64,000 nt of DNA, from contig MEWB01000001.1 of the NCBI GenBank assembly GCA_001773215.1, positions 614,099-678,098 on the forward strand, in the 5' to 3' direction. Position numbers and translations under genes: made by a program. Origin of the DNA: a candidate division WWE3 bacterium RIFOXYC1_FULL_40_10 (GTDB lineage Bacteria > Patescibacteriota > WWE3 > UBA101185 > UBA10185). Positions within the stretch are counted from its first letter, which is position 1; each line of letters begins with the position of its first letter. Positions 1 to 64,000 of the stretch are shown one piece after another. The notes below the pieces were generated by a model. It searched no databases. It had not been told where the DNA came from and worked only from the letters and a program-made list of their open reading frames with translations.

Positions 1-2468
1 TGAACCTTGAATTCTCTTCCGGACGAATCCAACACTTTGGTATTGGCTAACTTTGCCTCTTCACTAACACCTGTCTCAATCTCACCATGCTTATACTCTA
101 TTTTTTTGTTCTCCAATGAATTCTTTGATTTCACTCTCTTATCTGCATCTTGAACAACTGCAACGAGTCTATCTCCCATATTCGAATAGATCTGAGTAAT
201 TAATATACCAAATCTTTCGTGTCCTTCTTTTTTGTATTCCACCATAGGATCCTTTTGGGCATATCCTCTTAATCCTATCCCCTCTCTCACCTGATCCATA
301 TCAACTAAGTGTTCCATCCACAGAAAATCTATAACCGGCAAGCTGAGTTGGGAAACAATATTAAGCCAAATTTCCTGGCCAAATTCTTCTTCTCTTTTAT
401 CCCAGTCCTTTCTCCTAAAACTAGAGTTTTCCGCTAACTTATCCATTAACCATTGCTGATACTCAACAAAGCCTGATTCGAGCTCCAGTACTCTTCTTCT
501 CAACTTATAAACAACTTCTCGGTGTACGTTTATAACGTCATCCATTTCAACAAGCTGTTTACGTCTATCAAAGTTAAAACCTTCAACTCTCTTTTGAGCA
601 TTTTCAATTGATTTTGTAACTATTCCGGCTTCTAGAGGAATGCTTTCGTCAACCCCAAATCTATCCATAATCCCCTGCATTTTGTCACCGCCGAATATTC
701 GCATTAAATCATCTTGAAAGGATACAAAAAACCTTGAAGATCCCGGATCCCCTTGTCGTCCCGATCGTCCCCTAAGCTGATTATCTATTCTGCGCGATTC
801 GTGTCTCTCAGTTCCTATAACGTGCAACCCGCCTGAGTTTTTGACTGCCTCATAAAGTTTCGCGTCAAATGGATCGCCGCCTAAGATGATATCGACTCCC
901 CTACCGGCCATGTTTGTTGAAATCGTGACAGCTCCTTTTTTACCGGCTTGTGCAATAATCAAGGCTTCACGTTCGTGGTTTTTTGCATTCAAAATTTCAT
1001 GCGGAATGTTTTTACGAGTAAGAAAATTATGCAGTAACTCACTCTTTTCGACCGAAGTTGTACCAACCAAAACCGGTTGGCCATTCTTATGCCTCTCTGC
1101 AATCTCCTCCGCTACTGCCTTAAATTTTGCAGACTCGCTCTTGTAAACAAGATCATTATTATCTTTTCTTATTAACGGTTTGTGCGTAGGGATTTCTAAT
1201 ACATCAAGTTTATAAATCTTATAAAACTCTTCGGCCTCAGTTAGGGCAGTACCCGTCATGCCCGCAAGTTTTTTATACATTCTAAAATAATTTTGATATG
1301 AAATTTCAGCTAAGGTTTTGGACTCCTGCTGAATAGTAACACTCTCTTTTGCTTCAATTGCCTGGTGTAGGCCGTGAGAATATCTGTTGCTTGGGAGCAA
1401 TCTTCCGGTAAACTGGTCGACAATAATAACCTTATCGTCTTTAACAACATAGTCCCGATTTTTTTCGTACAAAGCATATGCAATAAGAGCTTGCTCTATT
1501 AGGTGAACCATTTCGAAGTCTTCTTCGTAAAGGTGTTCTATGCCCAGTAATCTCTCGACTCTTCTTATGCCTAAATCCGATAGAGTAGCTGTCCTAAATT
1601 TTTCATCTACATCATAATCCTGATCCTTAGCCAACGATCTTATAATTTTATCGGCTTCCAAATATCTGGATGCTGATCGAGAGTCAGCGGCCGAAATAAT
1701 CAAAGGAGTACGGGCTACGTCAATAAGTATGGAGTCGACTTCATCTACAATTGCGTAATTATGCTCCCCCCAAGTTCCAATAGGATTTGTTTGAACCATC
1801 TCGTTAATATTTCTCACCATATTATCCCTAAGGTAGTCAAAACCAAACTCGTGATTAGTTCCATAAGTGATATCAGCTTTGTAAGCCTCTGCTCGTGAAA
1901 CTTCGCGTAAGTGAATAGCATACATATCGTCAAACTCAGTTCCTGTATAGGAAGAATCGTAAATAAAAGCTCTGTCCTGCATTATTACACCCACAGTCAC
2001 TCCAAGCATTTCATATATCTTACCCATCCACCCTGCACCATGACGTGACAGATAATCGTTTGGAGTTACTAAGTGAACACCTAACCCTGCCAGTGAATTA
2101 AGATATAAGGGCAAAGTTGCTGCATTGGTTTTTCCCTCACCGGTTTTTAACTCAGCTATTTTCCCCTGGTGCAAAACCACACCTGCAATTAGTTGAACAT
2201 CATGTAAAACTTTTCCGTCATCAACCTGCCTGGTTACTTCTTTAACCAAAGCAAAGGCCTCGGCTAGAATACCGTTCAAATAGTCTTCTCGCCTATCCCT
2301 CTCGCTTATTTCAGCTAAAGCTTGTTTCCACACCAATGTTTTTGATTTAATCTCATCTGGTTGGATATCCTTAAGTTTTTCATATAAATCGTTTATTCTG
2401 TCAACCTGAGGTTTAAGCTTATTAATTTGGCGTCCATTGGAATCCAGTAATTTTCTGATAAAATCCAT
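1..2468 (-). CDS. secA: Preprotein translocase ATPase SecA (3' end runs off the window)
   Basis: Manual minus-strand translation from ATG at 2468 (MDFIRKLLDSNGRQINKLK...) gives ELKTGEGKT, YGTNHEFGFDYLRDNM, IVDEVDSILID, STNMAGRGVDI and ERHESRRIDNQLRGRSGRQGDPG. It is absent from the ORF track because no stop lies in the window. Confidence 0.97.
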   Translation of the reverse strand, partial: MDFIRKLLDSNGRQINKLKPQVDRINDLYEKLKDIQPDEIKSKTLVWKQALAEISERDRREDYLNGILAEAFALVKEVTRQVDDGKVLHDVQLIAGVVLHQGKIAELKTGEGKTNAATLPLYLNSLAGLGVHLVTPNDYLSRHGAGWMGKIYEMLGVTVGVIMQDRAFIYDSSYTGTEFDDMYAIHLREVSRAEAYKADITYGTNHEFGFDYLRDNMVRNINEMVQTNPIGTWGEHNYAIVDEVDSILIDVARTPLIISAADSRSASRYLEADKIIRSLAKDQDYDVDEKFRTATLSDLGIRRVERLLGIEHLYEEDFEMVHLIEQALIAYALYEKNRDYVVKDDKVIIVDQFTGRLLPSNRYSHGLHQAIEAKESVTIQQESKTLAEISYQNYFRMYKKLAGMTGTALTEAEEFYKIYKLDVLEIPTHKPLIRKDNNDLVYKSESAKFKAVAEEIAERHKNGQPVLVGTTSVEKSELLHNFLTRKNIPHEILNAKNHEREALIIAQAGKKGAVTISTNMAGRGVDIILGGDPFDAKLYEAVKNSGGLHVIGTERHESRRIDNQLRGRSGRQGDPGSSRFFVSFQDDLMRIFGGDKMQGIMDRFGVDESIPLEAGIVTKSIENAQKRVEGFNFDRRKQLVEMDDVINVHREVVYKLRRRVLELESGFVEYQQWLMDKLAENSSFRRKDWDKREEEFGQEIWLNIVSQLSLPVIDFLWMEHLVDMDQVREGIGLRGYAQKDPMVEYKKEGHERFGILITQIYSNMGDRLVAVVQDADKRVKSKNSLENKKIEYKHGEIETGVSEEAKLANTKVLDSSGREFKV

Positions 2469-2516
2469 AACTAACAGATTATAACACCCGCTCAAAGTGT
2501 CGAAAGGAGAATGAAC

Positions 2517-2771
2517 ATGACTGGAAAAAAGATGTCCCTAGAAAACTTCTTGAATCAGCACCACTTGGTGACTGTTGAAATTAAAATGGAACCCGGCTAT
2601 GAAGTTGCTGTAATCACTTTTGAAAACCACAGGCGCCAGGAAACGGTACGAATATATTCATCCACCGAAGGAGAAAAATACTTTATATTCAAGGTAAACT
2701 CAAAACAAATTGGAAAGCCCCTGTTACCTAGACTCCATTGGGACGTGATAATTGTAGTTGTTGAAAAATAA
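2517..2771 (+). CDS. Small hypothetical protein (ORFan)
   Basis: AAGGAG at 2504-2509 is well spaced for ATG 2517; the ORF fills the gap between divergent secA and convergent uppP. Confidence 0.6.
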   Translation: MTGKKMSLENFLNQHHLVTVEIKMEPGYEVAVITFENHRRQETVRIYSSTEGEKYFIFKVNSKQIGKPLLPRLHWDVIIVVVEK

Positions 2772-2782
2772 GGGGCAATGCT

Positions 2783-3574
2783 TTACCAAAAGTAGATGCC
2801 CCTTAGTGTTGCCAGTAATATCAAAGCCAAGACTACTCTGTAAACTACAAACGCTTTTAACCCCATTTTGTTAATGTACTTAAGCAGAAAATTTATTGAC
2901 AAAACACCGGCTCCGAAGCTGGACAGCAACCCAATCAAAACTGTGGGCAGTGCAATTGAGGATAGATCAGAAAAAGAAGAAATTCCTTTATATAACCCGG
3001 CAACTATAACTATTGGGATTGATAGCAAAAACGAAATCCTTGCACTGAACTGCTTATCGTGACCTAAAAGCAAACCTCCTGAAATAGTTGCACCCGACCT
3101 TGAAATTCCTGGTAACAGAGCAAAAGCCTGAAACAAACCTATTAAAAAGGCATTTTTGAAAGTTAAACTAGTTGATACTATTTTGCGTTGATATAATTCT
3201 GCCAAATACATTAATAAACTACCAATGAGCAGGAACAAGGCTACAAATCCAACTCCCCTAAAAATCCCCTCGACATAATCACCCACTAACACTCCCAGTA
3301 TACCGGCGGGTATTGATCCCGCTAGTATCTGGTACCCTAACTTACGATTTCTGACTAGTATCTCTACCAGATCTTTCCAAAAGTAGGTGATTAGTGCCAA
3401 AGCACTCCCTAAATGCAAGGTAGTATCAAATACCAAGGGGTGTTCAGCCCACCCGAAAAACTTCGGAAACAAAATTAGGTGGGCAGTAGAAGATATTGGT
3501 AGAAACTCCGCGATCCCTTGAACAATGCCGAGTATTAAAGCCTGAAAGTTACTAGTCACTTCAATTTCTCCCAA
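2783..3574 (-). CDS. uppP: Undecaprenyl-diphosphate phosphatase
   Basis: GIVQGIAEFLPISSTAH and ALLPGISRSGATI motifs; multiple TM helices. Confidence 0.96.
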   Translation of the reverse strand: MGEIEVTSNFQALILGIVQGIAEFLPISSTAHLILFPKFFGWAEHPLVFDTTLHLGSALALITYFWKDLVEILVRNRKLGYQILAGSIPAGILGVLVGDYVEGIFRGVGFVALFLLIGSLLMYLAELYQRKIVSTSLTFKNAFLIGLFQAFALLPGISRSGATISGGLLLGHDKQFSARISFLLSIPIVIVAGLYKGISSFSDLSSIALPTVLIGLLSSFGAGVLSINFLLKYINKMGLKAFVVYRVVLALILLATLRGIYFW

Positions 3575-4256
3575 AAACTAAAACATTATCAGAGTTAGTA
3601 TAACCGGCAACCACTAAACACTGAACGTTCGTCAGCAAGCCTGAAACATATTGTATGAAGTTATTAACTTCGTCCTGGTGGTGCTGAAGGTAAATTCTAT
3701 TAAATATCACTAGTCCCCCTTTTCTAACCAAGCTTTTTACAGCTGATATAAAATTACCTGACTTGCCTAAATCAGGGTAATTTTCTCCCACGTATATATC
3801 CACCATTAACACATCAAAAGACGCTGTAGAGATATCAAACTCCAGGGGATCTACAACTACTTTCATCGCATCGGCTACTATTAATCTGTGATTAGCAATT
3901 TTATCTGCGTCAAAGTATTTCTTAGCTATCTCAACCATAACAGGATCAAACTCAACACTCGTAAGTGCAACCTCTGGGAATTTCTTTGTTATTAAGTGAG
4001 ACAAGGTTCCTCCCCCAAAACCCAGCAACAGCATCCTTTTCATGTCTGGTTGATGCTCATTGAGTATTTCTAAAGTTTTTCCCCAATACAGCCTGCTACA
4101 TGCGGGTGAATCCCAGTTGAGTGATTGAACAAAATTGTTCACCATTATTTTACGAGTTTTGCCTACATGAAGGACTCTGATAGTACCGTTTAATGGGGAA
4201 TCAAATTCCTCTAATACCTTAGGAATTTGTAACTGGGCTACATCAAGAATGCTCAT
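3561..4256 (-). CDS. Spermidine-synthase-like class I SAM-dependent transferase
   Basis: LLLGFGGG motif I, VEFDPVMVEIA, ADA and DVLMVD. Confidence 0.8.
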   Translation of the reverse strand: MSILDVAQLQIPKVLEEFDSPLNGTIRVLHVGKTRKIMVNNFVQSLNWDSPACSRLYWGKTLEILNEHQPDMKRMLLLGFGGGTLSHLITKKFPEVALTSVEFDPVMVEIAKKYFDADKIANHRLIVADAMKVVVDPLEFDISTASFDVLMVDIYVGENYPDLGKSGNFISAVKSLVRKGGLVIFNRIYLQHHQDEVNNFIQYVSGLLTNVQCLVVAGYTNSDNVLVFGRN

Positions 4257-4268
4257 ATGATTTTAATA

Positions 4269-5576
4269 TTACTTTATTATGTCAAATCCCGTGTATTGTC
4301 GCAAAACTTCCGGAACTACTATAGAGCCATCCTTCTGCTGATAGTTCTCAATTATGGCGATTAGTATTCGACCTATCGCAAAAGCAGTGGCGTCGTTCAT
4401 ATGAACAAACTTCAAATTACCTTTTAAATCTTTATAACGCGTGTTTAACCTTCGCGCCTGGTAATCGGTCATATAATCTGAAGTATGGGTTTCCCTATAC
4501 GTATTCTGTCCGGGCAACCAACAGTTGATATCAATTTGTTTATAATCAGGCTTGCCCATATCACCTGTACATAGGATCATCACCTGGTAAGGTATCTCAA
4601 GCTGCTGAACTAAATATTCCTGGATAGTCACAATTAGCTCTTGTTCCTTCACGCCATCTTCTTCCGTTGAAAATACTTCCATTTCCAGTTTATCGAATTG
4701 ATGAGTTCTGAACATACCACGCATATCTTTTCCATAGGTCCCGGCTTCGCGTCGAAATGCGGTTGAATACCCAATAAACCTCAAAGGTAAATCTGCCGCG
4801 GCCAAAGTCTCGTCCATAAACATAGGCCCAAGTGTATGTTCGGCACTTCCGATAAGCATTTGATCGTCCTGCTCCAAATAATATCTATCATCGATGGGAT
4901 CAAATCTATCCATCTTTTTTGCCACTTCCGCTTTTAGCAACACCGGAGGAACTACAGGGATAAAAGGTTTGTTATATTTGTTGCCTACTTTTGCTGCTAA
5001 TTCCGAAATAATCTTGCCATCTCCTAATGTTTTTAGCACATATTGGACTAGAGCGAACTGCAACAGCACTGCCGCACCTTTTAAATAGTAATGCCTGCTA
5101 CCTGTAACTTTCGACGCGGTTTCGACGTCGACAATTCCCAATGGAACTGCTATATCGACATGGTCTTTGACTTCAAAGTCAAACTTTTTTGGTTCGCCCC
5201 ATGTTCTTAATACCTGGTTTTCACTTTCATCTTTTCCAGCCGGGACATCATCCGCTATCACATTAGGTACTAAAAGCATCATTGAATCAAATACCTTTTT
5301 GGTTCCTTCTAAATCACTCTCAAATTGCTTTAATTTGTTTTTTATCTCTAAAGCTCGCTCAACATACTTTTGGCGGTCCTCCTGAGGAACTTTTCCTATA
5401 TCCTCTGATAATCTGTTTTTCTCGGCTCTTGCACCCTCGACAGAATATAAAATTGCCAAGTAGTTATTGTGTACATCTATTAGTTTATCTATATCGATTA
5501 GCTCCTCTTTTTTCTTAGCCTTTACCGCATATTTAACTTTTTCTATATTTTCTTTAATAAATTTTATGTCCAACAT
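4269..5576 (-). CDS. serS: Seryl-tRNA synthetase
   Basis: MLDIKFIKEN start, N-terminal coiled coil, FRREAGTYGKD, QFDKLE, YQARRLN, NYQQKDGSI. Confidence 0.97.
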   Translation of the reverse strand: MLDIKFIKENIEKVKYAVKAKKKEELIDIDKLIDVHNNYLAILYSVEGARAEKNRLSEDIGKVPQEDRQKYVERALEIKNKLKQFESDLEGTKKVFDSMMLLVPNVIADDVPAGKDESENQVLRTWGEPKKFDFEVKDHVDIAVPLGIVDVETASKVTGSRHYYLKGAAVLLQFALVQYVLKTLGDGKIISELAAKVGNKYNKPFIPVVPPVLLKAEVAKKMDRFDPIDDRYYLEQDDQMLIGSAEHTLGPMFMDETLAAADLPLRFIGYSTAFRREAGTYGKDMRGMFRTHQFDKLEMEVFSTEEDGVKEQELIVTIQEYLVQQLEIPYQVMILCTGDMGKPDYKQIDINCWLPGQNTYRETHTSDYMTDYQARRLNTRYKDLKGNLKFVHMNDATAFAIGRILIAIIENYQQKDGSIVVPEVLRQYTGFDIIK

Positions 5577-5613
5577 AAATACCTTTCATAGTAAGTATAT
5601 ACTTTTCGGGTAT

Positions 5614-5643
5614 AAAAAATCCCCGACTTGTTTTCGTCAGGGC
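5614..5643 (-). promoter_or_regulatory. Terminator-like hairpin in the serS leader (possible attenuator)
   Basis: Minus strand CCCTGAC-gaaaacaa-GTCGGGG-ATTTTTT, about 40 nt upstream of the serS ATG. Confidence 0.45.
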
Positions 5644-5736
5644 CTCACCGGCCTGCCATTTCTTCCCTTTTCGTCGCATTTTGGTTATAATACGTGCAAT
5701 TATTACCAAAAGCCTACCGAAAGTAAAGGAGATCAT

Positions 5737-6237
5737 ATGTATCAAACCTCGATTTTGGAACGTGAGCCTTATACGGCTCTGGTAGAAGTGATACCAAATT
5801 TAGGAGCTCATTTAGCTCATATCGACCTATCCGTCTTGCTCATTGAAATTGCCAAAAAGCCTTATCTCAAGCTTCAGGCTAAAATGAGCTTTAGTGATCC
5901 TAAGCATGGACCGCCTGAATACCACTCGTATATCCTTAAGCTTGAAGATCTTGAACTGGCCTGGCAGGCAACGGAAATGTTCAGACGAATTTTTGTGTTG
6001 CCCCACGGAGCTATTCAAGACATCAACGATCCTATCGAATGCCAGAACCCCTTCTTGGAGTGCGTTATAATGCTTTCCGAACCTCTCTTCATGAGAATCC
6101 ATGTTGCGTGTATTTTAGCTAGGAGGTTTCCGGGAGGCTTCTTGGGGGTATTAAATTCGAGAAAAGAAATTATGGATAGGCATCCAAACCTTAACTTTGC
6201 AAAACAAAGATTAAAAGAACTTGAAGTTGGCGCCTAA
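5737..6237 (+). CDS. Hypothetical protein (166 aa ORFan, MYQTSILERE...)
   Basis: TATAAT at 5686-5691, AAGGAG SD before ATG 5737, followed by a terminator. Confidence 0.7.
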   Translation: MYQTSILEREPYTALVEVIPNLGAHLAHIDLSVLLIEIAKKPYLKLQAKMSFSDPKHGPPEYHSYILKLEDLELAWQATEMFRRIFVLPHGAIQDINDPIECQNPFLECVIMLSEPLFMRIHVACILARRFPGGFLGVLNSRKEIMDRHPNLNFAKQRLKELEVGA

Positions 6238-6246
6238 CTGTAATAG

Positions 6247-6278
6247 ACCGTGGGATTTTACAAACCCACGGTTTTTTT
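6247..6278 (+). terminator. Rho-independent terminator
   Basis: ACCGTGGG...CCCACGGT followed by a T-tract. Confidence 0.85.
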
Positions 6279-6405
6279 ATGTAAGCCTTGCAAATACAAT
6301 AAAGGATGATATTATTGCAACGATAACTGGTTGACACAAACCAAGTTTTTTGTTCTTATTGACCAACAAAAGTTGATTTGTTACAATCAACCGCGTTCTT
6401 TGTTG

Positions 6406-6621
6406 ATGCAAAATAAACAGGTAATAAATAAAGACGGAAAAATATTAGAAGCCTTAATGGGAGGGATGTTTAGGATAGAGCTCGACGACAGCAGTGTAGT
6501 CATAGCCTCAATATCCGGAAAGATGAGAAAGTCTCGTATCAGAGTTCTCCCTGGAGATAGAGTGAGAATGGAATTTTCACCTCACGACCTTTCTCGCGGC
6601 AGAATAGTTTATAGACTTTAA
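6406..6621 (+). CDS. infA: Translation initiation factor IF-1
   Basis: ISGKMRKSRIRVLPGDRVRMEFSPHDLSRGRIVYR; 71 aa from ATG 6406. Confidence 0.96.
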   Translation: MQNKQVINKDGKILEALMGGMFRIELDDSSVVIASISGKMRKSRIRVLPGDRVRMEFSPHDLSRGRIVYRL

Positions 6622-6645
6622 TATTTTTCAAAATATAAAAAAGTA

Positions 6646-6762
6646 ATGAAAGTTAGATCTTCGGTAAAGACAATTTGCAGAGAATGCAAAGTTATAAGAA
6701 GAAAAGGCGTTGTTAGGGTGATTTGCAAGCGAAATCCCAAGCACAAGCAACGTCAAGGATAA
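6646..6762 (+). CDS. rpmJ: 50S ribosomal protein L36
   Basis: Manual translation [38 protein letters not shown]; below the ORF-track cutoff. Confidence 0.97.
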
Positions 6763-6763
6763 T

Positions 6764-7150
6764 ATGCCAAGAATAAAAGGTGTTGATATACCAAATGATA
6801 AGAGAATAGAAATCGCGCTTACATATATATACGGGGTCGGAAAAGCCTGGTCTACAAAAATACTTTCGACTAATGGAATTAACCCGGATACAAGAGCAAA
6901 AGATCTTACAGAAGAAGACATTGCCAAGATAAACAAATCTATCACCGAGTTTCAAATACTTACCGAAGGCGAATTAAGAAGACAAAAAAGCTCAAACATA
7001 AGACGCCTACAAGAGATTAAGTCATATAGAGGTTTAAGACATTCCAAAGGGTTACCAACCAGAGGCCAAAGAACAAGAAGTAATTCTCGAACAAGAAAAG
7101 GCAAAAGAAAAACCGTAGGAGGAATGAAAAAGAAATTAGCTAAGAAATAA
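6764..7150 (+). CDS. rpsM: 30S ribosomal protein S13
   Basis: [35 protein letters not shown]. Confidence 0.98.
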
Positions 7151-7151
7151 T

Positions 7152-7526
7152 ATGGCAAGAAAAAAGAAGGAAAAAACAATACCATCAAGCGGAAAAGTAT
7201 TTATCACCGCCACAATGAATAACACAATCATTACTATCACCGACAGTGATGGAAATACCTTATTCACAGGAAGTTCCGGAAACGCCGGATTTAAGGGGTC
7301 AAGAAAATCCACCCCATACGCCGCTACAAAAGCTACCGAAACAGTAGCTCAAAAAGCTGCTTCAGCAGGTTTAAGAGAAGTATCCGTTATAGTGAAAGGA
7401 CCTGGAATGGGCCGTATTTCCTCAATTAAGGCACTAAAAACAGCAGGGCTTAACGTTGTAGCAATTTCAGACATGACTCCTATGCCCCACAACGGATGTC
7501 GCCCAAAGAAAAAGAGGAGAGTTTAA
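7152..7526 (+). CDS. rpsK: 30S ribosomal protein S11
   Basis: [38 protein letters not shown]. Confidence 0.98.
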
Positions 7527-7530
7527 TAAT

Positions 7531-8133
7531 ATGGCAAGATACCACGGACCAAAATGCAGGCTATGTAGACGAGAAGGGATTAAACTCAATCTTAAAGGAA
7601 CCAGATGTGATGGAGAAAAATGTACTATGAATAAGAGGACACAAGCTCCGGGACAGCATGGCACATCAAGAAGGGCACTATCTAACTTTGGTAAACAACT
7701 AAGAGAAAAACAAAAAGCGAAAAGAATATACGGAATTCTCGAAAGACAATTTAAAAACTATGTTAATGAAGCAATGAAAGAAAAAGGCATTACCGGGGAA
7801 AACCTCTACAGGAAACTTGAATCAAGGATGGATAATATGGTATACAGAAGCGGGTTCGCAGTATCAAGAGCACAAGCTCGACAATTAGTGAGAAGAGGAC
7901 TATTTGAAGTAAACGGTAAAAAAGCAACGATTCCTGCGAGAACATTAAGAATTGGGGATACAATTAAACCGGTGGATTTTCAAAAAATTCATGCAAGAGA
8001 GGGTTTTGTTTTACCCGATTGGCTTCAAGCTAATGTAAAGGAAAAAACTGTAAAGTATGTAGTTCTTCCCTCTATGGATGAATTACAAGAAAGGTTTGAT
8101 ATTCAGGCTATAATTGAATCGTATTCTAGATAA
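7531..8133 (+). CDS. rpsD: 30S ribosomal protein S4
   Basis: MARYHGPKCRLCRREG, QLREKQKAKRIYG, LESRMDNMVYRSGFA. Confidence 0.98.
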   Translation: MARYHGPKCRLCRREGIKLNLKGTRCDGEKCTMNKRTQAPGQHGTSRRALSNFGKQLREKQKAKRIYGILERQFKNYVNEAMKEKGITGENLYRKLESRMDNMVYRSGFAVSRAQARQLVRRGLFEVNGKKATIPARTLRIGDTIKPVDFQKIHAREGFVLPDWLQANVKEKTVKYVVLPSMDELQERFDIQAIIESYSR

Positions 8134-8154
8134 TTTTTAGGAGGTATTTTTTAA

Positions 8155-9090
8155 ATGACAACAAACGTATCGATAGAAAATTTAAAAGTTAAGGCACGAG
8201 AAGAAGGAAAGAATAAAGGCGTATTTGAATTTGAACCTTTACCTACCGGGTATGGCTATACCATAGGTAATGCCCTAAGAAGAGTTCTGTTAACATCCAT
8301 TAAAGGAGCAGCAATAACCCAGATAAAAGTAGCGGGGGCTAATCACCAATTCTCTACACTAGCCGGGGTTAAGGAAGATTTGGTAGAAGTAACGATGAAT
8401 CTAAAACAGGTAAGACTACAGTTGCATGGTGAGAATCCTGTTGTAGTTTCGTTAAAGAAAAAGGGACCTGGAAAAGTGACTGCAGGGGACATTGAAGAAA
8501 CTTCGGACCTTAAAGTAATGAATAAGGAACAACATATAGCTACCTTAGCTGATTCCAAGACACAGTTTGATATAGAGCTCGTAGTGGAACCAGGTGTTGG
8601 CTATTCTCCGATGGAAGAAAGACAAACTTCAAAGGTAGGTGTTATCGTAATTGACGCATTATTCTCTCCGGTATTGTTAGCCAAATTTGAAGTGGAACCT
8701 ACTCGATTTGCAGATAGAACCGACTTAGATAAAGTTGTGTTGGAGGTTGAGACAGACGGTAGCATCTCTCCGAAAGAATCCATCAAGGCTGCTGCAGGAG
8801 TACTTAAAAAATATTATCAAGCTGTATCACAATGGGTTAATCTCGAAGATATAGAGGAAGAGAAAGAAGAGGAGCTATCCGAACTTCCCGCAAAGTCAAA
8901 CGAGGAAGACATTGCAATAGAGGAGCTACCCTTACAAACAAGAACCATTAACTCTTTAAAGAAAAGCAAAATCACCACGTTGGCCCAACTTGGAAAAATG
9001 TCCGACGAAGAAATTGCTGATGTTAAAAACTTAGGAGAAAAGTCTCTGTCTGAAATCAAAGATCTACTCCAAAAAGAAGGTTATCGATAA
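8155..9090 (+). CDS. rpoA: RNA polymerase alpha subunit
   Basis: EPLPTGYGYTIGNALRRVLL, IDALFSPV, C-terminal VKNLGEKSLSEI. Confidence 0.98.
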   Translation: MTTNVSIENLKVKAREEGKNKGVFEFEPLPTGYGYTIGNALRRVLLTSIKGAAITQIKVAGANHQFSTLAGVKEDLVEVTMNLKQVRLQLHGENPVVVSLKKKGPGKVTAGDIEETSDLKVMNKEQHIATLADSKTQFDIELVVEPGVGYSPMEERQTSKVGVIVIDALFSPVLLAKFEVEPTRFADRTDLDKVVLEVETDGSISPKESIKAAAGVLKKYYQAVSQWVNLEDIEEEKEEELSELPAKSNEEDIAIEELPLQTRTINSLKKSKITTLAQLGKMSDEEIADVKNLGEKSLSEIKDLLQKEGYR

Positions 9091-9491
9091 TGAGACATAG
9101 AATCGTAGGTAAAAAGCTCGGTAGAGATGATGATCACAGAAAGGCCCTGTTGAGAAACTTAGCCGGACAGGTGATTGATAAAGAGGAAGCCGAAACTACC
9201 TTGGCAAAAGCCAAGTACTTAAGGCCTTATCTCGAAAGGCTCATTACACGAGCAATAAAAGCCTCAAAAGCTGATGACAGCGTGGTTAAATATAATGCAG
9301 TTAAATACCTAAAAGGGAAGATTTATCCTCAGGATTCTGTAAAGAAACTGTTTGACAGTATATTGCCAAGGTTTATGAATGTACCAGGAGGATACACTAA
9401 AGTTACAAGAACCCGAAACAGAGACGGCGATGGAGCCCTGATGGCTAGAATCGAATTTTCAAAGGAAGCCGGCAAAAAATCGGCAAAATAA
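9090..9491 (+). CDS. rplQ: 50S ribosomal protein L17
   Basis: MRHR...KKLGR...HRKALLRNL, TTLAKAK, PGGYTKV. Confidence 0.97.
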   Translation: MRHRIVGKKLGRDDDHRKALLRNLAGQVIDKEEAETTLAKAKYLRPYLERLITRAIKASKADDSVVKYNAVKYLKGKIYPQDSVKKLFDSILPRFMNVPGGYTKVTRTRNRDGDGALMARIEFSKEAGKKSAK

Positions 9492-9496
9492 CCAGT

Positions 9497-9919
9497 ATGA
9501 AAGGTAATACGTACGCACCAAATCAAGATAATATAAAGAAAGAATGGCACTTCATAGATGCCACCGATCAAACTTTGGGGCGCTTGGCTTCTAAGGTTGC
9601 GCACATAATCATCGGCAAAAATAAGGTGGAGTACTCACCTAATTCGTTGGTAAATGACTCTGTTGTAGTCACAAACACATCAAAGATAGTAGTAACAGGG
9701 AAAAAGGATACCGACAAAATATACATTAAGCATACAGGGTTCCCAAAGGGACTTAGAGAAATAACATATTCAAAAATGAAAGAAAAGGATCCCACGAAAG
9801 CACTAAGATTAGCAGTGTACGGAATGCTTCCTCATAACAAATTAAGAGCTAAGAGGATAAAGTGTCTACATATTTACTCCGGGGAAGATCACCCACACAA
9901 AGCCCAGATAGCAAAGTAA
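9497..9919 (+). CDS. rplM: 50S ribosomal protein L13
   Basis: WHFIDATDQTLGRLAS, HTGFPKGL, AVYGMLPHNKL, HPHKAQ. Confidence 0.97.
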   Translation: MKGNTYAPNQDNIKKEWHFIDATDQTLGRLASKVAHIIIGKNKVEYSPNSLVNDSVVVTNTSKIVVTGKKDTDKIYIKHTGFPKGLREITYSKMKEKDPTKALRLAVYGMLPHNKLRAKRIKCLHIYSGEDHPHKAQIAK

Positions 9920-9923
9920 TTTT

Positions 9924-10355
9924 ATGGCAAAAGAAACAAAAACAGAAACTAAAATTAAAAAGGATTTTATTTCGGGCACCGGAAGAAGAAAAACCGCAGT
10001 AGCCAGTGTCTTTATTTGGAAGGAAAAGGGCGAAATCCTAGTGAATAATACACCTATAGAAACTTACTTCCCAACTGAAAAAGATCAAATAAAGTGGCTC
10101 AAACCTTTCCATCTAATTGGTGTATCCCACCCAAAATCAAAATTTGATATACACATTCAGGTTAGCGGATCGGGAAAAAGTTCACAACTAGATGCAGTGA
10201 TTCATGGGATATCCCGGGCACTTGCAACAATGGAAGAAGAGTATCACTTATTACTTAGTCAAAACGGCATGTTATCCAGAGATCCGCGTATGGTGGAAAG
10301 AAAAAAGCCTTATCTTCACAAGGCTCGAAAAGCCCAACAATACTCAAAGAGATAA
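9924..10355 (+). CDS. rpsI: 30S ribosomal protein S9
   Basis: GTGRRKTAVA, RDPRMVERKKP...KARKAQQYSKR. Confidence 0.97.
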   Translation: MAKETKTETKIKKDFISGTGRRKTAVASVFIWKEKGEILVNNTPIETYFPTEKDQIKWLKPFHLIGVSHPKSKFDIHIQVSGSGKSSQLDAVIHGISRALATMEEEYHLLLSQNGMLSRDPRMVERKKPYLHKARKAQQYSKR

Positions 10356-10357
10356 TA

Positions 10358-10630
10358 TTAAAAGGTTATACTTTCCTCAAGAACAGTTCTCAGTTCTGTT
10401 AAAAGGTTTTCAAGCTTATTCTTTGTATCTACTCTTATCAGTGGAGTCGAATAGGTGTCGGAAATATCCTCCAATACTCTTAAGGGAGGCTCACTAACAC
10501 CTGTTTCGTATGAAGATATCGCCTTACCTGATAATCCTATTTTTTTTCCAAATGAAGCCTGGGAAATATTTAGCTTTAGTCTTAAACCACGAATTTTAGT
10601 ACCTATTATTGAACTTTTATTATTTTCCAT
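10358..10630 (-). CDS. XRE-family helix-turn-helix regulator
   Basis: IGTKIRGLRLKLNISQASFGKKIGLSGKAISSYETGVSEP is the HTH_3 pattern; likely start MENNK at 10630. Confidence 0.88.
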   Translation of the reverse strand: MENNKSSIIGTKIRGLRLKLNISQASFGKKIGLSGKAISSYETGVSEPPLRVLEDISDTYSTPLIRVDTKNKLENLLTELRTVLEESITF

Positions 10631-10686
10631 TAATAACAGAATATACCTTATTGAAGTATACATTGCAATAATATACATTGTGATTA

Positions 10687-11412
10687 ATGTCGTGGTGCAA
10701 AATAAAAGATTTAATATTAGAAGAGAGACCTCGTGAAAAGCTTATAACCTATGGATCCGAATTCCTTACGGATGTTGAGTTGCTTGCCTTGGTTTTAGGG
10801 ACCGGAGGAAAAAAAATTTCCTCGTTAGATTTAGCGAGAACTCTAATTAAAGATTATGGCAAACTGGAAAACGTTCTAAAATCCGATATTGAAAAACTAA
10901 TTAACTACAAACATATCGGAAAGGCTAAGGCAGTGGCTCTAAAAGCGATCGAACAAATAACAGAGAGACATATCTCATTTGAAGCAGAACCCGGATACCA
11001 AATTAGATCCCCCTCAGATATTTACCGATACCTAAGAAAAGATCTAAAGGACAAGGACCAAGAGCATATCTATGTATTGTGTCTGAATTCGTGTAACAAA
11101 GTAATATCGAAAAACCTTATATCAATAGGCACAAACAAAGAAGCCCTGCTATCTGGAAGGGAAGTATATATAAAAGCCTTGGAGAAAGGGGCGTCAAGCA
11201 TAGCTTTGGTTCACAACCATCCAACAGGCTCGCTGGAAGCAAGCCCGGATGACATTGCCACCACACAGAAAATCGCTGAAATTGGCCAGTATCTCAATCT
11301 TCCATTACTCGATCACCTAATAATTGGTAAGAATGATTTTTTCAGCATGAAAATGGCAGGATTACTAAATTTGGATAGAAAGGAGGTGAGCAAATATACA
11401 AAAAAATCTTAG
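10687..11412 (+). CDS. radC: RadC family JAB-domain protein
   Basis: ERPREKL, ELLALVLGTG, HhH, HNHPTG...S..D and LLDHLII. Confidence 0.95.
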   Translation: MSWCKIKDLILEERPREKLITYGSEFLTDVELLALVLGTGGKKISSLDLARTLIKDYGKLENVLKSDIEKLINYKHIGKAKAVALKAIEQITERHISFEAEPGYQIRSPSDIYRYLRKDLKDKDQEHIYVLCLNSCNKVISKNLISIGTNKEALLSGREVYIKALEKGASSIALVHNHPTGSLEASPDDIATTQKIAEIGQYLNLPLLDHLIIGKNDFFSMKMAGLLNLDRKEVSKYTKKS

Positions 11413-11995
11413 ACTTTCGAGCAAAAAAATAATAGCAAGCGCAGCACTAATAATTACTATTCTAGGTTTGGCAGGCGCTTCCTGGGCGGCTTTTGCCGAC
11501 AAAGGCGAGGTATTAGGAAGTACATTTAGCGTGGGATCAGCAAACATCCGGCTACTACAGGATCTTGCAGGGGGAATAGATCCTTCTAACTTAGTAGAAC
11601 AGTTAACCGGACCAAGTTTCCAGAACATAAGTCCTAATTGGAATCAAAATTACTTAGTAAAACTGTACAACAACGGAACATCCCAAATGCAATTAACAAC
11701 CCACGCCAGGTATGTAACGACAAACGATCCTCAGGATTTGAGAACCTTAATATACGTGGAACCTTTTAAGTGGAATGATGCTAATGCCAATGGAGTTTTA
11801 GACACCGGAGAAGAAGGAACCAGCCTAGGAAGAAAAACCTTGGTTAAATGGAGTACAGAAGGATACGATTTGGGAACTCTGGCAACTGGTCAAATTCAAG
11901 GAGTATTACTCAAGTTCTCCACAGATGCTGTTAGTGACTCAAAACAGGGAGCAACGGCAATTATTGACTTCGTTTTCGATTCAATAGGTATCTAA
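11396..11995 (+). CDS. Secreted TasA/camelysin-like protein with SipW-type signal peptide; probable ATA start
   Basis: The frame stays open upstream of the track start (TTG 11468): IQKNLRLSSKKIIASAALIITILGLAGASWAAFADKGEVLGSTFSVG. SD AGGAGGTGA at 11381-11389 sits 6 nt before in-frame ATA 11396. Confidence 0.7.
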   Translation: MQKNLRLSSKKIIASAALIITILGLAGASWAAFADKGEVLGSTFSVGSANIRLLQDLAGGIDPSNLVEQLTGPSFQNISPNWNQNYLVKLYNNGTSQMQLTTHARYVTTNDPQDLRTLIYVEPFKWNDANANGVLDTGEEGTSLGRKTLVKWSTEGYDLGTLATGQIQGVLLKFSTDAVSDSKQGATAIIDFVFDSIGI

Positions 11996-11996
11996 C

Positions 11997-12031
11997 AAAA
12001 AAACCCACCGGGTGCAAAACTCGGTGGGTTT
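11997..12031. terminator. Bidirectional terminator
   Basis: AAACCCACCG...CGGTGGGTTT hairpin with flanking A/T tracts between convergent genes. Confidence 0.8.
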
Positions 12032-12043
12032 ACAGATTTCGAA

Positions 12044-12388
12044 TCAATCCTGGTACTGTATAACGAGTGAAACCGCGTCGTCTGAGATCCATTCAAAATC
12101 GACCTTCACCCTATAACGTCCGGCAAGAATAGAAATTGAAGACAACTGTTGCCGTTGAGATCTAATGCACACTATTGAGCAGTTTTTCAACGTAAGCAGT
12201 TTCAATCCTTCTCTGAAAACGGGAAAAATCATTTCCCAATAGACGTCTTCATACCTATCTTTACACAGGGTTTCGAATTCCTTCTTAACAATTTCCTCAA
12301 CTTTCAATCGGCGAATAGTACGATTTTGGAATTCCTCAATGTCCCTTTGAGCCTGAAGTCTTTTCCTACGTGTTCTTTGTAGCACCAT
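12044..12388 (-). CDS. Hypothetical protein (MVLQRTRRK...)
   Basis: Strong SD GAGGAGGT before ATG 12388; second gene of a two-gene cassette. Confidence 0.65.
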   Translation of the reverse strand: MVLQRTRRKRLQAQRDIEEFQNRTIRRLKVEEIVKKEFETLCKDRYEDVYWEMIFPVFREGLKLLTLKNCSIVCIRSQRQQLSSISILAGRYRVKVDFEWISDDAVSLVIQYQD

Positions 12389-12399
12389 TTCTACCTCCT

Positions 12400-12726
12400 C
12401 TAGTCGACCAGGGGCGCATACCAAAGTACCACAACCACCCTGGTATCCGACTGCCAGTTAAATACCGGTTGGAATATGAATGAATTGTTCACTGCCACAT
12501 ATCCCGCCGAAAGACCCAACACAAGTTCCTCTTTAACCCCCGCTACTTCCTCAATACGGAGTAACGACTCTTTCAATACGCGTAGAACCTGCTGCCAGGT
12601 GGGACACAGTTGGAGAGAATTTTGGTCGGAAAAATTCGAAAAAATTACAAACAGCAACTCAGCTTCAACGGTTCTCCGATATTCTCTGAGAAGATGCTTC
12701 CTGCACAAATGGTTTAACAATATCAT
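12400..12726 (-). CDS. Hypothetical protein
   Basis: AGGAGGT SD before ATG 12726; TAAAAT upstream. Confidence 0.65.
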   Translation of the reverse strand: MILLNHLCRKHLLREYRRTVEAELLFVIFSNFSDQNSLQLCPTWQQVLRVLKESLLRIEEVAGVKEELVLGLSAGYVAVNNSFIFQPVFNWQSDTRVVVVLWYAPLVD

Positions 12727-12804
12727 CTCAACCTCCTATCAGCCTAATGTTCCTGCATTTTAGCATATCTTCGCTATCGCTTCATTTCCTGTTAAACTAT
12801 TTGT

Positions 12805-15360
12805 ATGGGTGTTTCAAGATATTTAAGAGAGTTTATCGGATGGTGGCTATGGGAAACTCCAAAGAGACTATTTAAAGTAGGTCACAGATACCTGATCCTA
12901 ATAAATAATCAGTTATCCTTTACTTTAAATATAAGGCTGTTATTCACCCCTTTGTTTGGAGATTACTCGTTTATTGGGCGTTTTATCGGATTTTCGGTGA
13001 GAATATTCGAGATCATTTTCGGTTTGATTTTTGTCGGAATTTTAACAATTGTGTTCTTCGCCGTTCCCCTTATTTGGTGGCTTGCACCTGTTGTGCTATT
13101 TCCCTGGCTTAATGTAATACCTTTTATAGCAATTGCAGTTTTATACTTGCTACACATTGCCCTGAATAAAGATACACCAGAAAAGAAAGTTTCCGATGTA
13201 AGCCTTTCTGATGTAAAAAAGTCATTTCGCCCGGCAACAAAGTATTATTTAGCACTTTTACGGAGAAGTTTTCATGACGGAGTTTTGGCACTATTTGAAA
13301 ATCCGCAGGTAAAGTTTCTACTAAAGAAAACTGAGCTGGAACTTCCAGATTTCATAAAGAAGATATCGGAAGCCCGGGACATAAACCTAGCAGATATTGA
13401 AACAAAAACTTTTGAAATGGCAAAAAAGCAACAAAGCAGGTATGTAGAATTGGAACAATTATTCCTTACAGTTATAGAAAACATGCCTAAGTGCGACTTG
13501 TTGCTGGGAAACTTCGGCACAAAGCTTTCTATACTACAAAAGGCTACACAAGGGATAGTAAGTGACAGAGAAAGATTGTCCCGACTGTATTTGTGGCAAG
13601 ATGACTACAAAATGCTCTTTACCGGAGGAATTGGAAAAGGAATGACCGGCCATGTTACCCCACGACTCGATGCTATGTCGGAGGATTTTACAAAACAAGC
13701 TAAGAAAGGGGGGTATGAAAGGTTTACAGTTAGAGAGAACTCAATTAAAAAAATCGGGGAAATGTTGTCGGGGTCTAATGAGAACATCCTGGTTATAGGG
13801 GATCCCGGCTCGGGAAAAACCTCATTAGTAAAGGGCATCGCATACAAAATAATCGAGGGAACCGAATACAAATCTTTGAAAAATAAACGCATAGTGAGTA
13901 TCGAGCTCAGCGGTATGATCGGAGGAACAGCCTCCTCAGGGCAATTAGCTCAAAAAATAAATGATGCGATAAAAGAAGCTCAAAGCTCACGTGATATTAT
14001 TCTGTTTGTCGATGAAATTCACACTTTGGTATCCGGAGGTGAGGGCTCCCTAATATACTCTATTCTGGAACCAATATTATCTTCGGGAACCATCCAGTTT
14101 TTAGCTGCCACTACAAAGCAGAATTATCGAAAATACATAGAACCAAACGGAGCATTCTCACGTTTATTTAATTTACTTGAACTGGAACCTGCAACTAAAG
14201 AGGAAACACTAAGCATTCTTAAATTCGATGTTGAAGAGATAGAAACCAAGAGAGGCCTTTTTGTAACCTATCCTGCACTAGAGAAAATTGTAGATTTATC
14301 CGAAAAACTAATCCACGAAAGGGTTTTACCTGATAAGGCCGTACAAATTCTGGACAGAGTCGCTTCCGCGGCCGCCCACGGAACTAAAATTGTCAATACG
14401 GATGCAGTAGAAAAAGAAATTGCCGAAATGACTCATATCCCTATGGAAGCTGTAACACAAGAAGAAGCAACCAAATTACTTAACATAGAGGAATTGTTAA
14501 AACAAATGGTAATTGGCCAGGATTTTGCCATAAAACAAATATCGTCGGCCCTTAAAAGAGCTCGTGCGGGAATGAGGGATGAAAAGAAACCAATAGCAAG
14601 CTTTCTATTTGTAGGAACTACAGGGGTTGGAAAGACCCAAACTGCAAAGGCGCTCGCAAAAAACTATTTTGGCGATGCTAAAAATATGATCAGGCTGGAT
14701 ATGAGCGAATACCAGCAGCTGGATAGTATAAATAGACTCCTTGGAACCCCTGATGGCAGCACCAAAGGGATTCTAACAGAAAAAGTAAGAACTCAGCCTT
14801 TCGCTTTGCTGTTACTAGACGAAATTGAGAAGGCCCACCCCAATATACTGCTTACCTTTTTACAGGTATTAGACGATGGCAGGCTCACTGATTCCTCCGG
14901 ACTAACAGTTGATTTCACAAATACCATAATAATTGCAACTAGCAATGCAGGTACCAAAGTTATCCAGGAAGCATTTACAGCAGGAAAAAACCCGGATGAA
15001 ATGAAAGAAACTGCAATGATGCAGGTACGTGAAAAATTTGCCCCCGAATTTTTGAATAGGTTTAATGGAATTATCGTATTCAATCCACTCACAAAAGACA
15101 ACGCCAAGAACATAGCCAAGCTCTTATTCAAGGAAGTTGCCATAGCAGCGGAACATAAAGGCATTAAGTTGTCATTCACCGATGATCTTATATCTAAAGT
15201 GGTAGAGAAGGGGTACAGCCCGGAATGGGGGGCACGCCCTATGTCGAGAGTTATAGAAGACACTGTAGAATCTTATTTGGCAGAAAAGATATTATCTCAG
15301 CAAATTAAGCAAGGGGACGAGATCGAACTCGGCTCGGAGATACTTGTTTCGATAACTTAA
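12805..15360 (+). CDS. ClpA/B/C-family double AAA+ ATPase with N-terminal transmembrane segments
   Basis: GDPGSGKT/ILFVDEIH, GTTGVGKT/LLLDEIEKAHP, RLDMSEY, GARPM; hydrophobic residues about 60-120. Confidence 0.92.
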   Translation: MGVSRYLREFIGWWLWETPKRLFKVGHRYLILINNQLSFTLNIRLLFTPLFGDYSFIGRFIGFSVRIFEIIFGLIFVGILTIVFFAVPLIWWLAPVVLFPWLNVIPFIAIAVLYLLHIALNKDTPEKKVSDVSLSDVKKSFRPATKYYLALLRRSFHDGVLALFENPQVKFLLKKTELELPDFIKKISEARDINLADIETKTFEMAKKQQSRYVELEQLFLTVIENMPKCDLLLGNFGTKLSILQKATQGIVSDRERLSRLYLWQDDYKMLFTGGIGKGMTGHVTPRLDAMSEDFTKQAKKGGYERFTVRENSIKKIGEMLSGSNENILVIGDPGSGKTSLVKGIAYKIIEGTEYKSLKNKRIVSIELSGMIGGTASSGQLAQKINDAIKEAQSSRDIILFVDEIHTLVSGGEGSLIYSILEPILSSGTIQFLAATTKQNYRKYIEPNGAFSRLFNLLELEPATKEETLSILKFDVEEIETKRGLFVTYPALEKIVDLSEKLIHERVLPDKAVQILDRVASAAAHGTKIVNTDAVEKEIAEMTHIPMEAVTQEEATKLLNIEELLKQMVIGQDFAIKQISSALKRARAGMRDEKKPIASFLFVGTTGVGKTQTAKALAKNYFGDAKNMIRLDMSEYQQLDSINRLLGTPDGSTKGILTEKVRTQPFALLLLDEIEKAHPNILLTFLQVLDDGRLTDSSGLTVDFTNTIIIATSNAGTKVIQEAFTAGKNPDEMKETAMMQVREKFAPEFLNRFNGIIVFNPLTKDNAKNIAKLLFKEVAIAAEHKGIKLSFTDDLISKVVEKGYSPEWGARPMSRVIEDTVESYLAEKILSQQIKQGDEIELGSEILVSIT

Positions 15361-15377
15361 AAAGCTATAATCCACAT

Positions 15378-16388
15378 ATGGAAAATTCGGAACCACAACA
15401 ACGCCTACAACACCTTAAAGAAGCTTTTTTCTTCAAAGATAAGCAGGAAAAGATTAAGCAACTCCAGAAAGAACTAGAGGACGAAACTACGTGGAAAAAT
15501 TGGGAACTGGGAAATAAAATTTCACAGGATGTTGCCAACCTTAAACGAGATATCGAAGAAATAGAACTGTTGGAGCTTCTACTGGAGGATAACAACGTAG
15601 AAGAATTTAACAGGGAAATAAAACGGTTGGAATTAAAAACTTTTATGTCGGATCCCCATGATAAAGGTGACGCCTTAATGTCGATACATGCCGGGCAAGG
15701 GGGCACTGAGGCAATGGATTGGGTTGAAATGCTTTATAGGATGTACCTGAGATACTGCGAAAAGAAGCACTGGAAGGTGGACGAGATAAACCAAACACCC
15801 GGAGACGAAGCCGGACTAAAAAGTGTCACATTCGAAGTGGTGGGTCCATATGTGTATGGCTTCTTAAAACACGAAGCGGGAGTCCATAGGCTAGTTAGGC
15901 AGTCTCCTTTTAACGCCGATAATCTTCGACAGACGTCGTTTGCATTGATAGAGATAATACCGGTTGTTGAGGAAAGCAAGGAAATTGAGATAAAAGAGGA
16001 GGATTTGGAATGGGATTTTTTCAGATCAGGAGGTAAAGGAGGGCAAAATGTTAACAAAGTATCCACTGCAGTTAGGCTCAAACATATTCCTTCGGGAATA
16101 ATTGTTGAATCACAAGAGGAAAGATATCAAGGCCGAAACCGCGACAAAGCCTTAAAGGTGTTGAAAGCAAAATTATTCGCCCTGGAACAGCAAAAAATCG
16201 AGGAAGAAACACAAAAGGCTAAGGGTACCTTTAAAACACCTGGATGGGGAAATCAAATTAGAAACTACGTTCTCCATCCTTATAAATTAATAAAAGATTT
16301 GAGAACTAATATAGAACACGTTAACCCCGAAATGGTACTAAACGGAGATCTTGACGAGTTTATCGACGCCGAAGTTGCCCAATTATAA
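15378..16388 (+). CDS. prfB: Peptide chain release factor 2 (no programmed frameshift)
   Basis: SPF motif (VRQSPFN), GGKGGQNVNK, WGNQIRNYVLHPY. Confidence 0.96.
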   Translation: MENSEPQQRLQHLKEAFFFKDKQEKIKQLQKELEDETTWKNWELGNKISQDVANLKRDIEEIELLELLLEDNNVEEFNREIKRLELKTFMSDPHDKGDALMSIHAGQGGTEAMDWVEMLYRMYLRYCEKKHWKVDEINQTPGDEAGLKSVTFEVVGPYVYGFLKHEAGVHRLVRQSPFNADNLRQTSFALIEIIPVVEESKEIEIKEEDLEWDFFRSGGKGGQNVNKVSTAVRLKHIPSGIIVESQEERYQGRNRDKALKVLKAKLFALEQQKIEEETQKAKGTFKTPGWGNQIRNYVLHPYKLIKDLRTNIEHVNPEMVLNGDLDEFIDAEVAQL

Positions 16389-16395
16389 CGCTTTA

Positions 16396-18639
16396 TCATT
16401 CCAAACTATCAACGGATTCATTGCCTAGACCGGGTTCGCTATCAGTGTGACCAGGCATAGAGTTATTGCCCACCAAAACGTCCCTAGCTTTACTCCCCCC
16501 CTCATGAGGGCCAATAATACCCTTCTCTTCCATGATATCAATAAGTCTTGCAGCCCTGGCGTAACCTATCGAAAGCTTTCTCTGTAGTAATGATGCAGAT
16601 GCTTTTCCCATCGCTACTACAAGCTCAACTGCATCATCAAAAACGTCATCATCTACGTCACCTCCCCAAGCACTTTTTACGTTACCCCCGGATTTTTCAG
16701 TCTCCATGTTAAGAACCTCATCTTTATATTCAGGCCCCACATCTTGGCTTTTTAGATAAGTCACTAAGTTGCTAATTTCCGAGTCGGTAATCCAGGGGCT
16801 TTGTAACCTAGTGGGCTTTTGAGCATCCGGAGGAACAAACAACATGTCCCCCTTGCCCAGCAGTTTTTCGGCACCCGGCTGATCGATAATTACTCTCGAG
16901 TCTATTTGACTTGTAACATTTAGTGCAATTCTACAAGGTATGTTTGCTTTAATTAGTCCTGTTATTATTTCTGTGGAAGGTCTTTGAACTGCAAGTATCA
17001 GATGAATTCCTGTGGCACGTGCCAATTGGGCCAGCCTGATAATGCTTTTCTCTACACCGGCAGGGTCTTGAACCATTATTTCGGCTAACTCATCAACAAT
17101 AATCAAAATATAAGGTAAAGCCTGAAAACCAGACTTTTCATTGTAAGACTCAATATTTCTAGCTTTTGCCTGCTCAAATAGTGCGTATCTTCTTTCCATT
17201 TCGGCACATGCCCACTTAAAAGCCGAAGGAGCTTTTTCCATATTAGTGATAACGGGAGTAATAAGATGAGGTATATCCTTGTAATGAACAAGCTCAACTC
17301 TTTTTGGATCCATTAAGATAAACTTAACTTCCTGGGGGCTAGCCCTATAAAGTATTGAAAACATCAGATTATGTATAAATACGGATTTCCCTGATCCGGT
17401 TGTCCCAGCAATCAATAAGTGAGGCATCTTTGCAATATCATAAACGTAAGTTCTACCACCAACGTCCTTGCCAAGTACAATACTAATTTTAGACTTGGAA
17501 TTTTTCATTGCATCGGATGTTAACAACGATTTGAAATACAGGATGGTTCTCGAATTATTTGGTACCTCTATACCAATTAACGACTTCCCGGGAATTGGTG
17601 CCTCAATTCTGACTGATCCCGTTGATGAAGCCAAGGCCAAAGCTAGATTTTCCTGTAAACTGGCAATTTTAGACACTTTAGTAACCGATTTGGGTCTTAA
17701 AGAGAATTGCGTGACAGAAGAACCTACTTTTACGTCTTCTATGTCAACATCAATTCCAAACGATCTTAGAGTGTCTTTAATTATCTTCGAGCGGATCTCA
17801 ATATCGGAAGTATCAGGCTTCTCAACCGGCGGATCCACAAGCAATTCCAAAGAAGGTGTTTGCCATATTTTATCTGCAAAAGAAAATTCAGGAGTTTGCG
17901 GTGCCAAAGAAGTAGTTTGATGTCTTGGTTGGTCCATCTGCATAGGCTCTGCCGGTGGGGGAACAATTTCGATTTCCGGTTCTATATCTGATTTATAAGT
18001 GTATGTCGAGACCTCTGGCGCATCGTATGAAGTGTCACTAGAAATAATACCGCTACTTATGTCAATGTCATCTTTTGATCGAACTTTTTTCTTTGGGAAT
18101 TTCTCGGCAATATTCTTTAATATCCCCTGGACTGATGCCAAAATTTGGTTCAGCGGAATATCAAGCAAAATTATCAGAGACATGCCTATAACAAGCAGCA
18201 GGAGTACAAATGCCCCCGGCTTGCTGATACTATTCCACAGAACCATTGAAATTTTGTAACCAACTAAGCCTCCTCCACCACCGTCCTTTGCCACTTCGTA
18301 AGATTGGTCTTGACCTACAAACAGATGTAAAAAACCGGCTAAAGCTAACGTCAACATTGCCCCTCCAACTAACAACCGTGGCTCTCTAAATTTAATTTTT
18401 GTGTTATTAACAAACAAAATTCCTAGTAACAAAAACAAAAAGGGAGCAAATATTGCAACATTTCCTAAAGTTCCTCTTAATAAGTCTTGTACCTTTGCAT
18501 TCAGAGAATAAGAAGGTGCAAAAAAGGAAACCAGCGAAAGCACCGCCACTGAAAATATCACTAGCGCAATAATAGACCTCGTTGTTTCCGGGCGAATATT
18601 CAATTTAAGCTTAAATTTTTTCTTTCGACCTCTAGGCAT
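16396..18639 (-). CDS. ftsK: DNA translocase FtsK/SpoIIIE
   Basis: N-terminal 4TM region, PHLLIAGTTGSGKS, IIVDELAE, gamma domain LQRKLSIGYARAARLID. Confidence 0.97.
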   Translation of the reverse strand: MPRGRKKKFKLKLNIRPETTRSIIALVIFSVAVLSLVSFFAPSYSLNAKVQDLLRGTLGNVAIFAPFLFLLLGILFVNNTKIKFREPRLLVGGAMLTLALAGFLHLFVGQDQSYEVAKDGGGGGLVGYKISMVLWNSISKPGAFVLLLLVIGMSLIILLDIPLNQILASVQGILKNIAEKFPKKKVRSKDDIDISSGIISSDTSYDAPEVSTYTYKSDIEPEIEIVPPPAEPMQMDQPRHQTTSLAPQTPEFSFADKIWQTPSLELLVDPPVEKPDTSDIEIRSKIIKDTLRSFGIDVDIEDVKVGSSVTQFSLRPKSVTKVSKIASLQENLALALASSTGSVRIEAPIPGKSLIGIEVPNNSRTILYFKSLLTSDAMKNSKSKISIVLGKDVGGRTYVYDIAKMPHLLIAGTTGSGKSVFIHNLMFSILYRASPQEVKFILMDPKRVELVHYKDIPHLITPVITNMEKAPSAFKWACAEMERRYALFEQAKARNIESYNEKSGFQALPYILIIVDELAEIMVQDPAGVEKSIIRLAQLARATGIHLILAVQRPSTEIITGLIKANIPCRIALNVTSQIDSRVIIDQPGAEKLLGKGDMLFVPPDAQKPTRLQSPWITDSEISNLVTYLKSQDVGPEYKDEVLNMETEKSGGNVKSAWGGDVDDDVFDDAVELVVAMGKASASLLQRKLSIGYARAARLIDIMEEKGIIGPHEGGSKARDVLVGNNSMPGHTDSEPGLGNESVDSLE

Positions 18640-18659
18640 TGGTATTATAATAGCAGTAT

Positions 18660-20387
18660 TTACACTGATATGGAATGAACAATCACCATTGGAGTGCGAC
18701 CCTCTTCTTTTCGAATATATTTATCAACATCATTCTCAATTTTGCGTCGCAAACTTCCCCAATCCAGCCCTTTCGACTGGTGCTTATTAATTGTTTTCGT
18801 AATAAATTTCCTGCTCCTGTCCATAAACTCCCTGGATTCTTTAACGTATATGAACCCTCGAGTTACAATATCAATTTTGTCCGCAAATATTTGATTGTTT
18901 TTCCTTGATACGGGCACCAGTACAACAAAAACGCCGTCTGTGCACATTTGGTCTCGGTCTTTTAGGAGTATTGGATCAATTTGGCTTGCCATAGCCCCCT
19001 GCCCACCAATATACACCTGCTTTACTTCCAGTTTCGTTCCCATTCTAGCAGTTCCTCTTTCAAACAAGATACAATCCCCTTCAGTAGGTTCCAAAACCCT
19101 ATCCTTTGAAACCCCAAGGGATTCTACCATTCTGGAATAAGCCTTCATCTTAGTTATCGTACCGCCTATAGGTAAATAGTACCTAGGTTTTACAACTGCA
19201 GCAATGGTCATTAAGTCATCTCGTGTTCCATGACCTGACACATGCAGGTTATCCTGAATTCCACTGTAAATGACTTCCGCCCCGATAGTAGTAAGTTGAG
19301 CCATCATTCTATCCACTGCAATATCTACTCCCGGAGGATTTGGATCGGCTGAAAAGATTACTGCGGCATCCTCTTCTAACTGGATATATCTATTTTCGTT
19401 TCTACTTACTTTCCCAAGTGCTGAATCCTCTTGGCCGTAGCACCCTGCGATGATATAAACTAAACTTTTTTGGTCATACTCATTAGCTATTTTGTCATCT
19501 ACAAATATAGATTCGTCGAAAGGCAAATAGCCAAGTTTTTTAGCAACATCAGTATTCTGCTTTATAGAACGCCCTGAAAATACCACCTTTTTTCCGATTT
19601 TTGCCGCTGCACTTATAATTTGATACATTCTGGATATATTTGACGATATTGTTGTGACAAGAATCTGTCTTGACTCATATTTATCAAACAAATCAACAAA
19701 TGTATCGTTAAGAGTCGCTTCGGATTTTGACCTACCTTCATGGGTTACACCTAAACAATCGGATAATAGGCACAGTACACCACTCTCCCCATATGACGCT
19801 ATCCTTCCCAAATCAATCGGTTTGTCTATAACAGGTGTCCAATCTATTTTGTAGTCGGCCATATGAAGAATTCTGCCCTCTGGAGTATTTATTGAAATAC
19901 CTGTTGCCTCCGGAACAGAGTGATTCACCCTAAAGGCGGATAAAGAAAACGCCCCTATTTTTACCTCAGCAGTACTAGGAGAAAATTCATGGAAGCGCAA
20001 CTTATCCAACAATGGTTTAAACTGCTTATCACCCAATTTTTCACGGATAAAACCCTGAACGAGTTTACCCGCATAAATTGGCACATCGAACTCCTCCATC
20101 AAAAAAGGAATTGCCCCTATATGATCTTCATGCCCGTGGGTAATTATCAAAGCTTTAAACTTGTGTCTGTTATCCCGCAGATAAGTAAAATCGGGTATTA
20201 CAACATTTACCCCAAGCATATCGTTGTCGGGAAAATCTACTCCGCAATCTATCGCAATTATTGTGTCGTTGTACTCATATAGAGTCATATTCTTTGTAAC
20301 CGTCTCAGTTCCTGATAAAGTGATTATTTTTAGTCCTCCCGAACTGCCGGCCGTATTATTAATTAAAGTATCTATCATATTATTCAT
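18660..20387 (-). CDS. rnj: Ribonuclease J
   Basis: THGHEDHIGA, VNHSVPE, LHVSGHG, TRGFIYVKES. Confidence 0.95.
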   Translation of the reverse strand: MNNMIDTLINNTAGSSGGLKIITLSGTETVTKNMTLYEYNDTIIAIDCGVDFPDNDMLGVNVVIPDFTYLRDNRHKFKALIITHGHEDHIGAIPFLMEEFDVPIYAGKLVQGFIREKLGDKQFKPLLDKLRFHEFSPSTAEVKIGAFSLSAFRVNHSVPEATGISINTPEGRILHMADYKIDWTPVIDKPIDLGRIASYGESGVLCLLSDCLGVTHEGRSKSEATLNDTFVDLFDKYESRQILVTTISSNISRMYQIISAAAKIGKKVVFSGRSIKQNTDVAKKLGYLPFDESIFVDDKIANEYDQKSLVYIIAGCYGQEDSALGKVSRNENRYIQLEEDAAVIFSADPNPPGVDIAVDRMMAQLTTIGAEVIYSGIQDNLHVSGHGTRDDLMTIAAVVKPRYYLPIGGTITKMKAYSRMVESLGVSKDRVLEPTEGDCILFERGTARMGTKLEVKQVYIGGQGAMASQIDPILLKDRDQMCTDGVFVVLVPVSRKNNQIFADKIDIVTRGFIYVKESREFMDRSRKFITKTINKHQSKGLDWGSLRRKIENDVDKYIRKEEGRTPMVIVHSISV

Positions 20388-20391
20388 TTTT

Positions 20392-20997
20392 CTAAATTTC
20401 TAACCCCAACTGACCATCGGTCGATTGGGAAGTTGTTTCATCTTTCTTATTTATAATTTCATTAAGTACATTTGGAATTCTAACGAAGTCTTTTTTGAAA
20501 GTTTCCATCATGTTTCCATTTCTTAGAGCTGCTGCGGGATGGTAAATGGGATATATATTAAATCCTTTAGTCTGAACAAGGTGTCCTCGATCCCTGGTTA
20601 TTTTCCCATCCGGATAAAAGTAATTCATAGCAAATCTACCTAAAGTCACAACAAGTTTGGGAGAAATGGTATTTAGTTGCAAAGCCAAATATTTCTCACA
20701 AGCTTTTATTTCGTCGGGCAAGGGATCCCTATTTTCCGGAGGGCGGTGCTTTATCACATTGCCAATCCAAACATCCTCTCGGGCATAGCCTATCTTCTTT
20801 AAACCTGCCTCCAGCAACTTCCCGGCCCTACCAACAAAGGGCCTCCCTGTAGCGTCTTCTGTGGCCCCTGGAGCCTCTCCAACGAAAGCAATGGCCGCCT
20901 TAGGATTCCCTTCGCCCGGTACCGGGTTCTTTGCGGCTTCGTACAACCTACAGTTTTTGCAAACTTTAATGTTTGTCGTTATATCTTCAAGTGTCAT
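20392..20997 (-). CDS. udg: Uracil-DNA glycosylase, family 4
   Basis: CKNCRL, VGEAPG, PFVGRAG, RPPENRDP, YHPAAAL. Confidence 0.93.
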   Translation of the reverse strand: MTLEDITTNIKVCKNCRLYEAAKNPVPGEGNPKAAIAFVGEAPGATEDATGRPFVGRAGKLLEAGLKKIGYAREDVWIGNVIKHRPPENRDPLPDEIKACEKYLALQLNTISPKLVVTLGRFAMNYFYPDGKITRDRGHLVQTKGFNIYPIYHPAAALRNGNMMETFKKDFVRIPNVLNEIINKKDETTSQSTDGQLGLEI

Positions 20998-21503
20998 CTA
21001 ATAATCCCCCTGCTTTTTAACAGGTCTAAAATTTTCAGTAATATCTCCCTTTTCTTTTTTTGCCTCATCAAGCTTAACAGCCTTTTAGCTCCAATATATT
21101 CCATCCAAAAATAATCATCAAACCCCGTGTCTTTTACATCTAACCTGCCGGTTTTATGATTAACAACCATAAAGAAATAATGTTTGCCCTTCATTTCCAC
21201 ACCTTTTCCCAAATGAAACTCCATTTCCTCCTTAGTTACATCTTTTGGGAAAAACTCCGCACTTGCTTCACCTATTATTTCAGCTTTCTTCTCACATCCT
21301 GCTGCAAAGCTGTTACCAAGCTCTTCAGAAATTTCGCGGTAAAGAGCTTCCTCAAGATTTTCCTCGAACCTAACTCCCCCTTGGGGAATTAGCCAAAGGT
21401 TGTAGTCCTTTCTATGGAGCAACAACAACTGATTATCAAACACAACACATGCTATTACAGTGGGTCTCATGCCTTCTTTTCTAATTGGTCCTAAATCAAT
21501 CAT
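20994..21503 (-). CDS. NUDIX hydrolase (RppH-like)
   Basis: PQGGVRFEENLEEALYREISEELG NUDIX box. Confidence 0.85.
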   Translation of the reverse strand: MIDLGPIRKEGMRPTVIACVVFDNQLLLLHRKDYNLWLIPQGGVRFEENLEEALYREISEELGNSFAAGCEKKAEIIGEASAEFFPKDVTKEEMEFHLGKGVEMKGKHYFFMVVNHKTGRLDVKDTGFDDYFWMEYIGAKRLLSLMRQKKKREILLKILDLLKSRGIIR

Positions 21504-21507
21504 ATAT

Positions 21508-22569
21508 TTAACTTGGCAAGTAGTGTTTTAAATTTTCGGCAGTGAGGTACACTTTTTTGCTCTTGCCTTCTACTATTTCCTTAGCTACCTTTCGGCAAAT
21601 AGACTCCAGGGTTCTTCCCAAACTTCTAATTCCCGAGTCATATCCAAATGGTCTTACAATTCCTGGCCAGAGATTTGGATCTATCTCCAACTCTCCGGGA
21701 TTTAAACCGGATCTTTCCATTACTTTGGGCATAAGATACTCTTTTGCGATAACCTGTTTTTCCATATCGGTATAGGAAGGCATTTTTATAACTTCCATTC
21801 TATCCATTAATGCTGTTGTTATAGTACCTGTATTATTTGCCGAACAAATAAACAGAACATCCGATAAGTTAACCGGATAATCAATGTAATGATCTCTAAA
21901 TTCAACATTTTGCGCCGGATCCAAAATCTCGAGTAATATGGCCATAATATCGTTTCGTAAACCTGCTTCACCTGAGGCTTTTTCGATCTCATCCAAGAGT
22001 ATTACAGGATTTCTTGTTCCCGTCTTAATCAGTGCCTTAATTATCTGCCCAGGCTCCGCTTCCGGAAAAGCTTTACTCTTTCCTCTAAGTTCCAACGGAC
22101 TTCCAATACCTCCCATGGCAATACGCTGAAACTTTCTTCCCAAAGCTTGGGCAATAGAAATAGATAGTGTAGTTTTACCAACGCCCTGTAAACCAACAAA
22201 AAGCAGTACAGGGGATCTCGCAATGGCGTTTCGGTTTCTCATTTGTAATAACTGCAGTGTTGCCAGGTATTCAATTATTCTCTCCTTAACGTAATCCATT
22301 CCATGGTGACTATTATCCATAAGCTTACGAGCATTTTCTAAATCCAGCTTATCCTCTGTTTTATTCTTCCATGGTATAGAAGCAGTAACTTCGATATATC
22401 TGGATAAAGTATCAAATTCCTCGGCGTAATGGCCTAAATTTGCCATCCTTTCCAAGCGTTGTATCATCTGCTCCAAACGTTCCGACAAATCTTCAGGCAT
22501 TCCCTGAGTCTCAGCGATTATTGTATGAAGTCTTTGAAGCTCCTCGAACGCGTATTTTTTTTGATCCAT
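21508..22569 (-). CDS. Lon-family AAA+ ATPase module without protease domain
   Basis: HHGMDYVKERIIEYLA, GLQGVGKT, NPVILLDEIEK, LLEILDPAQN.EFRDHY; ends right after the AAA lid (NLKHYLPS). Confidence 0.88.
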   Translation of the reverse strand: MDQKKYAFEELQRLHTIIAETQGMPEDLSERLEQMIQRLERMANLGHYAEEFDTLSRYIEVTASIPWKNKTEDKLDLENARKLMDNSHHGMDYVKERIIEYLATLQLLQMRNRNAIARSPVLLFVGLQGVGKTTLSISIAQALGRKFQRIAMGGIGSPLELRGKSKAFPEAEPGQIIKALIKTGTRNPVILLDEIEKASGEAGLRNDIMAILLEILDPAQNVEFRDHYIDYPVNLSDVLFICSANNTGTITTALMDRMEVIKMPSYTDMEKQVIAKEYLMPKVMERSGLNPGELEIDPNLWPGIVRPFGYDSGIRSLGRTLESICRKVAKEIVEGKSKKVYLTAENLKHYLPS

Positions 22570-22584
22570 AGTGTTATTCTACCA

Positions 22585-23538
22585 TCATAAAATTGATATT
22601 TGATTCAATCCCGATTTACTAACCGCTCTTATTAGTTTTGAAAATTCCGGACTGATATTTTCTTGCTTTTCCAATAGGGACAGAACTTTATCCCCCAACA
22701 TGTATATATTCACTCTCCCCAGTCGAGGCGCCAACCGATACATATCATTAAATTTAGAATCGGAGCCTATGTTTCTTGCTATTCCATCCTTCGTATCTAC
22801 TGCTTCTTCTAATAGGCCACTGCTAGAGGAAAATAACACCACCTGATTAGCAACACGGATATTTAGCTGTTCTATATCCGAAAAATCCCCCTGAGTTAAT
22901 TTAGAATCAGGCTTTAAGAACATTATGAGACCGTATTCAACGTTTTCCTCTTTTGGCACTAAAAACAGCACAAAGTTTTGGCGTACAGAATCTTTAAGAA
23001 TTCTATAAACAGGCTTGTATTGGTCATCAAACGCAAACAAAGTCTGTGAAAAACCTTCCAAGTCAGCCCCTTCCACAATAGCCTCAGAGATGTAGGGTAT
23101 ATACTGCTTTGCATCATCCCCCGAAAAACTTCCTGAAGCAAAAGGTATGTCAATATCTAGCAATATAGCCTGCTGTTGAAGCCTAAAGGTGTTATCGATC
23201 GTTTGCTCAGAGCTAGGACCGTCTTCATTGGTGTTTCTTACCGGAAGAAGCCCTGATTTTTGCAAAAAAAGATATGAAATTGTAAAAAAGGCTGTTGAAA
23301 GAATGAGGATCGCCACTAACAACTTGAAATTGATAATATAAAGAGTTTGCTTAAGTGAATTTGAAAAATATCTTAAAAAAGAAACCTTAGCAGATGACGA
23401 CTTATACTCGTGAGTGATTATATATTCATTTGCAGGTTTAGTTAGATCAGTGGGCAATTTTTCCCCACAAAAAGAGCAAAAGTAGGCACTTCCACTGGAT
23501 AATTTAAGTTTGCATTTGGGGCAGAATCTTTCCTTCAT
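22585..23538 (-). CDS. Zinc-ribbon, single-TM hypothetical protein
   Basis: FCPKC...FCSFCG at the N-terminus; hydrophobic helix at about residues 70-92. Confidence 0.75.
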   Translation of the reverse strand: MKERFCPKCKLKLSSGSAYFCSFCGEKLPTDLTKPANEYIITHEYKSSSAKVSFLRYFSNSLKQTLYIINFKLLVAILILSTAFFTISYLFLQKSGLLPVRNTNEDGPSSEQTIDNTFRLQQQAILLDIDIPFASGSFSGDDAKQYIPYISEAIVEGADLEGFSQTLFAFDDQYKPVYRILKDSVRQNFVLFLVPKEENVEYGLIMFLKPDSKLTQGDFSDIEQLNIRVANQVVLFSSSSGLLEEAVDTKDGIARNIGSDSKFNDMYRLAPRLGRVNIYMLGDKVLSLLEKQENISPEFSKLIRAVSKSGLNQISIL

Positions 23539-23567
23539 CTTAGTTCAAGTATAGCGATTCCATAGGT

Positions 23568-23598
23568 GAAAAGCTACGGACGTACTCCGTAGCTTTTC
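23568..23598 (-). terminator. Terminator downstream of pnp
   Basis: Perfect 13-bp inverted repeat GAAAAGCTACGGA/TCCGTAGCTTTTC. Confidence 0.8.
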
Positions 23599-23604
23599 CC
23601 AAGG

Positions 23605-25794
23605 TTACCTTCTATTTCGCCCTCTGCCGTTTCCGCGGCTGTTTCGAGAATCATTTCTTCTAATATAGTCGCCGGAATCCTGACCTTCTGGTTGATCTAA
23701 AGCCTTCTTAGATAAGCTAATTTTTCCGTGTTCTCCTAGGCCTACAACTTTAACTTTCACCTTGTCTCCAACCGAAAAGTGATCCGCCACGTTTTCTACA
23801 TAACTATTGGCTATTTCACTAACATGCAGTAAACCAACTTTACCTGGAAGAATTTCGACCAGTGCACCAAAGTCTAGTAAATCAACAACCTCACCGTCGA
23901 ATATTTCACCTACCTCCACATCTCTAACTAAGGCATTGATTATTTCTAATGCTTTCTGGCTCTTTTCCAATGTATCAGCAGATACAGTGACACTACCATC
24001 ATCTTCGATAAAGATCTCAGAACCGGTTTTTTCCTGTATTTCTTTTATAGTTTTGCCCCCAGAACCGATTATGACGCCAATTTTTTCAACGGCTATAATG
24101 GTTGTCAAAAGTTTAGGCGCAAATTCAGAAACTCCTGCTTTAGGAGTACTTATTGTCTGCTTCATCACATCTAATACCTTTAATCTGGCCTCTCTGGATC
24201 TATCAAATATCTCAGAAACCATTGTAAAAGGTAAACCTGCTACCTTCATATCAACTTGGATAGCTGTCACACCTTCTGCTGTTCCTGCAACTTTAAAATC
24301 CATCACTCCCAATCCATCTTCCAGCCCGTTTAAATCTGTAAGTATTCTATATTTCGAACTTTTCTCGTCGAATACTAATCCCATTGCAATACCGGCAACC
24401 ATTTCCTTAATTGGTACACCAGCATCCATAAGAGCTAAAGTGGAAGCACAAGCTGAGGCCATAGACGAAGACCCGTTTGATGATAATGTTTCTGAAACCA
24501 ACATTACCATATAGGGAAATTCCTTTTGATCGGGTATAACCGGCCTCAAAGCTTTTTCAGCTAACATACCATGTCCAATTTCTCGAGATTTTGGAGCACC
24601 CGTACGTCCAACCTCACCTGTAGCAAAAGGGGCAAAGTTGTAATAGTGAATATATCTTTTGGTTCTCTCACCGTACATATCTTGAATCAACAGCTCCAAA
24701 GAAGGAGATCCTAATGTTGCTACTGTTAGCACCTGGGTTTGTCCTCTTGTGAACAACCCTGTTCCATGTGTTCTTGGTAAAACTCCTATCTTAGCAGTCA
24801 ACTCTCGGATATCTTTTTCACCTCTCCCGTCAACTCTTAAACCTTCTTCCAAAACTAAGGACTTCATAGCTTCCTTTTCCAACTCTTTTAGGGCTCTTTG
24901 CATATCTGATTTCTTATATTTGCCTTCGAAAGTTGTTATCACCTTCTCCTCAATTGATGTCATCGCTTCTTTGAGAGCTTCAGCATCAGATTCTCCTACC
25001 GGTCTAACACTTAACTTAATTTCCTCTCCTGCAAGCTCCCTTATAGCAATAAGCATATCTTCAGGCACAGCTTTAGACTCGTATGCGTATTTTTTGGCTT
25101 GAGGGTTTACCTCATTGGTAAACTCATTTAAAAGTTTGAATATGGGATCCGACTTGTCTCTTCCAAAATTGATAGCACTTAAAACTTTATCCTCGGGTAG
25201 CATATTGATCTCTGCTTCTAATGCCAACAATCTCTTGTCTTCGCCTACAAAAGACAGCATCATATCCAGTTGATCGGCTCTTAATTCCGAACTACTTGGA
25301 GGGTTAATTGTCATTTCGTCACCTTTTATTCCAACCCTAATTGATGCCATAGGTCCATTCCACGGAATGTCGCTGGCTGTTAAAGCAGCAGAAGTTGCCA
25401 CCATACTTAATACTTCTGGGTCACAGCAAGCGTCCAAAGAGAGTACTGTAACAATAACCTGAACCTCATCCATGTAATCCTTAGGAAATAGCGGTCTTAT
25501 CGCATGGTCTATTAATCTCTTTGTTATTACCGCCTCGTCTGTACCTTTTCCATCCCTTTTTACAAATCTTGAAGACTTAATTGTTCCGCTGGCGTACAGT
25601 TTTTCTTCATAATTTACCGTTAAAGGAAAAAAGTCTATATCTGGGGCTGCAACACCCGATACAACAGTGACTAATACAACTGTATCGCCATACGAGGCTT
25701 TTACTGCCATATTAGCTCTACTTGCCAGCTCACCTGTTTCGAGTACCAATTTTTTACCGTTAATTTCTACTTCTTTTACGATTTTTTTTATCAT
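23605..25794 (-). CDS. pnp: Polyribonucleotide nucleotidyltransferase
   Basis: DFFPLTVNYEE, FTRGQTQ, REIGHGMLAEKAL, SSNGSSSMAS, KH and S1 domains. Confidence 0.98.
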   Translation of the reverse strand: MIKKIVKEVEINGKKLVLETGELASRANMAVKASYGDTVVLVTVVSGVAAPDIDFFPLTVNYEEKLYASGTIKSSRFVKRDGKGTDEAVITKRLIDHAIRPLFPKDYMDEVQVIVTVLSLDACCDPEVLSMVATSAALTASDIPWNGPMASIRVGIKGDEMTINPPSSSELRADQLDMMLSFVGEDKRLLALEAEINMLPEDKVLSAINFGRDKSDPIFKLLNEFTNEVNPQAKKYAYESKAVPEDMLIAIRELAGEEIKLSVRPVGESDAEALKEAMTSIEEKVITTFEGKYKKSDMQRALKELEKEAMKSLVLEEGLRVDGRGEKDIRELTAKIGVLPRTHGTGLFTRGQTQVLTVATLGSPSLELLIQDMYGERTKRYIHYYNFAPFATGEVGRTGAPKSREIGHGMLAEKALRPVIPDQKEFPYMVMLVSETLSSNGSSSMASACASTLALMDAGVPIKEMVAGIAMGLVFDEKSSKYRILTDLNGLEDGLGVMDFKVAGTAEGVTAIQVDMKVAGLPFTMVSEIFDRSREARLKVLDVMKQTISTPKAGVSEFAPKLLTTIIAVEKIGVIIGSGGKTIKEIQEKTGSEIFIEDDGSVTVSADTLEKSQKALEIINALVRDVEVGEIFDGEVVDLLDFGALVEILPGKVGLLHVSEIANSYVENVADHFSVGDKVKVKVVGLGEHGKISLSKKALDQPEGQDSGDYIRRNDSRNSRGNGRGRNRR

Positions 25795-25906
25795 ATTTAT
25801 TTTTCTAACTTTTGGTGATTTTAAAAGGGTTTAGGGATAAAATGCTGAGCACTGTTAAAATGCACAATACCTTATCACTAACCTTTCCAAATCCCAAAGA
25901 TTTAAA

Positions 25907-26176
25907 TTATTTACTTAGTTCTACCTTCTCCAATAGAGAAGTATACCTCTTTTCATCTTTCTTTTTTAGATATGCCAACAGTCTTCGTCTCTTATTAACC
26001 ATTTGAAGTAATCCTCTTCTGGAGTGATTATCTTTTTTATGGTCTTTTAAATGAGCGGATAATCTGTTGATCTTCTCGCTTAACAGTGCAACCTGCACTT
26101 CCGGAGACCCGGTATCGGCTTCATGCAATCTGTTACCTTTTATTATCTTTTGCTTTTTTTCTTGCTGTAATGGCAT
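25907..26176 (-). CDS. rpsO: 30S ribosomal protein S15
   Basis: [27 protein letters not shown]. Confidence 0.98.
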
Positions 26177-26217
26177 ATACGACAATGTATGTTAGCAAAC
26201 ATTATCAATAAAATCAA

Positions 26218-26835
26218 CTACATAGTTTTATTCACTATTCCCTTTAGCAAGGCCTTAGCCGCGATTTCGTCGGCTTTTAATCCAAGTTTATAAGCGTTAT
26301 TTAAAACAAACAAACTAAGTACACTTGTTTCGGCTCCGGTGATATTAAAAGTCCCATAATTAGTGTTATCTATTGAGTTGTCAAAATTTACTAGCTTCAC
26401 ATTCTTTAATACGTCTTGAAATTTACCTAATTTCTCCTGAGTAGGCACACCTACAGATAGTACTAAATCAAAATCAGATCCTTTAATAATTGGTATTACC
26501 TTTGAAATGTCGAAATCTTTGTTTATCGGGCTAACACTTAGGTATAAAGTTTGGTCTTCGGTGTAATAATGAACTTTCGACGCCTGAGTTCCGGAATAAT
26601 CAATTGAAACAAGTAGTTCTCTCTGTTGTAGCTCTTTTTGTACTTCTGTCTCACCAATAATATCTTTACAATCCTCAGGTATCTCGCCATCAAATAAGAA
26701 GGTACAATTTTTTTGCTTTGCCATAACCATCCTCATTACTCCAACACCGGCACAAAACTTGTCTATAGAGGAATCAGCAGGAATGACCACTGCTATATTA
26801 TTTGAATTTACGATAAGATCTTTAATTTCAGCCAT
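26218..26835 (-). CDS. Degenerate DHH (NrnA-like) family protein
   Basis: Sits where nrnA usually follows infB; DHH-like topology (IAVVIP...D...G, FDLVLSV, LVNFDN) but the catalytic DxD and DHH motifs are lost. Likely start MAEIK at 26835. Confidence 0.6.
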   Translation of the reverse strand: MAEIKDLIVNSNNIAVVIPADSSIDKFCAGVGVMRMVMAKQKNCTFLFDGEIPEDCKDIIGETEVQKELQQRELLVSIDYSGTQASKVHYYTEDQTLYLSVSPINKDFDISKVIPIIKGSDFDLVLSVGVPTQEKLGKFQDVLKNVKLVNFDNSIDNTNYGTFNITGAETSVLSLFVLNNAYKLGLKADEIAAKALLKGIVNKTM

Positions 26836-26839
26836 ACTA

Positions 26840-28333
26840 TTAAATTGCTTCAATCCACAGATCTCTCTGGATAGCATCAAATTGCGGCTTAAGTAAAACA
26901 CCACACTCTGTATCTCTACCTGCAACCGTAATATCATCCTGTCCTCGTTTGAGCTTCTTAATAGATCCCCTATATAAGGGCTCGTCTTCGACTTTAAGTT
27001 CCGCAGGATCTTTGTCGTAGATGGCTATTCTCATATCTGGCTTTAGGGATCCTGCAATTACCTTACACCCCGCTATAACGTCCCCTGACTCTAATTTGAA
27101 AAGTTTTACTATCTGAGCTCGGCCCTTAATTTTTGCTTCCTCTTCCACTGCGGTACCCTCTAATATTTTTTTGGCATAATCAATCAAATCGTAAATAGTT
27201 TGAAAGGACTTCACTGTTACTTTCTGGCTATCTGCCAAATCTTTAACATTTCCGGATATCCTGGCGTTAAAACCTAAAACAATTCCCTTTGCTCCTCCCG
27301 CTAGTATTACGTCGGAATCGTTAATATCGCCTGTGCCTGTATGTAAAAACTTAAGCGCGTATGTTGCCTCTACCGATTTAGAAACTAATTCAGCTAAGCT
27401 GGCTTTTATTGCCTCCAAAGTACCGGCAGTATCCGACTTTAAAACAAGCCCAATAGCCTTTTTACTTTTTTGTCCCAAAATTGTAAGCTCATCATCCATA
27501 GCAGAAAGTTCCGCCAGTTCACTGCCTTTTGATACAATTAAATCCCCAACTTTAGGCATATCTTTAAAACCGAGTATTTCCACCGGTGTAGAAGGATAGG
27601 CTTCGGAAACTGAGCTACCCTTTTCATCCAGCAACAGTTTTATTTTGGCCTCGTGGCCGCCTGCCACAATTTGGTCCCCAATCCTCAGAATGCCATTTTT
27701 AACGATACAAGTTACAACATACCCTTTTTGCCTATCCAAACGGGATTCTACAATTATTGCTTCCTTTTCGCTTTCGGAGGATCCTTTTATTTCCATTATT
27801 TCCGCTTGAGCCAAAATTGCATCCAGTAAGTTTTCAATTCCTTGTCCCGTCTTCGCTGAAACCGGAACACAAACTATATCTCCTCCCCAATCCTCAACTA
27901 ATATATTCTCACTAGCCAATTGCTGCTTGGTTTTTTGCAAATCTGCTCCGGGTAGATCAATTTTATTAATTGCTACTATCAACGGAGTCTTTGCGCTTTT
28001 AATATGGGAAATTGCTTCTTTAGTCTGGGGTTTTACTCCCTCTTCCGCGGCCACTACCAATATAACAATATCTGCTGCCTTCCCACCCCTCGCTCTCATT
28101 TGTACAAAGGCTTCGTGCCCGGGGGTATCGATAAATGTTATTACACTGTTTTTGTGAGTTACTTGATAAGCACCTATATGCTGAGTAATACCGGCATACT
28201 CTTTGGCCTGAACATTTGTTTTGCGAATAAAGTCGAGAATACTGGTCTTTCCATGATCGACATGGCCCATAACCGTAACAATAGGGGGTCTAATCTTCTT
28301 GTATTCAGTTTTTGCTCGCATTTGTTTATCCAT
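26840..28333 (-). CDS. infB: Translation initiation factor IF-2 (short form)
   Basis: RPPIVTVMGHVDHGKT, GITQHIGAY, DTPGHEAF, NKID. Confidence 0.97.
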   Translation of the reverse strand: MDKQMRAKTEYKKIRPPIVTVMGHVDHGKTSILDFIRKTNVQAKEYAGITQHIGAYQVTHKNSVITFIDTPGHEAFVQMRARGGKAADIVILVVAAEEGVKPQTKEAISHIKSAKTPLIVAINKIDLPGADLQKTKQQLASENILVEDWGGDIVCVPVSAKTGQGIENLLDAILAQAEIMEIKGSSESEKEAIIVESRLDRQKGYVVTCIVKNGILRIGDQIVAGGHEAKIKLLLDEKGSSVSEAYPSTPVEILGFKDMPKVGDLIVSKGSELAELSAMDDELTILGQKSKKAIGLVLKSDTAGTLEAIKASLAELVSKSVEATYALKFLHTGTGDINDSDVILAGGAKGIVLGFNARISGNVKDLADSQKVTVKSFQTIYDLIDYAKKILEGTAVEEEAKIKGRAQIVKLFKLESGDVIAGCKVIAGSLKPDMRIAIYDKDPAELKVEDEPLYRGSIKKLKRGQDDITVAGRDTECGVLLKPQFDAIQRDLWIEAI

Positions 28334-28372
28334 AAATTTGTCGAAAACATATTAAGCTTAGTTAGCTCAAAG

Positions 28373-29503
28373 TTATTCCACATTTTCGGTTTTTTCTTCT
28401 GAAGCGGCTTTTTCTTCGGCCTTAGCGATCTTATCAGCAGCTTCCTGTTCGTTTACTTTTTGTATGGCTGCATCCCAAATTCCCACTATTTTCTTTTCAG
28501 ACTTCTCGGCTTGGTCTTTATTTCCTTCGGTTGCGGCAAAAGTCCCCGCAGCACCTTTAATGTCGATCTTCCACTTTGTTAGTTTGTTTGCCAATCTTGC
28601 ATTTTGCCCATCTTTGCCTATAGCTAAACTTTGCTGATCCTCCGGAACGGTCACAATTGCTCTATTCTCCTCTTTGTCCAAAACAACCTCCGTAACCTTA
28701 GAAGGTGCCAAACTTGCAGCTATAAACTTTTCAGTAATTATAGAAAAAGGCACGATATCAATTTTTTCCCCAAACAGCTCGCTTATTATAGATTGCACTC
28801 GAACGCCTTTTTGGCCTACACAACTTCCTACAGGATCTATTTTAGGATCTTTGGAAGAAACTGCAATTTTTGTTCTTGAACCGGCTTCTCTGGCAATAGC
28901 TTCTATAACAACTGTGCCTGTAGCTATCTCAGGAACTTCCTGCTCAAACAACCTGGCTACAAACTGAGGATCAGATCTGCTTACAATTATTTCTGTACCA
29001 CGCCCCGGATTTTGTCTAATATCTTTAACTAGAACCTTAATCTTTTGGTTTAATCTATAAACTTCCGAAGAAACCTGTTCGCTTTGAGGCATAACTCCCT
29101 GCGCCTTATTTTTCCCCAGGTCCATTATCACCAATTTCTCATCTACTCTAAACACCGTCCCGATCACGATTTGGCCTATTTTTTCGTGAAATTCTTCGAA
29201 CAAAACTTCCTTTTCGGTTTCTCTTATCTTTTGAAGTATAACTTGCTTGGCTGTTTGTGCCGCAATCCTTCCAAAACCCGAAGGAGTAACATCGGAACCA
29301 TCTTTTAATATCTTCATTTCACCTGTGTCAGGGTTTACTTCGGCCTCAAATTCCTCAACCTCAACATCCTCACCGGCTTCTTTTCTATCTTTTTTATAAG
29401 CAGTTAAAAGGGCCATCTTAATAGACTCTATAACACTGTCAACGGGAATTCCCCGCTCAGTAGCCACTTGGTTTAACGCTGCACTAAATTCTGTTATTGC
29501 CAT
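28373..29503 (-). CDS. nusA: Transcription factor NusA
   Basis: FGRIAAQTAKQVILQ, AREAGSRTKIAV, LAIGKDGQNARLA. Confidence 0.98.
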   Translation of the reverse strand: MAITEFSAALNQVATERGIPVDSVIESIKMALLTAYKKDRKEAGEDVEVEEFEAEVNPDTGEMKILKDGSDVTPSGFGRIAAQTAKQVILQKIRETEKEVLFEEFHEKIGQIVIGTVFRVDEKLVIMDLGKNKAQGVMPQSEQVSSEVYRLNQKIKVLVKDIRQNPGRGTEIIVSRSDPQFVARLFEQEVPEIATGTVVIEAIAREAGSRTKIAVSSKDPKIDPVGSCVGQKGVRVQSIISELFGEKIDIVPFSIITEKFIAASLAPSKVTEVVLDKEENRAIVTVPEDQQSLAIGKDGQNARLANKLTKWKIDIKGAAGTFAATEGNKDQAEKSEKKIVGIWDAAIQKVNEQEAADKIAKAEEKAASEEKTENVE

Positions 29504-29520
29504 ATATACCTATTATATTC

Positions 29521-29547
29521 AAAAAGGCGGGACTTTTCACCCACCTA
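29521..29547 (-). promoter_or_regulatory. nusA leader attenuator hairpin (rimP-leader-like)
   Basis: Minus strand AGGTGGG-tgaaaagt-CCCGCCTTTTT, about 18 nt before the nusA ATG; resembles the GUGGG...CCCAC-U-tract leader of rimP-nusA operons. Confidence 0.65.
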
Positions 29548-29607
29548 AATAAATCTATACATAAACTAACATGTGTATACTACTACATTTACGCCAACAA
29601 TACCATA

Positions 29608-30528
29608 CTAGGCCTTCTGATACTCCTCGAGTAAACTTCTCTGCTTTCTGTTTAGCCTTTGTGGGATTTTTATGGCTACCTGCACCAAAGCACTACCTCT
29701 GGCGGAAGAGTTTACCTTTGGCAAGCCTTTCCCTTTTATAAGAAACTTTGTATTAGGCTGGGTACCTGCGGGTATTTTGAGCTGGGTTTTCCCAATACCC
29801 GTACGAGAATTAGTGTCAACAACCGGAATTTCGACATTGCCTCCCAAAGCGGCTGTTATAAAATCCAGTTCAAGTGAAATTACAATGTCTGATCCCACTA
29901 TTGAAAACTCACGAGGCGATTTAACTCTTACACTGATGTATAAGTCTCCTTTTGGAATATCCGCCGACTGGCCTGCCATCCCTTTTCCCGAAAATTTAAT
30001 CTCTGTCCCGTCTCTAATCCCAGCGGGAATTTTTATTTTCACGTTTCCACTTTCAATCCTTATATCCCTTTCTATGCCTAATACTGCATCACTAAATTCA
30101 ATGTGTAGCTCGTAATATAAGTTTTTGCCCTGCTTTGGTCTTCTATTTCCGCCATATCCTCTAAACCCGAATATCTCTTCAAACACATCAAAGGGGTCAA
30201 AACCCCCACCCATATCAAAAGGGTTTCCGCCTGCCGAATATGAATATGTAAATGGCCCCCAAGAACCCCCGGCTTGGCCATTTCCCGGTTGTCCGCCCAT
30301 TCCTGCATGGCCAAACTGATCGTACATTTTTCGTTTTTGTGGATCACTTAAAATTTGATATGCCTCATTAATCTCTTTAAATTTCCTCTCAGCTTGCTCC
30401 TTATCCTCTCTAGCCACCATATCAGGATGGTGAGCTTTGGCCATTTTTTTATAGGCCTGCTTTATATCGCTATCACTAGCAGTCTTTGGAACTCCCAGTA
30501 TTTCGTAGTAATCTATCTTAGTTGACAT
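29608..30528 (-). CDS. dnaJ: Class B J-domain chaperone (DnaJ/CbpA-like, no zinc finger)
   Basis: DYYEILGV, HHPD, FKEINEAYQILSD, G/F region and C-terminal domain; no CxxCxGxG repeats. Confidence 0.9.
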   Translation of the reverse strand: MSTKIDYYEILGVPKTASDSDIKQAYKKMAKAHHPDMVAREDKEQAERKFKEINEAYQILSDPQKRKMYDQFGHAGMGGQPGNGQAGGSWGPFTYSYSAGGNPFDMGGGFDPFDVFEEIFGFRGYGGNRRPKQGKNLYYELHIEFSDAVLGIERDIRIESGNVKIKIPAGIRDGTEIKFSGKGMAGQSADIPKGDLYISVRVKSPREFSIVGSDIVISLELDFITAALGGNVEIPVVDTNSRTGIGKTQLKIPAGTQPNTKFLIKGKGLPKVNSSARGSALVQVAIKIPQRLNRKQRSLLEEYQKA

Positions 30529-30574
30529 AACGTTGTTTATTCTAGCACCCGGATTTTAAGATTGCCAGGGCAAT

Positions 30575-30603
30575 TTGCCTATAATACTACGGGATAGTAT
30601 AAT
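30575..30603 (+). promoter_or_regulatory. Sigma70 promoter
   Basis: TTGCCT-17 nt-TATAAT. Confidence 0.65.
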
Positions 30604-30634
30604 GCCAGAAATATCACAAAAGGAGATAGCTTTT

Positions 30635-31069
30635 ATGTTAAACAGATCTTTCTTGCGATTTGTTGAAATGCTGATAGTTTTGGTTTTAGTCGAGTATGTT
30701 AGTACCAACTCCATCGCGTTTGCACTTCAGGACATCTTCCATTCCAAAACAGTTGGTATCGTAATTGCCTTGGCCTTCTGTTCAATGGATGGGATGGAAA
30801 TCGGAATCATCTCAACCCCTAAGATTAACAGGCGGTACATCTGGTTATGGATCGGCCTTTTGGCGATTAGCACAGCTTTTGCGTGGTGGGGAATGTACCT
30901 AGCTGCTAGTCAGGCATACATCCAGAGTGAGTGGCACGGAATCGTGGTGATGGTGCTTCCACTGCTAGTGGCGGTAATAATGTTTTTCGGGCGCTTCGGA
31001 TTGATTTTAGCCTGCGCAGCAGAATTATGGGGGCAAAAAGCTATCGAAAACGTATTTTTGCGACAATAA
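30635..31069 (+). CDS. Hypothetical 4-TM membrane protein
   Basis: AAGGAG SD before ATG 30635; four hydrophobic segments. Confidence 0.7.
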   Translation: MLNRSFLRFVEMLIVLVLVEYVSTNSIAFALQDIFHSKTVGIVIALAFCSMDGMEIGIISTPKINRRYIWLWIGLLAISTAFAWWGMYLAASQAYIQSEWHGIVVMVLPLLVAVIMFFGRFGLILACAAELWGQKAIENVFLRQ

Positions 31070-31080
31070 TGAGGTGAAGC

Positions 31081-31482
31081 ATGGAAACATCGAAAAAGCT
31101 TAAAATCCTGGGCTACTTGGTTGCAGTGAACGGCTATGTAGGACTTGTCTACATTGTCGTTTTGCTGGCCTTCGCAATGACGACTTTCTTCACATGCTCT
31201 TACGTCGTGGGCGTAGATTCAGCACTAGTCTTTTGTATAGTAGATCTGATTGCGGTACTTATACTTCCGCGATTCGGGAAATATGCCCTGACAATGGCAA
31301 CTGTGGTTTGGAGCTTTGTAATATCGATAATCCAGGGAATTGGCCTGGTTAAGATCTTCGAACAAAGCTTCGGGGCTACCGACTCTCTCATGGCCATTAC
31401 ACTTATATTGGCCACCATATTGTTGATTGTAGCTCGAGTTATGATCGTCGTAACTTATGGCAAGAATGGAAACTTACGCTGA
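31081..31482 (+). CDS. Hypothetical 4-TM membrane protein (possible paralog of the upstream gene)
   Basis: GAGGTGA SD; ALVFCIVD aligns with ALAFCSMD of the neighbour. Confidence 0.7.
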   Translation: METSKKLKILGYLVAVNGYVGLVYIVVLLAFAMTTFFTCSYVVGVDSALVFCIVDLIAVLILPRFGKYALTMATVVWSFVISIIQGIGLVKIFEQSFGATDSLMAITLILATILLIVARVMIVVTYGKNGNLR

Positions 31483-31490
31483 TGATTTAC

Positions 31491-31522
31491 AAGACCGGAA
31501 TTTTAAACTCCGGTCTTTTTTT
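31491..31522 (+). terminator. Rho-independent terminator
   Basis: AAGACCGGA...TCCGGTCTT followed by a T-tract. Confidence 0.85.
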
Positions 31523-31535
31523 ATGATTAAAATCG

Positions 31536-31562
31536 AAAAACCCCCGGGGGACGGGGGTTTTT
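31536..31562 (-). terminator. Terminator for the HU gene (bidirectional shape)
   Basis: AAAAACCCCCG...CGGGGGTTTTT. Confidence 0.8.
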
Positions 31563-31592
31563 CTTTTATTAGTATTAACAAACGAAAAGACG

Positions 31593-31865
31593 TTATTTAA
31601 CAGCGTCTTTTAGTCCTTTACCAGACTTGAAAGCAGGTGTCTTGCTTGCAGGAATGTGTAATGGAGCACCGGTTTGTGGGTTTCTTCCCATTCTTGCCGC
31701 TCTTTGTCGAACTTCGAATGTTCCGAATCCTGTCCAGGTAACTTTTTCGCCTCTCTTTAATGCCTCTACTATCACATCAACTACGGCATCAACAGCTCTG
31801 GCGGAGTCTACTTTTGTCATTCCAGCTTTATCTGCTACTTTTGCAATTAAATCTTGCTTAACCAC
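31593..31865 (-). CDS. hup: DNA-binding protein HU
   Basis: [30 protein letters not shown]; GTG start at 31865 after AAGGGGGTG SD gives 90 aa. Confidence 0.95.
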
Positions 31866-31929
31866 AATTAACACCCCCTTCCAATAAAAATGCCTGGTGG
31901 CAAAATTTCTATTATAAACAACCAAGCTA

Positions 31930-32709
31930 CTAAACTAGCAGCTTGTCCACACGCGAGATCGTCATCTCCCGTGTATCCAATAATACACTTCTAAAAGCTT
32001 TTCTACCAGAATCTTCCCACTCAAACCGTTGATTCTGTGCAGTTAAAAATTGCTTAATGATAATTTCACTCTTTACTCCTATCACCGAATCAATAATTCC
32101 GGTCATACCAACATCAGTGATATACATTGTCCCTTTGGGCATAACCATTTGGTCGCAAGTTGGAACATGGCTGTGAGAGCCGATAATTGCAGTAACTCTT
32201 CCGTCCAGATAATTTGCAATCGCATATTTTTCACTTGTCACATCTGCGTGGAAGTCGAGAATTGAAACGGCAATATTTTCTTTTGCAGTTTCTTCTAATA
32301 TTTTGTCTGCTGTTGTGAATGGATCTTCTACGTAACAATTCAAGCCCCCTGAGGATCTGCCGAGTAAGTTAAAAATAAGCACTTTACCGTTTTTACCGGT
32401 ATCAAGTATTTCATATCTTTTACCTGGAACTCTTTTAGGATAATTCGCCGGAATTACTAGAGGTACATTATCAATAAAATCCTCAGTCCCTTTTTCCCAG
32501 AAAATATGATCTCCACTTGTAAAAAAGTTGATACCACAGGTGATCATTTGTTGGAGTTTTTCTTCGGTAACGCCACGCCCGCCAGATAGGTTTTCTGCGT
32601 TAGATAAAACAAGGTCAGGTTTGTAGTCCGAAATTACCCATGGCAACACTTCTTTTACAGCTTTTCTGCCAGGGCCGGCTACAATTTCGCCTACAAACAA
32701 AATCTTCAT
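31930..32709 (-). CDS. ymdB: YmdB-family metallophosphoesterase
   Basis: [45 protein letters not shown]; follows rny. Confidence 0.93.
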
Positions 32710-32776
32710 AACGAATGAAAATTTACCTTAATTTTGTTGTAATAACAAGCTGTGCGCATTGCAATATTTTTCTCGT

Positions 32777-34267
32777 TTATTTTGCGGTCTCTACAACCCT
32801 GGTTTCCCTTATCACAATAACCTTAACTACCCCAGGATACGTTTGTTCCAGTTCGATCTTTTTCGCAATTTCCCTTGCCAGATAAGCCGTCGAGTAGTCA
32901 TCAACCTTTTCGGGAGACACAAAAACCCTCACTTCTCGTCCTGCTGACACGGCAAATACTTTATCGACTCCATCAAATGAAAGGGCGGCTGCTTCCAAAT
33001 CTTTTAGCCTTTTAACATAAGATTCATAGTCTTCGCTTCTTGCACCAGGCCGAGCTCCGCTTACATGGTCTGCCAAGTTTACGATTGCTGATTCCACATG
33101 GCTAAACGGTTTATCTTCATGGTGTTCCGCCACACAATCTATTACTTTTTGTGACATTTTATGCTTTGTTAGCAAATCGACTCCAAGCTGCACATGAGTA
33201 CCTTCATCTTCAGTTACTACCTTTCCGATATCGTGGAATAGGCAGCCTAACCTAACGGCCTCAACATCGGCATTCACTTCTCGAGCAATTGCTACCCCAA
33301 TTCTGGCTTCTTCCAAGGTATGCTCGATCATATTTTGTCCATATGAAAATCTATATTTGAACCTTCCAAGCATTTGTACCAAATCTTTAGCGAGATCATA
33401 TACCCCAAGTTTATGACACAAATCATCCCCGGCTTTAAACATTATTTGATCAATCTCTGACTTTGCTTTGTTAACAACCTCTTCAATTCTAGCCGGCTGA
33501 ATTCTCCCGTCTGCGACTAATCTTTCAAGTGCGAGCCTAGCAACCTCTCTACGAACTGTATCAAAGCACGAAACAATAATTTCTCCCGGAGACGAATCTA
33601 AATCAAGATCAACCCCCGTTAGTTCTTCGAAAGTCCTGATATTTCGTCCTTCCTTTCCAATTATTCTTCCTTTTAGCTCTTCATCAGGAAGTTTCACTTT
33701 TGAAGTTGTGTATTCAACTACTAAATCTGTGGCACCAAATCTCATGGCGCTGACTAAAATTTCCTGAGATAGTTTGCTTTCTTCTTTTTTTATTTCTTCT
33801 TCCATGTGTCGAATCTTTTTGCCTTTTTCTTCGGCCAACTCTTTATCAAGTTGCCTCATAAGCAAATCTCGGGCTTCGTCTTTTGAGAGTGATGCAATTT
33901 TTTCCAGTTCTCCTTTTCTTCTTTTAAGCAGTTCCTCAACCTCTTCGGTTTTTAGGTCGATCTTTTCCTTGGCGGCTTTCACATCTTTAGCTTTTTGTGC
34001 AAGCTCACGCATTTGAGCAGCTAAATCGGCTTTTTGCTCTGCATATTTCTTCTCAAATTCTAAAGCCGTCTCTTTAATTTTTCTGGCTTCATCCTCAGCT
34101 GAGGTGCGTATACTTAAAGACTGATCTTTTGCCTCTATAATTATTTCCTTGGCTCTTGTTCTTGCTTTTTCTACCAACGGTGCACTCTCAACATTCATAT
34201 CTTGAGCGGGTGCTACAACAACAGTTTCTTTAGAAAACAAATTTTTCAATAAATTCCAAAACGACAT
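32777..34267 (-). CDS. rny: Ribonuclease Y
   Basis: Coiled coil, KH motif KGRIIGKEGRNIR, HD motif LFHDIGK, SGARPGAR, AGREVRV. Confidence 0.97.
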   Translation of the reverse strand: MSFWNLLKNLFSKETVVVAPAQDMNVESAPLVEKARTRAKEIIIEAKDQSLSIRTSAEDEARKIKETALEFEKKYAEQKADLAAQMRELAQKAKDVKAAKEKIDLKTEEVEELLKRRKGELEKIASLSKDEARDLLMRQLDKELAEEKGKKIRHMEEEIKKEESKLSQEILVSAMRFGATDLVVEYTTSKVKLPDEELKGRIIGKEGRNIRTFEELTGVDLDLDSSPGEIIVSCFDTVRREVARLALERLVADGRIQPARIEEVVNKAKSEIDQIMFKAGDDLCHKLGVYDLAKDLVQMLGRFKYRFSYGQNMIEHTLEEARIGVAIAREVNADVEAVRLGCLFHDIGKVVTEDEGTHVQLGVDLLTKHKMSQKVIDCVAEHHEDKPFSHVESAIVNLADHVSGARPGARSEDYESYVKRLKDLEAAALSFDGVDKVFAVSAGREVRVFVSPEKVDDYSTAYLAREIAKKIELEQTYPGVVKVIVIRETRVVETAK

Positions 34268-34456
34268 ATAATTCCTCCACTAAAACAACAACTAATAATT
34301 GGTATTGCCATGAAAAAGGATTTCAAAAACCGAGTATACAAACAAAGCGGCACCGTAGGCTTTTATTTAACTCAAAAAAATCCGGTTTATTCAGTGAATT
34401 CATAGCAATTTCAAGTTGATTTTAGTAGATTTAAGGGAAAATAACAAGCTGCAACT

Positions 34457-36118
34457 TTAATTGTTGTACCACCCGCTTGGGTAGCTTGAATAAGAGACTT
34501 CCTCGGAGAAATCCCCCTCCCTGCATCCGTTAACTCCTCTTAGTTTAATCTTTTGCCAGGAGGCTACGTTGGGTAAAAATTCGTGTCCATCATTCTTGGA
34601 TTTAGCTATTTCCCAGGGGTAACTCCCTGTTCCATCATCAATTCGTATTTTCACGTGTTGGGAATCATATTGTGTCCAGGTTAGATACATTCCATTGTCT
34701 TTGGGCTCGAGCTGAATCCAGGTCGTTTCCTCAGGTTCTCTATCTTTGCAGGAAGTGTCTTTGAGAAAGGTAAGTGTGTAAAAAGGTTTCATAAAGATGA
34801 TATGTACAGCACCACGATCAGTACCCCCATTATCATCATACCAAGCTCCAATAACTATGTCGTGAATCCCATCATCATTAAGATCACCGGGGTCAGATAC
34901 TGAAATACCAAAAGCATCAGAATCAGATAAAACGGGGCCGTTCACTGTACTGTCATTTATTTCTGTCGTACTCTTTACAGAACCGTCCCTATTCATAAAG
35001 TGAATGTGTAAAGCTCCTCGATTCGTACCACCATTGTCGTCTCCAGTAGCTCCTACTGCTAAATCCTGTATCTCATCGTTATTCAAATCCCCCAAGGTTA
35101 CTACCGAAGCCCCATATCCATCTAAATCGGAAAGTTGGGGTCCATTCGTTGTACCGTTGTTTATCTCTACTGTGCTTTTTACCGATCCGTCTCTATTCAT
35201 AAAATGAATGTGTACCGTTCCTCTATTGCTGCCACCAGTGTCATCTAGGTTGCCACCTACAGCTACGTCCTGTATCCCATCGTTATTTAGATCCCCTATG
35301 TTTGCAATAGAAAACCCATATGTATCAGTATCAGATAAAACAGGACCGTTCTCGGTGCTATCATTTATTTCTACCGTACTCTTTATAGAACCATCTTTGT
35401 TCATAAAATGTATGTGTACCGCTCCTCTTGAACTACCTCCATTATCATCTCCGCGTGCACCTACTGCTAAGTCCTGTGTTCCATCACTATCCAAATCTCC
35501 TATATTTGATACTGATCTTCCGTAAAAATCATTATCCAAAAGATCCGGACCATTTGCTGTAGTATCATTTATCTCCACTGTGCTTTTTACCGATCCGTCT
35601 CTATTCATAAAATGTATATGTACTGTTCCTCTATCTGTACCACCAGCATCATCATATTGGGCGCCTACAGCTAGGTCCTGTATACCATCGTTATTTAGAT
35701 CCCCTATGTTTGCAATAGAAAAACCGTAAGTATCAGCATCCGATAAAACAGGACCGTTTTCTGTGCTATCATTTATTTCTACCGTACTCTTTATTGAGCC
35801 GTCTTTGTTCATAAAGTGTATGTGTACCGCTCCTCTAGAAGTACCTCCATTGTCATCAAAAGCTGAGCCTGCGGATAAATCCTGTACCCCATCGTTATTT
35901 AAATCTCCTATGTTTGCTACTGCAACCCCGAAATAGTCAGTATTATCAAGTAGTGGCCCGTTTGCCGTTCCATCATTTATCTCCACCGTGGATAAGACTT
36001 CTCCATTGTTATAAAAATGTTTCTTGGTGCTGGCGTAGACGGGATTGGAAAGACTACCTGAACACAGGACACACGCCGTATATGCAGATAAGATAAGAAC
36101 TATGCGATTTTTGGGCAC
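34457..36118 (-). CDS. Secreted FG-GAP/integrin-alpha-like beta-propeller repeat protein
   Basis: Signal peptide, six 68-aa repeats with GDLNNDG.QD Ca-binding motif, C-terminal Fn3-like beta domain. Confidence 0.88.
   Translation of the reverse strand: MPKNRIVLILSAYTACVLCSGSLSNPVYASTKKHFYNNGEVLSTVEINDGTANGPLLDNTDYFGVAVANIGDLNNDGVQDLSAGSAFDDNGGTSRGAVHIHFMNKDGSIKSTVEINDSTENGPVLSDADTYGFSIANIGDLNNDGIQDLAVGAQYDDAGGTDRGTVHIHFMNRDGSVKSTVEINDTTANGPDLLDNDFYGRSVSNIGDLDSDGTQDLAVGARGDDNGGSSRGAVHIHFMNKDGSIKSTVEINDSTENGPVLSDTDTYGFSIANIGDLNNDGIQDVAVGGNLDDTGGSNRGTVHIHFMNRDGSVKSTVEINNGTTNGPQLSDLDGYGASVVTLGDLNNDEIQDLAVGATGDDNGGTNRGALHIHFMNRDGSVKSTTEINDSTVNGPVLSDSDAFGISVSDPGDLNDDGIHDIVIGAWYDDNGGTDRGAVHIIFMKPFYTLTFLKDTSCKDREPEETTWIQLEPKDNGMYLTWTQYDSQHVKIRIDDGTGSYPWEIAKSKNDGHEFLPNVASWQKIKLRGVNGCREGDFSEEVSYSSYPSGWYNN
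34790..35995 (-). repeat. Intragenic 204-bp tandem repeats (x6) with a 408-bp higher-order period
   Basis: Repeats 1 and 3 share MNKDGSIKS...DSTENGPVLSD.DTYGFSIAN; repeats 2 and 4 share GTVHIHFMNRDGSVKS, also at DNA level. Confidence 0.85.
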
Positions 36119-36138
36119 TATAAATATGATATAGAAAC

Positions 36139-36606
36139 TTAATCAGTATTGGAAGTAACTTCTTCGATTAATTCGTACCTATATCCCTTGGATAACAGAT
36201 ACTTTTTTAATAATTCTGGCTTCTTTCGGGTTTTTTGAATAATATTAGCAATACACTCTTTTTCAAAAGTTTCCGGTATTTGTGCGAGCGAAGCATCTAT
36301 CGTATCGCTTTTGAATCTTTTTTTGTACAGAAAGTTTTGAATGGACCGTATACTTCTAGGTTGAGTAGAATTGACAAAGCTTTGAACATACATGTTTACG
36401 CTTTTAACCTCATCAAATGCTTCGTCCTCAGATGTTTTATCACGGATAATTTTCACAACCAAAACTAAATCTTCGTCAGATACCTCTGAAAGGTATGTAG
36501 AACACAAGGTTTTCAGCTTATCAGTTACTTCCCTTTCACTGCGGGGTTTGTAATAGGCATAATCAAGCAGTTTCTGATAGATCTTTCCTGTTAATTCTTC
36601 CAACAT
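36139..36606 (-). CDS. recX: Regulatory protein RecX
   Basis: Directly after recA; PRSEREV.DKL, I.NFLYKKRF, YLLSKGY. Confidence 0.8.
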   Translation of the reverse strand: MLEELTGKIYQKLLDYAYYKPRSEREVTDKLKTLCSTYLSEVSDEDLVLVVKIIRDKTSEDEAFDEVKSVNMYVQSFVNSTQPRSIRSIQNFLYKKRFKSDTIDASLAQIPETFEKECIANIIQKTRKKPELLKKYLLSKGYRYELIEEVTSNTD

Positions 36607-36615
36607 CTCTATAGT

Positions 36616-37740
36616 TTACTCTTCCGCGTTCGCCGATATATTGTCCTCTATTGGGGCGGCATCCTCATCGTCGGCATTGGAACCAATCGACATTGGAAGT
36701 TCAGCTTTTTGCTTCACCATATCCTTAATCTTTTTTTCAATTTCAGGTACTAATTTCGGATTTTCCTTTAGATAGATCTTGGCAGCATCTCTACCCTGAC
36801 CCAGTTTTTGACCCTCGTACTCATACCAAGATCCACTCTTCTTTACAACGCCAAACTCTACTCCAACATCTATCAAACTTCCTTCTTTACTAATACCTTC
36901 CAAGAACATTATGTCAAAGTCGGCGGTTCTAAAAGGTGGGGCAACTTTGTTTTTAACTATCTTGGCCCGCACTTTAATTCCGGAGAAATCATTCCCACTC
37001 TTTATTGATTGTGTTCTTCTAACTTCTATTCTCACTGAGGCATAGTATTTTAGCGCCTTGCCGCCTGCAGTTGTTTCGGGGTTTCCAAACATCACACCAA
37101 TTTTAGTTCTCAACTGGTTCGTAAAAATCACAGAACAATTCGACTTGCTAACAGCTCCCGTGATTCTTCTTAAAGCCTGGCTCATCAACCTTGCTTGCAT
37201 AGCAATAAAGCTATCCCCAATTTCACCTTCCAACTCGGCTCTGGGAACCAAGGCCGCCACGGAGTCAATTGCAATAACATCCACAGCATTAGACCTAATT
37301 AAGGTTTCGGCAATATCTAAAGCTTGTTCACCTGTGTCAGGTTGGGAGATCAAGAGATTATCAACATCAACGCCGGTTTTTTCCGCATATGTAGGATCAA
37401 AGGCGTGCTCTGCATCTATTAGGGCAGCCGTCCCTCCGAGTTTTTGTGCTTCTGCTATGATGTGCTGCACCACTGTGGTCTTACCCGAAGATTCCGGCCC
37501 ATATATCTCAATAATTCTCCCGCGCGGAATTCCGCCTATGCCAAGAGCCAAATCCAAAGCGATCGACCCTGTTGGAATAACCGGTATTGTTCGGTCTCCA
37601 GGTCTTTCACCTAGCTTCATAATTGAGCCTTTTCCAAAACTTTTCTCGATTTGAGAAAGGGCCGTTCTTAAAGCCAGCTCTTTATTCTTTTGCATTGTGT
37701 TGGTGGAATCGTTTGGTTGAACTTGCTGTTTTTGTGTCAT
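36616..37740 (-). CDS. recA: Recombinase A
   Basis: [31 protein letters not shown]. Confidence 0.99.
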
Positions 37741-37807
37741 AGTAAAAATACTATAGCAGGGTAGGGATTTTTAACAAGAGGCATTATTCCATCCACAGTG
37801 GAAAGTC

Positions 37808-39277
37808 CTATATTTTTAATCTCTCTAAGGTTTGATCTTTTCCTAAAAGCGACAATACATCAAACAAAGGAGGTGTTGCAGTTTTTCCGGTTAAAAATAC
37901 CCGCAAGGTCATAAAGGCTTCTTTCGGCTTATAGCCGTATTTTTCTAACAGTTCATGTGAATATTTGTCTAAATATTCGGTATTCCAATCACCCTCGGAA
38001 ACCCTTTCGTATTCTCCGGCAAAGTTAGTAATTATCTCTTTGGCAGTTGCCTCATTCCCGGCATATGAAACTGTCATTGATATATCTACAGAAGGCCTGA
38101 TATAAAAAAACTCTGTTAACTCACTAAACTCCTTTAATACCTTAAGTCTTTCCTTTATCAAGCTGATTACTTTTATATTAAACTCATCATTTTTTGCACT
38201 CGAAAGTAGGGCTACATTATACTTCTGCGCCCACTTTGTAACTTCCTCCCAAAGCTGTGAGTCAGTTAATTGCCTTATGTAAATCCCATTAAGCCACAAA
38301 AGCTTGTCTCTATCGAAAGCTACTAAATCGGTATGTTGAATTTTTTTTGTGTCAAAGTCTTGGACAAACTCTTCAAGTGTATAAATTTCCTTTTCGGTAC
38401 CTGGATTCCACCCTAAGAACATCAGAAAATTCACTAGAGCCGGTACTAGATATCCCTCTTCTAAGAACTCCCTGGCAGACACAGGCCCAAACCTTTTAGA
38501 CAGTTTTTTATTGGCCCCTTTTTCTTTGATATTAGGAAGGTGTGCAGTTATAGGCATCTTCCAGCCAAAAGCACGGTACAACAACACATGCTTTGGTGTC
38601 GAGGGCACCCAATCGGTACCACGCATAATGTGTGTAACACCCATTAGGTGATCATCAACTACAACAGCTAAATGGTATGTGGGATAGCCGTCTGATTTAA
38701 GTAAAACTTGATCGTCAATATCAGAAGAATTAAACGTGATATCACCAAGTATCTCGTCATGAAAAGATATTTCCTCGTTTTCAGGAACTTTCAAACGGAT
38801 TACATAAGGTGTGTTACTTGCTAATTTCTGTTCTATCTCGGTTTGCGACAGTTTCAGGCAGGCGCGATCATATCTGGTTGCCGAAACTCCCTGCTTTTGT
38901 TGAACTTCCCGTAGTTCGGCTAATCTTTCCGAAGTGCAAAAACAGTAATAGGCATGTTTTTTTTCTACCAGCTCTAAGGCGTACTTCTTATATAAATTCA
39001 ATCTTTCAGACTGAACGTAAGGACCAAACTTTCCTTCAGCTTCCGGCCCCTCATCCCATGAAAAGCCGTAATCTCTAATCACGTCGAGGATTTTTTCAGT
39101 AGCATCAGGCACAAACCTGGTCCTATCGGTATCTTCGATTCGAACAATAAACTTTCCACCATGCTTTCTTGCATAAGCTATGTTATAGAGCAGTGTTCTT
39201 ATATGACCTATATGATATTCTCCGGTCGGGCTCGGAGCCATTCGGGTTCTTACCCCCTTGAAAGTTGTTTCTTCCAT
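37808..39277 (-). CDS. gltX: Glutamyl-tRNA synthetase
   Basis: RMAPSPTG.YHIGH, RIEDTD, PTYHLAVVVDD, KLSKR. Confidence 0.97.
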   Translation of the reverse strand: MEETTFKGVRTRMAPSPTGEYHIGHIRTLLYNIAYARKHGGKFIVRIEDTDRTRFVPDATEKILDVIRDYGFSWDEGPEAEGKFGPYVQSERLNLYKKYALELVEKKHAYYCFCTSERLAELREVQQKQGVSATRYDRACLKLSQTEIEQKLASNTPYVIRLKVPENEEISFHDEILGDITFNSSDIDDQVLLKSDGYPTYHLAVVVDDHLMGVTHIMRGTDWVPSTPKHVLLYRAFGWKMPITAHLPNIKEKGANKKLSKRFGPVSAREFLEEGYLVPALVNFLMFLGWNPGTEKEIYTLEEFVQDFDTKKIQHTDLVAFDRDKLLWLNGIYIRQLTDSQLWEEVTKWAQKYNVALLSSAKNDEFNIKVISLIKERLKVLKEFSELTEFFYIRPSVDISMTVSYAGNEATAKEIITNFAGEYERVSEGDWNTEYLDKYSHELLEKYGYKPKEAFMTLRVFLTGKTATPPLFDVLSLLGKDQTLERLKI

Positions 39278-39298
39278 GGGAGCATTCTAGCATATATA

Positions 39299-40438
39299 AT
39301 GAATGGGATGAATCTAACTAAAACTTCTGCGGCTTTCAAAAAAGGCCTAAAGGTAGCAGGGATCATTGTTCTGGTCTACTACATAACAACTTTATATATT
39401 TATCCATTCGCCAAGAGCATATATCGAAGAATTATTGTTAAGGTCGATCCTCCAAACGCATTGTTCGGCCAACTAGACCAGCTGGAATTTACTTCGAAAC
39501 CTATTAAAGCTGAAAACGTCACATATGTGCTTAACACAAAAAATGGCAGATTACCTGAGGACATGCCTTTTAAAATGAAGGTATACAAATTTGAGCAGGG
39601 AAGCGTATCCTTCACAGCCGGCGGCGAGGCCCTTGATACAGCAGCTTTTATGGGGTTTTCTGATTCTGATTTAATTTCTGATCTAAAAGGATCTACCTAC
39701 AAGTGGAGAAGCCTTTCTTCAGGAGGACTACTCGAAATTAATAAAGACACCAGAACGATAGAGCTAAGTACTGATCTAACCGGCCCCGGCCAAGAATACT
39801 TTAGAGGCTATTTCGCTCCCGAGGCGGCACAAGAAAGCGCGAGAGCTCTTTTTAAATCAATCAAAAGATTTGATTCCTTATATGAAAGCGGAAAGCAGGA
39901 GGTAGTAATGGGAAAGTTTAACGGCAGCACTATAGCCAATGTAGACAAAGGAAGCGGCCAAATAGCGCGTGTCGATTTTTTTCGGTTTGTAAAAGAAGGC
40001 AATTTAACATATATGATACTTGGACCTGATCCCTCAAAAGGACTTTTGCATACCTACGTGCGAAAAGTGTCAAAAGAGCCTTCTCCATTCAATTACCCAA
40101 TTGTGCAAGGTTATTTTAAAGAGGTGAATACCGATTCCAAAGCGTTTTACCCTGTTATTGAGGTGGCCAGCGCATGGAAAGCCGTTAAGCAGGGAAGCGG
40201 CATTATCGCCCAGGTTTCACCCAAAGCCAACAACCCATTTGAAGAGTACGAACCTGTGGCTATAAATACCATACTAATTAACAACATAAAACTAGCTTAT
40301 TATGAATCCCCCCAAAACTTACGATACTTACAGCCCATATTTGTATTCGAAGGAAATTACAGAGTAACCGGAGGCCAGGGTGGAGATATCGTAATCTACT
40401 TTCCTGCAGTATCAGGAGAATACGTCAAGAAAAACTAA
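39299..40438 (+). CDS. Membrane-anchored hypothetical protein
   Basis: Long ORF with N-terminal TM (GIIVLVYYITTLYIYPF) and C-terminal LAYYE...YLQPIFVFEG; the upstream part of the track ORF overlaps gltX. Confidence 0.75.
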   Translation: MNGMNLTKTSAAFKKGLKVAGIIVLVYYITTLYIYPFAKSIYRRIIVKVDPPNALFGQLDQLEFTSKPIKAENVTYVLNTKNGRLPEDMPFKMKVYKFEQGSVSFTAGGEALDTAAFMGFSDSDLISDLKGSTYKWRSLSSGGLLEINKDTRTIELSTDLTGPGQEYFRGYFAPEAAQESARALFKSIKRFDSLYESGKQEVVMGKFNGSTIANVDKGSGQIARVDFFRFVKEGNLTYMILGPDPSKGLLHTYVRKVSKEPSPFNYPIVQGYFKEVNTDSKAFYPVIEVASAWKAVKQGSGIIAQVSPKANNPFEEYEPVAINTILINNIKLAYYESPQNLRYLQPIFVFEGNYRVTGGQGGDIVIYFPAVSGEYVKKN

Positions 40439-41463
40439 TTGAGCTTCCAAGAATACTTTTCATTTACCCAATCCAGTAGCTTGTATGTGTCCCCAAACCT
40501 ATCACTACTGGCCATAACGACGATTACCAAATCTTTCTCCAAGTCGGCGTACTCATAAAGTAAAACCTCTCCTGCACCCTCCGTTGTCCCCGTTTTAATT
40601 CCCAGTGTTCCCTCAACCTCCCATAGAGCTTTATTTGTATTCTGAACCTTGGTTCTAAATTCCTTGTTTACTGATGTCAAAGTGTACTCCTGTGTCCTGA
40701 TGGCTTTTCTAATAAACGGATCCTTAATTGCTGCTTTGGCTAACAAATACAAATCTTCCGCAGTTGATACATGCTCCCCATTATCTCCATCCAGTCCTAT
40801 TGGATTCGAAAAATTTGTACTTTTCATACCAAGGGCACTGGCCTTATCATTCATTTTTCTGAGAAATAACTCGTATTCAACTTTGTTTCTTGCCAATACA
40901 CAAGCAGCATCCCCTGCGGAGCCAACTAACATTGCATTTATTAAGTCCCTAGCATAATAGCTCATACCCTCCCACAGAAAAACCTTGGTGCTCTCAACCG
41001 AAGAACATTCGGGAACCATCTTCACAGTTTCATCCAGATCATAAACATCTAAGGCTACTATAGCCGTCATAAGTTTTGTAGTAGAAGCCGGTGGTAAAAT
41101 TACCCCTGAATTTTTCGAGTACAAAATTTTGTCATTTCTTCTATCAGCTACAATTGCCGACAAAGAGGTAACGTAAGGAGCCGGCAGGTCCTCTGCTATC
41201 TTAGGAAATTCAGAAATTCTCGGAGATGAACTAATAGTTTGTGATGCAGGATATAGTGAATACACGAATCCATTACTCAAGTAAGAAATATCTGAAAAAA
41301 AGGCCACAGAAAAGTAAATGAGAAATAACCCTAAGGTTGCCGGTAGAAATCTTGCTGTCTTAACAAGGAATCTTTCAACACAATAGAAAACAAAATCTAT
41401 CCCAATAAGTGTCAGGGCCATAAGCCTTATTATGATCAGTCCCATACTCGATATTGAAAGCAT
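40435..41463 (-). CDS. D-alanyl-D-alanine carboxypeptidase (peptidase S11)
   Basis: PASTTKLMT (SxxK), SAG at the SxN position, NPIGLD, KTGTT. Confidence 0.9.
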   Translation of the reverse strand: MLSISSMGLIIIRLMALTLIGIDFVFYCVERFLVKTARFLPATLGLFLIYFSVAFFSDISYLSNGFVYSLYPASQTISSSPRISEFPKIAEDLPAPYVTSLSAIVADRRNDKILYSKNSGVILPPASTTKLMTAIVALDVYDLDETVKMVPECSSVESTKVFLWEGMSYYARDLINAMLVGSAGDAACVLARNKVEYELFLRKMNDKASALGMKSTNFSNPIGLDGDNGEHVSTAEDLYLLAKAAIKDPFIRKAIRTQEYTLTSVNKEFRTKVQNTNKALWEVEGTLGIKTGTTEGAGEVLLYEYADLEKDLVIVVMASSDRFGDTYKLLDWVNEKYSWKLN

Positions 41464-41464
41464 A

Positions 41465-42757
41465 TTAGGGGTTAATTCTCTTAACATCGCGGGGCAATAA
41501 CGTGGCTTCTTTTACACTAGGCAAATCCAGCATCTGCATAATTATTCGGCCCGGCCCAATTCCCACACCACCATGAGGAGGACACCCGTATTTAAAAAAG
41601 TCCATATAGCCCCTTAGAGATTCCACATCCATCCCTTTCTCTTTAGCTTGCTTTTCCAATACCTCGTAGCGATGCTCTCTTTGGGCACCGGTTACGATTT
41701 CTAAACCCTTATATATCAAATCAAAGCCCTTGGTAATATCAGGTTGATCGGGATAACGCATATGATAAAAGGCTCTTCCGTTCGCCGGATAATCGATTAG
41801 AAAAACAAAATCGCTTCCCGTTTGCTCTTTGATCAATCTTCCAAGCTCCCTTTCTTCCTCAGGTGATACATCATAATCTTTTTCTCCTGAAATACCTTTT
41901 GCTCTTAACAATTCCTTGGCTTCTTTCATGGTTACTCTTGGAAATGGCCTTTTTGGTATTTCGAGTTCGGGCAACACAGTTTTGTTAACTTGTTCAAATC
42001 CTGATATCAAAAATTTCTCCAGTTCATCCATTACATCATGATGTGACTCAATATAAGACAGCTCAAAATCCCAGCCTGTAAACTCAGTCATATGCCGGGT
42101 TGTATACGAAGGTTCAGCCCTAAAGATAGGACCGGTAATAAACACCTTCTCAAATCCGGCAGCCATCGCCATTTGCTTATAAAATTGCGGGCTTTGGGCC
42201 AAATAGGCTTTTCTGTCAAAATAGTTCACCTCAAATACTTCCGCCCCGGACTCACTTGGAACTCCCATAAATGATGGTGCATAGACTTGAATGAAGTTAT
42301 TCTCTTCAGTGTATTTTCTTACACCTTTTTCGAGTTCAGTCCAAACTTTGAAGATATTTATTCTTTCATCTTTTCGTAAATCAATCCATCTGTAGTCGAA
42401 TCTCTTGGGAGCATCAGTTTCCTCTCCGCCTTTTTCGAAAACTACCGGTATGGGAAGCTCCGGGGAGGCTAGTGATAACACCATTATTTCCTCTGCTTCA
42501 ATCTCGAAGCCGTTGGGTGCCTGTTTCTCTTCTTTTGCCAAACCTGTGATACATACAACCGATTCAAGTGTCAAAGTTTTGCACGTATCAAAAGCTTCGG
42601 TGTGTGACTTTAGTACAACTACTTGTGCCCTTCCTGTAACATCGCGAATTATTAAAAACGCTATCGAACCTTGCTGCCGAATGGTTTCGACAAATCCTTT
42701 GATTGTAATTTTTTCACCTATTTTTTGCTTTATTGATTTTATATGAGTTCTTTCCAT
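41465..42757 (-). CDS. aspS: Non-discriminating (archaeal-type) aspartyl-tRNA synthetase
   Basis: OB fold, YLAQSPQFYKQ, FRAEPS.T.RH.TEF, GAQREH, PPHGG; short form without the bacterial GAD insertion. Start MERTH at 42757. Confidence 0.92.
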   Translation of the reverse strand: MERTHIKSIKQKIGEKITIKGFVETIRQQGSIAFLIIRDVTGRAQVVVLKSHTEAFDTCKTLTLESVVCITGLAKEEKQAPNGFEIEAEEIMVLSLASPELPIPVVFEKGGEETDAPKRFDYRWIDLRKDERINIFKVWTELEKGVRKYTEENNFIQVYAPSFMGVPSESGAEVFEVNYFDRKAYLAQSPQFYKQMAMAAGFEKVFITGPIFRAEPSYTTRHMTEFTGWDFELSYIESHHDVMDELEKFLISGFEQVNKTVLPELEIPKRPFPRVTMKEAKELLRAKGISGEKDYDVSPEEERELGRLIKEQTGSDFVFLIDYPANGRAFYHMRYPDQPDITKGFDLIYKGLEIVTGAQREHRYEVLEKQAKEKGMDVESLRGYMDFFKYGCPPHGGVGIGPGRIIMQMLDLPSVKEATLLPRDVKRINP

Positions 42758-42773
42758 ACTTTCCTTATAAACA

Positions 42774-42920
42774 GAAAAACCTCTACTAAACAGAGGTTCC
42801 GATATTACGGAAGGTGCCAACCTTCATAATGCTTATTTACAGCTGTAACGGGCATTCCCGGCTCGCCATTTCCTGCGAACAGCTTGGCGGTTGTCACTTT
42901 TCCGCCTCAACGCTTTTTAT
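42774..42920 (-). promoter_or_regulatory. T-box riboswitch (Asp/Asn) with very short Stem I
   Basis: Minus strand: AAAAGCGTTGA-GGCGG-aaaagtGACaa-CCGCC; CCCGTTA box; antiterminator AGGT-TGGCACC-TTCCG/CGGAA-CCT; overlapping terminator AACCTCT/AGAGGTT-TTT. Confidence 0.8.
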
Positions 42921-42950
42921 AACTAACAAATGTATTCTATATTTTACGGG

Positions 42951-42992
42951 AAAAAAAGCAAGCCCCGCAAATCTTTTTAGAATCTGCGGGGC
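42951..42992 (-). terminator. Terminator of ncRNA A
   Basis: GCCCCGCAGAT...ATTTGCGGGGC-TTGCTTTTTTT on the minus strand. Confidence 0.8.
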
Positions 42993-43363
42993 GTAATAGT
43001 TTGCGGCTGGCGGATACGAACCTCTGTTCGATGTACCATAAAATCCGCCAGCCACTATTTAGTGGGGGTTCGAGTGGAGTCTACCGATAAGTATATTACA
43101 GTATTTCTCCAACCCTGAAGCCCACGGCGGTTGAGTGCATGCCGTCAGATCTGCAGTATCTGTTTTCGGCTTGAACGCAGGTCTCGTGGTCTACGTATCC
43201 TAAAGCTTTTCCACTTACCAGCTTTAGCGATAGGCGACTTGTTTCGCCCTTACCACAAGTACACTGCGCAGAAGGGGGTGCACTCAACGTAAAACGACCG
43301 ATCCATGGCGTGGGAAATCTCGCCGATTTACACCATAAAAAAGACGCCACTTCACGGGTCGAT
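42951..43363 (-). ncRNA. Putative large structured ncRNA A (about 410 nt, unidentified)
   Basis: Perfect TTGACA-17-TATAAT promoter, multiple nested stems, terminator at 42951-42992; GC-rich against an AT-rich background. Confidence 0.65.
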
Positions 43364-43369
43364 GCATGA

Positions 43370-43398
43370 ATTATAGACTAATTTATGGAATTTGTCAA
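43370..43398 (-). promoter_or_regulatory. Consensus sigma70 promoter for ncRNA A
   Basis: TTGACA (43398-43393), 17-nt spacer, TATAAT (43375-43370). Confidence 0.85.
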
Positions 43399-43429
43399 GC
43401 TATAAGTTATAAAGATCTGTAGGGGAATT

Positions 43430-43772
43430 AAAAACCGCCTCCGTGTTGTTATATTAACCAACGCGAAGGCGGACTAAGATCGATGGATGCAGGGAGCCGG
43501 ACAGCACGTCCTAAGACAGTTTCGCGAAGGCCGGTTTTATGCAACGGGCGTGGGGCGAGCTAGCCAGGTAATAGGTCATACGCCAGCTAACTGCCAAGCG
43601 GCGGGTGGCACAACATCACAATGTGCGGCCACATAGCCAAAGCCCGCGAAAGTTCCGGCCAAAGGAGCCCTGCCTCTACACTTGTATACAACCGGGGTGT
43701 CCCGTATGCTTGGTTTCCCAAGAGTGTAGAAGGGCCCACGCATTCGAAAAACTGCTACTCTCTGCATCCATG
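43430..43772 (-). ncRNA. Putative large structured ncRNA B (about 340 nt, unidentified)
   Basis: 14-bp closing stem (43758-43771 with 43483-43496), GAAA tetraloop hairpin, own promoter and terminator (43430-43472). Confidence 0.65.
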
Positions 43773-43778
43773 GCGCGA

Positions 43779-43807
43779 ATATTACGCTATTTTCGCAGAA
43801 ATGTCAA
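43779..43807 (-). promoter_or_regulatory. Sigma70 promoter for ncRNA B
   Basis: TTGACA (43807-43802), 17-nt spacer, TAATAT (43784-43779). Confidence 0.75.
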
Positions 43808-43809
43808 TA

Positions 43810-45438
43810 CTATGGGATCTTAATGTCAACCACAACCAAATCTACAGACCTTTTATTGTTGAATTCATTAATTTTTAGTGTAAAAGCCAGATCTACTATA
43901 TCCCCTAAGCACAAAGATTCACAAGCTTGTTTGCCATTGAAGTAAATCGCTTTATAGTCCTTTTTTCCTGCGGTTACAGTCAGTTTTACATGCTGAGCCG
44001 ACTTTCCGATAATATCAATATTCTTAACTTTAACCCCCGTTACGGCGAAAACAGGTTCTCTGTTGCCCACTCCAAAAGGTTGTAATTTCTCCAAGTTCTG
44101 CACCAATTCAATGTCAATTGCTTCCAAAGGCAGTTCAATATCTACTTCTACTGTTCTTACCAAATCGTCGTCCAAAATACATGAATTGGCAAGTTTGACC
44201 ACCTTTCCTTCCAGCTCGGTGATTTTATTTTTATTGATAGAAAACCCCGCCGCACCCGGATGACCCCCCAAGCTTTCAAACATATCCTCAAAGTTCCTCA
44301 AAAAGGCTATTATGTCCACGCCGGGTACCGATCTTACAGACCCTTTTGCCATTTCCTCGTTTATGCTCATAACAATAGAGGGGCGGTAATACTTTTGAGT
44401 AATTTTAGCAGCCACTAAACCGATAATACCTTCGTGGAAATCCTCATGGTAAGCAATCACCACTTTTGGCAAGTTTTTTAGATCAAACTGTCCCGCCAAC
44501 TCATACATTTGTAAAGTTTTATCCTGCCTATCAATGTTTATTTCGTGCAGTTTTTGTGCAATATCCTCTACCACCGAGGGATCCTCTTCGGTGAATAGTT
44601 TTACAGCCTCCACGGCATCAATTAATCTGCCCGTCGCATTAATTCTAGGCCCAATGACCCAACCCAATTCGTAGTTAGAAATCTTTTTCCCCTCATTTCC
44701 AGAGGTTTTTATTAATTGGGCAAGACCTAAAGGGGGCTCAGTATTTATTACCGAAAGGCCTGCTTTAACAATAGCTCTGTTAAAACCAAGCAGGGGCTGA
44801 ATATCTGTAACTGTGGCCAGGGCTGCTAGAGCTACTCCGGCTTTACTTTTTGAGCCTAGGCTCTTGCTTAAAATCCATGCTAGAGCTGCTCCAACTACGG
44901 AGTCGCTCCACACTATTTCGTCGGCATTTGGTAAATGTGCCGGTTTTTGATGATGATCAGTGATTATGATCTGCTGACCTATTTTTTTAGCGTAATCAAC
45001 TGCATCATTCGCTGTGATACCACCATCAACGGTAACAATTAATGCCCTTTTGCCGCTAACCAGCTTGAGTGCATCATCAATCGACAACTCTGTTAGTCCA
45101 TAACTGTGAACAAATCGATTGGGTATAAAGAAAAAAGTATTTTGGTAGTTGAGTTCCTTTTTTAAAGTATTAAACAATATGGCCGTAGCACATACCCCAT
45201 CTGCGTCGTAATCCCCATGGATTATTATAGGTGTCTCCTTCGCAATGGCGTCTTTTATAATTTTGGTTGCAGACTTCAAAGATTCCACAAACTCTTCAGG
45301 CAGTAACTTGAAAGACTCGTTGAAGGTAGGAGGATTTAGAAAAGCTTTTATATCTGTGATTCCGCGTTGTAACAGAATTTGCTCGGCTAAATCATTTGTT
45401 GGATTATAAACTCCGGAGATTACCCATTTTTGTGGCAT
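43810..45438 (-). CDS. recJ: ssDNA exonuclease RecJ
   Basis: HGDYDADG, IPNRF...YG, VTVDGG, ITDHH, GPRINATGR, GSVRS, GGHPGAAG. Confidence 0.96.
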   Translation of the reverse strand: MPQKWVISGVYNPTNDLAEQILLQRGITDIKAFLNPPTFNESFKLLPEEFVESLKSATKIIKDAIAKETPIIIHGDYDADGVCATAILFNTLKKELNYQNTFFFIPNRFVHSYGLTELSIDDALKLVSGKRALIVTVDGGITANDAVDYAKKIGQQIIITDHHQKPAHLPNADEIVWSDSVVGAALAWILSKSLGSKSKAGVALAALATVTDIQPLLGFNRAIVKAGLSVINTEPPLGLAQLIKTSGNEGKKISNYELGWVIGPRINATGRLIDAVEAVKLFTEEDPSVVEDIAQKLHEINIDRQDKTLQMYELAGQFDLKNLPKVVIAYHEDFHEGIIGLVAAKITQKYYRPSIVMSINEEMAKGSVRSVPGVDIIAFLRNFEDMFESLGGHPGAAGFSINKNKITELEGKVVKLANSCILDDDLVRTVEVDIELPLEAIDIELVQNLEKLQPFGVGNREPVFAVTGVKVKNIDIIGKSAQHVKLTVTAGKKDYKAIYFNGKQACESLCLGDIVDLAFTLKINEFNNKRSVDLVVVDIKIP

Positions 45439-45442
45439 TATG

Positions 45443-46357
45443 CTACCTTTTGGCTTTTTCCCACAAAACCAGTATAGGTGTAGCAGTAAATATACTTGAA
45501 TAGGTTCCGGAAATTATGCCAACCAGCATTGCAAGCACAAAGTTCTTGATACTGGCACCGCCCAAAACATATAAAGAGGATAAAGTTAAAACCACTGTGA
45601 AGGAGGTCGCCAAAGATCGGGCTAGCGTTTCGACAACGGAAAAATTTGCCACTTCTTCGAAATTAAAACTCTTAGGTAGTTTCCTTAGGTTTTCTCTAAT
45701 TCTATCGAAAACAACTATTGTGTCGTGTACAGAAAACCCTAAAACAGTTAACAGCGCCGTAATAAATAGCGCATCGATTTCCACACCAAAGTAGTGGCCT
45801 AAAATAGCGAAGAAACCGATGACTACATAGGCATCATGGAACATCGCAATTATTGCCGAAATACCAAACTTAATACTGGAATAAGGCTTGGGGATATTTC
45901 TAAAGGCATACGCTATATAGCTCATAATTCCAATCATGGCCCATGCTAAAGCCACGAAAGCTTTTTTAGCGGTTTCGGCACCTACTACCGGACCCACAGT
46001 TTCGAACGACTTTTGTTCAAAATTGTTTTGTGCAAATTTTTCACTAAGCCCGTTCTTTAATTCGTCGAATTTTGCAGTATCCAATGGTTTTGTTTTAATC
46101 TCGGCAGTTGTTTTTTCCTGCTTGTCTAGCCTCACCGATTCGATATCAACTCCTTTCTCCTTAAATACATCTCTGACAATGGTTTCCTCGTTCTCCATCG
46201 GAGAAAATGAGAATGTGATGATTGATCCGCCTGTGAAATCTATCGCAAGATGCAACCCCTCTTTAAGAAGATAAACTGTCCCCGGTAGCATTAAAACTAA
46301 TGAAACCACTAAGTACCAAACCTTATATTTCATTAGATTCATTATGTTTTTATTCAT
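45443..46357 (-). CDS. secF: Protein translocase subunit SecF
   Basis: IDFTGGS, ETVGPVVG, GFSVHDTIVVFDRIREN, GTYSSIF. Confidence 0.96.
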   Translation of the reverse strand: MNKNIMNLMKYKVWYLVVSLVLMLPGTVYLLKEGLHLAIDFTGGSIITFSFSPMENEETIVRDVFKEKGVDIESVRLDKQEKTTAEIKTKPLDTAKFDELKNGLSEKFAQNNFEQKSFETVGPVVGAETAKKAFVALAWAMIGIMSYIAYAFRNIPKPYSSIKFGISAIIAMFHDAYVVIGFFAILGHYFGVEIDALFITALLTVLGFSVHDTIVVFDRIRENLRKLPKSFNFEEVANFSVVETLARSLATSFTVVLTLSSLYVLGGASIKNFVLAMLVGIISGTYSSIFTATPILVLWEKAKR

Positions 46358-47741
46358 GCTTGGGCCTTCTTAACTGACCAAAATTTGTAGCCTCAATAAA
46401 AGTTTTGACGACAAATATTGATGTAAACAATGATACAAATATTCCTATGGCTAAAGTAAGCGCGAAACCACGAACCGACCCTGAGCCAAACTGGAAAAGA
46501 ATGAAAGATGTAATTAATGATGAAACATTAGAATCTTTAATGGAATTCCACGCCCTTTCGAAACCTAGTTTTATAGCCAAATTTCGAGGCTTCCCCCAGC
46601 GGATTTCTTCACGGGTTCGCTCGAATATTAAGATACACGCATCAGTGGCCATTCCAATAGACAAAATAAATCCGGCTATACCGGGCAAAGTTAAAACTAC
46701 CGGTATTATTTTGAATATAGCTAAAACAATAAAAGAATAGATGATCAATGATATGCCCGATAATATACCCAAAAATCGATATCTTAAAACCAAGAAAGCG
46801 AAAACCAAGATTAGCCCCACTACGCCTGCAAGAAAGCTTTTTTGGATTGATTCCCCCCCTAAGGTTGCACCGACTGTTTTCTGCTCAAGAACCTCGACCG
46901 GAATAGGTAAAGCACCTGATCTCAACTGAATAGCCAAGGTTTTTGCTGATTCAAACGTAAAGTTACCACTGATCACTGGATCGGAAATTAGACCTGTCGC
47001 TAAATCTTCAGATACAGTAGGGGCAGAAATCGGGAAACTGTCCTCATCAAGGTACAAGGCGATAGGTTTACCTATATTGGTTTTAGCCAACTCACTGAAT
47101 TTTGTTCTACCCTCGTTGGTAAACTTTAGCTGGATTTGGGGTTTGCCTTGCTGAGAAATATCCCCACCTTGAGCTACAACCACATCTGCACCTTTCATAT
47201 CCGCACCTGTAACCCCGCTGTCTTCCCAGCTGTCGGGGCTGGACACGTATTGAAGGTACTTGTCTTGTGTCCATTCCAGGTCTTTTTTAAGTGTTTTAAA
47301 CTTTAGTTGAGCAGTTTGACCTATTAGATTTATCGCCTCGGACACATTATCGATCCCGGGAATTTCAACAATTATTCTGTACTCATCTCCCACCTTGGAA
47401 GTTGCAACAAAAGGTTCGGTTACCCCCAATAAGTTCACCCTTCTATCGATAACCTCTTTAGCCGATTCCAAAGCTCCTGATTTTTCATCATCAGCTATTT
47501 TCGACATATCAGCCCGTAACACCACTTTTATTCCCCCCTCTAAGTCCAAACCTTTTTTAATATCCCTTAAGTCTAATTGCCACTTTCCTAAATTAATAAA
47601 ATAACCGCCTACCGACGTATCCAACTTTAACCACTTGTTATTTATACTAATGGGAATTCGGGGTAAAACTACTAATATCGATAAAACGGTCATCGCAAAG
47701 ATCATCCCGAGTCTAAAATTTAGATTTTGCATTACTTTCAT
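46350..47741 (-). CDS. secD: Protein translocase subunit SecD
   Basis: GLDLEGG, RRVNLLGVTEP, LRSGALP, GMATDACILIFER, GFALTL. Confidence 0.96.
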   Translation of the reverse strand: MKVMQNLNFRLGMIFAMTVLSILVVLPRIPISINNKWLKLDTSVGGYFINLGKWQLDLRDIKKGLDLEGGIKVVLRADMSKIADDEKSGALESAKEVIDRRVNLLGVTEPFVATSKVGDEYRIIVEIPGIDNVSEAINLIGQTAQLKFKTLKKDLEWTQDKYLQYVSSPDSWEDSGVTGADMKGADVVVAQGGDISQQGKPQIQLKFTNEGRTKFSELAKTNIGKPIALYLDEDSFPISAPTVSEDLATGLISDPVISGNFTFESAKTLAIQLRSGALPIPVEVLEQKTVGATLGGESIQKSFLAGVVGLILVFAFLVLRYRFLGILSGISLIIYSFIVLAIFKIIPVVLTLPGIAGFILSIGMATDACILIFERTREEIRWGKPRNLAIKLGFERAWNSIKDSNVSSLITSFILFQFGSGSVRGFALTLAIGIFVSLFTSIFVVKTFIEATNFGQLRRPKHE

Positions 47742-47747
47742 AATAAA

Positions 47748-48329
47748 TCAGGATATAGAGTAGAACTTTTCTTCATCTCCTACAAGCATCATCCTGCTTT
47801 GGGATAATACCCTATTTATAAATTGATCTCCAGTTCTTTTTCGAGATTTAAATTCTGTGGATGTCATTACTGAGAAATTTAACTCTCTGCCCGATTTAGA
47901 CTCCTGCTCTTTGACAAGCTTTTTTAATGCCTCAACTTCGATATCACCCACAATAAACAAGTCCACATCCAAAGCTGTGGATTCACGACCTTTAAAGTAA
48001 GCAGGGCAAAATACAGCAAACTCTATATCACCCAAATCTGATTTTTTTTGAAGAATTTTCTTGGCTAGTCCGGTCTCTTTAGCTAGTAGGTTTAAAAGCT
48101 CGTTGTAGAAAGGATTTAACCGATCGACACTGTAATAGATTCTATTCATGCTTTGACGCCGTTTAAAAATTCCGGTTTTTACAAGATTGTCTAATTCCCT
48201 GCGTACGGCGTTTATTTCAGTATTTACTGCCCTAACAATACCCCTAACATGAACTTCCTTTTTGTTGCTCAGCAACATCAGCTCTAATATTTTTAGTCTT
48301 ACCTCTGACACGAATAAATTTTTTAACAT
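47748..48329 (-). CDS. Winged-HTH plus degenerate minimal nucleotidyltransferase-like protein
   Basis: LFVSEVRLKIL...VRRELDNL (wHTH); DVDLFIVG and GRELNFSV (MNT-like) with the GS motif eroded. Confidence 0.7.
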   Translation of the reverse strand: MLKNLFVSEVRLKILELMLLSNKKEVHVRGIVRAVNTEINAVRRELDNLVKTGIFKRRQSMNRIYYSVDRLNPFYNELLNLLAKETGLAKKILQKKSDLGDIEFAVFCPAYFKGRESTALDVDLFIVGDIEVEALKKLVKEQESKSGRELNFSVMTSTEFKSRKRTGDQFINRVLSQSRMMLVGDEEKFYSIS

Positions 48330-48353
48330 AAAAGCAATTTCTTGGGCAGAGTT

Positions 48354-49535
48354 TTAATACACAACTTGATCCATGTTCGCATCCGAAACAATGCTAATCC
48401 AGAAATTACCCCTATTGAAGGCTATTTCTTCCCCATTGGTATCGTAAAAAACAGTTCTTTCGTCTCGGCCGGCTTTGGTCCATGTGGCATCAATAACCCT
48501 GCCATCTATCATTATCAAGGCTTGGCCGCTTCCTTCTAGCTCATAGGTTAACCTATTTTTATCATCTCCTGCAATAGGCTGTTCAGGAACAAACTGAATT
48601 ATCAGGTTCTTCACTCTTACCTGTTCTCCCGTATTTAGATCAATTGTTGGCTTGGGTTGGTCGTTTTCATCAAAACCGGTATATCTTCGATAGGTATTGG
48701 TTCCCATGTCGTATTTGAACATACCCGTGTAATCACCCTTATACCAAAAATCAATTTGAATAAGATCCTCACATCCTATTTCGGCGCACTTTGTTGGTGA
48801 AGCTGCCGAATCCTCTTTGAACTCCCATAACCTTATATCACTCGTACCGCCCCACCCTAGGTCTTTTCCAACCTGATTGAGATACTGCACGTTTCCAAAA
48901 GCCGTATGCTCCCATGCAACATCCGAACTGACCCTTTTCATATCTCTCCAACAAGCCTCATCTTTTGGATCATCCAGAACTTGGTCACAATTAAGACCTG
49001 CTCTGCCCAAACTTCTCACAGGCCAAGATTCTATCGCCTGTAAAGCCTGGGGAGACCAGCCTATATGCATAATAGCCGCATCCGCTAATTCTTTAACAAT
49101 GACCAGATAATATTCTCTTGTACTTCTAATCGGCCCCGCTTTTTGGGGAAATTTGGAATGAAAAAAACTAAGAAATCTTGTTATCCCACCCTCGGCGACG
49201 ATTTCATAAATAATATCTGCATCGCCCAACCCCGCTTGAGGGCGAGCACTTATATGATTATTCACCATTACACCAATCGGGCGGGAATCAATCCAGGAAG
49301 CAGCATCTTCGCCCATATAGAAAACCCCGGTTAACGGACTCATTACTTCTCCCCTGATTACGCTATTATTGCCCCCGGTAGTCACTCCGGATTTTTGGAA
49401 AGGGTTTAAGACCTGTCTGGCATTTTTTCCCGAAAGAAACAGATATAGGATTATTAGGATAATAGGGATTAAACTGAAGGGAAGGATTTTTTTTACTTTA
49501 TCCTTGAAACTCGGCGGCTGCATTTGATCATACAT
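48354..49535 (-). CDS. DUF3048 (YerB-like) membrane-anchored protein
   Basis: SPLTG, RPIGVMVNNH..ARPQAGL..AD..YE...EGGITRF, GPIRS.R. Confidence 0.88.
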   Translation of the reverse strand: MYDQMQPPSFKDKVKKILPFSLIPIILIILYLFLSGKNARQVLNPFQKSGVTTGGNNSVIRGEVMSPLTGVFYMGEDAASWIDSRPIGVMVNNHISARPQAGLGDADIIYEIVAEGGITRFLSFFHSKFPQKAGPIRSTREYYLVIVKELADAAIMHIGWSPQALQAIESWPVRSLGRAGLNCDQVLDDPKDEACWRDMKRVSSDVAWEHTAFGNVQYLNQVGKDLGWGGTSDIRLWEFKEDSAASPTKCAEIGCEDLIQIDFWYKGDYTGMFKYDMGTNTYRRYTGFDENDQPKPTIDLNTGEQVRVKNLIIQFVPEQPIAGDDKNRLTYELEGSGQALIMIDGRVIDATWTKAGRDERTVFYDTNGEEIAFNRGNFWISIVSDANMDQVVY

Positions 49536-49597
49536 CGTTAAATTATATATGTATCAACCAAGTTGCACAAATAACAAACAAAGTGTAGTATGTGCTT

Positions 49598-49778
49598 CCT
49601 GAGGCGAGCTCACGTATTGCGTAGCAGTGCCTAATTGTTACATATTGATGCAGGTCTTACCCCAAAGAACATTGCTATAACAGCATTTGCCCCAATATGT
49701 ATAGATTGACACCTGGGCCAGGGTATGATAAAAAATACATCGTAATAGTTTTCCTCCCCACACGGGGCTAATTTTTTT
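49598..49778 (+). ncRNA. Candidate 6S-like rod-shaped RNA or greA leader
   Basis: TTGCAC-17-TAGTAT promoter (49563-49591); closing pairs GAGG/CCTC and GTATT/AATAC; inner stem TACATATTG/CAATATGTA; downstream CCCC/GGGG hairpin with T-tract. Confidence 0.45.
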
Positions 49779-49813
49779 GTGGACCTTCAAAGTCCACTAT
49801 AAAGAAATATAAA

Positions 49814-50278
49814 ATGGATAAAAACAATAAAATAACATTAACTAAAGAAGGGCTCGATAATCTTAAAAAAGAATTGCAAGAGTTGATAAAAATCAAACAA
49901 CCGGAAATTGCTCAAAAGATTAAAGAGGCTCGTGAAATGGGCGACATTTCTGAAAATGCAGCCTACGACACAGCTATGCAAGAAAAGGCCTACATCGAAG
50001 GTCGAGCTGCCGAATTGGAAGAACTGATCAAATCATCTTCGGTGGCAAATTGTTCTTCCGACGGTACTGTGTGTGTTGGATCTAAGGTTTTAGTTCATGT
50101 AGACGGAACACAAGAGGAGTTTCACATCGTGGGACCCCCCGAAGCCAACCCCATGGAAAAAAAGATTTCCCACGAATCGCCTTTGGGATCTATGCTTATG
50201 GGCAAAAAGATCGGGGACAAGTTTGAAGTTGAGGCTCCTATAGGGATCCTTACCTACACAATCCTAAAAATCAAATAA
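49814..50278 (+). CDS. greA: Transcription elongation factor GreA
   Basis: LTKEG, EAREMGDISENAAY, ISHESPLG. Confidence 0.97.
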   Translation: MDKNNKITLTKEGLDNLKKELQELIKIKQPEIAQKIKEAREMGDISENAAYDTAMQEKAYIEGRAAELEELIKSSSVANCSSDGTVCVGSKVLVHVDGTQEEFHIVGPPEANPMEKKISHESPLGSMLMGKKIGDKFEVEAPIGILTYTILKIK

Positions 50279-50329
50279 ATTCAATAAAAAATCATTGAAT
50301 ACTTGATTCTATTGTGGTTATATTGCCAC

Positions 50330-51811
50330 ATGGCAACAATTCAAGAATTACGCGAGGTGCGAATTAATAAACTAAATAAACTCATAGAAATGGGATTTAA
50401 TCCCTACCCGCCCTATGCAAATAAAACTGTTATAAACAGCAGGCTCACACAAAACTTTGAAAAATACGAAAATAGCGTACAAACCCTTACCGGAAGATTA
50501 ATGTCGTGGAGGGAACATGGACCCTTATCCTTCGGCGATCTCCAGGATGAATCAGGTAGGATTCAGTTATATATCAAGCAGGATTCCTTGGCAGAAAAAA
50601 ATGTCGAGGAACAACTATTGGGATACGAGGATTTAAATCTACTGGATATAGGAGACTTTTTAGAAGTTACGGGCAAAGTAACTAAAACACAACGAGGTGA
50701 AATTTCCTTGGAGGCGACCCACTTAAAAATTATCGCAAAAGCATTAAGACCTTTACCCGAAAAATGGGACGGCTTAAAGGACGTGGAGGAAAGATACCGA
50801 AAAAGGTATTTAGATTTATTAACAACTCCTGAAACCCGAAGGGTGCTGGATGCACGCTGGAAAATAACATGGGAACTTCGTAAATTCCTAATCGAAAAAG
50901 GGTTTAATGAGGTAGAAACACCAATATTGCAATCTTTGTACGGGGGTACAAATGCAAAGCCGTTTACTACCCATTTTAATGCACTGGACTGCGACTTTTA
51001 TCTAAGAGTAGCACCTGAGCTTTACTTAAAAAGGCTAATTGTCGGAGGTTACGAGAAAGTGTTTGAGATAGCTCGAAATTTTAGAAACGAGGGTATGGAT
51101 CACTCTCATTTCCCTGAGTTTACGATGGTTGAGTGGTACGAGGCGTATGCCGACTACAACAAGGTTATGGACTTAGCCGAAGAACTAGCTAAACACCTGA
51201 TAAGGCAACTTAGCGGAAAGACTGAACTAAGTGTGGGTGAAAATACTATCGAAATAGGAAACACCTGGCGAAGAGTACCGGTTGAGGAGTTGTTGAAAGA
51301 ACACTTGGGAATAGAATGGAACACGGTTTCTGAAACTGAACTAAAAGAGCTTCAAGAAAAATATAAGGTGAAAACCAGAGGTGTGTGGACAAAGAATAAG
51401 GCTCTTTTTGCCATTTTTGATCACGTAATCACAAAAAAGTTGATCGAACCTACATGGGTAATTGATTACCCCATCGAAGTTAGCCCCTTAGCTAAAGCTC
51501 ACAGGTCTAAACCGGGAAGAACCGAGAGATTTGAAGGCTACATTGGAGGCGTGGAAATCTTCGACGGCTGGAGCGAGATAGTGTCGGGTTTAGAACAGAG
51601 ACAAAGGTTTGAAACTGAACAAAATAACATGCGGGAAGGTGATGATGAGGCCATGCCACTTGATGAGGACTTTATTGAAGCACTTGAGCACGGGGCGCCT
51701 CCAATGGGTGGCATCGGCTTTGGTGTCGACAGACTTGTGATGTTTTTAACAAACACTTGGGCAATTAAGGATGTTACAGCTTTTCCGATTTTAAAACCAA
51801 GAAATAATTGA
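50330..51811 (+). CDS. lysS: Lysyl-tRNA synthetase (class II)
   Basis: RYRKRYLDL, GGTNAKPF.TH, APELYLKRL, FRNEG, GFGVDRL. Confidence 0.97.
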   Translation: MATIQELREVRINKLNKLIEMGFNPYPPYANKTVINSRLTQNFEKYENSVQTLTGRLMSWREHGPLSFGDLQDESGRIQLYIKQDSLAEKNVEEQLLGYEDLNLLDIGDFLEVTGKVTKTQRGEISLEATHLKIIAKALRPLPEKWDGLKDVEERYRKRYLDLLTTPETRRVLDARWKITWELRKFLIEKGFNEVETPILQSLYGGTNAKPFTTHFNALDCDFYLRVAPELYLKRLIVGGYEKVFEIARNFRNEGMDHSHFPEFTMVEWYEAYADYNKVMDLAEELAKHLIRQLSGKTELSVGENTIEIGNTWRRVPVEELLKEHLGIEWNTVSETELKELQEKYKVKTRGVWTKNKALFAIFDHVITKKLIEPTWVIDYPIEVSPLAKAHRSKPGRTERFEGYIGGVEIFDGWSEIVSGLEQRQRFETEQNNMREGDDEAMPLDEDFIEALEHGAPPMGGIGFGVDRLVMFLTNTWAIKDVTAFPILKPRNN

Positions 51812-51823
51812 TATCATTAGCCA

Positions 51824-53047
51824 ATGAACGAAGAAGTTGTTGTAGACATTAAAACTGTTGAGGAAAAACTAGCTGATTTACAAAGGAGAAAAAAGAAGTT
51901 CAACAGAATAATGGCTATAGTAAAATTAGTTGGTATATTTTTGATTCTGTTTGTGATTTCTTCCCTGATATACAACAGATATTTTAAAAAAAGTCCTCCT
52001 GCACCTTTTGAACCAAAGGAAGATACCCCAACAACAGAACCTAATGACTTCACAGTTATTACTCCTAAGATTTTTACTGATGATACTCTAAAAATATCAT
52101 TTCAGTACCCCGGAAACGCACAACTTACACCGTTGAATGTTTCAGAAGATAAAAAAATAACAAAGCTGTCCGTTTTATATGATACTTCATGGACAGATGC
52201 ACTTCCCCAAGTTACCGAATCGGCTGTTAACGACGGCTATGCGTTAAAAATAACCAGGTTCGAAACCCAGGTTACCGATATTCAAAATATTGCCAAAACC
52301 AAGCTTAAAAGCCTTCAGGACAAATGTTTCCCCGTAACCGAATACACTAGTCCGCACTTTGAAAAGATCGACAACATTGATTCGATAGCATTTGAGGCTA
52401 ACAAATGCGGGGGAGATTACAAATATATTTATGTACCTCGCTTTTACGCATATTATGAGCTTGAACTCATCGCCAAAGGAGATTTTGGCTATACCGAGAG
52501 ATACTCAAGGACTATGGGTGAAGTTGTGGATTCTCTCAAATTCTTTTCGGAGGATCCACCGGGATGGACCCCATTTATTGTTTTTGATAATGCAAAATAT
52601 CTATTTTCTTTTAAGCATCCGAGATTCGACTCTAACTGCTGTGATGTACCGGGACCAAAGTTTGAAAAAAACTCTCCTACAAATTTAGGCAGTTTAGTGG
52701 ATCCTACTACCAAGATAGATAGCAAGAATTTCGATGGAATCACCTTGTACGCGGATAAAGAGACCGGAAGATCATTCGACCAATATGTGGAAAGACAGAA
52801 AACTTTGTTTAATGACGAGTATGTGATCGTAAAGGGAGAAAATCCTAAAACTTCTCAAGAAGAATTCACTGTTGGAGGGAAGCGCGCGATAAGAATCAAA
52901 GGTTACTCGTGGAAAGGTAATGATTTGATATATTTGGATACTTTGGATAGAGGAGCTGTTATCACTGTTTCGGTAAACAACCTAACAGGTGAAAGCTTTG
53001 AAATAAAGCTAAAAGGCATGTTGGAATCGTTTGAGTTTAGAAACTAA
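51824..53047 (+). CDS. Single-TM exported protein with two PsbP-like domains
   Basis: N-terminal TM; two units of the form F....SF.YP/HP ... IDNI.S/VGGK.A ... DSLKF/ESFEF. Confidence 0.65.
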   Translation: MNEEVVVDIKTVEEKLADLQRRKKKFNRIMAIVKLVGIFLILFVISSLIYNRYFKKSPPAPFEPKEDTPTTEPNDFTVITPKIFTDDTLKISFQYPGNAQLTPLNVSEDKKITKLSVLYDTSWTDALPQVTESAVNDGYALKITRFETQVTDIQNIAKTKLKSLQDKCFPVTEYTSPHFEKIDNIDSIAFEANKCGGDYKYIYVPRFYAYYELELIAKGDFGYTERYSRTMGEVVDSLKFFSEDPPGWTPFIVFDNAKYLFSFKHPRFDSNCCDVPGPKFEKNSPTNLGSLVDPTTKIDSKNFDGITLYADKETGRSFDQYVERQKTLFNDEYVIVKGENPKTSQEEFTVGGKRAIRIKGYSWKGNDLIYLDTLDRGAVITVSVNNLTGESFEIKLKGMLESFEFRN

Positions 53048-53090
53048 ACAATTTCCATATTCGCGAAGAAATTTGCTCGAGTCCATATAG

Positions 53091-53594
53091 TTATTTTGGT
53101 CGCGACATTAAGCCAACATTTTTTGAACTTGCAAAATTAAATTCAACTCTTTGATAAATTACACCATGATCGTCGTAAAATTTCGAGATCTGGTCTATCA
53201 AAGCTTCCCTGCCAAGCTTTCTTGATCGATCCCAAAAGTTACAGCAGGGGATTAAGATAGCAGGCTTAATAAGTGCCGCTTCGGCTACAGCTCTGGTGGC
53301 TTCGTCGGGATGTAAGCCAATTATTAAGTCGAAGGTTGAAGCAAGATCGGAATCAAATACTTCTTGCACAGAAGGAACACCTACTAAGGCAAATCCTCTT
53401 GGATCAACCACTTCAGCTTCGTAGTTGTACTTCTTTCGCAAAATCCTTGTTAGCATCCCCCTTCCTCCCGCCACATCGGCAATGTACCTAACTTTTCTCC
53501 CATAAGTTTGGGCAACAAAATCCGCTAAAACCTCAAACCTTTCGGGGGCGCCATGAAACATGTGACCTTTAGTTTTTCCCTTGAGTGTACTCAT
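53091..53594 (-). CDS. Small SAM-dependent methyltransferase-like protein
   Basis: IADVAGGRG, VVDPR, DLIIGLHPDEAT, IPCC. Confidence 0.75.
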   Translation of the reverse strand: MSTLKGKTKGHMFHGAPERFEVLADFVAQTYGRKVRYIADVAGGRGMLTRILRKKYNYEAEVVDPRGFALVGVPSVQEVFDSDLASTFDLIIGLHPDEATRAVAEAALIKPAILIPCCNFWDRSRKLGREALIDQISKFYDDHGVIYQRVEFNFASSKNVGLMSRPK

Positions 53595-54151
53595 ACCGTT
53601 TCCTCAGCTTTTTTGTTGTAAATAACAATATTTTGGCCCTTAAAATTGAGCTCTGCTTTTCCAATATCAAAGCCCTGTTGCTTGGCGTAATCAACAAGCG
53701 AATCCAGCCAGTTAATACCCTGTTGTGGAATAATCGGCTCTCCTACAACACAACATGGTAGAAGCACAAAATCCTTCCCATATTTTTTGCAGGCATTTAT
53801 GATTTTCATATTCGAACCATGTGCGTGCAATCCGATGAGCAAGTTATAATCTTGAGCCATTTCTTCTTTAAATTTATCCGTAACTCTTGTAACACTCCCT
53901 CTTTCTTTTTTAACAAGCGTTGTCCTCGTCTTCGTTAAGTCTTTAAAGGTTCGGGGTAATTCTTGGTTAAAGGGATCAATAACGACAGCATTCCAGCCGC
54001 TTTTGTTTAATAAATAGGCTAACAGCCCCTTCCCACCACCTACATCCGCGGCTTTACAGGGTTTATAGTTAGTTACCAACCAGTCGTGTAAGAGATGGAA
54101 TCTTTTGCGGTGACTAAGCCTTGGTTTTCTTCTATCTGTTTTTTGCTTCAC
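53591..54151 (-). CDS. Small SAM-dependent methyltransferase-like protein (paralog of the downstream gene)
   Basis: AADVGGGKG, VIDP, LLIGLHAH, LPCC, LNF...N; GTG start at 54151; ATGA overlap with the neighbour. Confidence 0.75.
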   Translation of the reverse strand: MKQKTDRRKPRLSHRKRFHLLHDWLVTNYKPCKAADVGGGKGLLAYLLNKSGWNAVVIDPFNQELPRTFKDLTKTRTTLVKKERGSVTRVTDKFKEEMAQDYNLLIGLHAHGSNMKIINACKKYGKDFVLLPCCVVGEPIIPQQGINWLDSLVDYAKQQGFDIGKAELNFKGQNIVIYNKKAEETV

Positions 54152-54198
54152 GAAGGCATTATAGCAACAAACCAAGCATGTAATTTTGCCAAATTGGA

Positions 54199-55011
54199 TT
54201 ACAAGCCCAATTGCTCAAGTTTAGCAGCAGTCTCGTCGTGAAGCCGTTTCTCGAGTATCTCCTGAGCATTTATTGTAGCCATCTCTTCTTTTCTACTCTC
54301 TTCCCACGCCTCTCTGGCGGCCAGCCTCCTTGGCTCCACAACTTTTTCACCTAATAATCTTAGGAAAACTGGTGCAAAATTCACAAAGACCTTTAATTCA
54401 TCATCCCCACTCATTTGCATGCCATCTACCCTAACTTTAGGTAAAGGTTGGCCAAAATATTCTGGATAATTGACCACTTTGTAAATGTTTTTAAAGGTGT
54501 GCTTGGGACTACTGAGATCTAGTGTGATCCTTACTCCATTATAAACCAGACCAAGCTCCTCAACATTGTCCTCCTCGAGTTTTGAAGTAAAATCAGACGA
54601 CCCATTATATCGCTCCTCAAACTTCTCAACGAACTGCTTCTCAGTGAGAAGGTACCCGGCCATGTTAGCTATCCTCTCCCCATTAAGAACTTGTTTATCA
54701 CTTGGTCGTAAAAACCCAAACTTCTTCCCTCTAAAATAATTCTCAACCAAAGCCATGGTATGTGCAACAGAGACATCCTCTATAAATTTGTCCGCCTTAT
54801 CACCAAACAAACTTTGTAGTTCTCCAATAAGTGCTTGGGGGAAAGCATAGCCACGTTCCTCGAGTGTATATGACTCCGGTGTCAAACCAGTCATTCTGTC
54901 ATGGATATCAGTGTATTGTTCCCCACCAATTTTGGCAGTGCTGGGACTGGTAACGTAAGATATATCAAAAGGGTTTGCTGTGAATTCTTTTTTCATACCT
55001 ATATTTTGCAC
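54199..55011 (-). CDS. Hypothetical protein
   Basis: 270-aa ORF with protein-like composition; no motif recognised. Confidence 0.7.
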   Translation of the reverse strand: MQNIGMKKEFTANPFDISYVTSPSTAKIGGEQYTDIHDRMTGLTPESYTLEERGYAFPQALIGELQSLFGDKADKFIEDVSVAHTMALVENYFRGKKFGFLRPSDKQVLNGERIANMAGYLLTEKQFVEKFEERYNGSSDFTSKLEEDNVEELGLVYNGVRITLDLSSPKHTFKNIYKVVNYPEYFGQPLPKVRVDGMQMSGDDELKVFVNFAPVFLRLLGEKVVEPRRLAAREAWEESRKEEMATINAQEILEKRLHDETAAKLEQLGL

Positions 55012-55035
55012 TCAACCCAAAGAAGTTGTCAACGC

Positions 55036-55491
55036 TCATCTATTCCATGCTATGCAATTTTTAGCAAACTGTTTCAACGAACCGCTTTTTATAATTATTG
55101 CTTCGGGCTCAAAAACAGCGGCATACATATTTACCAGCGATATTACATCCAATAAAGCCCTATAACTAGATAAACCTGACATATCTATGTATATCTTGGT
55201 AAACTTGTTTCCAAGCCTCATAGCCTCTTTGATGTTGAACGCATCAAGCGTTTCAAACCTTATTTCAGGGTATTTTTGCCTTGCAACTTTAATGCAATCC
55301 AAGCTTATATCCGTAGCAATAAGGTTTTTGCATTTTTCATGAATAAGTGTTGAAGTTGTTCCCCACTCACAGCCAATTTCTAGTATTGAATCTAAAGGCT
55401 TCACCCATTTTTCTATTGTTTGCCTAAACTCTTCCACACCTCTTGTGGCTATAAAAAGAGTTTTGAGCTTATACTGATTTTCATTTGCCAT
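55036..55491 (-). CDS. Class I SAM-dependent methyltransferase
   Basis: ILEIGCEWG, ATDIS, RFETLDA, IYIDMSG. Confidence 0.8.
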   Translation of the reverse strand: MANENQYKLKTLFIATRGVEEFRQTIEKWVKPLDSILEIGCEWGTTSTLIHEKCKNLIATDISLDCIKVARQKYPEIRFETLDAFNIKEAMRLGNKFTKIYIDMSGLSSYRALLDVISLVNMYAAVFEPEAIIIKSGSLKQFAKNCIAWNR

Positions 55492-55536
55492 ATAAACACA
55501 CTGCTTGCGCAGCCTTTCTTGTGTGAGTTAGGGAAC

Positions 55537-55711
55537 AAAAAAGCGCCCGAAGCCACACACTAATAAAATACCGAACGGTGTTTTTCTCACTTCGTTCGAA
55601 AAATAATGTATAACTTCTGGCGCTCTAAAGATAGAACTTGCTGAGCTACTCCGCCGTAGGCGAATGACCTCCAGACATTGGTATGCTAACATAGGCGACT
55701 ATATTTAGCAA
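55537..55711 (-). promoter_or_regulatory. Structured leader with intrinsic terminator upstream of the methyltransferase gene
   Basis: TTGCTA-17-TAGCAT promoter (55711-55683); long hairpin AGCGCCAGAAGTTATACAT/GTGTGTGGCTTCGGGCGCT followed by a T-tract. Confidence 0.55.
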
Positions 55712-55731
55712 ATAAAGATCAAAATCTCTTT

Positions 55732-55806
55732 TGGTGACCCCACGGGGAATCGAACCCCGATTTACGGAATGAGAATCCGCCGTCCTAGCCGTTAGACGAT
55801 GGGGCC
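55732..55806 (-). tRNA. tRNA-Glu(CTC)
   Basis: GGCCCCA...GCGGA-TT-CTC-AT-TCCGT...GGTTCGATTCC...TGGGGTC-A-CCA cloverleaf. Confidence 0.96.
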
Positions 55807-55866
55807 ACGCCTCGCCATTCTAACAATAAACAAATCCAACGGCAAGATTACTGTATAATATTATTT

Positions 55867-56286
55867 ATGTTAAGTGATCTCAAAAAGATTCTTTACTTAC
55901 TGCCTGTTGTAGTAGCTTTACTTTTTGCTTCGTATATTTACTTCAACCGCTATCAACCTAAATCCATTCGCCAAGTTGAAGAAGTTAAGGGTAAACACGT
56001 AGGAAGCAAAGAGGAAGAAATTACATATCCACTTGGAGCAAAAAACGTAAGCTACAACGACACTAGCTCCAAAATCCAAGCAACCTTTCAAACTAATAAA
56101 ACTCCTGAAGAGATCATGAGTTTTTACAAAGCAGTTTTAATGGATAAAGACTGGGAGCTGGATTCCGAAGGAGACGAGAATGGGTTTTATATTTCGTATT
56201 ATCGAAAAGACTCTCAACGGATTAAGATATTGGCATCATTCCAAAGTAGTGATGAGGAAACTTTAGTAAGTGTTGAGAAATATTAA
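55867..56286 (+). CDS. Single-TM exported hypothetical protein
   Basis: N-terminal TM; YPLGAK...TPEEIMSFYK..L..KDW pattern. Confidence 0.75.
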   Translation: MLSDLKKILYLLPVVVALLFASYIYFNRYQPKSIRQVEEVKGKHVGSKEEEITYPLGAKNVSYNDTSSKIQATFQTNKTPEEIMSFYKAVLMDKDWELDSEGDENGFYISYYRKDSQRIKILASFQSSDEETLVSVEKY

Positions 56287-58035
56287 CTAGTTATCCTTGG
56301 TTCCAACCAAAAAGATAGCTCTCCAGGGCCGGTAGTTACTTACGAACGTATCTTGGCCTATTATCTCCTCCCCGCGTTTAACAGTTCTTGAAAAGGTTGC
56401 AGTTCCTCCCCATGCAGACCAATCGACCTGCTTAACAGTTCCCTTTGGTAGGGTGGGATCGTCTTGGTATAGCGACGCGGGAGGGGGGCTTTGGTTTGTT
56501 AAAACAGACTCTGAAGTTTCAACTTCCCTACCATCAGGTGTGCCGTAGATACTGAACTTCAACCACTGCTCGGCTTTGTTGTAGTCAGTTTGTACCAAAA
56601 TATAATTTGGCGTGTCATTTTTAAATTGAAAATCTATCGAAGGTTGAAAAATAGTGGCATCAAAACCAGGAGCTCTATCCTGCTCGTAATAGCTAACTCT
56701 ATAATCATGAGGATACCTTGTTACAATCGGCAATCCAGCATCCAAAGCTGCCCTAAACAACGTAGTGGAGGTTTGACAAACTCCCCCTCCCTCACCGAGT
56801 ATTGTTCTTCCCCTGCTTATAATATAGGCAGAATTGTAACCTGTTGCAGCACTAATTTCACCAATGGAATTATTCATCGAGTAGATTTCCCCCGGTGGAA
56901 CCAAAACGCCATTAGTTCTTTCGGCCGCCAAAGTTAAATTGTGAATTCTGGAGGACATTGAACCGTAATAGGTTGAACTGCCTTCTCCCAGCAACGAATA
57001 AATCCCATACTTTGATTTGTCGGTGGGGCCTGATATTACTGTTACCGGAATTTCAACCTGGCTTAAACCGCCAAGATAGGCCTCTTTAAACTGTTCCGAA
57101 AACGCCTTTGTATTAACTTCCAACCCTTTGGAAACTAATTCAAAATCAAGAACCTTTTCCCTATCTACTCTAGTGACTCTTGCCCGGGGAGGATTATTTA
57201 CATCCATCGCAACAGATTGTACAAACAATTCTAGTCGTGGCTCATTTATACCTATTTCCAGCTTATCTCTATTTGTGATATCCAAAAACTCAATTAAATC
57301 CACAGTGGAAAGGGATTTCACATAGTCATTGTATTTCACAGATAACTTATTCATTACAATCCGTTTGATTTGGCTTAATATCTGCTCTACATCTTTTTCC
57401 ACAACTCTTGGAGTTACCTTACTCAAGGGTACCTGTTTTTGCTCGAAATCTAAACCCCCGAAAGAATTCATTACTATCGAATGGAGTTCATCGTTAACCA
57501 CCTTTTTGCCTTCGTTAGACTTAGTTACAACGATAGTATTATTCTCAAAGGCAACTCCGGCATCGACCGCTTGTTTGTTAACGTCCCCTTTTATGAGTGA
57601 ATAATTTCTACTCAGTACATCCTCGTTATAGTCGAAAAACAAATTGATATACAACGGCTTTAAAAACCCAGCCAATTTATCTTTAGAATCGTAAATAATA
57701 TTACCGGTTCGCCCTACTTCGAATGCTCTGGAAATTGAATTATCAACGTCGTATTGAAGGTGGATGTCTTTACCTGCTATTAGATACTTAATATTTCCTT
57801 CGTCGAGAATTAAGTCTGTCTGCGATTCGGCAATCCTTTTTTCTACCAAGGCTTTCGCTTCGGTAAAGTTTTTGCCCCCCACTTTCACCGACCCTATTCT
57901 AACTCCCGGGATAATCCGTTTGGCATAAACAACATGGTAGACTGAAACCAGTACCAAAAAAGCATATAAACAGATTAAGCCTATTCTAATTCTCTTGTTA
58001 GACAGTAATTTAGATAATCGATTCCCGTTTTTCAT
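56287..58035 (-). CDS. VanW-family protein with PG-binding-4 domains
   Basis: RIHNL, GGGVCQTSTTLFRA, RYPH.YRVSYYE, GFDAT, DFQFKNDT. Confidence 0.9.
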   Translation of the reverse strand: MKNGNRLSKLLSNKRIRIGLICLYAFLVLVSVYHVVYAKRIIPGVRIGSVKVGGKNFTEAKALVEKRIAESQTDLILDEGNIKYLIAGKDIHLQYDVDNSISRAFEVGRTGNIIYDSKDKLAGFLKPLYINLFFDYNEDVLSRNYSLIKGDVNKQAVDAGVAFENNTIVVTKSNEGKKVVNDELHSIVMNSFGGLDFEQKQVPLSKVTPRVVEKDVEQILSQIKRIVMNKLSVKYNDYVKSLSTVDLIEFLDITNRDKLEIGINEPRLELFVQSVAMDVNNPPRARVTRVDREKVLDFELVSKGLEVNTKAFSEQFKEAYLGGLSQVEIPVTVISGPTDKSKYGIYSLLGEGSSTYYGSMSSRIHNLTLAAERTNGVLVPPGEIYSMNNSIGEISAATGYNSAYIISRGRTILGEGGGVCQTSTTLFRAALDAGLPIVTRYPHDYRVSYYEQDRAPGFDATIFQPSIDFQFKNDTPNYILVQTDYNKAEQWLKFSIYGTPDGREVETSESVLTNQSPPPASLYQDDPTLPKGTVKQVDWSAWGGTATFSRTVKRGEEIIGQDTFVSNYRPWRAIFLVGTKDN

Positions 58036-58561
58036 TTTTTTCGTGCTTGGGGCTTATTTTTCCAATTAGATATTTTTGTGGCTCCTCCGACATATCGACG
58101 AAATAGTCTGCCACCTCTGTGAGTTTAGATGACACTGTTTGTGAAAAACCGATTACTTCGGTTCTAACACCCTGACTTTTCGCGTATTCGAGCAGTTCGG
58201 TATAATCACCATCGCCTGAAACCAGCACCATTGCGTCGATTTTAGGTATTAGCCTGATCACATCCATACACAATCCAACATCCCAATCTCCTTTTTTGGC
58301 ACCACCGTAAAAAATTTGTAAATCTTTTTGGCGTACTTCAAACCCTATTTTTTCTAATGCAGAAAAGAACTCTTGTTCAGCTCCTACGTCTGCTTTAATA
58401 ACATATGTAAACGCCCTTATAAGCTTTCGGCCTGCTATACCTTCGGCTAGTACTTTTGCAAAATTTACTTTTGTGCCGTAAATGTTTTTAGCAGAGTAAT
58501 ACATGTTTTGTACGTCTATAAAAACTCCTACTTTTTGTTCTTTATGTTGTGAAGATATCAT
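58010..58561 (-). CDS. NYN-domain (LabA/DUF88) protein
   Basis: VFIDVQNM, KGDWDVGL..D, LVSGDGDY. Confidence 0.92.
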   Translation of the reverse strand: MISSQHKEQKVGVFIDVQNMYYSAKNIYGTKVNFAKVLAEGIAGRKLIRAFTYVIKADVGAEQEFFSALEKIGFEVRQKDLQIFYGGAKKGDWDVGLCMDVIRLIPKIDAMVLVSGDGDYTELLEYAKSQGVRTEVIGFSQTVSSKLTEVADYFVDMSEEPQKYLIGKISPKHEKNEKRESII

Positions 58562-58634
58562 TTGTTAATTTTACATCATATTGCGCGAATTAGTAATTTA
58601 AGAGTTTTTGATGATAAAATACTGGGGATTACTT

Positions 58635-58839
58635 TGGGGGATCGTCTAAGTGGGCGCTTGCGCTGCCATTAGACAACCAGCTAATGATATCGTTATAGTT
58701 TAATTGTTCTGATAACTGTATTTCTTTATTGGGGGATCGTCTAAGCGGGCGCTTGCGCTGCCATTAGACAACCAGCTAATGATATCGTTATAGTTTAATT
58801 GTTCTGATAACTGTATTTCTTTATTGGGGGATCGTCTAA
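58635..58839 (+). repeat. Two 95-bp tandem repeats, each starting with the first 15 nt of tRNA-Gln
   Basis: TGGGGGATCGTCTAA at 58635, 58730 and 58825; the two units differ at one position (AAGTGGG vs AAGCGGG). Confidence 0.95.
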
Positions 58840-58898
58840 TGGTAGGACACTGCACTCTGGATGCAGGAATTGGGGTTCGACTCCCTGTCCCCCAGCCA
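58825..58898 (+). tRNA. tRNA-Gln(CTG)
   Basis: TGGGGGA...CTGCA-CT-CTG-GA-TGCAG...GGTTCGACTCC...TCCCCCA-G-CCA. Confidence 0.96.
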
Positions 58899-58933
58899 AG
58901 ATATTATAGGAATTTGCCTACGTAGTTTGGCTT

Positions 58934-59977
58934 TTAGCTCTTGTAAGTTCTAAGAAACCTCCCTATGTCTGAATCTTTTTTAGATTCCAGCTCGATAATA
59001 TATCGAAGGGATTTTCGTGACGACTCAAACCTCCAGTTCATTATTTTATCCGCCTGTTCGTCACCGTAGCGGTTAGCTAAGAAATCCGCAATCGACTTCC
59101 TCGATTCGGAATCTGCGGACAAAAAAGCTCTGTCTATGGTTTCTTGTGTTATGCCACCTTCAATTAAAGTATTCATTATTATCGAAACACCTTCTGTTTC
59201 ATTTTTATAACCAACCACTACACCCCTATTTTCAAATAAACTGTCGCCTCCTTGTATTCCATTGGCTACCTGTTGGGCGTACCACTCCGTAACGCCTTCC
59301 TTAAAAGGTTTGGGCAGGTCGGTTGAAACATCAAGGTCATGTAAAAACTCATGTATTAGAGTAGCCTTTATATTTCTAGCAATAAGTGCCTGCTCCTCAC
59401 TTGTAAGCGATCTAGGTAGCTTCCCACCTTCTTTTTCTATCAACTCCCTTGGTGTATCCCATAACTCCCTTACGACAATAACTTTTTTTTCTGATACATC
59501 CACTTGCATTTCAGTTTTTACAAAAGATCCTGGATATGAGGAAACTGTTGGTCTAGTAAATCCACCCTCGCCTTCTATATCCCTACCTGGATATTGGGTA
59601 GCTCTAAAGAAATCATAGTCTTCGTTGGAAAGTACAAAAACCTTGATTTTGGCTAACGAAAAATCATAGGAGTCCAAATCTGCAAGTTCAAGACCGGGAA
59701 ATAGCCTTTGTAGCTTGTCTTGTGGAATAAATCCGCCTAACATCTTTAATGTATCCCTGAACGATTCTAAGACCAGCTGGGCATGCTTATCTTTATCCAG
59801 AAAACCCGCATGTTTCTCCATCTGAGTAAGGTCTTCCTCTAACATACTGGCTGAGTCAACTTCAATAATTACTTCCCCTCGGTCTTCCGACTCAAAATAG
59901 AGCAAGTGATCGTTTATTGGCTTCGCCTCTAATCCAGTTTTTTCGAAAACTTCCTTTTCCACACCCTCGAACTTCAT
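58934..59977 (-). CDS. Hypothetical protein with zincin-like HExxH motif
   Basis: LIHEFLH followed by FKEGVTEW (gluzincin-type third ligand). Confidence 0.7.
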   Translation of the reverse strand: MKFEGVEKEVFEKTGLEAKPINDHLLYFESEDRGEVIIEVDSASMLEEDLTQMEKHAGFLDKDKHAQLVLESFRDTLKMLGGFIPQDKLQRLFPGLELADLDSYDFSLAKIKVFVLSNEDYDFFRATQYPGRDIEGEGGFTRPTVSSYPGSFVKTEMQVDVSEKKVIVVRELWDTPRELIEKEGGKLPRSLTSEEQALIARNIKATLIHEFLHDLDVSTDLPKPFKEGVTEWYAQQVANGIQGGDSLFENRGVVVGYKNETEGVSIIMNTLIEGGITQETIDRAFLSADSESRKSIADFLANRYGDEQADKIMNWRFESSRKSLRYIIELESKKDSDIGRFLRTYKS

Positions 59978-60100
59978 GAGTTGATTATATATGAAAAGTT
60001 TTAGTTGAAATAGTGAGTACTTTAAGCAAAATACTCAAACTCGTCTACCAGACATGCTTATACTTTGCATTAAAACCATATAGTATAATTCTAAACATGT

Positions 60101-60175
60101 GGTGGGGTGGTGCAAATAATAGCATTGCCGTTTCATAAGCGGCAGATAGAGGTGAAAACCCTTTCCCCACCACCA
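60101..60175 (+). tRNA. Atypical tRNA with CAT anticodon (Met/Ile2-like, non-canonical elbow)
   Basis: GGTGGGG/CCCCACC acceptor, A73, CCA; D arm GTGC-AAATAATA-GCAT; anticodon arm GCCGT-TTCATAA-GCGGC; T arm AGAGG-TGAAAAC-CCTTT; TATAAT at 60084-60089. Confidence 0.82.
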
Positions 60176-60183
60176 AATTACGC

Positions 60184-61218
60184 ATGAAAATCAACGATTA
60201 TATAAATAATTTAATAACAAATAAGAGTCCGTACTATCTAACTACTGAAAATGAAAAAACTATCCAATTCGAAGGTATCGAAAAATATATATATAAAGTA
60301 CTCAATAACCATAAATACAAATGTACTAAAACTACAGAAAACTATGACAATATTGTAAAAAATATAATTCGCTTTAGTGTCCAAAATAAACTGCCAATCC
60401 ATCTGGATTTATCGACAGGTGCAACTAAAAATCCGAATGCAATTTCTTCCCCGGGTATTGATTGGGCGGAGGTCTTCAATATTGCATTTATACGTGAGTA
60501 CTTAAAACCAATTGCTGTTGCATACAAGCATGGAGTCGTGCTGGATTACTTCTCTGTCGCCGTATTTGAAGATAAGGTAAATCACATTCCACAAGCCGAC
60601 ATTGAAGCTTATGACAAGCAATTTTCTGAATTGATAAATGTTTATCAAAATTATTTACCTAATAATTTAAAAATAAGATATAGCAGATTAAGTGATAGAG
60701 GTAGTAAGGAGAATATATATATGTCTATGGATAAAAAAATCTCCGAGCTAAGAAGAAACTGGCCTTCCTTGAGCAATGAAGCTAAAAGTGAAAAACTACG
60801 AAGAGCCGAAAGAAACATTTATTTAACCGGAAACGAGCCTGATAAAGATGCGTTGATTTTAACATCTGCCTTATCTCATGACGCTTTTGGTAGTGAGTGT
60901 TGGAGTGACATTGCCAAACCGATTTGGCATGAGGAAGACGATATATCCCTTGGACATAGGTATACTGATGGTTGGGCAATTCACATAAAATCCGCACCCG
61001 GATCAACAGTAAACTATTGGAGCGGGACCGGGGTATTAGTTCGAAAAGGCAATACCTTTGTGCCTACGGTATTAAGCCCTAAGCAATATGATGAAATTTC
61101 AGACAGAATTACTATATTCAAGGATACCTTTTTTAAATCAAATAAAGAACTTTCCGAGAAATTAGATCCAATATTAGTGGCTCCCACAAGTGGAATGTGT
61201 ATCAAGAATAAAAAATGA
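60184..61218 (+). CDS. Divergent PvcA/Dit1 (isocyanide-synthase)-like fold protein
   Basis: PIHL....G.TKNPN....IDWAEVF...YLKPIAVAYKHGV.L.YFS...I.AY...F and C-terminal NYWSGTGVL parallel the PvcA/Dit1 motif order; AT-rich. Confidence 0.55.
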   Translation: MKINDYINNLITNKSPYYLTTENEKTIQFEGIEKYIYKVLNNHKYKCTKTTENYDNIVKNIIRFSVQNKLPIHLDLSTGATKNPNAISSPGIDWAEVFNIAFIREYLKPIAVAYKHGVVLDYFSVAVFEDKVNHIPQADIEAYDKQFSELINVYQNYLPNNLKIRYSRLSDRGSKENIYMSMDKKISELRRNWPSLSNEAKSEKLRRAERNIYLTGNEPDKDALILTSALSHDAFGSECWSDIAKPIWHEEDDISLGHRYTDGWAIHIKSAPGSTVNYWSGTGVLVRKGNTFVPTVLSPKQYDEISDRITIFKDTFFKSNKELSEKLDPILVAPTSGMCIKNKK

Positions 61219-61248
61219 TCCCGGATCAAAAGATGCGCGGGATCATGG
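61211..61248 (-). terminator. Terminator between convergent genes
   Basis: ATGATCCCG...CGGGATCAT inverted repeat with a T-tract on the minus strand. Confidence 0.75.
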
Positions 61249-61272
61249 TTATGGAAACTTGGCAAAAAGTAC

Positions 61273-61887
61273 CTACTCGGGAGAAACGAACACAAACCGG
61301 ACGCTATTACTCCACCGATTGCCAGAGAAAATATAGGAGGCGTTGAGCCGATACTCACCACCATCACGCTTCACGAGAGACACAAGAAGATCGCCATCAG
61401 AAGCCACTAACGGCGGCATCGCTACCACTAGAGCTTCTCCTTCGGGCTGATCTAAGTACTGCAGGCGAAGTTGCGGTCCGACTTCTGCCTCACAGAGATC
61501 AAGACCTTGGGCACAAGCTGCCTTGCAGATATCAGTGTAGGTAGCAGTAGCGTCTTCGGGAAACCCAAGTTCTCCAACAGACAGCACCACGAGCTTCACA
61601 GTCTTCTTGGCTTTGGCTGGTTTCACCTTATCAAGGATGTCACTAGCCCAAGTGCCAATGCTTATTCCCGCCTGTTCAAGCGCGGTACGGAGTGCTTTTG
61701 CATCTTCGAACGTGCCCAGCTCAATAACCTTAAAGATCTCAGGCTTTTCCCAAGGATTTTCCTTGCGTAAAAATTTGCTTAATGCGCGCAACCAACTACC
61801 GCCATCGGGGCCAGCAAGTTTCCCCAGCAGAATCGTAAGCAGTCTCTGAACATCGGAAAGTGTCAATCTAATATCTTTTTTGTCCAT
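61273..61887 (-). CDS. Hypothetical protein with CLec-like C-terminus (..RW.....FVF)
   Basis: ELGF, GLDLCEAEVGPQLRLQYLDQP, GNRWSNSVRFVFV; AAGGA SD before ATG 61887. Confidence 0.75.
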   Translation of the reverse strand: MDKKDIRLTLSDVQRLLTILLGKLAGPDGGSWLRALSKFLRKENPWEKPEIFKVIELGTFEDAKALRTALEQAGISIGTWASDILDKVKPAKAKKTVKLVVLSVGELGFPEDATATYTDICKAACAQGLDLCEAEVGPQLRLQYLDQPEGEALVVAMPPLVASDGDLLVSLVKRDGGEYRLNASYIFSGNRWSNSVRFVFVSPE

Positions 61888-61900
61888 GAGAGTCATCCTT

Positions 61901-62203
61901 TTAATTGATTGTTTGTGCCAATGGAAATTTCGCTTCGCATTTAGTAACGATACTGATCGAATTGCCATCTATCTTTTCCACGCGAAGATAGGCTGTAGCC
62001 ACTCCAGTTTCCTGGGACACAAGGTCAAATGCAAAGTCACTCGCTGCTTGCGCTAGCTTCCGTATAGGAACCCCACTATCCATCTCGGCGGTCTCTAAAT
62101 TTGGAGATAGCATTACTACTGCCAGCGTTTCTGACTCAATACTTACATATCCCCGGATCTCACAGTCTGCTTCATGGTGCACCTTAAAACTCTGCCATCC
62201 CAT
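61901..62203 (-). CDS. Hypothetical protein
   Basis: Strong SD AAGGAG before ATG; co-oriented 13 bp upstream of the next gene. Confidence 0.65.
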   Translation of the reverse strand: MGWQSFKVHHEADCEIRGYVSIESETLAVVMLSPNLETAEMDSGVPIRKLAQAASDFAFDLVSQETGVATAYLRVEKIDGNSISIVTKCEAKFPLAQTIN

Positions 62204-62313
62204 AAACTACTCCTTTCCTTCCTTTAGTATTCGGATATAGCAAGCATTATTAACACACAAGCCTATAAAGATCAAACAAAGTACAGTTATATCGGCTATG
62301 CTAAAATTACACC

Positions 62314-63105
62314 ATGTCGGACTATAAGCAAGAAATTTCACAAATTGCATCTCTAAGGGAAGCAAAAGGAAAAGAGCAGGAGTGTTTAGATAAAATCTCA
62401 CAGCTTTTGCCAAAGTTAGCGGAGAAAAAATTGTGGGCTTCTGTCGCAAAAATGTATTGGGAATCACACCTTGTTTGGCAACACACAGCAATGTCAGAAC
62501 TAACCAAACCGGTGGAAATGCGAAATCAAGAAATAATTGCGAACGGATCAGCAAAAATGATGGAATTTGCAAAAAAGGCCATAGAGGTTATCGAAAGTCA
62601 TAACATCGAAGATATGTTTGGGGGTGCATATAGATTCCTAGGCAGAGCATATACTTTTGTAAACGATCATGAAAAAGCGAAAGAGTGTTACGAAACTGCG
62701 ATTAACAAATATAGGGGAAAGGATGTTAAGTCTAAATTGGAAGTAAGTGGCTTCCTCGCAGACGCCTTAATTCGATTAGGCAAACCCATAGAAGGTTTGC
62801 ACTTAGCAGAGAAAACGTACGAGGAGTTTCATAACTCAGAGAGTGGTAAAAACCTAAAAGAGGAAGATTACTTCACATGGGCGGTTTGGATGTCCGGAAT
62901 AGCACCTAGAGTTGTTAAAGCATTACTTGATACAGGAATAGCCATCGACAAAAACCGCATATTATCCTGGCTTGAGAAGGTTAAAGAAGAGCTAACTAAT
63001 CCTACAGGCGTAGTAAGGTGGGGAGACCCAAAATTTGAATTCAGAATAAACGAGATAGACTCAGCAATACAAGCAACAAAAGTTCAAGGGGTATGTTCAC
63101 AATGA
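62314..63105 (+). CDS. TPR-like alpha-helical protein
   Basis: GAYRFLGRAY.....HEKAKECYETAI and LADALIRLGKPIEGL TPR-like repeats. Confidence 0.75.
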   Translation: MSDYKQEISQIASLREAKGKEQECLDKISQLLPKLAEKKLWASVAKMYWESHLVWQHTAMSELTKPVEMRNQEIIANGSAKMMEFAKKAIEVIESHNIEDMFGGAYRFLGRAYTFVNDHEKAKECYETAINKYRGKDVKSKLEVSGFLADALIRLGKPIEGLHLAEKTYEEFHNSESGKNLKEEDYFTWAVWMSGIAPRVVKALLDTGIAIDKNRILSWLEKVKEELTNPTGVVRWGDPKFEFRINEIDSAIQATKVQGVCSQ

Positions 63106-63269
63106 AATGGCTCCTTTCCAGTATTTTTATTATCTTAATCGTTACAATCTTCTGGCTGTTTTTTAAACCGGGATTTTATTTTACTAATTGCGCTTGCCGA
63201 ACTAAATTTTTTATCGTCAAGCCCGCTAGTGACTGCGCAAATATGTGTGTTGCAAATCCAAAACAATAA
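63102..63269 (+). CDS. Small Cys-rich membrane-anchored peptide (55 aa)
   Basis: Manual translation MKWLLSSIFIILIVTIFWLFFKPGFYFTNCACRTKFFIVKPASDCANMCVANPKQ*; ATGA overlap with the TPR gene stop. Confidence 0.5.
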   Translation: MKWLLSSIFIILIVTIFWLFFKPGFYFTNCACRTKFFIVKPASDCANMCVANPKQ

Positions 63270-63344
63270 GTTAACTACTACTCGACAAGCCGGGGTTCTA
63301 GAAAAAATGCCGGAACAGCTTTAAAATCACTGCCCCGGCATTAG

Positions 63345-64000
63345 TTAAATAGCAGAAGGTATCGAGTACTTTCCTCTAATCTTATTCGACAACAGCAAAG
63401 CAAATCCCCAGCCGGCCCGTAGATAGGTTTTTAAGCTTAGCCCATACGACTTTACCCCTTTGCCATATGTTATAGCTACTTCCTTGTACTCAATGCCGGC
63501 CAGAATTGCTAAAACTCTTATTTCGGTTTGCCATAGGTAAAAAGGACCGTAGCTTGGAGTAATCATATGCTCAGGCGGAAACCTTTGGAACAAATACTCA
63601 ACAGCTGCTCTTGAAAAAGCTTCAAAACCACTTGTTAAATCCGATAAGCTCTTTCCCTGATTCCCTAGTAGAAACCATTTAGCCAACTGAGTTCCGATTT
63701 TCGACGTCAGTTGCCTAGATGTCTTGTAGTAATTTTCTGAACCCGGCAAGTTCCTTGACGAAAAACTTGCTGTTCTGGCGTTCTTATTTTCTTCAAGCGC
63801 GCTAATAATAGGAGCCAAGACTAGTTTGATCTCACTTGGATTATGAGTACCTCCCATGTCCATTTCCAAAACAATATCTGCATTGTTGGCAAGAGCTGTT
63901 TTATAACCAGTAGGATAAACATTTCCCCACTCACTGCCATCGGGTATGGAAGCCGTGACAACTTTATCTTTGTACTCGCCAAAATCTAGTCGCGCCAAAT
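63345..64000 (-). CDS. GT2 glycosyltransferase, polyprenol-phosphate mannose synthase-like (5' end outside the window)
   Basis: IVLEMD..THNP, SR...GS, SDLTSGF.AF, EVAITY. Confidence 0.8.
   Translation of the reverse strand, partial: LARLDFGEYKDKVVTASIPDGSEWGNVYPTGYKTALANNADIVLEMDMGGTHNPSEIKLVLAPIISALEENKNARTASFSSRNLPGSENYYKTSRQLTSKIGTQLAKWFLLGNQGKSLSDLTSGFEAFSRAAVEYLFQRFPPEHMITPSYGPFYLWQTEIRVLAILAGIEYKEVAITYGKGVKSYGLSLKTYLRAGWGFALLLSNKIRGKYSIPSAI

Follow-up and report, generated by a model that had tools for sequence, protein, structure and literature searches.

A tRNA-like RNA paired with a PvcA-fold enzyme: a candidate two-part cassette for aminoacyl-RNA-dependent chemistry in Patescibacteria

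Cyclodipeptide synthases (CDPSs) draw on the normal tRNAs of the cell, and their catalytic serine sits after the first strand of the fold. Characterised isonitrile synthases of the PvcA type (PvcA, IsnA, PIsnA and DIT1; PF05141; PDB 3e59, 9dh4, 9dhm) take free tyrosine or tryptophan and ribulose-5-phosphate as substrates, and the isonitrile reaction on the α-amine is described in PMC11350588. In fungal CrmA, an isocyanide synthase shares one protein with adenylation, thiolation and transferase domains, and its substrate is the aliphatic amino acid valine (PMC9381783). Staphylococcus aureus has non-proteinogenic tRNA-Gly species that are surplus, carry A49-U65 and A51-U63 and have lost G18G19, and these are proposed to evade EF-Tu and feed a non-ribosomal enzyme (PMC4052509). 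The principle of a private tRNA is known. As far as we searched, no cassette that joins this enzyme family to interchangeable minimal tRNAs has been described.

The locus lies in a window of 64,000 nucleotides from the candidate division WWE3 bacterium RIFOXYC1_FULL_40_10 (contig MEWB01000001.1). An earlier note on this DNA had reported a cloverleaf with an upstream TATAAT, followed after a short gap by an open reading frame, and all of these were found in place (Table 1). The acceptor stem forms 7/7 pairs, the D-loop is AAATAATA with GG absent, and the T-stem (A49-U65, G50.U64, A51-U63) closes the T-loop TGAAAAC. The missing elbow and odd T-arm noted before are real, and the loss of the elbow is unusual against the 47 other tRNAs of the host. 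ARAGORN calls the element tRNA-Met, its Rfam RF00005 score is 49.4 bits against a gathering score of 29, and its folding z is -3.89, with 1/200 shuffles folding equally well. The TATAAT is not listed by a sigma-70 scanner because it has no -35 box. At the homologous loci described below, 34 of 50 elements have a -10-like hexamer at a distance of 3-35 nt upstream, where shuffles expect 12.6, and a control window further upstream contains one in 5/50. We infer that RNA and ORF share one transcript. The GC content of the ORF is 34.4%, compared to 40.4% for the genome.

Table 1. Features of the cassette, in positions of the 64,000-nt window.
Feature	Position	Strand	Remark
Putative promoter hexamer TATAAT, -10-type	60084..60089	+	Sequence match; promoter role inferred
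tRNA-like RNA, surplus, Met identity (CAU, A73, encoded CCA)	60101..60175	+	Without G18G19 and T-loop TTC
CAU anticodon	60134..60136	+	Read as a probable MetRS recognition element, not a decoding triplet
Discriminator A73 and encoded CCA end	60172..60175	+	N73 tracks identity class
Spacer from CCA to start codon, 8 nt	60176..60183	+	Outside the RNA, no room for a Shine-Dalgarno site
Enzyme ORF, 344 aa, PvcA/isonitrile-synthase fold, undescribed family	60184..61218	+	ATG at 60184

The source genome is a single contig of 897 kb with 48 tRNA genes. The earlier note would have been refuted had this element been the only elongator Met or Ile2 tRNA; the genome has separate canonical tRNAs for fMet (C1:11822), elongator Met (C1:13411) and Ile(UAU) (C1:7075), along with genes for MetRS and the formyltransferase, and none of the five genomes searched, the source genome included, gave a TilS family match. 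The window element is therefore surplus to decoding. Compared to a translational tRNA-Met or tRNA-Ile2, it lacks both G18G19 and the T54-psi55-C56 elbow, while the other 47 tRNA genes retain the D-loop GG in 47/47, the T-loop TTC in 46/47 and an encoded CCA in 46/47; the one gene in which TTC is not read also lacks the CCA, and its parsing is probably offset. The parallel drawn with staphylococcal tRNA-Gly holds (PMC4052509): the cassette RNA is likewise surplus, with T-stem pairs predicted to bind EF-Tu weakly and with G18G19 lost. Elsewhere in the genome, outside the window, a second TrpRS gene (L103, C1:278567-279611) has a membrane protein gene behind it and a second tRNA-Trp in front; this tRNA-Trp is the one tRNA gene that does not encode CCA. 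A tRNA at C1:260268-260343 has a six-base anticodon loop that ARAGORN leaves ambiguous between Thr and Asp, and a normal tRNA-Asp is present elsewhere in the genome.

The 344-aa protein has the PvcA fold and probably belongs to the class Ic synthetase/CDPS superfamily, with PvcA as its nearest neighbour and the aminoacyl-tRNA-binding CDPS and TyrRS next, in line with the fold that the earlier note had proposed. The PvcA/Dit1 motif order claimed there is also real: the protein matches PF05141 with an E-value of 0.002 (18.1 bits, under the 26.4 cut-off), and the family profile matches PIsnA (9dhm) at E 6.8e-10 and PvcA (3e59) at E 8.3e-5, in the N-terminal half only. NCBIfam gave no match for the query, and NF045653 is matched by 4/139 family members (best E 6e-5). 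Within the 57 locus-derived members, G79, K82, E96, Y143 and W279 are invariant and D93 is kept in 49/57; the N-terminal Lys, Asp-x-x-Glu and Tyr of isonitrile synthases are present and aligned by profile. The C-terminal RLSIH and PWH histidines are absent; in their place stand IHIKS and S-x-V-x-[FY]-W-x-G-x-G, a correspondence judged by eye because the profiles align the N-terminal half alone. Compared to PvcA, IsnA, PIsnA and DIT1, the cassette enzyme is 16-17% identical and under Pfam and NCBIfam cut-offs, has a W94 that canonical members do not, lacks the C-terminal histidines and is paired with a tRNA-like RNA; no TauD/PvcB partner occurs among the neighbours scanned. It differs from the CDPSs as well, with 0/139 members matching that Pfam family at E 0.01 and no conserved Ser at positions 79-83, where the loop after the first strand reads G-x-[YT]-K with an invariant Lys.

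The linkage of RNA and enzyme that the earlier note anticipated recurs widely among homologs. From 91 homolog matches we obtained 63 non-redundant genes and dropped four with <90 nt upstream, although in one of these (L026) half of an element of Met type, the 3' one, is still visible; 52 of the remaining 59 genes have a tRNA-like element upstream. A cloverleaf parser found 49 of these at a score of at least 45 and three were assigned by hand (L030, L073, L078), while 53 downstream control windows scored at most 41. The seven genes without an element are L004, L042, L053, L070, L090, L094 and the Rhizobium gene L088. For 47 of the 50 homologs in which it was measured, the gap between element and start codon falls between -2 and 28 nt, with the AUG overlapping the 3' tail of the element in L010, L030 and L032, and three elements lie 68-87 nt before the start codon. 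Four PF05141 genes of this phylum that stand nearer to the canonical type have no tRNA called directly upstream. An alignment of 17 elements of Met and Ala type has 98.3% of its cells paired (50-65% in slid controls), and 15 of 21 pairs have changed on both sides, a count that 0/500 shuffles reached. A covariance model of the Met/Ala elements run on 134 genomes gave 85-90 bits for four training elements beside the enzyme only; no orphan element appeared, and the next 16 matches read (58-65 bits) were canonical tRNAs. This orphan search is a weak test because its top matches are training sequences and no more than 36 candidates were scored per genome. L016 holds two cassettes in tandem (1162-3350), Met type then Thr type, each with its own RNA. 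Four of the 63 genes are broken beside an intact RNA (L002 at G003:C15, L045, L054 and L085); L035, shortened by a contig end alone, is not counted.

These RNAs have lost the marks of translation yet kept the marks that synthetases recognise. D-loop GG is retained in 6/52 elements, T-loop TTC in 13/52 and both in 4/52, and G51-C63 occurs in 3/48 elements compared to 26/47 host tRNAs. Many anticodon loops have only 4 or 5 nt, and in L005, L078, L082 and L083 the T-arm is shortened to two pairs and a tetraloop; these four recall T-armless mitochondrial tRNAs. The CAU class has A73 in 14/14. Twelve anticodon-less elements from at least seven families carry A73, G2-C71, G3.U70 and G4-C69, which is the bacterial alanine identity set and works without an anticodon (Table 1 of PMC9976931), while G3.U70 is found in 0 of the other 40 elements; L080 is a thirteenth short-loop element, without G3.U70. 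Close homologs of CAU elements that drop the anticodon carry G3.U70 instead. His-class elements have G-1 and C73 in 7/7, with GUG in the loop of five, and U73 is present in 14/14 Cys-, Thr- and Gly-class elements (seven GCA, three NGU, four UCC), as it is in the host Cys, Thr and Gly tRNAs. With one element each of Arg and Val type, identity sets are kept at sequence level for at least eight amino acids (Met, Ala, His, Cys, Gly, Thr, Arg and Val), and they belong to synthetases of both classes. The classes leave out L080, L082 (loop with CUA) and L083 (loop with CUC).

A 3' end is needed, to judge by the 39 elements with a genome handle. Where no match to the CCA-enzyme family PF01743 was found, the CCA is encoded in 12/12, and where the match is over cut-off it is encoded in 16/27, so that all 11 elements without an encoded CCA are in genomes with such a match; at a stricter 100-bit threshold, CCA is missing in 9/20 elements from genomes with a match and in 2/19 from those without. 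We take these identity and CCA counts as patterns and not as p-values because related genomes are not independent. The anticodon looks dispensable and amino-acid identity swappable among elements, which the earlier note had not foreseen. Unlike staphylococcal tRNA-Gly and its Fem ligases, the RNA here is the cassette partner of an unrelated fold, spans at least eight amino-acid identities, and can do without the anticodon or most of the T-arm.

The covariation of RNA identity with protein clades that the note had looked ahead to is also found. A quick protein tree of 57 rows, which omits three broken genes and bridges the break in L002 with X, requires 15 changes of RNA class, compared to 38.3 with shuffled labels, and 0/200 shuffles were as low. 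In the Met/Ala clade, 14 Met-linked proteins can be told from 10 Ala-linked ones by positions 81, 83, 132, 229 and 231; at three of these the residue is larger where the amino acid is smaller (Met to Ala: V132 to M; A229 to I, T or C; G, A or S231 to V or I). In addition, 7/7 His-linked proteins carry H232S. The discriminating positions fall in the stretch that follows the first strand, in the helix that comes after strand two and in helix 221-236, elements that form the amino-acid pocket in TyrRS and CDPS. In a more careful tree, the Ala types nest among the Met types, but a single Met clade is not rejected (p 0.355), so the Met/Ala change of identity may have happened only once. A switch to CAU and A73 that looks independent is seen in L078, whose Thr-type sister has U73.

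We propose a two-part cassette in which the tRNA-like RNA is likely cut from a shared transcript and would deliver its amino acid to the PvcA-fold enzyme encoded next to it, for non-ribosomal chemistry. The -10 box would drive a joint transcript of RNA and mRNA, from which RNase P, together with processing at the 3' side, would free the RNA and leave the mRNA nearly leaderless. The host's ordinary synthetase, here MetRS, would then likely aminoacylate the RNA, which is predicted to escape EF-Tu and the ribosome, and the aminoacyl end would bind the pocket common to the enzyme fold, CDPS and TyrRS. Release, host charging and exclusion from translation are the simplest account because identity elements, discriminator and CCA are kept while elbow, T-arm and anticodon geometry are discarded; consumption of the aminoacyl-RNA by the enzyme is the simplest account because the pairing is fixed and the protein clades follow the amino acid. 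We give this reading as a whole a probability of roughly 0.6. Synthetase and RNA would together do the work of the CrmA adenylation and thiolation domains. CrmA (PMC9381783) is alike in tying an isocyanide synthase to amino-acid activation and a carrier, which for the cassette is our proposal, and unlike it in using a protein carrier and not RNA, in its canonical ICS domain and in being eukaryotic.

If the RNA is used in this way, the conserved PvcA core suggests that the α-amine of the RNA-bound amino acid becomes an isonitrile and that the product is then released or transferred, an outcome to which we would give slightly less than even odds. The relationship to CDPSs suggests a CDPS-like aminoacyl transfer to an acceptor, which is plausible but less to be expected, and some other chemistry is rather unlikely. 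More broadly, and only tentatively, the cassettes could represent a new class of aminoacyl-RNA-dependent enzymes, in which each enzyme's own minimal, ribosome-invisible tRNA acts as an exchangeable selector of the amino acid. A change in the identity elements (CAU to G3.U70, G-1:C73, U73), joined by a change in a few pocket residues, would reprogram the substrate, for example to an isocyano-amino acid on RNA, making the system an RNA-carrier counterpart of the NRPS adenylation-thiolation module.

The leader of E. coli thrS is bound by ThrRS, which controls its translation, and the elements described here could similarly be cis-acting tRNA-mimic operators, in or cleaved from the leader, through which a cognate synthetase controls translation while the enzyme uses free amino acid. 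Their constant place 5' of the gene, the short gaps and the overlapping AUGs all fit such an operator, which also predicts identity elements and their matching to protein clades. A leader, however, has no use for a CCA, and this is encoded wherever a CCA-enzyme match is lacking and lost solely in genomes that have such a match; each class retains its discriminator base and, in the His class, G-1, and three elements stand well away from the start codon. We therefore regard an operator as unlikely. A charging-state sensor or RNA antitoxin, where the protein is kept silent by charged RNA until uncharging or a nuclease (starvation, phage) frees a toxic or signalling activity, would explain the patchy spread (18/401 genomes), the occurrence of a single class across unrelated families, the four broken copies, the apparently free choice of amino acid and the tandem cassettes of L016. 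The query nevertheless has no family in PADLOC (2023 library) and 1/139 members has an unrelated Cas8a match, a defence-island neighbourhood is not recurrent, phage records and viral contigs hold no match to the enzyme family, and relatives outside Patescibacteria are in a biosynthetic cluster without the RNA, and we regard this alternative as unlikely.

None of the three outcomes that the earlier note named as refuting was found, and the note had left open whether the protein would use, charge or modify the RNA. Use is favoured, and charging is unlikely because the RNAs, taken together, are marked for at least eight different host synthetases drawn from both classes. A minimal synthetase or tRNA-modifying enzyme that serves the adjacent RNA with a non-standard substrate would suit the relation of the fold to TyrRS/TrpRS and the covariation of RNA and protein classes. 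Yet the gain of G3.U70 on loss of the anticodon would be purposeless under private charging, the family consensus has neither HIGH nor KMSKS, and hhalign to the genome's TrpRS gives a probability of 0.2% and no profile match, so that we hold such an enzyme to be very improbable. The AT-rich ORF near a tRNA-Gln(CUG) and the loss of conserved tRNA positions would also be expected if an integrating island had left behind a tRNA copy that has since decayed and is functionally unconnected with the gene. This is effectively ruled out by the covariation and the identity pattern: pairing is compensatory in four of four stems, spacing is conserved, identity elements and CCA are kept across many families, and the flanking genes vary without a recurrent integrase.

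The enzyme family looks biosynthetic where its context can be read, because of two of the homologs without an element. L088 (1565-6918), on a Rhizobium leguminosarum plasmid, is an operon with a diaminobutyrate transaminase, a methyltransferase, metK, an MFS transporter and the enzyme homolog, and L094 sits between two aminotransferases. The L088 cluster offers a culturable way into the family's chemistry. In the flanking genes scanned, no constant third gene accompanies the cassettes. MFS or EamA transporters are beside six loci, and a TrmB-type regulator, mostly divergent, is beside 13, upstream in L040, L041, L045, L055, L072, L076, L080, L081, L084 and L085 and otherwise placed in L074, L077 and L079. 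These 13 have an operator-like motif about 40-70 nt upstream of the RNA, with GACACT in 8/13 and CCGTCA in 7/13 compared to 0/36 other loci for each, and both are missing at the window locus. Homologs are also held by actinobacteria, and the related loci include Saccharibacteria and Roizmanbacteria. Met-type cassettes occur in L009 and L011, from 1.2- and 0.8-Mb genomes labelled Gammaproteobacteria, labels that may be wrong; a FemAB-family gene lies divergently upstream in L009. L095-L098 form a separate PvcA-like subfamily in Patescibacteria without a tRNA element, in which a ROK sugar kinase-like gene (by eye) is next downstream in three of four loci and, in L097, a second divergent PvcA-like gene precedes the PvcA-like gene.

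The ultra-small Patescibacteria are not known to have secondary metabolism. If the proposed cassette is real, it would bring amino-acid-derived products to these bacteria, whose host interactions are poorly known, add a new enzyme family to tRNA-dependent chemistry, give the PvcA fold a functional link with CDPS and TyrRS, its relatives, and provide the clearest natural case of tRNAs evolved for charging and not decoding. The rise of G3.U70 where the anticodon vanishes is a natural repeat of the classical identity experiments. The RNAs could serve as natural orthogonal aminoacyl carriers, and the system is small, consisting of a single RNA, a host synthetase and a protein of 40 kDa. Genome annotation will miss such elements or mis-call them as ordinary tRNAs.

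Some observations concern the surroundings of the cassette. The tRNA-Gln(CUG) of the window (58825-58898) lies 1.2 kb upstream of the cassette, and L015 has a tRNA-Gln(CUG) at 292-366, 3.6 kb upstream of its own, possibly marking a shared insertion region. Between tRNA-Gln and cassette, a divergent 347-aa ORF (58934-59977, minus strand) has an HEFLH (HEXXH) motif and a sub-threshold match only to Peptidase_M85, and it is not kept beside the cassette in homologous loci. Further upstream on the minus strand, at 53091-55491, three methyltransferase-like ORFs are clustered, two of which adjoin and have similar domain starts.
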